This document shows positions 1 to 64,000 of a DNA stretch of 64,000 nucleotides, in pieces (the first letter of the stretch is position 1; each line of letters opens with the position of its first letter). Position numbers and translations under genes: made by a program. The DNA comes from Dimorphilus gyrociliatus (Eukaryota; Animalia; Annelida), in NCBI GenBank assembly GCA_904063045.1, contig CAJFCJ010000003.1, positions 1,674,001 to 1,738,000 on the forward strand, in the 5' to 3' direction. The notes under the pieces are model-generated. The model had not been told where the DNA came from and made no database searches. It worked only from the letters and a program-made list of their open reading frames with translations.

Positions 1-1598
1 CGGAATAGAAAGATGATATGGAAATAGATAAACGCCATTAGGTGTATTACTATGATCTTAGAAAGACATAAAGAAAAGTTACATTTAAAAATTTTTAATT
101 AAGTAATCAATTATGCATGATTTGTGCATTGAATACCTAATAAAAATAACTAGTATTCTGTTTGATATAAATGCGGGATACCCTCCAGTAAGCATATATG
201 TCGTAAATACACTTCACATATTATATATTCGTATAGTAAGCATTAATAAAACTGTTAAATATATATATGAACAGCAATATATATATATTCAGTATATATG
301 TATATTGTATATATTATCGTATTTATATATACAAATACTAGAACAATGCATAATCTATATTAATAAAATTTCGTTTAGAAATATTTCAATGATCATCAAT
401 AGTTTTCTTAACATGCAAATGATATGATATATGTGAGGGGAAATTCGATAAAAAAACGACGCTTCTTTCGATCGTCAATACCAAAGAGTCTATACGGAAT
501 ACATAGGCCTATACCAGATGTGTCCTATAGGCCTATAATAAATAATGCAACGCTCTCAAACGTAATGCGCTAATTCAGAGGGTTGCATATAAAAGTGGTA
601 TTCAGTTTATCTTTGTACCAGTTTAAATGATATCATATGATCGATTCTTTATCTGTCTGATAATAATATAAAAATAATGAGCAATAGATAGCGCTTTATT
701 GAGCTCCACCTAGCGGTAAATATACCAAATCATTTAAGACTACGCCGAGAGGCGTGAAAAAAAGCTATAAAATAGAATAAGCTTTTCACGTTAAATAGTT
801 CAAATCAACTTCTATAGTCGATCATAATGAACAATCATCGGAAGAGGCATGCCCATTTCCAGTGTCTCGTTTCTCTACGATATCTATTTCATTCGTTGTT
901 TTGTCTGTGAGATATAGTGGCTCTTCTAGACTAGAGATAGCTACCTAACATTCATATTTTGTATGCCCCTTCACTTCACCAAACAGAAAAGAACCCTAGA
1001 GAATAGTTTCTTCCATCTTTTGAATAAAAAAGATAATATGAACTGACAATGTCAGGAAAATTTTAAGTTTCATTTTCATATTATGAGATGTTAGCCTCAT
1101 TTCAATCAAATTTAAATGAATTATATATCAACCAATATCTATTGAATTCTTTCGTAACTTATTGATTATAAAATAACAAGTGGGGAAAAGCCTTTTCCAG
1201 TTAACTTTCATAGTAAGTATTAAGTATCTCTTTTACTACTTTCGAAGTCTTTTTTATATAATAAAATCTGATGTAAACGTTTAACATTTTTGGGTAACTT
1301 TTGCTCAATCAATTAGTAAATACTGTCTCCTGTAAAAGGAAATGTTTTGAAGTTGATGCTGATTAAAATCTAAATTAGAGATGCCACAAGATTAAACTAG
1401 TATGATATATTATACTTTAGTAAACCTTAAGTATAATTATATTCCGGAGATAACGCCGCTTATTTTAACGGTGCTAAAAACCAATATCTTTCATGTCTTC
1501 ATCTTAGTTGAAACAGTACACACGCAGATTATGTTTTGAAATATATCAAAGCTCATTCCTCTTTTTTTTCCTAGTTATTCGTTCTACAGCATTAATAT

Positions 1599-3605
1599 TT
1601 AACGACTGTCTAGAAGAGCCACTATCTTCCCTTTTATAACAACGTCCGGTATATCATCTTCTAGAATCCAATCTCCGTTGTCGTCGAACTTGTCGTTTTC
1701 ATCCGGTTCGTCCCAAAACGGCAAACGCAGAATTAGACCGGTTACTACTCCACCCAAGATAGCGATTCCTAGTGTTACAAAGATCGCAGCAAGCTGATAG
1801 AGAGCTTGAGAAGAAGCGGATCTGCCTGATCCGGGCTCGATCAGGTAGTCCTAAATAGAAATATATCGTGAGATCTCGAATGTATAATGTTATTTCATAT
1901 ACTTACTTCATTTGTTAAATTAGATTTTAATATACCTTCTACTGGTGCTCGAGATGGGTAGATTATATAGAGTCTGTAGACATTTTACAGGGGGATTTAC
2001 TAATAGTCACGCGACTAGTCTTTCAACTAAAATGTATCGACTACCACAGGCATCGATTATACCTATTCTACTTATACACTCCAAGAGACATTGATTATAC
2101 GTTATTTATTTTTGCAGTAATACTCACGAATTTCCGTAATCACTCTCTTTTGCCACACCAGCCGCGATAATACCAATTATACCAGCCAAAATACCAGGAA
2201 CTCCATGCAAATTATGTACCCCACATGTATCGTGAAGTTTTATTCTCTCTAGAAGTGGTTGTAAATATTCAAAACCCATAGTTGATACTATACCAGCAAG
2301 CGAACCAATAAGTAGCGCTCCCCATCCATTCAACATTAGATCTGCCGTAGTTCCAATTGCCACTCCACCAGCCAATGCGGCATTTTGGATGTGGACCATA
2401 TTAAATTTACCTTGTTTATGAACTAAAGATGACACAATAAAAGTCAATACAGTACATGCTGCTAAACTGTAGTAAGTATTTATAATAGCCCTTAATTGGC
2501 CGTCGGGAGTTACCGCTATTGCCGAATTGAATGAAGGCCAAAACAACCATAAAAATATCGAACCAATCATAGCAAACAAATCAGAATGGTACATGGAAGA
2601 GGCTTTCTCTTCAGCTGCTTTCGTAGTGTTTGGATTAAATGCGGTACGAGCAACTGCAAGACCAAAGTAAGCTCCAAAAATATGAACTATAATCGAGCCA
2701 CCAACATCAGAAATGTGGAAATGTTCCAACAAAATATATTCATTTGCAAATTTAAGCACGACCTCAACGAGCGCCATAAATAATAATTGTAAGGGACTAA
2801 ATTTTCCAAGGACGGCTCCGAAGCTAATTAAGACAGCAGCTGCCGTAAAGTCAGAGTTCAGCAAGCTGGAAGTACATTACTTTAAATTCTAGCACAAAAT
2901 TAAAAATTTGAAAGTATCTAACGTTAGAATATCGAGTTCAACAGTATCATGTCCTTCAAGAAGGAATAAACCATGAAAAATTGTTGCCCATTGAATAGTA
3001 AACGCAGATATTAAAAAATTTAAACCAACAGCTCCAAACCCGTACTTTTTCAAAAACGTCATTAAAAAGCCAAAACCAATAAACATCATAACATGAACGT
3101 CTTGAAACACTAGTTCGTGAAAGAGAAAAACTTATATCATTACTTAACTATAATGGAGAGCATCATTCTACATCTTATGAATAGATGATATATAGAATAT
3201 GCCATTGTTATGATATATCTTTGTGAGTAAAACATGTCACAACAAAGCAGGGGAAAAGTCTATGATAAGACTTTGTACAAAGAGTTTTATATTCAGTGAA
3301 AAGAAAATGTTAACTATAATTTTAATAAAATATATGTCATTTTGGTTGTGAACTGAAGTTTAAATCGTTAGAGAGTGGTCAAATGGGAAAAGTATTGATT
3401 GTGCAGATGTAATGTGTAAAATAAAAATTATTATTATACTTGGATAAGCATTCAGATTTAACGTTGATATCAGTCTATGATGTTTCGTTGGATCTGCTTC
3501 AGGGCTGTACTCTCCTAAAGATGCAAAGAGAATGATAAAGACAAGTTGGCAGATAGATGTAAAAGCTACAAAACGTAGCTTCTTTCCCATTCCTTCTGCG
3601 ATCAT
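1599..3605 (-). CDS. Rh-type ammonium/CO2 transporter (Rhag/Rhbg/Rhcg family), 5 coding exons
   Basis: Phase-consistent GT-AG exons: 3605 (or ATG 3590)-3440, 3109-2923, 2865-2128, 1973-1907, 1850-1599 (TAA). Rh motifs: [37 protein letters not shown], twin His in VHIFGAYFG and [32 protein letters not shown], and C-terminal [24 protein letters not shown]. Confidence 0.95.
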
Positions 3606-5460
3606 GCTGTCGAAAGTGAATATATAAAAATGTAAATTCTTTTATTTCGAATTGCTTCTGGACAGTACCTACAATGTGAATAATTTGAACGAAATCTAAC
3701 GCAAAATGCTGAATGACCATGTATTTAATATAAAATATATATTATGGTTTAAAATACAAAGCTAGTTCACGTAGTCAAATTCGATATAATTGCATGCGAC
3801 ATCTCTTGAAGAGAGAATTTGCGTTGTCAAATAGCCAGCTGAGCAGCAGTGTGCCTATAAATTTTAAATTTTTTTAGATTAACTCTTAATTACATCTTTG
3901 AAGTTTTTTACGCGTAGATAAATTAAATATAGTGACTGTTGATTAATGAATTTTTACTTAATAAAGAAAATTTACCCTATACAATCTTAATAAATTATTC
4001 ACTGTTTTAGAGTTCAAGCAAGACTATCACCAAATTATTATATTTTAAATCTTACCTAAAGAAAAATTAGTTTTCACTAGAAAAAAACTCTGCAAAGATA
4101 ACCAACTATGAAACAGGTGATCTTCTGAAAGAAGTATTTTATAGAATAACTCTTTAGATATCGCATAAAACATGGAATGTCACATGATTTAGCATTTCAA
4201 TCACTTTAACTTCGAATTGAATAGATATTTCTAGTTGAACTTGAATCATATATTTATATTCATATAAAGTATTTCCATTTAAGTATGATATTCTTAGTTA
4301 AGTCATTGTGAAGGTATAAAAGATAAGTCTTTTGATCAACTATTAAAATTATTACCATTTGAACGAAAGTTTTTTGAATTAGAAATCTTACGTCTCAAAC
4401 TTTTAGTATTAAATTTAGCATTACAGAATTTCAATCCAGCCTATCGCCCATGTAACAGGAGTGCTTGAAAGCTAAGTTGGAATTATCTCAAAGTCAGATT
4501 AAATGAAATAAGACTTGGGTATATCATATGTATAAATATCGCACGCATCATTGTTGTATTTTGTTAACAGTTTTACAGACAACATTTCGCTGTAAAAATC
4601 CTATGTATAACAAACAAATTCTTTTGCCCTAAAATGAATTAAGAAAACTTAGGCACAAATTCTTTAAAATAACAATGACAAGATAAATGATAAACAGAAA
4701 CTGAGACGCAATATGTAGAGAGCATACATAATTGATACATAAACTTTTCGAATGAATCCGTTTGAGCATTGCGGCATGAATTTATATTTGTTTGCTTATT
4801 GAATCTCTTACGGGTTTTACATATAATTAATATGTAAAAAAAAATAGTGAACAAATGAATGAAATTGTTGAAATGGTTTTTATGGCAATGCAAACATCAC
4901 CAAACCCGACATCTCTTTGCTATAAGAAATCAGTAGAAAATTCTTTTCCCATCACGTGCGACTATACAACAAGCCCATCTGCATTTTTATAAGACGCTTA
5001 TGACAATTTGTTATAGCAAAAACTGCTCACTATATATACATCTATATGTATACATGAGTTAGATACAAAACAAGATCCTATTATCATTAAAACTTTGAAG
5101 AGCCATGTGAACATAAGTTTTCGATATTTTATAGAACTATTTTAAGATAGGATAATATACTGTACTTCATATTGTGAAAATTTTCGTAACCCAAACAGAT
5201 AGGATACAAAAATTTTTCAAAAGATTAATTTTCAAACCAAAATATCGCAATGAAATTTGAATGACTATCTGCTTGAATTTGTCAAACTATCAAATTAATT
5301 ATGGTTGCAATATATATTTCCTAAATTTTCAATTAAAGTTTCACCCCTAAAATTCACGTATTTTGTTACCTTATATGGCTAGACAAAGTATCATAAAAAC
5401 AGGAGCAGATTTTGTGCTAAAATATATATATATATATTGGTATAAATATATATAAATGAT

Positions 5461-5462
<2 letters not shown>

Positions 5463-5496
<34 letters not shown>
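5463..5496. repeat. (TA)n microsatellite
   Basis: About 17 perfect TA units, with shorter TA runs just upstream. Confidence 0.95.
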
Positions 5497-5500
<4 letters not shown>

Positions 5501-5971
5501 TTTCAATATGAAGTGTACATATATTGCGTATCCTGTATGTACAGATGCATAAACAGAACACTTATAACAAATACAATATACAGATTAACAGCAGCCGAGC
5601 AGCGGTACATTCGCTAACATATTTACAATTAATTTATAATTACACTAAAGCAATATATACGTTACTGCAGACGACGAAACTACACCGTTCTGTACAACTA
5701 TATTTTTTCATCCAAACGTTTCCTTCAAAATTAAAACGAGTTACTAGGCGGACTGGAGGAAAACAACCGGCTGAGCTGAGCTCGTCGGTGATGTAGGCAC
5801 TGATGAAGCAACGGTTGTTACTGCTGCATTCCTGCCGGATGGCAGATTTTATTAAATGAATACAACTATAAAATTTATAATGGAAAAGAGCACTAAAAAA
5901 AGCATTCTGAAGAAAAGTCATGCAAAATCACCTGTTTTAACCGATCAGTTTTCTTCCTTACTTTCCCAAAT

Positions 5972-8900
5972 TTAGTATCCTTGACCGCCGTTACCACCGC
6001 CTAAAAATTTTAAGAATAAAAAGAATAAAAAAGAGGAAAAAGGGAGGTCATGCACGAATTTGAAGTAGTTGTGTAACCTCATTTAGTTTTTGATGCTACG
6101 ACATTTTTGTTATTTCCTTTATTCATTATTTCAGCCGATTTTTAATTTAGAAACCGACATTTAGTGTCCATATAGACGTTAGGTCAAGAAAACTATTTTA
6201 ATTTAGACTATCGTTGATCAAAAACTAAAATATTATTTAAAAATTACAATAAACGAAAGGGTTTTATTTATAACAACTATAAAAAGTGTTCATGTATGGA
6301 AAGATTACTAGAGAAAAATTAAATTATTTTAAAAACTAATTTTTATTTATATAACCTTGTTGCATAGAATAAGCGCCTTGCGCCGGCGGTGGATTCTGAC
6401 CTTGATAACCAGGCCACTGACCCATCGGCATCCCATATCCTTGCTGTCCATAATAACCCTGAAGAATAGTTTATTATATTAATTAAGAAAGCACTTATAT
6501 ATAAAATGATGAGTTAAGAAACATATGCAAGTAAAAACGGTGAAAAAGCTCCTCGTACTTGTTGATAAGGAGGAACGCTATATCCTCCTCCTTGAACACC
6601 ATATCCTTGCTGTCCATAACCGTAACCATAACCCATTTGAGGGGGTGCTCCGTAATAACCTGCATTAGCAGCACCGGCTGGAGCAGTATACTGGGTCTAT
6701 TTAATGTTATAAATACATTTTAGAAGATAAAGCATAGGAATTTATTAAATGTTTTTACCGTTGCACTACCGCCTACGTCTGGACTTTCTTTTCCCCATGA
6801 ACACTTAACAATATGGCCAGCGATTTCCGTTCCATGATACTTAATTATAGCATTTGTTGCGCATTCTTTATTGTCGTACCGAACGAAAGCATATCCCTTG
6901 TCTTTAAATACCCTAACTTCTTGTATATTCCCCAATTCTCCAAAAGTCTGGTGCATTAATTCCTCTGCAAGAAAAAAAGAATAGAATTTCTTTCTGTTAC
7001 AAGCTGCGCCACCAACCGGTTAAACCAGATAATATGCCACCGACATATACGGTACAATTTGTGGGCGAACTTTGTCCAAAAACCTCATCATAAGTCAATT
7101 GTTTTTGGTCTGAAACCAGAATGGAATAGTTATAGTATATAGTCTGGAAAATGACACATATAGTTTGATATTATGAAATGTCTTACTTCTAGCATCTTGT
7201 GGTGCTGAAGGCTTTCGGCTAGCCCAGTTTGTTCGAATTGCTCGCGAACCAATCCACTGTCCATTCATTCCTTGGATAGCATTTTCCGCATCCTAAACAC
7301 AAAAAAGAAATTGGCTTATTTCTGTTTAACAACGATTGACATCCGCCGACGGCGGAAACAGAGCAGGAAGAACTCGGCGAAGAGCGGTAAATTAACTTAT
7401 TTTCCCTCTATTCCGCAAATGTATGAGTGATTAAGGATAGTACATTATGCTCCATTAAAAGTCATCATTACTTTGAACGTAGGTCATACCGAATAATTTC
7501 ATCATATATCCGCCAATTAATCAAGTAATTTTCGGTTGTTGGTAAGCTGAGAGCTTAGTTTTTTTTTTGCTACCAATGCAAACTTTCGTTTTGAATATAG
7601 TTTGCAGGCTGTTTATGTTAATACAGTGAAAGATAAACTTCTAGTGAGCATATTTTCCCTATATAAACGTACGGCTTAAACGGTAAATGTAATTTACGCG
7701 CATCGTCTATTGAATAATTTAGTCGAGAACAGTCAGAATCATTCGGCTTTCCTTTTTTTTTTTACAGAGCACGGTCAAGCCGACCGACTATAGTTACAGC
7801 CCGAGGCGGTCAGTCCTTAAAGTAGTTGACAGTTCTGCAATTGCTTCAATTCGCCTTACATTGCCATCAAGCAGGCACCGTCTAGCTTTATTTAACTCGA
7901 TATTAAAAGGCGGCCGCATGATAGATATGAATGAAAAGGCTAGACTCATTGCTTATTCCGTCCTCGCCCAACGCTCTGGCAATTAGAATCCGCTCCGCCC
8001 GCCTTTTGTTCTCCTATTCTATTCTAATACCGCCTACAAACCTCTTTCTTGACGAACGACACGAAACCGTAGCCCTTGGATTTGAGTGTATGTGGATCCT
8101 TGATTATTTTTACGTCACTGAAAAAAATTTTAAATATAAAACAGGTCAGCTTAATATCGAAGTGCATAGGAATAAAAAATTGAGACGCGTTCGTTGTCCT
8201 TGAAGGCGCCGACTACAATAATATATATCTGCGCTAGCCGGCAACCGGTTGATTGAATTGCCGTCAATTCAGTCCCAAACCCTTACGTAATCGGCTTCGT
8301 TAAGCGTTATAGAAAATAAACATTTCATACAATAGACGCCTTTTTTTAAGGAGTGTAAACAGTGGATCCGAACAGAAATCGTCTAACTAAAAAAACTAGA
8401 TATGCTGCAGTCAGGCCTCAGAGACAAAAAGCAGATAACGAGGCGCCGGCTAACAAATCGATGCGGATACATTCTTTCCGCTAATCAGCAACGGCACAGG
8501 CGTTCGTGTACACAATAAGCGACCGATTACTCGACGCCCGACATACAGAAAATCTCTCCCTAATTCGTCGCCCTTAAAGTAAGGTGTCGTTCGGCCTAAA
8601 TAATCAACAAACCGTGACACAGTCGCATTAGCGTCGAATCAATATTTACATTTTTGTTGTTGCATGAACACGCTTTCCGCATTGTCCGAGCGAAACCGAA
8701 AGAAATCGATAAAAAACGATGAGATTTTTCACCCTTTCCCTCTACACAATTTCCTCCATTGCACTGGGTCACCAACTCAGGTCAAGCGAGTTAGCTTTTT
8801 TCTTTTCAACACCAAGGCTCTAAATTTAGATCGGCTAAAATAATATTAAGGTGATCAACACAATAGAGGAAAATCGAGACTATAAACATAAACTATTCAG

Positions 8901-11900
8901 CCGGCGGAACCAAACAAAAACAGGTGCAAATGCCAAACTCTTTTACAATGTTGACAGATGTTGAAGCTTGTGCATTTGGCATGCGCCGACTGCAGTCGTA
9001 ATTTACGCAATACGCGCGCCTTCATACATATTACTTTTTTATTTAACAATGAGAAAACGCTAGGTGGCGTTTTTAGATAGCTTTACGAGAGTCGTGTATC
9101 AAAATTATTGCACTACTTGACCGTGCAAGAGAGCGTTTAGGCACTTAATCATAAAAACAGAAACGCCACCAACCAACCAGAAGCAGACAGTAACAAACTA
9201 CTTGACTGTCAAAGTACAGAACAGGTCACTCGACATTCTAATCCACTAATAGGCCATGCAGCGTTGCAGAGTCCCGCGAGAGTAGCGTACCATCTAACGT
9301 CCCAGCGTCATTTTTCCCTCATATCGATTCACTATACCGACTTGCTCAACCTTAAAGGCGTCTATTTACTGGCGCTAGCGTCTCCCTAACCGACCCCGTT
9401 ATCTGCCCCGAATCAACGCGGTAGCTCATCCAGGAAATGATAGGAAATAAGCGAGTGGCGCTGTCCGTTTCATTCATCAATTCTCATTCTTTTTCCTCTC
9501 GTGTTCATTAAAATGATTAAACGCTTCCCCTATTGTTACTTGTCGAGAGAGTAAAAAAGCAATACTTACGATATGACTCCGAACGGAGTGAAAGCGTCTC
9601 TCAGCTGATGCGGTTCGATATCCGGACTCAAGTCTCCGACGAATATATGGAAATGTTCTGTAAGCAAAAACAAAGACTAAAAAAAAACATCAAAGTCTAC
9701 TAAGCAGCTTTTACAGCCTTATTCATAATAATGTATACATCTAATACATGATGTGCACAGTCGCTGTAGGAGAGTAGCATAAACGAAGAATTTTCATGCG
9801 ATATCACATGAAAAACAGATAAAAGCAGATACAGTCACGCAAACGCCTGGGACATAACCGCACCTGCCTCTTTCAGGTTGTTTAATAGCTACATTTATTA
9901 TTAGTACTTACGTAATTAACGATTATTTTGGAATAAAAGCTCATACGCATTGACGAAATATTGAATGTCTAAAACTGATTTCAGGGTCTAACTGAAAGAG
10001 TGTCTTAGACATAGACAGCTTTTAACAATTTTTCATTAAATTTGCGTGCCATATGCATACAATGCTACAACCCATTTAAATGCATGATCGAGCAAGCGTA
10101 GAGTCAGATATACGACTTTTAAACAGCTATTAAGAGAACAGACGTTAAAACGTCAAGAAAAAGCTAAAGCCATACAAACGCTATGTGCAATATACATTAG
10201 TTTATATATCCCAAAGTTATCCTAATACCGATAAATAAATGTTTTCCAGTATATAAGAACATTTTAGAGATTCATATCGAAAAACATTTAGCCTGTATCG
10301 CTTAATTAAACTTAATGTACAATGCATACTTATTTATCAAAGACAACTTAAGTTAACAGAAAGAAAAAAAAGATGAAATAAGAGGGTGGAAAAACTCTGC
10401 ATAACAACGGCTAGTCATATAACTCAAATGAATGGGAAAAGAAACGGCAAAATAAACTGGCATCATCTCATTTCGACTGGCAATGCCACAATACTGGCGT
10501 TCGGCAATCAGCAACCGCACGCTATCGAAACGTGTCTAGGACTGCATCAGCGGCAGCAAGTCGTAGTCACGACAGCGAGTAATCACGGTATATATAGTTT
10601 TTAAAGAGGGAAAATTTTCTACCCCTTTTTCTACAGGGTCACTCGAGGATAAACATGATGAGAATTCGCAAATAATGCAAGATATAGGCATATTCAAGGC
10701 AATCAATAGCCAAGCTGACATCTTGCTCTACCATCTTTCATTCTGAACGGAATATCGTTGCACTTAAGACATCTATATATCACTCTGGATAGTTGTATTT
10801 GTCGTTTCTAGTAAGTCATATACATGTGCGTGCAAGTGAAAACACATCGATACGAAGAAGAAAAACCACACTCTGTCATACTATCGATCCGAACGTAACC
10901 GGACCGAAAATTCCTGTGTACACATTTACCTGAAACGGATACGACTTATCTATCCCGTTAATTGCCAAAATCCGGTGTCTAATTGTCGACGAAACAATAA
11001 ACGTTATTCATAGTATTTTACTGACAAACTTGCTAAAACTGTTACTAATATCATGTTTATCCGTTCTCGACAAGTGAATTAACAATAGGGTCAGTTAATA
11101 AAACTCGTTCCCAGGTAAAAATATTTTCTAGATTTTGTCCTTCAAGAGCTGTAGATTTAGTATACCTTTACTAATCGAAACTAAGCAGGCCGCTGTTGAT
11201 ACATCACACTCTCTTCTCATCCATCTTCAATACCTACTCTATTCTCATCTCACCAACAATACGTAATTGGCAAAGTCTCATTAGAAATAGTCTTTCCGGT
11301 GGATACGAAAATGGATGCATATTACAAACAAATTAAACTGTGTACCATATGTACATAAAATACAAAGAAAACAGTGAATGCACATACATTCTATACACGT
11401 ACACTCTTACATATGCATACATACACGCATAAATTCCAACTGACAATAATCATACAAGTGAAACAACATAAAATAATTATTTATAAATTCCCCAATACGT
11501 TTGGATTCAGCAGGCCTTGTTGTAATCCGTTTAAGCAAAACCGAAACAATAAGTCTTGAGATGCAGTACTCCCTTATAACTTTTCCCTACAGCCCCTCTA
11601 ACATATCATGCAAGGATGCAATTAAGACCAACGTTTATCATGCAATCTTTCTATCGGTTTGCCGACAAAAGACTCTTTAAACAATTGTTCTTATTTTTTA
11701 TACTCAGCACCCCTTGTTTTCACTTTTTGGGGAAGGAGGCAAGGCAAACCAATTTGCAAAACAAAGCTTTATGCTATCTACAAATTCTAACATTCTTTTA
11801 CAATGGTGGGTGAAGACAATTTCTTATCGGACTGTGTGAGCCGTGATCGAGTATATATGTGATAGGCATGGAAGAAAGCGTCCACGCGCGAAATAATTGA

Positions 11901-14900
11901 TCGCATCCGAAATGTCGCGTCGAAACGGCACGCGTTTAGATGAACTCGCTCCGTTATGCAACTAGAGTTTACCATCAAAGAATTTACCGGGATAGACGGC
12001 GCTTAAGCTATTGGTATTAGTGACAGAGGTCATATTCGCCCTCAGGCCATACTATAGCAAACTTCTCTCCGATGCTGTCATTACGTTCAATCCCGCTCCG
12101 AGCGAAGCGTCACTAGCGTTGCTCATTACTAACAATGCAAATCGATAGAGGACGCGTCAAACAAGAAAAGAGAAATAGAGAGAAATTAATTACAACAACG
12201 TCGCAAGCCCAAAACCGTTAATAATTGAGAACGCAATCAACAAAATCGGCTGTACCAAGAGTCGGTAATTATTATTATTATCCGTCCTACTCTGTTATCA
12301 AATATTCATCGCTACCTCCATACAAAAAATAACGTATAAACATCTGTTCTCTTCGAAATAAAATCGACATCGATTGGAAAACAATAGGAGAAATCGTCTA
12401 CAAGCCGCGGGGCACGTCCATTTGCAGCGTCCACTACTTCAGTCACACCTTCGATAAACGTCTAAGTACTTGTGTGACCATCCAGCCTAATTAAAGGTCA
12501 CACGGCACGCTTCAATTACACGCCTTGTTAAGCCAATAAACACAATGCTCTTTACTATACATAAGCTACAATCCTAGAAAATTTTTCTTTCATTTTTTTA
12601 TAAATGGCTTGCATCTCATTATCAAATGCTTTAGAATGTACAGTTTTGTTTAGAATTCGTAATTTTATAGTTTAGATGCAATACTTTACTACTTTAAAAT
12701 TTCAACATATAAACCGAAAGAAGAGAAAATAACAGATAATAATTTGATACTCACTACTAGTGTCTGTCTTTGGCGCGGAGTTCCCTGGTGAACTGGCCCA
12801 GTTTACCTTCATTTCCTGTGACGAAGAGACAATTGACATTCAGAATTATTTTGTAAAAATAAAGGATTAGTCTGTGATAAATCATTTGTTTGTCAACGAC
12901 TGAAATTCTTTAAAAAATGATCCAAATAAATATAACACATCACAAGCTTGTGTGCTTCTTCACCTGCGAATGCCATTTCATAACAAAATACAGAAGAGCT
13001 GCCCTTTTTCTCGATAAATGCTAAACTGCACTTTGTTAATAGAATAGGTGTTGAACACACATTGTGTAAACACACATGACTGTAAAACGTACCGCAATCG
13101 GTGAAGTAATACCATTTGCTTGCGCAGCCAAAGCAGCAGCAACCCGCTGCTGCTGGAGTAAGGCAGCGGAAGCCGGATAAACGGCTGCCGAAGTTGGAAT
13201 GATGGGAAGAGAAGGAGCAGCAGGTACAACAAAAACATGTTCTGGAAGAGCGGCCGGCGCAGCCATGGCGACCAAAGGTGTTCCTGCGGCGGCCGAAGCT
13301 GCGCAAGCGCTTAAACTCTGAACGTACACCGTCTTGACGAAATAAATTATCTTCGTTCAAAAAATTGTAAAAACACACACTGACAAAAGCGTCTAGTCCG
13401 TACAGCGTCGTCGGCCACAATGATGCCGGACGAAAGGCGTCGATAGAGGGCGTGTATTGCAGCGTTGCTGCTGCCGCTGCAAAATATGCTGCGTATACTC
13501 ACAATACACCTGTCAGGCGCCAGCTGACACAGTCCCAGTTCGCTTAAATCTCACTTTTAGTTCTTTTGTGTCTAGCTATTTCTAAGTCTAAGTTATCTCT
13601 GGAAATAAATTCGTCTATCTGTATTTATTTCGAATAACTTCAATAAATCAACACTATCATTTTTAAAATTAGGTAAAATCGGGAATAAAACTCTACACGT
13701 ACTGTAGTTTTAGTATATAAACAAAAGTATCAGAATTATTGCTAGATGCCTTAGGCTAACAATTACCTTTTCTTTTCTCTCGTTTCTTACAATTTTTTTA
13801 GAAAAGAGCGATTTGTCTCACGAGAGATGCAGGCTCGTTCGCATTATGCCACTCAAGAGACGGCGCCGTGTCACGGGTGCCGATGCACGATCGAATCGCT
13901 GATGCATTCCCCATTTAATCTTCTCCATTAAAAGCCGCAATATAAGATGGACAATATCCTCTAGCCACGCAACTGTATAATGTCACAGTATATTCGAAAA
14001 ACATAATCATCATCAATAATTCAGAGTACGCCAGAAATTCGCCAACGTGCATACGGGTGACGCATACAGGAGGTGATGGATCACGTCAGGAGACAGCCGT
14101 GACGTCTACCGCAAAGAGCGGTCTCTCATTTTTAAACATTTGAACTTAAAATTGTGTTTTTGCTACATTCAAATATATATATATAATGCTGAACGATATT
14201 ATATACTTGATTACAATTTGACTTTTAGTTTAAATAATTACTGCCAAAATATGCGCTTAATATTTATTCTATGTGTATTATTATTATTTAAATTTGAGTA
14301 CCCAGGCTAGGAACGAGATAATAATTTACATCTTGTGAGTATTAAGTAGACTAGCATCTCTAGCTCTTATATTTTAGCTTAGTAGTCTTTTTTCTCTAGT
14401 TCTTCTCTCTCTATAGGCGACCGCCTTAACGCAATTTGCTGCACCGGCGTAAAGCTCGCGGGAAATATGGCTAAAACGATTACGACGCATAAATTCTTCG
14501 CTAATCACTTTATTAATGCGAAACGACGCGCTGATGATTCACACAGTAACACATGTTTTCGCACATTCTGATCATTCTATACTTCGTCCGTCGCCATTCA
14601 TCCTCTAGTCAGCTTACAAAGCGGACAAACTCAATAAGAGTCCACTGATACAAACAATCGTGAGGAAACGACTACTCCCCTTACTCGCTTGGCTTTCCAG
14701 GCATTTAGAAGTCTCCGTCTTGAAAGCAGCTTTTCCAGTATTGGGTATTTGTAAGTGTCACGTCACGTGACCAAGGCTTGTCAAAGACTTTTTATGATGA
14801 AATTTCGATTTCACAAGTTATAAGTGAAAAATGATGTGTAAAACGAATTTCAAAAGTTGAAATTCATTTTTTTAAATAAGATTATTATACTATTATTTCA

Positions 14901-25838: not shown

Positions 25839-27118
25839 ATGGCGAAGCGATCTGAGGTGGACCTTAAAAAAGAGGATCTTGTAGAAGATATCGACGCTTA
25901 TTCCTATAAAGCGAAAATACTGATTGAAAATCAAGCCGAGTCACTTAAATACAAGGTCAAGGATATTTTGAAAGAAGCCTCGCAAAAAGTGGTGAATGCC
26001 GTCTTATATAACAAAGACGGGGAAGAGCCTGTTGATGATATTGTAAAGCTATGTAAGAATGGAGTAAATTTTTCACTAATCAACAATTTTGTAGCATTTC
26101 AAGCGGGAAATTCATGCGATTTCGGTGACATTGTTTATCTACCAAACGGTTTGGAATCATTTAGTTGGAAGAAAGCCAAGAAGTTTGACAAATCTATGGT
26201 AGTTGAGGGCTTATGTGTTTCAGAGTATTCTAAGTCTCTTTATGTAGCACTATGCAATGACGAAGAATCTTTTTCTTGCATCTATAAGGGTCGTGATTCA
26301 GAATTGTTATTTTAGTTTGGGTGTTTCTAAACAAACTTTCCGAAATATAAGCGTAATTCAAGAAAGCCAGAATTTTTAACTACAATTTTTTTCGTTAAAA
26401 ACAAACCTTGCAAAAATGTTATTCTGGGCACAAATAGGCTTTTTATATTCAAATTTTGTAAATATTAACTATTCTGAATCACGCGTAGATGTCGTTAAGC
26501 GGTAAATTTCCCGTAAGAATACTAGAACTGGAAAAGCGCTTAAAAGACGTTGCAGCCAAAAATGGGATCGTATATGCAGCAAACTATACTGACGATGAAA
26601 TAATATTTGCAAATGAAGTTGATTTCGAATTTCAAACTTGGATTGAATTAGAAAATGTTTGGGGTCTCTACACAGTTGACCGTTACCTAATGGCTGTAAG
26701 CAAGGACACAATTATTAAATATGATTTCAGAAAAGAGAGGCACTGGAAAAGTTTTGTGCAGGATGCCTGCAGAACTTGTGTCTTAGGAGATCTTGTTTAC
26801 ATAACCAGGATGGGAAATAGTAGCTTAACGATTTTAAACTTTAAAGACGGCTCGAACATTTGTCAAATTGAAAATTCGCTTTTGGAAAATCCTTTGGGTG
26901 TTTGCGAATTTTTTACTGAAGCTGTATTAGTGGCAAATAATGAACGAAAATGTTTGGATCTTTTTAACAAAAGAGGCGAATTGTGCCAAAGCATTACCCT
27001 CAAATTCGAGCCGTCCTTTATACGTTTATCAGCTGTTCAGAGTCAAATTTTCTTATACGTTGTTGATTCTGAATCGCCAACAGTCCACTTTTTTATCAAA
27101 AAGATTGAAAAAAATTGA
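25839..27118 (+). CDS. Coiled-coil plus NHL/beta-propeller-like protein (TRIM-NHL C-terminus-like), about 2 exons
   Basis: Two long same-strand ORFs (25839-26315, 26489-27118) separated by an AT-rich gap. Blade-like repeats: GLCVSEYSKSLYVA, GIVYAANYTDDEIIF, LVYITRMGNSSLTILN, PLGVC..AVLVANNERKCLDLFNKRGEL, FLYVVDSESPTVHFF. The exact splice junction is unresolved. Confidence 0.6.
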
Positions 27119-27369
27119 ACTTATCAGTGTGCTATCATGAAATAGATAACTTCAATCATATTTAGAAACACATCTTTCTAAGATTCTTTATTTTTATCAT
27201 TCATTCTTCCATAAAAATTGTGTATACAAATATTTTAAATATAAATCATTATAAAGTTCTTTTATTTCCTATAAGATCATTAAAACACACATCCCAGATT
27301 CATTAAGTAATCTGATCATTAGTGTGCTAAGTGAAAAATTTTATCTTAAGAATGGAGAATTGTACACAA

Positions 27370-28647
27370 TCAATAGAGTAGGGCTACACCAAAGAGGATT
27401 AATTGAGCTGTTGAAGAAACAACGCCTGCCGCACCATTATTGTTCCTTGGTTTGGATGCTATGAAAAAGATCGATAGAAATTTGTTTAGATTTGTTGTCT
27501 TGCTAATTTAAGTAATAAAAAAAGAATTTGTTAACATTTAAAAATTATTTTCTAAATTTTAATGTAACTAAGAATCTATAAATTTATACTAGTAATAGCA
27601 TACATTGTGAAAGTATTAAAGTATACTACATTATTACTTCTTACTTGGAAAACACATTTTTTTCTTTGATTCCACACAGAGATGGCATACATCACTGACT
27701 CCACAAAATATTTTTTTATCGTCCGCAAGTTCTTCGTCACAAGTAGAGTATGTAGGATCTGTGAACGCTTTTTCATGTTTACATATTCCTTTCTTCTCTA
27801 TTTTATTATCAATAATCCTATTGACGGTTGTCCAAGTCATTTGGTTTTTACAAATACATTTATCATTGCTTGAACATTCCAAGCCCAAACTGGCTGCACA
27901 TTCTATTTGATTTTTGCAGTCTTCATCTTTCTCAGCTATAAGAAAACTCGGATTATTTCAACTCATATTTAAGAATTCATAACGTACCGAATCGACATTG
28001 CCTCCTATTTGAATCCCACATATAACGGCTATTACACTTGCATTTGCCACCCGTACATGTGGAAACTGAAATTGTTTAATTATAAAGAAAATCATTTTAG
28101 AAGCAAAATACTAACGTCCAATGCAGAAATCTGTGTTCTGACAGGACTCTTCCGGTTGTTTAGGGCTCTTTGGTTTACAAATGTAATCGGTATCTTTTTC
28201 AAATTTTGTTTCATCACTACATCTGCATTTTCCGTTATCGCATCTCATTCTAAGCGGATCACCATTTTTTTGGAAACATAGGTCATTGGCATTACAGTCT
28301 TCACCATATTTTTTATCTGAAATATTTTTCCTTTTTTAAATATGTTAAAAATAAAATCGAATAGAAAATCTCACATGGTTTGCAGTTTGAATTTCTATAA
28401 AAATGATAGGATTTGCATTGGCAGCTTCCCTGATGACAGATGGAATCTTCTTTTTTACACTCTGAGTTCTGTATACCATCAGAGCCCCTTGTGCATTGAG
28501 TATCTGTAACGCAACCATCACCAATAGTGACGGCATCTGAAAAAAATATCTTGTTAATAAATTTCATCAATAATTAATATACTGCATGTATTTACGAATT
28601 TCAGAAAGAAATGCCAAAGATGATAAAATAATAATAAAAATATTCAT
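27370..28647 (-). CDS. Secreted Cys-rich (EB/EGF-like repeat) protein with a predicted GPI-anchor signal, 6 exons
   Basis: Signal peptide MNIFIIILSSLAFLSE. Repeats include GDGCVTDTQC..CKKEDSICHQGSCQC, GEDCNANDLC..CDNGKCRC, ESCQNTDFC..CTGGKCKC and EDCKNQIEC..ECSSNDKCIC. The last exon encodes RNNNGAAGVVSSTAQLILFGVALLY then TGA. Phase-1 introns join in frame. Confidence 0.8.
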
Positions 28648-31600
28648 AGTTTCTCTGCCTTAGTATTCTGGTGTCTATTATAATTTTATGAAACTAAAAA
28701 ACTTAAGCTTTATTTATACAATTTTATTATCAATAAATACATATTAGGACATTTCATTAAGCAATGTTTGGTTTAATTTCAATGCTGAATATGTTTGCTA
28801 ACACAGTTAATTAAGATTATAGTGAATACTTTATCATCAAAGAGTTTGCATAACGGGTTCAGTCAACAAAAATTTTTAACTTGTTTGGTTTCTATGATGC
28901 GTTATAAAATTGCACACAGTATATATTTATAGTGTTTTCTATGGGTATCATATAGTTTATACAATCGAATCGACTTGTTCTATCATTGTCCATAAAAAAA
29001 TATAATAACAAAGAAAAATCGATCTTGAACTCATGATCGATATACATCTATATTTGAAACAACATAAATTATAGCAATTTGTACTCTAAAGTTAAAATAC
29101 CTGTCTGTATCGTTCACTTCCATTATTTAGAAAATTTATTCATATTTACAGTGGTTTTCCACGTTATATTTACTGACCTAAAGAAAGTGTTTTTACTACC
29201 GTTTGCATATTCCTTTAATTAATGTATTATTTTTCACTTGCACATCTCAATTAGGAATTTAGCTTAGTCAAAATTAAGCTAAAATCTCTATATGTTTATA
29301 ATTTTAAACAGGCTTTTTTAATCTGAAACTGCAAATATTTCTATCAAATTAGTGATACTTAAGATAAAAAGTCTTTAAAATAAATTCGTTTTTAATTATA
29401 CTTGAAAACATTTTGTGAAATTGAAAGTAATGTATTACACACTATTAAAGTGTTATTTTTTTAGTTAATTGTGTGAGTATTCTTTGTTTATTACGTAATT
29501 AACTTTAATTGTTACTCAAAGCTCTCCTCTTTACAATACAATATTGAATACTAAGCTTGAGCTTTAAAAAAACAAGACTAGATCTCACAGATGGCTGAGG
29601 TTGACTCAGGCTCAATGCAAACCAAATCATAAGCTCTGAATACCATGCCAACAAAAAATATATAAGTGTTTCATAGAAAATTTAACAGATGGCGCTCTGG
29701 AATTTTGAGAATTCCTTCAGTGAGCTAGAACTAACTAGTGACATCTTTCGGTTAGAAGAAATTCACATGATATATGTCTATAAAGGCTAAATAAATCACA
29801 GCGGTTTCTGTGGCTTACATATTGAATAAACGATGATTCAAAAAATTATTCCATACTTCAAAAAGACAAACACAAAAGCTTTTAAAAAATTGAATTACTC
29901 TCATGTAAAATGGCTAAATTGGGATAAACTATATTTCTTATTGATACATATAAGATGGAAAAATACTGAAAGAGTCAGCGCGAAGTTAAGTTTGCAATAT
30001 ATTTTCACATTAATAATAGACACAATATTTCCCCTAAATTATATGTCAGTCGCTCACTTTCTCCTGGAGAAAATGTGAATGCAAACATTAAAGAAGACGA
30101 AACAGTAGAGCCAAGTCAACCATAAGTTCTCTTCTCAAATTAAAAAATAAACACAATAGTTAAAACTCCCGTAGCACGTAAAGTATAGAAAATAGATATG
30201 AAGGGTTAAATATTACTGAGAGATGAACTTTTAGCTGAACTTTCTTAATTCATTTTCCGCTACTAAGCCGATTTGAGATTAAAACAGGTATAGATTAAAG
30301 TTGTGCATAAGAGAAAAATTTATGACAGTATTTAATTTCTTAAAATATTAATTTTTTTCAGCTCAAATTTCATACAATGAAAGTTTCTATTAGAAACTGG
30401 TGAGGAAAATAGTAAAATTTAACACACTCAAAAATATCATCGTTAAAGAAGTAATTAAAAATATGTCAAATTCATTAATATTCAAGTAAGTTTATATTTA
30501 ATCTTCAATTTTTATGATCTTTACTATTTGAATTTTTTAATTTAGAATAAATTTCAGATCTTAAAGCTTATTGACCTCTTTTCTGATATCAACTTTAATA
30601 TATCGCTATTTTTAAATGTTAATATCCATCTTTGACATATTTATTAACCACGATAAATTAATAATATTTCTTTTAAATTGCCAGAGGTGAGAAATCGCAC
30701 AGTCAATTATAATCATAAAAGAATCAAATCACCTGAATAATTATTGGTTACGAAAGGAATAGAATTCTTTCAGAAAGCCAGCTAGTGAGATTTGTAAGAA
30801 ATTTATGACAGATTTAATTTGCTATAAGTCTTGAGTTATGTTGATTTAATTTTAATATGTTTTAATCAAACATGTAAAAAAGCATTTAGCGAGTTAGATA
30901 TTCGTAAAAAATGTCTCACCTAAAATTAAAGTGGACACAAATTACATCAAAATATATTGAAGTGGTCACAATATATCAATTTTTTAAGGTAAAGAAAATA
31001 TTTCCAAAAATAGATGGCTCTTCTCGTTACCTTTGTTAACTGCTTCTGAATTTAGTATTAACTATTCACCCCTAAATAACAAGTTTCGATCGAAAAATCC
31101 CATTTGGCCGTTTTAGTTATCAAGGTTTTAAGGAGCCGAACAATGTAGGCCACAAGCCAATTTGACTTAAATGTGTCTTAGATATACTACCCACTATACA
31201 TTCTTTAACTTCGTATTAAATAAATCATACTCAGACATCAGAAGTCTTCTCATTAAAATGACACGCAATTAAGTAATTATAGATACATAGCTTTTACTAC
31301 TATACCTAAAAGAATTCTTCGCATTTTAAATAATGATGGTTTGGCCTCAAATTAATCCGTTATCAGTTATTAAGAGGAGTAAGCCGAAATTATTAGCTAC
31401 AAAAGGCCAATTAACGTGATGAATATAAAATCGACAGAATTTAAGTATTTTTAAAGAAAATTTGAAATACTTTGGTTTAGGAAAGTTATTGATGTGAATG
31501 AGCGTAGCAATGAAAAGAACACAATAATCTGACACACGTTTACCAGTTTACACTTAAATCATAATAAATGTTAATATCAATATTAATCTTGTTGGATAAT

Positions 31601-33106
31601 AAGTGAAAAAATCAATTGTAATCCCGAATTTCCCTTATTCAATTTATAATAACAGGGTATTTTTTTAAGACTGATATCTATTGCACTTTTGCAATACGAA
31701 CTTTATACTTAACAACTTCGGAACGATAACAATACAAAGAATATTAACGCAAATCTGACAGTTATGTGAATAAGTGAAAGTCAAAGAAAGTTCTCTATTT
31801 ATCTGTTCAATTATTTTTTTGACCTGTGAATTTTTTCTGTTATACAAGCTCATAAAACCTTATTATTCGTTTTGAAAGTACCTGTTAAAATTGATTTCGA
31901 TTCGTAGTAAAAGGCTGTTATCCTACTTGAATGTTCTTTCAAAATACATAAGAAAATATAAAAGTAAAGCAAAGAAAAATTTTTGATATGAAGTAAATAT
32001 AAGAAACTTGAAGCAACTTTTATCATTAAAATTCCATCTAGTCAGTCTAGTATGGTTCAAAATCCCTTCAAATATAATTTGCTATCCAATTTCAAGGGAA
32101 AAAGTTTACATCATCGATGAAAAGCAAATATTAATTTAAGTTCTATTAAATAGAAGTCAACCCAAAAAGGTATATTAATACTTTTTTTCATGATTTGTTT
32201 AAAATATGTATGCTTAAAATACTGGTCGGCACCTGTTAGGAAACTATCTACCAATAAACAATGACAAATTTCAAGTTATTATTTCATGTGTGAAAGTTTA
32301 AGTACATTGAGAAATTAAACAATTACTTCAATATTTTGTCTGTGTTCCGAAAAATTAGATGTAATAAATTGCTTTTAAATCGTTAACGGATGACATACCA
32401 AAAATAATTATTAATTGCTTTTCTGCTAGTCAATATTAAAATAAAAAAAGAACTGCTGAACTATAATCGACTCCTTAAAATTAGCGTCAATTCTCCATTG
32501 AAAGTGACTATAGCGGCGATGTAAATGCGATATGGCACTGACATAAACATTCTTAACAATACCTTCGCTTTTCTGACTCGTTTACGATCCTTCGGAATTT
32601 TCCCGATATGCGAGTTAGAGTTTAATTTTCGCTAAAATGCCAAATATAGCAGTTATATACAACTGCTACTATTGTACCATTCAAGTCGCCACTAAATCAA
32701 TAGCCAATAACAAACTCTATTACTTTTCACAAATAACACTTATTGACATTCATCTTTGTTAGGCACAAGGAAGCGGTTGTGCTATTTTAATGGCCTTATA
32801 GAGACTGCGATTTAAATAGATCACGTTCCATCCTCGAGTAGACATTTCTCTTTTTTCTTCTTTTTTGTGTAAAAGTGTTTACAAAAATTAAATTCAATTC
32901 TTTTGCTGTCGTTCGTATATTTTACACTATAACAATACGATTCTCAAGCCGCATTTTTGAATGAATGCATTATTGTGTTTTATGCTTGAATGATGGCCTG
33001 TTACAATATATAATGATAGTAACTCGTCATTCTGAATAAAGCTTCTTTTTAGTATATTAGGTTAAATTTATTGTAAGAATTCAAAAATTGTATCAAATCA
33101 TATTCT

Positions 33107-34846
<1,740 letters not shown>

Positions 34847-37800
34847 GATTTTCGCCACTTAAGTGTGGATAAAAACGACAGTGATTGTGTATGAAAACTT
34901 TGCCATTGACGTTTTGTATTCACTTGAATAGAAACGGACGATATGTATTTGTTGATATGTAAATGAGGAAAACTATCGCAGCCAATTGGCTTTTCATCGA
35001 AAATTTCTTCGTCGGTGATTGGCTAAGAAACGATCTAAAGGTAGGTGATGTCGAGTTTTGACAGGAAGATCTGTTTAACTAAGCGGAGGAGTGCATTATA
35101 AATTAGCCTATTACATTCTTTATTTAGAATACACCATATTTTTGGCCATTTTTATGAAGTTAATTGATTAATATTTCTTTAATATATTATTTGTACGTTC
35201 AACGTTTTTGGAAACAGGTGCGCAAGCCAATATTATTTTTATTTACATAGGTTTTAATGTTTCAACAATCTACGAGAAGGACAACTCTGAGACTAACCGT
35301 CTGAGCGACTCGACTGTGTATCTTCATTGTCATTTTATTTACGTTTCATGTCTGCGCATTTCTTTACGATAGTTGACACCAATACGTAAAATCTATTAAA
35401 GTTTTATTAGCAGTTAGCTTGGAATTTTTTGATGTTTCGTGTCTCTTGTAAGGTACATTATAAATTGACTTCCGTACAGCTCCTAGAGATTTATGAAAGG
35501 CAAATATCTCTACACTACATGAACAGAATTACAAAGTATAACTTTTACCTCTAGCCTTTTTAAGTATTGCCAGTTGAAACAATTTCAAATTTAAATGATA
35601 ATATATTTTATCCCAATCAGGAAGTTATGAAAATAAAATACATAACCTTTCTCTTATAATATTTAATATCTGTCATTTAATGTCTCTAACTTTGTAAAAA
35701 AGTCATTAAAATTTTAAATAGTGGCATCTGATGTGATTGTAAGGAAAGTATGAAATAACGAAACCTTACAAATGTTAACTTAAGCTGCCATCTAGAGTTA
35801 CTAAATTTTTTTATAATACTATTAAAGCTCTGTCAATGAATCACTTCAATGAGTTTAGAATTGAAATTATTTTCCATTTAGATTATTATTTATGATTTAT
35901 AAAGCGACTTTCTCATTCATCTTGTATACTCTTTGTAAAAATAGAAAAAAGTACATTATCTGGTCATCTGTTTACCACACGAACTCGATTGACCTCAGGA
36001 AAACATTTTAAATATTTTCAATAAATTTATTTTCAATAAACAATACAAATATCTTCCTTGTTTTCATTAGTAATTTGAATAAGGCATTTATAGAATTATC
36101 TTAGAATTATATGATATAATTAATGAAATAGCTATCGTTAATGGTATAGATCGGAAAATATAAGCCACAGGGAAAAATCATAAAAGAAGTCATAAAAGAG
36201 TATTTAAATCAACTATTACCCAAACAGAGCAATAGATTTCATTTTCATCCTGGTTGACAGATTGATTAAGCCTTATTATGACTTGGATTTTAAAGATCTC
36301 TTTATGATTAAATAAAATCTATTCGTTACAGTATTGTCGAAAACGTCTTCTAAGATTTAATGATATTGATTAAAAGTGTAAAAGTTACACGTTAAGTATT
36401 TTAAATTTGTATAAGATATAAATTTATTTCGACCAAATAGAGTCATCTAAAGCAAAAAGTAATGGATTCCTAAAGCATTGAAAGATTGCATTTATCTAAT
36501 TATGTAATCAGCTAAATTAAATACAAACTAAAATTCTGGACTCGAATAAATCTCCTATACTAGTCCGAGTTAAACCATTGTGATTAAGTAGCTAAAGAAT
36601 TATTCAAATCTATTTTTAAAACAATATCTATTTTAATACAGAGCGACGATATCTTACCGCAGCACTTTTTCTCAGAGAAGTGTAAGATGTCATGATAGCC
36701 TTGAAAAATATATTTATATGTCAATATATTGCAAATGAGTGGAATTCGTCGAATATTAATGATTGACGTTGATCTAACCTCAATAAAAGGCTCTCTAAAT
36801 ACAAAATATGATTACGTCAGTAAATTTAAGATGTTCTGAGCATTTCTTTTTATCAGAATAAAGAATTATAACTAAAACGTCATGTAGCATATGTTAGATA
36901 TTTAATGTAAATTTTAACAATTTCATAGGAAAAACTATAATACAATCGTTATGATTAATCGTTATTGGAATAAAAAATATACAGAATTCCATAGTCGCTG
37001 ATAATTTTATACGAAAAAAGTAATAGTGTACTTTTGGAACTGCATATATGACGTAAAATCTCTGCTAAACATATAATATTTGAAAATAAAGGCGATTAAA
37101 TTAGAGTAGATATTAATTTGTTGCATTAGGCAAAGTTAAAACACAGAAATAATTTGGGTCAGAACTTTTAATATTGCTCCATTGATGGTACGGTAGTGAC
37201 ATCTGAAGTTGATTCTAGTTGTACGTGTAGTTTTAAAGAGTGCTTTTCAAAGATTATATTTATGACTACTTGATTGAAGTCATGCTTTTAGACCAAGTAT
37301 ACTTTTGACTAAATATGCAAATATGTTCTTTATCTCATTTATATTAATTTTACTATAAGACTTAAATCGCAGATATTCAATTATATTTTTTTTTCGTTTC
37401 TGTAACAGACTTATTATTGGAATTTATTTGAAAAGAGAAAGCTTAAAACTAGTACATATACTTCTTTAAATTCACTATAGAGGAATACAAAAACTTTAGT
37501 AACGACACAAAAAGATTTTTGAAGCTGGCCTTTTCAATAAAGCCTTTCGTGTGATAAATTGAACATAACCTGGACAAAATTCAAAAAATAAATTTATATT
37601 TGAAAGAGCTAACTCTTAATAATATATTCAGTTGAAAATACTATTTAGTTATCTCTTATCATGTTGGGTAATGATATGAGAATTCCATTACGAGAATAAC
37701 GATTGGAGTTACGAACTAATTTATTACAAAATATTAATTGGTAAATTATGAAGTACAGAAAATTTTGTAATGCAATATTCATATTTTTTATTAAGATGGG

Positions 37801-38468
37801 TTAAAACTATTCAAGCTATTCAGAATTAACAATATAATTTGATGAAAAATTAGTAAATGCATTATGACTCTCATCTTTTTCAATATTACAAGATGACGTG
37901 ATATTTTCCGTCGTTTACTGCATACAAGCTCGTGAACCCGTGCGAAATCCTCTCGTAAATTCGATAAATCCTGGAAAAAGAATCCAATATTTATAAATAT
38001 TATGTATGTCAAACAGTGTGTAAATCACTAATTTTCATATAGAAATAAAAGTAACCTGAGAGTAGGGCTCTGAAGGCTTGTTTTTTTTTCTTAATATGTG
38101 TATTTCTTTTCGACATTGCTTTAGCGAGTGTGTAAATAAAAATAAATATCATAAAAATAAATAGACCTATTCTGGCCAAAACCATTCATGGTTTTATGGT
38201 ATTGTCATGGTTATATATTAATAATTTCTTGAATTTTATTAACATTTACTCAAACTATAACTTTTTTGATCGAAAACAGTTGTTTTGCTACAAATTTCTA
38301 TTGTACTCTTTGTGTATTAAACAATTAGAGCCTAATTCTTACTATTTTTTTTATTGCCAACTTGTGTATTCTCGGAATTGACAAGACAAGAAAATGTTGT
38401 TTTTATTATGTATTATAATTATATTTCCCTTGATTTGATTTGCATAAAGGAATATTTTCTTTTATTTT

Positions 38469-41400
38469 TCAGGCATAAACCGTAAATTGAATAAACTAAA
38501 AAAAATTTCAATTAGAATTTTCTTAACTCTTTAATTAAATATGTACCTCATCCAAAGTAAATGATGCCAAATTTTCATTATTTCTGTCCTTTTCTTGGTA
38601 AATTACTGTATTAATTTGATCGTTATTAATATAATTCATACCCGGTTCATTAAGTACTTACGGAACATTGTATTTAATTTTATAATGCAACTTATAAAAT
38701 CATTAAAACGCACAACCCCATGTTTATCGCTGTATCTTATTGCCACAGCCTCAAATGTAGAATTCGAGAGATGTAGCCCTAATAGGAAAATATTCAAGTG
38801 GGAAGAGTGTCAGGAAATATATTGCTATTGATGTTACTAACCAGCTCCATCCAAAGCTTTTCGTAACTCGAAACAATCAAAACTGCCAGATTTATCAATA
38901 TCGTAGATTTGAAAGATGTGCTACATCAAGAAAAAGTTATTTGACAGGATTATATTATACTTTTTACGTACAATCCACTTCAAAAGATCATCCCAAAGTC
39001 CTTTAAATTCATCAAAGCCCAGTGTTCCTGTCAAATTAATCTATAAAAAAAGTCAAGGTAAACTTTCGAAGTATTAAGTTTCAACCAATAGAAAATAGCT
39101 TATTAAAAAGGATACATCCCGCATCGCAACCATACTTCGACAAATGTCAACATTAAAGCCCTCAAAATCGAATTCTGAAAAATTAATTGTGCTTATTACG
39201 AATGTCAAATAGTGAAACAATTAAAAACCTTGCTTAGCCACGGTATTAAGTAAATTCATAAGTTCATAAGCATCAATTTCATTGTCATATCCAGCAGCTG
39301 CTCTGAAAGCTTCGATAGCGACAATTGTTTTTTCTTCAGCAGTTTCATCTTTCACCTCATCCGGCTTCGAAATAAATAGGTTACCTCTACAAGAAATCTG
39401 ATAAGAAGAAATGGTTTCTCACATCTGGTTCTCCTTTTCCGGTAATTTCGTCTGGTTCCCTATGGAAAAGATGTCGATGAGTGTTAGATATACAATAAAT
39501 TTTAATTAGGATTTTTGATAGGCAATTATTCACAATCAAAATTCTTATAATGCTTCAAATATTTTCTTTTAATGCTAAACCTTAACCAAATTGTTTTACA
39601 AAATCAGGTTATTAGCTTTTCCGCTTAATAATCAACACTAAGACGAATGGAGAATTTTCGTAAGCACATAACTTACTTATCACTAAGATAGATGATACAA
39701 ATATCAGACGAAAAGTGCGAAAGAAAAGATAAATAGTTGAAAGAATGGTAAATAGAAGAAAAATTTCTTTACTCGATTGTTCCTGGTTTCTCAGCAAAAA
39801 GTCTCAACAAGAAGTCAGCTTCTTGCTGAGGCTCAAAAGTCGATGGCACCACGGCATAAGATCCGGGATACAAGAAGTGATAGTCAGCAACTTCCCTCGA
39901 GTTGATGAAACTCTTACTTCCTGCAACTCTCTCCAAATAACGCAAGCTCTTATAGCTTAATTTCTCATCAGGGTCATTCATCTGGAATGTTTTTATTTAA
40001 ATTTAACAAAAAATTGTGGAGAAGAGTATTTCGACTGACCTTGTAGATAGCGTATCCTATTGGCAAATCTGCCTCACCTTCCATCCTTTTTTTTCTCCTC
40101 TCTTTTTGCATTACGCCAAGCAGAAGACAGATTCTTCCTTCTTCATCTTCACCATCAGCCTCATCCAGGGTAATTTTGTAGGCCGGATTAAGAGCATGGG
40201 CTGTAAACAAATTTATATTGTAAAAAAAAAGAATAATGACGCCATTGATTTTACATTTATAATTAGCACAGCCTCCGGCATTTATATTTCGCTTCCAGCT
40301 TCCTTCCATAAGTGACATTTCCCATTTAACGCCTTCACCTTCTGGAATAGAATCAGGTCCAAGATGACAGATTTCCATTCGTTGAAAATTATTTGAGAAG
40401 TCATCGAAAGACATCCAAAATTCGCCATCAGCTTCAAAAGTAAGACCGATATTTTGCCGTTCTTCTTCTGGAATGTACTCCCACTCTGGTGATCTAAATG
40501 TTGATAATTAAATTGCAATTTATCAAATAATTAAAGAAGAATAAATTTTGAACCCGTCACTCCAAGCTCCTTTCCACTCCGCTTCGTTGCCCCAAGGGTT
40601 TCTAATACGGATCATCGCTATCTGCCCAGAAACTGTTGGCGTTTCCACAGTGACATTCCTGACGTCTGTAATACTATACGCATGTCCTATAACTAAACCA
40701 TTTTCAAGGCGAGATTCCATTGTATCAGGGGAGGACTATTGATTTAAATATCATTTTGTATATATAAGTATATATACACTATTAGTCACAAATTTAAAAT
40801 TCATTTTATTATGCGTACGTCAATCGAACAAGCCATAAAACCTCCTTTTTTCAAAGAGGTCTTCATTCTTTCGTATAGGCCTTCAGTTCCATCCTCTGGG
40901 AAATTCCACTTTTCGATAATACCTCCAGTAAAATCGACAAGAGCCTCCCCCGTTAATCCACCGCTTAGGGACTCATACGAACCATTCAATCTTAAAAAAA
41001 GGACTTTAAGAAACTAACTTCAAATGTAACGAAGTTTACTTGGCATAGGCTTTTTCTAGCATTGCAGGCCAAAATTCGTTACCCTCATTGGAATGTAAAT
41101 ATATGAGCCTGCCATTCGAAGTCGGCAAGCGATCATCGATGATTACCTCAACCCATCTCCCATACTGCCAGAATTGGAATCGAAATATTCCTGCATAGCT
41201 GTTTAAAAAATCTTGATCATCAGGTACGACTCTATGAAAGAGGGCTTCATTTTGAGTTAGACATGCAACGGCTGCCAAAAACCAGCAGTCTCCTAAATTT
41301 TGGGAGGTCCCTTTGAAAATAAATATTTCCAAGAATTAATCTCATAAAGAATTACCTAAAGCTCCTTGATTTATATCCATTCTGGAAGCTCCTTCATGTA

Positions 41401-41836
41401 AAAACTTTGGATTATCACAAATTTCCTTTTGAAAAATATACAAATTTGATTCTGATTATATTATAATAAATAGAAGCTTACATGAGGTCGCAACCATTCA
41501 ATATTTGGCCAACAAGAAGGCGGTTTTTTGAAAAATATGGATTTGTCTTCGGCAGGAAAATCAGGATCTTCCCACAATTCCCCATTTGCCGAATATGTCT
41601 CTTTAATATCCTCATAGGTTTGTGGTTCTTCCTTTTAGATTTAAATTATCAAAGTTACTATAACGTCAACTAAATGAAAAAGTCTATACTTCCTCCCTTC
41701 TTCTATATCCATATCTTTTAGTTTTCGAAGAGCCCTCTCCAATATCCCGAATAGTTGATCTATAATCATAGTCATGGGTGAAGCGAGGCCTCCAACCTGT
41801 GATATAGTGTCTAAACAATCCTTCGAAATCAACCAT
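38469..41836 (-). CDS. Classical calpain (CysPc, CBSW/C2-like and penta-EF-hand domains), multi-exon
   Basis: Start [11 protein letters not shown] (41836). LWEDPDFPA is present, and the catalytic triad is intact: [27 protein letters not shown]. Further motifs are [19 protein letters not shown] and EF-hand exons ([17 protein letters not shown]), ending FTLDE|[11 protein letters not shown] at 38469. Confidence 0.93.
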
Positions 41837-42705
41837 GTCTGTAACTTGAGAAAAATATGTATGACCAGCAATCTGGGATCGTTATAGCAATTATCTTAAT
41901 GTCAGAGAAGATAAACTTTTTATGTTAAAAAAAAACAGAGAGCAATGAAAAGTCTTCATGTCGTCTTTTACTGATTACCTAAACATTTGAAGCTGTACTA
42001 GAAATCAGATTCATACCTGTTCAAAAATATGCAAAATTATTTGAAGAAACTTGAATCTTATCTATTTCAGCTGTATTGAAATTAGTATAGAATAAAACCT
42101 AACATAGCTGATTGGCCTACGCAGCATATTGAATGAGTCTGGTTCAATAATTATTCATTGTGAAATGCAAACATTCTAAAAATTGGTGCCTTTTTCTATA
42201 AATTTTTCGGGGGATATGTGGTTGATAATTGAAGCTATTTTGTAAAATACTCGATAAAATATTTAAAAGAAATTTACGTATACGGTCGTACTTTTATTTG
42301 TACTAAAATCAAGAGAGAATAATCAAATATGTAATTACGTATAAACTATAGCACACTGCATGACAAACATGTTATGTTTTAGGTCAACTAGAGTACAATC
42401 ATTTTCAAATAAGCACAAAGAGAAGACTACAGACAAATATAATAAAGTACTCTAAACATCTGTATTTCACTGATATTTAAACTATATACCGGTAGACTGA
42501 TTGTCTATACATTTTTGAGGTAATTCGACCATTACATAATACAAAATTTTCATCTTTTTCGGAAAATATGATAAAGTAAAATGTTGTAAATATGTTAGAG
42601 CATTTTTCACTTTACAATCTATTACTTTAAAGTATTATAGATTAAATATGACGAAATGCTTGAAATACCTCAAATTCTGAATACGCTTCTAAATATATAA
42701 TTGAT

Positions 42706-45700
42706 TTAATTCACTCTAGATTGTTTTTTCATACAAACGATGCATCGAGAAATATAGGCTTTTTGTCCTCCGGACTTTAGAGTTAAAGTGCTTTGTTCAC
42801 CAGTTTGATAGTTCTTAACTTTATCTGACGCAACTAACCAGAAACTATATTTTCCAGCATGGAAATTACACGAACCACCTCCTCCCGTACACTCAATGAA
42901 TGGCATATTATTAAAATGCTGTAAGCAAGAACCAGGACTGGAGAGACTCTGACCACCTCCTTGTGCTCCAGCTCCAGTATGAAGAGCGAAACTGTAGCCT
43001 GACCATAATTCTTTCCAATGCATTGTATCTGGACAGGAGGGTAATTTAGAGGATTGGCTATGAAGAGCAATAACGTTGCCAGGAGCTTCACAAACTTTAC
43101 ATCTGGAAATGTATGGTTTAATATTGTCTCCTTCAGGAGGCATCATAGGTCTTTCCTTAGTTGTGGCTAACCAATAGGATTTGTCATTGGAGGCGGCGTA
43201 AGTACATACGTCAAACTGACAGCGCAATACTGGCATGACAGAAAAGCGCTTGACACAGCTTCCCGCCCAACCTAAATCTTGATGTTGAGCCCTAGAATTT
43301 CCAAGAATATGAACAAGAGAATAACCGGACCATAATGTTTGATGGCCAGGTTCCACGCATTCGGGTACTTCTTCTATCTGACTATGTATTGTATAAGTGA
43401 ACCCAGTAGGAAAAGTTAGTTTCTGCTTTACACTTCCATTCTGGCCTTTATTTCCTTTAGGACCTGGATAACCTCTTTCTCCTTTTTGACCAGGTATACC
43501 ATCTAGACCAGGTGCGCCCCGCTCTCCAACCGAACCTTTCTCTCCAGCTCTTCCTAGTATACCTTTTGGTCCTCTTTGACCTTCAAATATAAAAATAAAA
43601 GACTACATGCACAAATTTTTGAACTAAAAAACCTGGTTCTCCTTGCAATCCATCTTGACCGCTCTCTCCATCATAACCTCTTGGTCCTGGTAAACCATTT
43701 TCCCCTTTTTCACCTTTTTGGCCTGGAAGCCCGTATCCAGGCTTCCCAGGTTGTCCAGGATCGCCTCTATCACCTCTGGGACCCTCAGCTCCATCTTCAC
43801 CAGGTCTACCACTGTCACCAGTAGGACCTCTTGGACCTTTAGGCCCAGTAATGCCTGTTCCTTTTTCCCCCTTGTTTCCTTTTCAAATAGAAATATTAAT
43901 CAGCCTATACAGAAGAAAATGAAAAATGAAATAACCTTTTCGCCCTGGTAGGCCATTAAGACCTGGATTTCCAGTCTCACCAGTTAATCCTCTTTCACCT
44001 TTCGGTCCTCTTTCACCATCTGTGCCTCTTGATCCTTTTGCGCCTTTTTGACCTGGATTACCATTCAAACCGTTAGCACCAGGATCACCTGGAGGACCTG
44101 GAGGTAGAAAGCCTGAGCAGTCAATATCTGATCCTTTGGGGCCGGTGTTTCCTTTGTCTCCCTTTTGTCCTACAAATACTTCAAGTTATGCATAATAATA
44201 CTAAATGTAATCTAGAAAGTTAACCTGCAGCTCCTTCTAATCCTGGTAACCCAGGAATACCTTGATTCCCTTTTGGTCCAGGCTTGCCAGGGACTGAGGT
44301 TGAAATTCCGGGATTTCCTTTTGCTCCAGGATCACCCCTATCACCCTTTTTCCCATCGTAGCCTCTCGGACCTGTAGCTCCTTTTTGACCAGCGATTCCG
44401 GCTTCGCCCCTCTCACCTTTAGCACCAGGAATACCATCAGTTCCCGCAGTTCCGGGATCTCCTTTAGCGCCCGGTCCACTCGACCTTCCTGGTTCACCTT
44501 TATCACCTCTTAAGCCTTGAACACCATTTAAGCCCGATTTTCCATCGAGGCCGTCATTTCCTCGCTCTCCCTTTGGTCCTTTAAGACCAGGCTCTCCAGG
44601 AACACCAGAAGCACCAGGTTCTCCAGGACGGCCAAAACCAGGAGCTCCTTTAGAACCCTTTTCACCCACCTTTCCAGGTTTACCAGGATTTCCTTTTTGA
44701 CCAGGAAGTCCAGAAAGTCCTACTGATCCACGGTATCCCGGTGGTCCTACTTCTCCCTAAAAAGAAATTTCATATATCTGCATATTTAGTTAATAACGTC
44801 TGAAAAATTACCTTTTTCCCTACTGAACCTTCAGGACCTCTGTCTCCCTTTTGTCCTCTGATACCATTGAAACCTTGACTACCTTTGGCACCTTTGGAGC
44901 CGGTTAACCCTGGATTTCCCTTTTCGCCTTTAGAACATACTCCCGAAGTACCCTTTTCTCCCTTCTGCCCCTCAATTCCGTCAAAACCCCGCTCTCCTTT
45001 AGGACCTGTTGAACCTGGATTTCCTTTGTCTCCTCTTGATCCTTTTGGTCCTTTAAGACTGGAACCACTCCTCTCACCTTTTGGTCCTCTGTCACCCTTC
45101 TGTCCAGGAATACCAATTAATCCTGCAAAAGTCCAAAATCAGTCACAGTAACTGCAGTTATTATGATTTAAAAACATATTATCTAATACAGTCACGATAA
45201 TAAGTAATTAGTACAAAGAAAAAAAGTTTTATAAGGTGATTATTTGGTGTTATATAATTTAATTTGCCTAATCATCATATTAAATCTGTACGTCAAGTCT
45301 TGGTTGAAACACTGTAAAAGTTAGTTAATTTGCTTCCTTTTTAGAGTTGGATTTTAGAAGGGCCTATTTTTCAACTCTTTCATTTCAACTTCTATTTGCA
45401 TAAAACCTTTTTAACATCAGACAATGATATCTGAATAGGAACAGTACAGTTTGGTAAAATTTCTTGTCCTGTCCAGTTTGGTTTAAATCTTCATTTTTTT
45501 GTAATCTACAATTTCATTTTCCTTGTTATTGTTTGTGATCTGGGAGATAATAACTCTTAATTGTAACGTCATAGCAACTGTGTTAAAATTACTTAATAGC
45601 TTGTGAAATAATCTATACCATAAACATATTTTGATCGTCAAAGAATTCACATGTTTAAAACTTTTTATCCCTTGTTATAATTAGTTATTATCGTGACTGT

Positions 45701-48700
45701 ATTATATATTTTAGATAAATGGTATCTCACAAAAAATATAGTTGTGGAAGTATCATGTTTTTAATAAAATTCGCAAACCTTGCTTTCCTGGTAGACCCCT
45801 ATCGCCTTTTGGGCCTTCTGGTCCGTCTCTACCACTTTCACCAGGATGACCTCTGCTTCCAGGAGTTCCTGGATTCCCCATTCGACCAGGAGGTCCCATA
45901 GAGCCTTTTTCTCCAGATTTTCCGTCTTGTCCTGGGTAACCAGCTTCACCTTTTTCTCCTGGTTCTCCCCTTACAGTCTCTCCTGGTTGTCCCTGTGGTC
46001 CTCTGTCACCTTTTCTACCAGGCATTCCCGGTACACCAACTGAACCTGGTAACCCGTCGCTACCTGTTGCACCTCGATCTCCAGGCTCTCCCTTTCGACC
46101 ATCATATCCCAATTCACCTCTCTCCCCCTTCATTCCTTTCTGTCCATATCCAGGGGACCCCTTCTGTCCCGGTAATCCAGGAGGACCAGAACTTCCATCT
46201 GCACCATTCACGCCATCTTTTCCTCTTTCACCAGGAACACCTTTATCTCCTGAAGTACAAAAAATTTAGTATGTAATGTGTTAAATTGAACTAAAAAAAT
46301 TTGTGGTAATACCTTTTCTGCCAGGAAGACCCGTGAGTCCTAACTTCCCAGGATACCCGATCTCTCCTTTATCTCCTTTAATTCCATTTGTGAAACTACC
46401 AGGTTCTCCTGTTAAAAGAAATTTAAATAACAAAAGAACTATATATATAAAGAAATTCAAATAATGGTTATTATACCTTTAAAACCTTGAGGACCTGAAT
46501 CACCCTTTTGTCCTGGTATCCCATTTTCACCCGGATTGCCATCTAGCCCTCTAGATCCGGGGGATCCCATGTTTCCCTTATCACCCTTCTGGCCAGACAA
46601 TCCAGGTAAACCTGGGGATCCTCTAGGACCGACTCTGCCGTCTTTTCCTGTAGAGCCTTTTACACCAGGCTGACCGTCCCTCCCTCGAAGTCCATTCACA
46701 CCAGGTTCTCCTTTTTCTCCTTTTTGAGTCAGACTACCACCCGCTGCCGTGCAATTAGCAGTATTTCCCTTTGGACCGTCTATTCCTCTAGGCCCACGAT
46801 CTCCTTTTAAACCTCTTCGTCCAGGTTGTCCATCTGAACCACGATCACCCGGTTCTCCTTTATTCCCTGGGAGGCCGTTTTGTCCCCTGTTTCCCTTTTC
46901 GCCAGATTCACCTCGATTTCCTTTGTCACCTCCTCTTCCAGGAATTCCTGCTTTTCCAGGAAGACCTCTTGATCCATCAACACCGGGCGACCCGGGTAAA
47001 CCTCTAGGTCCTTGTTCACCTTTAATGTCTATCTGATTAATATCTATAGTTTCTCCTTTTTCACCCTTAGGTCCATTATATCCTCTTGGTCCTTCTGCAC
47101 CCTGAAAAATATAAAAAATGGCCAATTGTTGAGGACTTTTTGGCACCTACCATCTCTCCAGTTAGCCCTCTCCGTCCACTTTCTCCTTTTTGACCAGGCA
47201 AACCAGGGGCTCCATTTACTCCAGATTCACCAGGATTACCGTCTCTCCCATCTTCACCCGGAGCTCCGGGGTAGCCTCTTTCACCTTTCGGTCCGTTGCA
47301 AGCTTGACACTCCCCTCCTTTAACACCTTTTTCTCCATGATCACCTTTCCTGCCATTATATCCAGGATTTCCAGATTTTCCTGTATCACCCTTTATTCCA
47401 GGGTCACCTTTTGATCCTGGTATACCTTCAAGAGTATCACCTGGCAATCCTATTTCGCCTTTATCTCCCTTATATCCAGTGTCTCCTCTCTCTCCTTTTT
47501 GTCCGGTATCACCTATGGGACCAACACCCCCTATTCCAGGATCTCCTTTTATTCCTTCACGCCCTTTTTCACCCTTTTGCCCAGCAAGGCCTTCAATACC
47601 CCTTGGCCCTTTTCTTCCTGCAGCTCCTGGTTGACCGGGTGGTCCAACTGGACCCGGTTCTCCTTGATAGCCCTTCTCACCTCTCTCACCTCCTTGACCA
47701 GGAAGACCCGGAGGCCCATCTGAACCTTTTAACCCTTCACTTCCCCTAACACCTCTGAGCCCTGGAGGTCCTTCTTCACCCTTTTCGCCTTTTTGAACAG
47801 GCGGACAGTTTCCTCCTCCCTTACCAAAACAATCTCGACCTCTTGGCCCTGGTCTCCCCTTCACGCCTTTACTTCCAGAAGGTCCTATCGGACCCAAATC
47901 ACCCTTTTCTCCCCTTTCACCATCATATCCTCTGTCTCCTTTCGGACCACTAGGACCGGTATCACCAGGATGACCCTTTAAAATAATATATTAATATTCA
48001 TCATAATCTTAAACCGTTCATGCATACAAACCCTAAGACCTTGTTGTCCAGGTAAACCTTTTTCACCTTTTTCTCCTGGGTAACCAGCAGGACCCTACAT
48101 AATCAACAAAAGCTACTGAGAGAAAATAAAGTAAGAAAATCGCAACTTACTAGATCTCCTCGTTCACCTTGATCTCCAGGTCGACCAGGTTCACCTTTGT
48201 AACCACGCAAACCAGGCTCTCCTTTGTTCCCCTTATCCTTATATTGAGTGCAGTTGGTGCCAAATTCCGGCATCTGTTAATTTGTAATTTTGACATATAA
48301 CTTAATTATATGTGATTGTAACGCATACCTCACAATCACACTCTCCTTTCTCTCCTTTTTCTCCTTTATTTCCACTTCGGCCTCTTTCGCCATTATGAGA
48401 CAGTCCAGGAACCCCAGGTTCACCTTTTTCGCCTACTGAACCAGTATAACCTCTATCGCCTTTTTCACCATCAACACCAAGGCGACCTGGTACACCTTTT
48501 TGACCTTTAACACCCTGCAGAGCATTTATTTAGAACAAGAAACTATCTAATAATTCATAACTTACAGGATAACCTCTAGGTCCTTTAGCACCGTCATCTC
48601 CCTTGATACATTGCCCTTTGCAATCACCTCTTCCGGGCTCTCCTTTTATCCCCTTGATACCTATTTAATTTCTAGGAAGTTTTAGAGTAATAAAAAGTAT

Positions 48701-50034
48701 TGAAAAGGTTACCTGGATTTCCGTTATATCCTGGGGCACCATCTAGGCCTTGTACTCCTTTTGTTCCTTTTTCTCCTGGGGCTCCATCACAACCGTCTTT
48801 TCCAGGTGGTCCAGGATATCCAGGATTGCCATCTACTCCCTTTAAATAAAATATAATTACTGATGTAAAAAAATTTAGCATGAACTTACCGATAAGCCAG
48901 TTCGGCCTGGATGTCCTGGATACCCAGGAGGACCCTTAATAAAAATATAATATATAAGTAACACTATAGTACAATTAAGTTGTTCTTTAGAGGCTTCTTA
49001 CTCTGTCTCCTTTAAATCCTCTCAATCCGGGCATTCCATTTTCCCCTTGAAATCCAAGGTCTCCTGTTGGGCCCTCAACGCCCTTATAGCCCTTTGGGCC
49101 AGGCTCACCTTTTTGTCCCGCTTGTCCAGGACGACCCTGTTGAATTAATTCAAAAAATTGTAGAGTATAACAAGTATTCTAGCGAAACAATCATAAACTG
49201 CCTAGACTTAAGTCTTACGCAAAGTAAGTGAGAAAGTGCAAAACAGATTATTTAAATCAGTAAGTTTTAAAAGATCTAACTTAGGTTTACATAGGAAAAT
49301 ATAAAATTTCTTGTCCAGATACATTGCACGTGATCAGAATATAATATACTATTGGGTGTATATATCGTGTAATCTTAAGCATTTGTTATTCTCTAATTTA
49401 AAACATTAGGTTGATCTGCATAAGACAAAAACTAATAAAAACCAGATATCTTGTCTGTTAAGGGAAGTTTTATAATTAATACAAGACGTATAATTAGACC
49501 AAGCACAGATGAGGAAACAAAAAAGATAACTCCATAATAAACTTTGTACATTTGTACACTTGCCCAAACATTTCATGAGAGGGATTCAGTACTGACCAAG
49601 CTTGGTTATTTAAAACCAAAATATGTCCAACTGTACAATGTAATTGGCTAGATGATACGTACTCAGAAGTTCAATGACCGAAAACTAGTAAGCTATACAT
49701 CAAGTTATCTTAAATACTGCGAACGTTTAGGAGTCTAAAAAAACTGCCAAAGAGGATAAATCAGAGGAATGTTTAAAATCAGTTACGTAAGGCTGCTATA
49801 GGGGCAAAAATGCAACCACACCTTGAAATGATTCATACATAAAAACAAAACCTCAGGGTATAGGCGTATTACTATAAAAACTCCCTTATCAAATACTATT
49901 CTTGTAATGGGGGAAAAAGAGTGTGATTGCAAGTGCAAATTTCAAAAAAATTTTCGAGAAATCTAAGCTTGTTTCTACAAATAAATAAGAGTGACTGAGA
50001 TAAGAATATTGGTCTCTATTCGTCAATACAATTT

Positions 50035-50101
<67 letters not shown>

Positions 50102-51262
50102 CAAGTCAAACTGTCAACTTGACGATTGTTTAAACAAGACTTGAGAAAAGACACTAGCCGGTTAAAATCTCGGACAAGGACACATTTTCTCAAAAATTTA
50201 ATTCAAGTAGAGGGAATATTACCCTTTAGAAAAGTTTTTGTTAGGGTCGCGTGTCGTTTGTTTTTTTAATACGAACAGGAAAATCAACACTGTTCAGTTG
50301 TTGTTTGTAAATGGGTTTGCTCTGCGTATAGCGTGAAACGTAAACAAACTGGTCCCTTTAAACTAATATACAACCATTTCCTTTCCATAAGAATTTACTT
50401 AATTGGGATATTTAAAGAGGAAATATTGGAACGGTTTTTAATAACTTCCTTTGACAGGCATATAAGAAAGTTATAGTCACCCTTGATCCTTTTCGTCCGA
50501 CGCATTTGCAGGTGCTGTTGAATCTTGTGCAGTCTCCACAAGGTTTTATTGAATCGATACTGTCCGCCTGCATAAGAAATAATAGATAAAAGAGAATACG
50601 GAAAAAACTCTATCAAAACTTTTATGTTTGTAAGTTATACCAAAATTTAAAACATTCGTTTCAAATAAAAAAAATACCCCGTTTCATATCTGATCTATAG
50701 GTTTTTAAAACAGTGCTCTACAGTTGCAAACCATGCCGTAAAACTAAAAAGCCCAGCTATAAAATCTACCTACTAACGACCTGTATAGTAATAAAGGGGG
50801 AATAGCATCAAAGGCGAATTTACCTCCCTACCCCTTTCTACTTTGCTTAGAACAGACGATGAGTTATTTACCGTCTGCTTCGTTGATTTTATCACAAAGT
50901 AAACATTTTCACACAGCTATACCCTTACTAGTAAACTAAGTCGGAGTGTGTTTTTTAAAAACAAAGCAAGTTGCTTGATTAATTCGAAAAAAAAAACCCA
51001 GTCTGAATTCGCACGCCTGTCAGACATGTGCGCAACCCCACCCAAAAAAGCCTATAAAAAATTCTAGTCCTAACAGTACATGAAAAATGAGTTTGTAATG
51101 GGGTTATTGAACTTACCTGCGACGGTCGCAAGAATATGACTAGAATATATAGAAGAGTGCTGCCCCTTTTTCGAGAGAAAAAAACGAAATTTTTTTTGTA
51201 TAAAAATTCAAAAAATGTTCAATAACTAACCAGCACAGCAAATCAGCAGAATAAAAACGCAT
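42706..51262 (-). CDS. COL4A2: Collagen type IV alpha2-like chain
   Basis: Signal exons [10 protein letters not shown]|[17 protein letters not shown] (51262), then the 7S start [14 protein letters not shown] and many Gly-X-Y exons with interruptions. The NC1 has 12 Cys and alpha2-type signatures [39 protein letters not shown] and KYSFWL. Internal exon boundaries were not all enumerated. Confidence 0.92.
50039..50101. repeat. (AT)n microsatellite
   Basis: About 30 units with one interruption, in a collagen alpha2-like intron. Confidence 0.95.
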
Positions 51263-51697
51263 GTCTACTTCTCCGTCAAGTAAGAGAGAAAAATTTCATT
51301 ATACAAATTCCTAAATATACAGTTTGTAGAAAAGACCGGTGAGAATTTGACTAGATATGAAGAAAATCAATGATTCTTCCACGATAAACTTCTTCGATGT
51401 TACAAACTTGGTTTGATGCAGATGAAGAGTACAGAAGGAATCAAATCGTTTGGTCTGTTTGTAAATTTGCGCGCCAAATAGTTCGTTTAATACTAAACTC
51501 TCCATTATGTTTTTCTTTATTCACAATAAACCTAAAATGAATGTTTTACAATATTCAAGCTTTAATAACTCTTTAATTAAATTTTATAAGTAATGAAAGA
51601 ATGATAAAAGTTTGTTAAAAATAGTTCCGGCTTGGTTTGATGGCTACGCGCACAGAAGTTGAGAGGCATAGACTAGAGAGAGAGCGGCGATGTGGAT
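51263..51697. promoter_or_regulatory. Shared bidirectional promoter region of the head-to-head collagen IV pair
   Basis: Start codons 51262(-) and 51698(+) are 435 bp apart. Head-to-head COL4 pairs with a shared promoter are established in vertebrates and Drosophila. A GA-rich tract lies at about 51661-51684. Confidence 0.75.
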
Positions 51698-54600
51698 ATG
51701 AAGAATTTGTACATATTTTTTCCAATTCTCTTCTATTACGTTGAATCAAAGGTTAGTTTTAAAAATTTTTCTAGATTGATAAAAATAAATTATATCTTCT
51801 AGATATTTATGATGTCATTTTTGAAATTTCTCTTAAAATTGAATCATTCAGTTTTAACTCAAAAGCAGATGGGCTCATTAATATTCATAAACTTCTATTA
51901 AATATTCATTATCCTAGTATAATTTACGGCAAACCAACGTTCAGCGCGTAAACGTTTTAAGTGTATAGTCTAGAACAGACACAAGGCAGATTTTCGTAAT
52001 TTTTCACGCTAAGCTTTTACAGAAAGTCAGATCGCAAGAACGAAGTTTATAAATGTGTTTTCCGTATTTCAAAAAGCTATAAATAATCTTAATAAATAAG
52101 GATTATTGGTTGTTGGACATAATTGCAAACTATATCTGTATTGAATCATTGCCGTTCTGTATCAGCAAGTCTATTTCCCACAAAATACACCTATAATATT
52201 AAGTTTGCATATTTATCTTAAATAGATCATATATAAAATTTTGTTTTAAGAACTAAGTTATATTTTAAGAAGGTGGCGCTTTCTTTTCAGAACTATCTTT
52301 GAATGTCTAATACTCTGTTAACAGGCAACTCCAACTACTGATCCCAAAATAGAACAAGCATATATTTATGGATATACTTGTGATGGATGTATAAATACGA
52401 AAAGATGCGTTTGCAGGGGATTAGACGGGCCACCGGTATAATTCTAAAAAAATATATGTTACTTTAATTATCTTTCTCTAATTATAACAAGGGCGAACCT
52501 GGGCCGCTCGGTGGAAAAGGGCTTCCGGGAGATGTTGGGAGTATTGGACCACCTGGGGAGAAGGGTTCAAGGGGTCCAATTGGGCACCGTGGTTATCCTG
52601 GCTCCAGGGGACTGAAGGGCGAAAAGGTGTTAAATGTCTTTTAACATTTACAAACAATTATGATCTCACATGTTTCAGGGCGATGTAGGATTTGTAGGAT
52701 TTGATGGTCCACCTGGAGGAAGCGTAAGTATAGTTTTTGCATTACATCAAATTACGAAAATATATAAATTTATATCTAAAAAAACAGGGTTCGCGTGGGG
52801 CTGATGGGGAACCAGGACCTCCAGGAGAACCTGGATGCAATGGAACTAAGGTAGATTAACTCTCTATAGCACAATATATGTAGATACATCAGATGTCGCC
52901 ACTAATCATATTTAAAATAAAAGCACCTTTTTTCCTTAGGGAGAACTGGGAATGACAGGTTCTCCTGGAGAACCCGGTCGAACAGGCAGACGAGGTATAG
53001 ATGGCGTTATGGGCAGAAAAGGAGAGCCTGGAGAATCCCATGGAGAAAATGGACAACCTTTGAAAAAAGGACCAAAAGGTAACTCCGGGATTAGAGGTGA
53101 TTTTGGCAGTTTTGGCCCCAGAGGTGATGAGGGAGATATTGGGCCTCAGGGTGAAAAAGGAATGAGAGGAGATGATGGTTTAAAGGGCTTTAAAGGACCT
53201 AAAGGGTCGAAAGGAGCAGACTTTGCTATTGACCCCAAAAAATTAGACGGTGAAAAAGGGCAGAAAGGTAGAAAAGGTGAAAAAGGTGAAACAATAACTC
53301 CTGCTTTCGTTGGTGATCCTGGAAAAACTGATGGAGATCCTGGAGAACCCGGTTCAACAGGAGACTTTGGAGCTAAAGGTGAAAAAGGAGAGAAAGGTTT
53401 GAAAGGCAAAATCTCTTTAATAGAGGGCGAAAAAGGAAGAAATGGTGAAACAGGATATAAAGGCCGACCGGTCAGTTTAAAGTAATCCATTAATAATAAA
53501 AATTTATAGATTTACTTTTATGTAGGGATTAAAAGGATTTATGGGCGACCTAGGTAGAAAAGGCTATCAAGGCGATTCTGGAATACGTGGTATTAAAGGT
53601 TATTTAGGGGATGCAGGACCAAAGGTTTGATTATCATTCACGGTTAGCAAAAATTCAACTTTGGTTTAACTCCAGGGATACCAAGGATTAGAAGGAGACA
53701 TTGGTGAAATGGGTGAACCTGGGAGATACTTAAGTATACCTACTAAGGAATATGGAGAAAAGGGAGAACCGGGAATTTCTGGGATTAGAGGACCAAAGGG
53801 TTATCATGGTATCAAAGTATGTGCTCTTTTAGTAGCTCTTAAATTAAGTTTCCAACTAGTGAGTTTTAGGGCAAAGAAGGCAGCCTTGGTAAGAAAGGCA
53901 CTAGAGGAGAAGACGGTAGAGAGGGTGATATTGGTGATAGAGGAAATCCAGGTCACCCAGGAATACAAGGTTATAATTACATTAAAAAAAAACTTCAAGC
54001 TCTAAAGAAATTTTTAACTTTCTACTACAAGGTTTACCTGGACAAGACGGAATTCGTGGAGAACCTGGCCAAATGGGTATTCCTGGGCAATCAGGAGAAG
54101 ATGGCGACAAGGGATTGAGGGGAGATTCAATTAGAACACGGAAAGGTATGAGGAACTTTTTATCTCGTTAGCTGAAATATTATATCTAAATTTTAAAAAG
54201 GTGAGAGAGGACGAAAAGGAGACAAAGGGTTTTTGGGATTTAAAGGAGTAAAAGGGATCATTGGCCAAAAAGGCTTTCCGGGAAAACCCACTAATCTTAC
54301 ACCTAGGAAGGGAGAAAAAGGTAGCAAGGGTCCAAGAGGAAACACAGGTCCCGATGGCCAAGACGGTTTACCTGGTCAGAAAGGCGACAAGGGTTTTAAA
54401 GGTGAAGACTGCCCTTTTTGTCCATCCAGAAGAGGGGATAGAGGAGATAGAGGGTCTCCAGGAAAATCTGGCGCTGCTGGAAGAAAAGGAAAACGGGGTA
54501 TCGATGGTTCTGACGGAGTTAAGGGAAGAAAGGGAATCCCAGGAGCAACCGGACAAAAAGGAGAGATGGTTAGTTCTTTTAATTAAGTATTTGAAATAAG

Positions 54601-56870
54601 GGATAATTTAATAATAAAAAATATAGGGAAAAACTGGTACAAGAGGATCTCTTGGCTACAAGGGACCAAAAGGAGAACCAGGAGATATAAATTTAGCAAA
54701 AGGCTTTTTAGGCGAAATAGGAGAGAAAGGTTGGCCTGGACTTCCTGGCTTGAAAGGTCCAAGAGGAGAACAAGGTCCAATAGGTCCAACTGGTCGGAAA
54801 GGTATACCAGGTGATACAGGCTACAAAGGGGACCACGGTGATCCAGGGCTTGATGGACTTCAAGGCCAAAAAGGTCGAAGAGGAAATTCTGGATATGCTG
54901 GAACAGAGGGTGAAAAAGGCTATGTTGGAGATCCAGGCCAACAGGGTCCTAAGGGTCCTTTAGGAGATATAATCTATGATCCAAATTCGTCCAAAAGGTT
55001 GAAAACAGGCGATCCAGGAGTGCCAGGACAGCCAGGTATAGATTTATTTTAGAGGTATCATACCCATATTAGTGAATTTCAGGAGGTATGGGTTTACCTG
55101 GAAAACCTGGAGAAGAGGGTGAAGATGGAAACCCTGGTGAAGCTGGACCTAAAGGTTATGTAGGAAATACTGGGTTATCTGGATTTCCTGGTGACAAGGG
55201 AGAAAGTGGTAGACAAGGTTTTGATGGTTCAAAAGGAAAAAGAGGAGGGGATGGTATTAAGGGTGAAAGAGGGAATATGGGACAAAAGGGAGTGAGAGTA
55301 AGTTATAATTAAAGTTATAAGTAAACTACGATTTCTTTGAGAAAATCGTTTGACAGTTTGCTAATATTTGTATCTTCGTCAGGGAGAATCAGCTGCAACA
55401 GCTAAAGGTTTAAAAGGAGAGAGAGGGGAACCTGGTCCAGATGGAAGACAGGGTCCAATGGGCGAAGATGGGGGGCAGGCCTCTAAGGGAGAACAGGGAA
55501 TAGATGGAAGAAAAGGAAGAAAAGGACAACCTGGACGTAGAGGTCAGACTGGAAAAAAAGGAGAAAATGGTTCAAATCTTCCTGGTCAAAAAGGTGCTAA
55601 TGGGGAAAGAGGACCGCAAGGGAAGCAAGGTATTAAGTATGAGTTTTGGCTTCATCACATTAAAAAAATTTTTAACACTATTAGGAGAGAAAGGAGAGGC
55701 TGGACTTGGGGGAAGAGATGGAATTGTGGGAAAAACTGGTAAACAAGGAATTTCAGGCAGAAAAGGAGCGACAGGAGAGGTTGGAGAGCCAGGAAAGAAG
55801 GGTATTGAAATATATAACAAAGGAGTAAAGGGTAGTTCAGGTGAGAGAGGTCGACCGGGAAGATCTGGAAAAAAAGGAGAAATTGGTGATATTGGTTATT
55901 CAGGAATACCAGGATTCTCAGGGTTAACGGGTCAAAAAGGCCGCAAAGGCTCACAAGGAAAAATTGGGAAGCCTGGTCCTATAGGTGATTCGGGGGTTGA
56001 TGGCGGTCGTGGTTCTGCTGGTCGAAAAGGTTATTTTGGCGAAAAAGGAGAACCAGGTGATTCTGCTCCTGGTACTAAAGGCTCCAACGGTATGAAGGGC
56101 GTAAAAGGTAGTTCAGGTTCAAAGGGACTTGCTGGAGACATTGGTAATCCTGGTAGGAAAGGATTTCCCGGAGAAAGTGCGATAAGCCAACCTGGTGAGA
56201 GGGGAGAAATAGGAGAAGTTGGTGAAAGCGGCCTATATGGAGATGTTGGAGCACTAGGACCACCCGGAGAAAAAGGAGAAGTTGGTGACAGAGGATTGGC
56301 TGGTACTGCTGGATCACCTGGAGAAAGAGGTCCTACTGGCCCTCAAGGATACCAAGGGCCATCGGGAGAGGATGGTGTTGAAGGTGCAAATGGTATTGAT
56401 GGACTGAAAGGATATGCTGGTGATCCAGTGAGTCTTATTAACTAAAATATCACATCAAACTAATTTTGCAACCATATAGGGAGAGGCTTTGGAAGCAGAA
56501 AAAGGTACTGATGGAACAAAAGGGATTGATGGCCTTTTGGGACAAAAGGGAGATAAAGGGGACAATGGGCTGAATGGTAAGACTGGTTTAAATGGATTAC
56601 CAGGCCAAAAAGGTCCAAAAGGTAATATGAATAGTCATAACTAAATGCCGGTTTAACTAACTGAAAAATTTCAGGTATGTCCGGCGAAAGTAGTAGAATT
56701 TCAGACAAGGGTATGAAAGGTGAAGCTGGACGTCCAGGAAGAAATGGTATAGTAGGAGCTAAAGGAGATATAGGATACCCAGGACCCGTTGGTGAATTTG
56801 GAGAAAAAGGGCAAGTGGGCAAAAAAGGTATCTAAGGGAAGAGAATCCATCATATTCAGTACACAATATA

Positions 56871-56916
<46 letters not shown>

Positions 56917-58846
56917 TATATATTATATACAGTATATATATAATATAATTGTTGTAGATTTCAGTATCAAATACGACTAAAAATGATTTTTTATTACCTA
57001 TTATTATTATCTTATACGAAAATTTAACGTATTTTACGTTCGTATGAATAAGTACCGTTGAAAGAATGACTTAAGACTAAGTTTGAATACTAAAACGTAG
57101 AGTCTACGCATAAAATAACGTAATGTTAGTATTAGACACATTGGCAACGTACCAATATCTAGACGTTATGACCATCGACTACATAATTATATGTAATAAA
57201 TATATATAATTATACTTTAGGTGCGAAAGGATTAAAAGGATATAATGGTGAGGTTGGTGATCCCGCCTCTTCAGAAAATAATGAGCCAGGAGAGCGAGGA
57301 GTGGTCGGGTCTCCAGGCTTACCAGGTAACAGGGGTGTTGAAGGAAGTAAAGGTGTTATAGGTGATCCAGGAGAAAAAGGTGCACCTGGGGTTAAACATA
57401 TACCGGATAGTTCACTCTTGAAAGGAAAGAAAGGAAACGATGGCCAAAATGGGTCCAAAGGAAAAAACGGACCAAATGGAGAAATGGGAGATGACGGTTA
57501 TCGAGGCCCAATTGGATTGCAAGGTGACAGAGGTAAGAAAAATCTTTCAATTAAATTAATGCAACACTTATAATTTCTAAAACGTAAAAAAAGATTCTAA
57601 AGTATACATTTGTTTATGGTATTTATAGGACGACGGGGTGAGGACGGGCGAAATGGTATAAATGGAAAAGATGGAAGTATAGGCTTAAAAGGTGACCCAG
57701 CCGACGCAGAGAGTGCACGTGGACAAACAGGTGATAAAGGTTTCAAGGGTATTGATGGTTACAAAGGTAAACCAGGACCAAAAGGATCAAAAGGATTTTC
57801 AGGTTCTAATTAGATAAAGTAGATCATGCTTCAGTTGACTAATAATTTCGTTTCCAGGACTAGATGGAAAGCCTGGTGTAGTCCTTCATTCAATACCAGG
57901 TCAAAAGGGCGAAAGAGGAAATCTTGGAAGAAGAGGTCCATCTGGAAAAATAGGCCGATTCGGCCTCAAAGGCATAGAAGGGAAAAGAGGTATTTACGGT
58001 CTTGATGGCGATCCTGGTCATAAAGGCAATAAAGGTGATCCTGGAAGTCAAGGAGTTACAGGTCTTGACGGTCCTGATGGAGAGAGAGGTGATAATGGCA
58101 GAGAGGGTAATTCAGGAGATGATGGGGATCCATATGTTATACCTAATAATTTGATATGGCCAGGATATTTATACGCAATTCACAATCAATCTACGTCAAT
58201 TCCTACTTGTCCTCCTGGTCTAAGAAAAGTATCTGATGGATATTCTTTAGTCTTTATGGAAGGAAATCGTTATGCCCATGGTCAAGATTTAGGAGAGTCG
58301 GGTAGCTGCTTGCCTGTGTTTGCCCCAATGCCCTTTCTATTTTGTGGTTTGGATAATACTTGTAATTATGCTCTTAGTAACGATTTTAGTTATTGGTTAT
58401 CAACTGGCGCACCAATGAGAAAAGATATGGAGGCTTTAAAGGGTAGGGAATTGGATATGCATGTTGGCAGATGTGCTATCTGTCAGTCTCAGACGCAGTT
58501 GATGGCAATCCACAGTTTCTCATCTGATCCTCCAAATTGTCCGGTTGATTGGTCAGCTAAATGGTATGGTTATAGTTTTGTACAAGTCAGTGGTCATGGT
58601 GGTCTTGGAGATAATCAAGCTCTACATTCTCCCGGTTCCTGTTTGCCCAAACCATATACAAATGTTATGATCCAATGCCATGGGAGAGGAACTTGCAATT
58701 ATTTTTCTAGTGATTTTAGTTACTGGTTGGCAGTTCCAGATGATACTAACGATTTTGCCAAGCCAAATAGTAAGACATACAAGGCTGGAGAATACCAACG
58801 GAAGATAAGTCGCTGTGTAGTGTGTGCGAAAAGGGTGTCATCTTGA
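51698..58846 (+). CDS. COL4A1: Collagen type IV alpha1-like chain
   Basis: Signal exon [18 protein letters not shown], then 7[14 protein letters not shown] and GCNGTK, and many Gly-X-Y exons. The NC1 has 12 Cys and alpha1-type signatures [34 protein letters not shown] and ISRCVVC. Stop TGA at 58846. Confidence 0.92.
56874..56912. repeat. (TA)n microsatellite inside a palindrome
   Basis: TA run flanked by atactg and cagtat, in a collagen alpha1-like intron. Confidence 0.9.
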
Positions 58847-61800
58847 AATACTTTTTTGCATATCTGTCTAATATTGTTGCTTATCGGTACATAGTGAGTT
58901 CTTCAATGACTATACTGATTTCTTAGAAAGAGCTGCATTTCTGTTGGTGCTATTAGTTTTTAGGATCTAGTTTCAAATTTGTGAAAAAATACATGATTAT
59001 GTTTTTTTAACTTTGAGATAGTTTTGTACGCAAAAATAGCCGGGAATACTCATAACTATCAGAAAGGTAATGCACGTTTGATTTGTATGAGACTGAAGAT
59101 GGAGCTAACAAAAGTCTTTGGGCAGGAAATGGCCAATATATTTAATTTTTTTCTTCATCTCCGCATCGAGTCAAGAGATTTTAAAATAAGGAAATAGAAA
59201 ATTAACTGATGGGAAGATAATGATGGTCGGAAGCTATTAATGATATATAGAGGGCGCAAGATACCCTTTACCTTAAATTGTATGCATATTTTCCTTTTCT
59301 AGTAAAACCGCTAATTTATATTGATCCGGAAGCCTGAAAAGACAATGATGTATTAACTGATACTAAAAATATTATTTTTACTTTTGTGTAAATCAAACTT
59401 GAATAGATATTATTTACTTAAAAATCAGAGGAAAAGTTCTATTAAAGAAGTAAGTTTAAAAAAGGATAATTTTTTAAATCTAGAATGAACTAGATGTTAT
59501 GCAGACTATAACCACACCTACTATGCTATAATCGATTCATGAGTCATTTATAAAACTTTGAAGTTTTATTACATGTATCAAAAGGGAGAAATAATTAGGT
59601 GATTCTGAAAGTTTATTCTAAAATACCTTGGACTGAGATTTTAATTTACAAGTGAAAATTCTATCGATAATTCATAAATTAGTGCGACTTCGATGCTCTT
59701 AAAATAATAGGTTATAGTATACTTTTAGCTCCCTTATTTTTATTTCTAATTATTAACACTGTACTACTATCTCTCATTCATCTCTCTTCTGAAACATTTA
59801 TCTCACATCTTAAGAATTAAAAAGAGCAGTAAATTTGTGCACCTTTCAATTTCAAGCAAATGTTTTTATAATCGATTTCGATTGATACAATTACTATATA
59901 TCAATAGAAGTGAATTTATAATAAGCTGCTGGTAGTTAGCATCCTCAAAGTGTTTGATTACAGTATATTATAAAAGCATTAGTATATTTATGTATGTCTT
60001 ATTCACAAGAATTCAAAAATGAAGTCAAAAACATAGTTTTTTAGTTGTCGACATTAGTTGAAGAATTTTTTAGTCATGAAATAGTCCATGCATAATAAAA
60101 CTACAGAGTACCCAGTTGAAAACTGAAATAACGATATCTCTCACTAACATATCTTCTAGTAGCTTGAAGCTTAATATGAAATTATGAGAATGAAATACTG
60201 CACCACGTATCATCGAAAGTCAATATATTAAACTAAAGACTATGAGCCTTGCGAGTATTTTAGATTAAGAAATTCTCTTGGTATGAATTATTGGCGTTTT
60301 GAAATGATTAAGCTTTTATGATATTTTCCCGTGAGTTGTATATTTCCCAACTTAAGAAAAAATATAAAATTCCTTTTTAACACTCACAAAGCAGCCTTCC
60401 GATATAAATGTAGGTTATAGACGTATTTGCAGGAAATCTACATAGAATCATTATAAAAGATTTAGACAGAAAATGATATTCTACAAAATATAATTGACTT
60501 CCTTATAGGAATCGGTGAAAGCAAAATAAGAATATGTCAAAGATCAATCGCATAAAAATCATAATAACTTTATACAACATAAATAGCTACGTTTTGTTAA
60601 AAAAATATATATTTCTGCATTGGAGAATTAGCTTATTTATCCTTTTATTTCCTTTTAATAGCACACTGATAAACAAATTATAGGAACATAGTTCTTGGCA
60701 ATCATTTTGCTGAAATTGAATTGACAGGCTATAAACTTCAATTACAAACAAATAATATATGCAGTCTCCAAATCTACTTTTTCTATCGTATCATTTTTAT
60801 CCTCATTATTTATAGACATTAACAAAACGCTTATGAAAAAAATAGATGAAACGAAGAGTAATCTGTTAGCTTTTTAACTTTCGGCCTGAGTACAGGATGG
60901 ATTAATTAAATACAGGAAATATTAAAGTAACAGCTGCGCTGTATATGCTCTATTTTGCAGACGCTTCAATCATTTCCTGACAAACTTCGCACACTTTTGG
61001 GTGTTGCGCACGCCAACACATCTGCATTTTATCCGTCTTCTATACAATATAAATTCTTATTTTGATATAAATTTTCTCTAGTTTCAGTGATTAGTTTAGA
61101 TTAATCGCCTGTCAATCAATAGCTTCCCTCGTTAGTCTCAGAAATTGAGTTAATTCAATGAATCGTAAAGAAAAATAAACATTTCAGTGTAGTTTATATT
61201 CGGGTGAAAAGAGGGAAAATTAGCGTATACTAATTTCCCATGTCAAGTATATATAAGAAATGGTCGGCAGCTGTTTCGTCTAACCTTTATATAATGCAAA
61301 TAAAGTGCTATTGCGTGAGTGAAAAAGAGAGCGTTTTAATCCGCCAGCTGCAACCTAGAAATGGCGTTAAGCCGACTGTTTTCCTTAGATTTTTTCGACG
61401 TTCTCGTAATATGAATGACGCGAGGTCTTTAGAAAAAAGAAAACAATTCAGTTTTCATGCTTGATATTTTCAAGCCAAGTCAACTGAATGATTTGATAAT
61501 CAGACATCTGATACAACCCGTTCGTTTGGGTGTTAATCTACGACTTCAAACTTGTAAGGTTCCACTGGGCATGATAGCCAGCTGAGTTTATAAAGGTTCG
61601 TGTTTTTTTTGCTTAAATACGCCTTCTCCGAAATACAGTGCACATCTTCCCTATTTTTGTAAAAACAATATAATGTTAGAGTATGCCAGGATATTCTTTC
61701 CAAAAACCTTTTTGTATTTTCTTAGATAATATCCTCAATTCTATAGCAGATGATGTTGCAAGTTTACAAATTAATGTACTATCTATGTAAGCTTATAAAA

Positions 61801-62332
61801 CATTGCTATTCTTAAAAATCTTATGTCGAAAAAATCATTTAAAGTAATTGTAAATTTATAGGAATTTATATCGCTAACCATATGATCAAATGGTATGCTA
61901 ATTTTACTTTAGTCTCTTTATCAGTTCTCTTTTTGAGCAACTGAGATGATAATAATACAGTAAATTTATAAAAAATTTCCAGAACAATTTTTTACTGAAC
62001 CGGAATTAATACAGCAATTAATGAAGAGTATTAGGTATATCATTTTTGCTTTGAAAGACACCATATGTCTCAGGTGCATGTAAGCCCTAATAATCAAGTA
62101 TGGGTATGTATTTTTACAATTTCGAAGAAAGGGTGAAAATAGTTGACAAGCAGACGAAGATATGATTAAGAACAATATAGAAAAAGTCTAAGAGGAGTCT
62201 ACTCCTGAGCAAAATCCAATCTAGCCATGCAAGGCTAACGATTTTACGACTGGGCTTTTGTAAAAAAGAAAGTATTTAATTAGCTTTCGGATCACGTAGC
62301 CGGCAGTTAGTCAAACTTGAGACACCTTGAAG

Positions 62333-62595
62333 CTTATGAATCTGCCTTTGATGCCATAATTTCATTTTCTTTTGACAGCTTTGCCCTCTCAGCAGCCAAT
62401 TTCTTAACCGTTGCCTTGTCAGTCCTTTTGTCTACTATTAAGCATTAAGTATTGAATCCTATTTACCCACCTACAACATTTTTTAGCATCCTAGCTTATA
62501 GTTTGCTTTGATGGCATAATTTTATTTTCTTTTGACAGCTTTCCCCTCTCAAAAACCCATTTCTTAGCGTTTGCCCTGTCAGTTTGATGGTCTAT
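62333..62595. repeat. Imperfect tandem duplication, two units of about 100 bp with a period of about 160 bp
   Basis: gcttatgaatctgcctttgatgccataatttcattttcttttgacagctttgccctctc...ttgccttgtcagt (from 62333) versus gcttatagtttgctttgatggcataattttattttcttttgacagctttcccctctc...ttgccctgtcagt (from 62494). Confidence 0.9.
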
Positions 62596-63009
62596 AAGGA
62601 GTTTTGCAACTGCAGAAAGTTATCTTAGATGCTATATAGGTTTTATAGCTTCCAATAAATCTTTTCGTTTCTTATCTGTTAAACTGAAGATGTGCGAAAT
62701 CTTTTCCTTATCATTAAATAGCTGAGTAAGTGGTTGTACAAACGCTTTGAATATCGCATAGGGCGCGCCAAAAGCACTGCTATACATGTTTCGTTGTACA
62801 GTATAAAAGAAGCGGCAGTTCTCTGCAGGTAGTGTATCAAGCTGCAGAATTGCTACCGCGTTGTCATGCTTTTATAAACGGTATGAATTCTTTATTTGTG
62901 AGCTGTTTTTTCTGGAATCAATTGAAAGAATCGAATCAGTCTATACCACTATGATAATACTAAATTGCAGAACACTGGCTTCGTATGGCTAATTTCTCAT
63001 TCGTTTCTT

Positions 63010-63554
63010 ACAGATATAGAAGGGAAGAGAGCGACTGAGGGAGAAGGCGTTGTTTGTCTGCTAGCTTCTCAGAAAATTGGACTGGCCATGTAAACGAATA
63101 CATCATGTAAAGTGCCTTTGAAAGTAATGAAGGTAAGTTTAGTATAATTAAGCCAACCGTAAAAATGCTAATTTTTCTATGCCAAGTTTTTATATCCTTT
63201 TTATTTCTATAACAAGAGATAGAAATTCGTTTTTATCTTGCCATAGGTAAAACATCTGCGTCTTTATTAGTGAACTTGTACTCTAAAGTTTTGCAAATTA
63301 GAACCTGTGATTTAAGCTTGTAAATAAAATTGAAACGATATCAATTCGTATTTTACTGAATGCTCTGCAACAAGATTACTGAATAATTGAGTGCTTAGTT
63401 TTTTGTCGATTATACTATAGGCGTCCGTAAAAACTTGAGTTGCTATAGCAAAGAGAAAAAAACAGGCGTACGCCAGTGTTGCTTTTGTCCAAGCAGGTTT
63501 AGTTTTTATATAATAAATTTTCCAGAATGGCATCCACAACCTCTTTATCCGCAA
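63010..63554 (-). other. Possible exons of an unidentified membrane protein
   Basis: Open frame 63554-63312 has a hydrophobic stretch ATLAYACFFLFAIATQVF. It can splice (phase 2) to an open frame at about 63208-63012 with ISIFTVGLIILNLPSLLSKALYMMYSF. No family was recognised and the downstream chain does not resolve. Confidence 0.3.
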
Positions 63555-64000
63555 TAATTTGATGTTTTAGTTCCCTTGTTTATCGAACACAATTATTTTT
63601 TGATAATTTTTTTTCTACATCTGTTTTCAATATAATCTAGTGAAATTATAACGAATGAGACCGGGAATTATTCTGCTTATGTATGTTTTCTTTCTTTGTG
63701 ATCGATCTGTGTACCAGCAGATGTCAAGCACCGCCATTAAAAATAAATAATAAAACAATAAATATAAAGGCGAATAAAAAGTAGGCCGCAAAAAATTCTC
63801 CATAGACTTAGCCTAGATGTTGCAGATCGACAGCAACAGGTCTCTTCGGGACGCTCTTTTTTCCGTATTGTGAATGTAGATAAGAACGGGCCACCGAATT
63901 TTGAAAAATTACTATTTTTTGGATATAGATATCTCTTGTGGCGGTATAAACTAATTAATGGACCGTTCCGTAGATACGATTGACTTTCATTAATTACAAG

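Follow-up and report, generated by a model that had tools for sequence, protein, structure and literature searches.

Serine replaces the chloride-switch arginine in both collagen IV genes of the annelid Dimorphilus gyrociliatus

We analysed a stretch of 64,000 nucleotides from the genome of Dimorphilus gyrociliatus (GenBank assembly GCA_904063045.1, contig CAJFCJ010000003.1, positions 1,674,001 to 1,738,000 of the forward strand), called the window here. All coordinates below are those of the window. It holds two collagen IV genes, one alpha1-like on the + strand and one alpha2-like on the − strand. The genes are divergent and lie head-to-head, a pairing that is classic for collagen IV genes.

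42706..49136, − strand: alpha2-like collagen IV gene, with collagenous exons and an NC1 exon (span given without the 5′ exons above 49136)
49137..52491, no strand: interval between the divergent genes, presumed from the gene layout to hold a shared promoter and 5′ exons
52492..58846, + strand: alpha1-like collagen IV gene, with Gly-X-Y exons and an NC1 exon (span given without the 5′ signal-peptide and 7S exons)
58151..58846, + strand: alpha1-like NC1 domain, residues 1–231 plus the stop codon (58151–58843 coding), with two C4 modules

The alpha1-like gene has 426 Gly-X-Y triplets in 35 runs between 52492 and 58132 on the + strand. The alpha2-like gene has 444 triplets in 34 runs on the − strand, and its NC1 domain lies at 42706–43400 on the same strand. 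Positions 56860–56949, a TA-rich intron repeat, were masked in the scan for Gly-X-Y runs. The last exon of the alpha1-like gene is an open frame at 57839–58846 (stop codon at 58844–58846), of which the first ~100 codons are Gly-X-Y collagen repeats. This exon contains the interval 58361–58720, in which a first-pass annotation of this DNA had proposed a loss of chloride-switch residues.

The alpha1-like NC1 domain matched the Pfam C4 family (PF01413) twice (E = 9.7e-66) and has all 12 conserved cysteines, which form invariant columns in the alignment. Its matches to solved collagen IV NC1 chains from human, bovine and fly had E values of about 1e-78 to 1e-58. The bit scores against PDB chains were 265 for alpha5, 258 and 250 for two entries of alpha1, 247 for alpha3, and 200–209 for alpha2 and alpha4. 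The spacing between Cys176 and Cys182 is 5 residues, as in the alpha1 pattern. A six-frame Pfam search of the genome (77.9 Mb in 349 contigs) found four C4 modules, corresponding to two genes, both inside the window.

In the published mechanism, the loop of residues 74–78 of NC1 binds chloride, and Arg76 is thereby freed from Asp78 and Glu40 (PMC4878091). The freed Arg76 bridges to Glu175 and Asn187 of the opposite trimer, and Arg179 contacts the ion (PMC4878091). With R76A in human alpha1 and alpha2, protomers and trimers formed and hexamers were blocked (PMC4878091). Arg76 and Asp78 were present in at least one chain in all species examined in that study (PMC4878091). Pedchenko 2019 defined the switch as Arg76, Asp/Glu78 and Glu175, the group-1 chloride residue as Arg/Lys179, and the group-2 chloride site as Phe/Tyr64, Asn66, Arg76 and Tyr/His189; in that study every species but a calcareous sponge had the switch in one chain or more (PMC6527180). 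The supplements of PMC6527180 and PMC5395295 hold no annelid or mollusc NC1 alignments, and our literature search found no paper that treats Dimorphilus and collagen IV together.

We determined the residue at each of these positions from HMMER alignments to solved structures, which were gap-free around the key sites. Residues are numbered as in human alpha1 NC1, with the first cysteine as Cys20. The codons of interest are the following.

58268..58270, + strand: Arg40 codon of the alpha1-like chain, a charge reversal of the conserved Glu40 at an interface position and a candidate compensating basic residue
58376..58378, + strand: Ser76 codon (AGT) of the alpha1-like chain, at the site of the chloride-switch Arg76 in a gap-free alignment
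58427..58429, + strand: Met93 codon of the alpha1-like chain, retained; sulfilimine cross-link donor
58673..58675, + strand: Gln175 codon (CAA) of the alpha1-like chain, at the site of Glu175, the salt-bridge partner of Arg76
58685..58687, + strand: Arg179 codon (AGA) of the alpha1-like chain, retained; its side chain contacts the group-1 chloride
58709..58711, + strand: Ser187 codon (AGT) of the alpha1-like chain, species-specific; Asn in the relative described below
58781..58783, + strand: Lys211 codon of the alpha1-like chain, retained; sulfilimine cross-link acceptor
43189..43191, − strand: Ser76 codon (TCC) of the alpha2-like chain
42877..42879, − strand: Gly codon of the alpha2-like chain at the site equivalent to Arg179

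Residues 74–78 of the alpha1-like chain are Ala-Leu-Ser-Asn-Asp, compared with Ala-Ser-Arg-Asn-Asp in human alpha1. Residues 174–179 are Ile-Gln-Cys-His-Gly-Arg, compared with Ile-Glu-Cys-His-Gly-Arg. Around residue 187, Y-F-S-S-D-F (with Ser186-Ser187-Asp188-Phe189) stands against Y-Y-A-N-A-Y of human alpha1. The first-pass annotation had read R76S, E175Q and N187S, together with a kept R179, from the four codons AGT, CAA, AGT and AGA listed above. The formal alignment agreed at all four positions; in particular, it placed Ser and not Arg at position 76. Besides Arg179, the alpha1-like chain keeps Ala74, Asn77 and Asp78. It has Arg40 and Phe79, and its residues at the group-2 positions 64, 66, 76 and 189 are F, G, S and F. 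Further changes in this chain are Arg56 to Val, Pro90 to Arg/Lys and Glu167 to Lys.

The alpha2-like chain does not supply the missing arginine. Its residues 74–78 are Ala-Ala-Ser76-Asn-Asp, and it has Ser40 and Lys79. It keeps Glu175 and has Gly at 187; its group-2 positions are R, Q, S and Y, with Phe64 changed to Arg. The residue at the group-1 position is Gly, compared with Arg in the alpha1-like chain. Asp78, Met93 and Lys211 are present in both chains. Thus Asp78 is the one component of the switch found in both chains, Arg76 is in neither, and Glu175 is missing from the alpha1-like chain; the alpha2-like chain keeps its Glu175, but no chain offers it an Arg76 partner. The full group-2 set is in neither chain. 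The check for another COL4 pair with an intact Arg76, which the first-pass annotation had proposed, found none in the genome searched, where the sole second collagen IV gene has Ser76. Because the alpha2-like partner has also lost Arg76, the canonical chloride switch would be unworkable in any chain. Judged by predicted residues, the published chloride switch and the group-2 chloride site are both absent from every chain in this genome.

How unusual these states are was assessed with 214 NC1 sequences outside this lineage, obtained from two word-indexed protein searches and representing vertebrates, molluscs, arthropods, nematodes, a hemichordate, a cnidarian and one annelid (Lamellibrachia alpha2). 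Arg76 was present in 212 of the 214, and Glu175 in each of the 213 that cover its position. Asp78 (211), Met93 (204) and Lys211 (208) were also conserved in this set, and Glu40 was found in 184 of the sequences. In a noisier library of 50% representatives, whose matches were fragmentary, unnamed and at most 46% identical and were used for residue frequencies, Arg76 was found in 94 of 153 rows and Glu175 in 96 of 106; the high-scoring rows with Met93 and Lys211 nearly all kept Arg76. Because Arg76 and Glu175 are so nearly invariant in the 214-sequence set, their replacement here is not due to chance. Lamellibrachia alpha2 keeps Arg76, Arg179 and Asn187, and therefore the losses arose within annelids. 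It is the only named annelid NC1 in the set, so that the ancestral annelid state of alpha1 rests on mollusc, hemichordate, arthropod, cnidarian and vertebrate outgroups.

Asn187 behaved differently. It was present in 172 of the 214 sequences. Cummings 2016 called this residue deuterostome-restricted (PMC4878091), whereas protostomes are among the 172 sequences that carry it here.

In a search of 5.8 billion protein clusters, the only close relatives were in the Logan assemblies of four runs from one series. They contain both chains: an alpha1-like chain (P0151) with an NC1 87% identical to that of D. gyrociliatus, and an alpha2-like chain (P0270) with an NC1 93% identical. The relative's alpha1-like chain has Gly66, Ser76, Gln175, Arg179 and Phe189 as here, and differs in having Asn187. 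Its alpha2-like chain likewise matches the one here, with Ser at 76 and Gly in place of Arg179. Arg40, Met93 and Lys211 are common to the two species, Met93 and Lys211 in both chains, and the two species also share all 12 cysteines in both chains. N187S carries little weight, because Asn187 is less conserved than the other positions and is Asn in the closest relative.

Between the two species, the NC1 of the alpha1-like chain had pN 0.064 and pS 0.741 (omega ~0.02, Nei-Gojobori), and that of the alpha2-like chain pN 0.066 and pS 0.720 (omega ~0.03, Nei-Gojobori); as synonymous sites are essentially saturated, these omegas are rough upper-level estimates of a very low ratio. Because the relative shares the variant, synonymous sites are saturated and dN/dS is only ~0.02–0.03, we infer that the variant is old and selectively maintained, with strong purifying selection on NC1. 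The codon for Ser76 is AGT in one species and AGC in the other in the alpha1-like gene, and TCC and TCA in the alpha2-like gene. As the codon families differ between the genes, the comparison suggests that Arg76 gave way to Ser independently in each gene and that selection then preserved both replacements. The expression record is thin and consists of partial 31-mer matches to the exon in three metatranscriptome runs (coral and marine).

Position 76 is not the only conserved site that changed. Of the 89 columns with 93% conservation or more elsewhere, 17 are altered in the alpha1-like chain and 8 in the alpha2-like chain, and five are altered in both: Leu34, Arg76, Met145, Glu166 and Arg169. 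At position 40, Glu has given way to Arg in the alpha1-like and to Ser in the alpha2-like chain. We also built a maximum-likelihood tree from 26 NC1 domains. There, the alpha2-like chains of the two species fell inside the alpha2 clade (support 99/97), and their stem is 1.27 changes per site long. Their alpha1-like chains fell outside it (97/93); the stem of this pair measures 1.72, so long that its exact place is unreliable. The median terminal branch in this tree was 0.23. The genome is described as keeping traits of slower-evolving genomes (PMC7854359), which makes it unlikely that the long stems stem from a fast clock across the whole genome.

These changes bear on an earlier interpretation, according to which the loss of Arg76 together with both of its partners looked like co-evolution toward chloride-independent assembly. 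The loss of Arg76 and Glu175 belongs to a broader and concerted set of substitutions that hit conserved charged residues in both chains, namely at Glu40, Glu166, Arg169 and Arg76; this fits co-evolution at the interface. The third element, N187S, does not share in this pattern, being species-specific with Asn187 kept in the relative. The interpretation thus has partial support: it gains from Arg76 and Glu175 and loses at residue 187, and the chloride-independent assembly it foresees is only predicted, as the new Arg40 at the interface could compensate.

On balance, we favour the view that D. gyrociliatus has a functional collagen IV whose NC1 domains would dock without the Arg76 chloride switch and would then be locked covalently. 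On this view, both NC1 domains were remade along the stem branch, after which purifying selection froze them. In this rebuilding, Arg76 became Ser in both chains, the alpha1-like chain also neutralised the cross-trimer partner (Glu175 to Gln), the alpha2-like chain lost Arg179, and the group-2 chloride ligands were lost from both. Two NC1 trimers would still dock into a hexamer, subsequently locked by sulfilimine bonds. The docking would be independent of the chloride-released Arg76–Glu175 bridge and would use rewired interface contacts instead, most likely with little or no dependence on chloride. Some chloride binding could persist in the alpha1-like chain, because the loop 74–78, which binds the ion through its main chain, survives there along with Asp78 and Arg179. 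Residue 76 is in any case an imperfect predictor of chloride behaviour, because chloride-independent nematodes and Drosophila alpha1 often keep Arg76.

A more specific form of this view can be offered as a tentative suggestion. The electrostatic latch of the trimer–trimer interface may have been rebuilt in one burst in both chains, through the changes (alpha1-like/alpha2-like) Glu40 to Arg/Ser, Arg76 to Ser/Ser, Glu166 to Pro/Gln and Arg169 to Tyr/Asn, together with Glu175 to Gln. The resulting docking mechanism would be new, for example centred on Arg40, distinct both from the Arg76 chloride switch and from the Mg2+ site of Diptera, and would operate in high-chloride sea water.

Arg40 also lends itself to a less likely but serious alternative, that the switch was relocated and chloride-dependent docking was kept. 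The positive charge of the alpha1-like chain would now sit at position 40 (Glu40 to Arg) instead of position 76. Arg40 would adjoin residue 76 and pair with Asp78 in the off state, with chloride held by the loop 74–78 and Arg179. In simulations, Arg76 has Glu40 as its partner within the monomer (PMC4878091), and positions 40 and 79 lie where the two trimers meet in the Drosophila hexamer (PMC10694668). Arg40 is present in both species at a position occupied by Glu in 184 other NC1 sequences, and Ala74, Asn77, Asp78 and Arg179 are all retained in the same chain. However, the acidic partner on the opposite trimer, Glu175, is neutralised in this very chain, and the alpha2-like chain has Ser40, Ser76 and no Arg179. 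The additional changes Arg56 to Val, Glu166 to Pro, Glu167 to Lys and Arg169 to Tyr/His point to a general rewiring rather than to the move of one charge.

The first-pass annotation had also left room for an animal with no NC1 hexamer. In such a case NC1 would serve only for chain selection and trimerisation, and the network would be held by 7S and lateral contacts. In favour of this, human R76A mutants give protomers and no hexamers (PMC4878091), and a need for trimerisation alone could explain why NC1 is so strongly constrained. The cross-linking residues tell against it: Met93 and Lys211 are meaningful only across the trimer–trimer interface, and they are kept in both chains and both species despite saturation. 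The genome also keeps a peroxidasin-like gene (G000:C2, ~268–273 kb), which combines a complete animal haem peroxidase domain (628 bits) with a signal-like start, LRR and several Ig domains; this is the layout of peroxidasin except for the vWC domain, which was not detected. Cross-linked hexamers were found in all 34 species surveyed by Boudko and colleagues 2023 (PMC10656227), and sulfilimine bonds stabilise hexamers without chloride (PMC13098435, 2026). Because Met93 and Lys211 are kept, the peroxidasin-like gene is present and NC1 is strongly constrained, a loss of the hexamer appears unlikely, and we give this branch of the earlier interpretation little credence. We give almost none to an assembly error, a pseudogene or a decaying paralog. 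Apart from the long branches, nothing suggests such an origin; both reading frames are intact with ~430 Gly-X-Y triplets each, the same states recur in the independent assemblies of the relative from four runs, omega is ~0.02–0.03, three RNA libraries contain part of the exon, and the genome has no further collagen IV gene that could step in.

Docking without the Arg76 switch would thus mean that basement-membrane collagen is probably joined in a different way in D. gyrociliatus, because both genes replaced Arg76 and yet stay under strong purifying selection. Arg76 and Glu175 have been treated as a defining, near-universal feature of collagen IV, with one calcareous sponge excepted (PMC4878091, PMC6527180). 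A bilaterian with a single alpha1/alpha2 pair and no Arg76 in any chain is in effect an R76-null experiment made by nature. Such an animal could reveal what has taken over from the switch in those chloride-independent hexamers of spiralians that have been seen biochemically and are unexplained by sequence. A low-chloride environment, the explanation offered for flies, cannot account for the loss here because the animal is marine. In the literature examined, chloride-independent hexamers are already established; what was not reported there is a gene pair without Arg76 in both chains, in a bilaterian.

The mammalian alpha1/alpha2 NC1 hexamer (PDB 1LI1, 1M3D and 6MPX), with its chloride switch and chloride ring of 12 ions, is the reference for these comparisons. 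The D. gyrociliatus chains share with it the two-C4 fold, the 12 cysteines, the Met93/Lys211 pair and the head-to-head gene pair, and the alpha1-like chain also shares Asp78 and Arg179. In contrast to the mammalian system, neither chain has Arg76; the alpha1-like chain also lacks Glu175, and the alpha2-like chain lacks Arg179. Asn66, Arg76 and Tyr189 are missing as group-2 ligands, and Glu40, Glu166 and Arg169 are changed in both chains.

The Cg25C/Viking hexamer of Drosophila (PDB 8TYS and 8TXN) is chloride-independent and driven by divalent cations. It provides a precedent for an adapted interface, as Viking lacks Arg76 (it has Asn76) and the group-2 sites are lost. It differs in that the Drosophila alpha1 chain keeps Arg76 and Glu175. 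According to Summers 2023, flies use Mg2+/Ca2+ through Asp40/Lys79 of alpha1 and Ser40/Asp79 of alpha2 (PMC10694668), whereas the corresponding residues here are Arg40/Phe79 and Ser40/Lys79. The dipteran Mg2+ mechanism, reported to be unique to Diptera (PMC10694668), was rejected for D. gyrociliatus on these ligand residues.

The third comparison is with the hexamer populations described by Boudko and colleagues 2023. Hexamers were chloride-independent in Ctenophora, Ecdysozoa (including Nematoda and Arthropoda) and Rotifera, and populations were mixed in annelids, molluscs and flatworms (Platyhelminthes) (PMC10656227). This is the class of phenotype to be expected here, and annelids are included in it. 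The annelids of that survey were clitellates (Lumbriculus and Hirudo), with no sequence basis given for their behaviour. D. gyrociliatus, in contrast, is a marine annelid with a single collagen IV gene pair, in which the switch would be absent organism-wide by sequence alone.

Ser76 was also found in the NC1 domain of the alpha2-like chain, where Gly occupies the position of Arg179 and is accompanied by Gly187, Arg64 and Gln66 (numbering of human alpha1 NC1). This domain retained Glu175 as well as Met93 and Lys211, the sulfilimine cross-link pair, and its residue pattern was conserved in a related species. In the alpha1-like chain, charge was altered at positions 40, 90-91 and 166-169, where other NC1s are conserved. 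The features are as follows (window coordinates, except for the last).

42706-43400, - strand: alpha2-like NC1 domain
58268-58270: Glu40 to Arg in the alpha1-like chain, at an otherwise conserved position
58418-58423: Pro90-x91 to Arg-Lys in the alpha1-like chain, directly before Met93
58646-58657: Glu166-Glu167-Phe168-Arg169 to Pro-Lys-Pro-Tyr in the alpha1-like chain
Contig C2 of the same assembly (G000), about 268000-273400, - strand: peroxidasin-like gene (retrieved as L006 and L016)

The relative carries both collagen IV genes (L005, a 70-kb contig of SRR23372228, and the retrieved sequences L012-L015), on different contigs and each cut off at one contig end. Its NC1 domains were 87-93% identical to those in the window, whereas identity was just 49-64% over the collagenous portion of the final exon. 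In its alpha1-like chain, the Glu40 change recurred and a basic pair was again present at 90-91, as Lys-Lys. Pro166 and Lys167 were common to the alpha1-like chains of both species, but positions 168-169 were Leu-His in the relative and Pro-Tyr in the window.

TA-rich simple repeats, translating as (Tyr-Ile)n, occur at 56860-56949, which is intronic sequence of the alpha1-like gene, and at about 50020-50100, between the two collagen IV genes.

The product of the peroxidasin-like gene begins with a signal-like N-terminus and contains LRR, several Ig I-set domains and a complete animal haem peroxidase domain. A scan of one C-terminal fragment revealed no vWC domain. Three more animal haem peroxidase loci were seen, on contigs C15, C6 and C20.

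A few further NC1s lack Arg76, namely the proteins P0366 (Nesidiocoris tenuis), P0345, P0035 and P0030. Residue 76 is Glu, Asn or Ser in these sequences, at least one of which is hemipteran.
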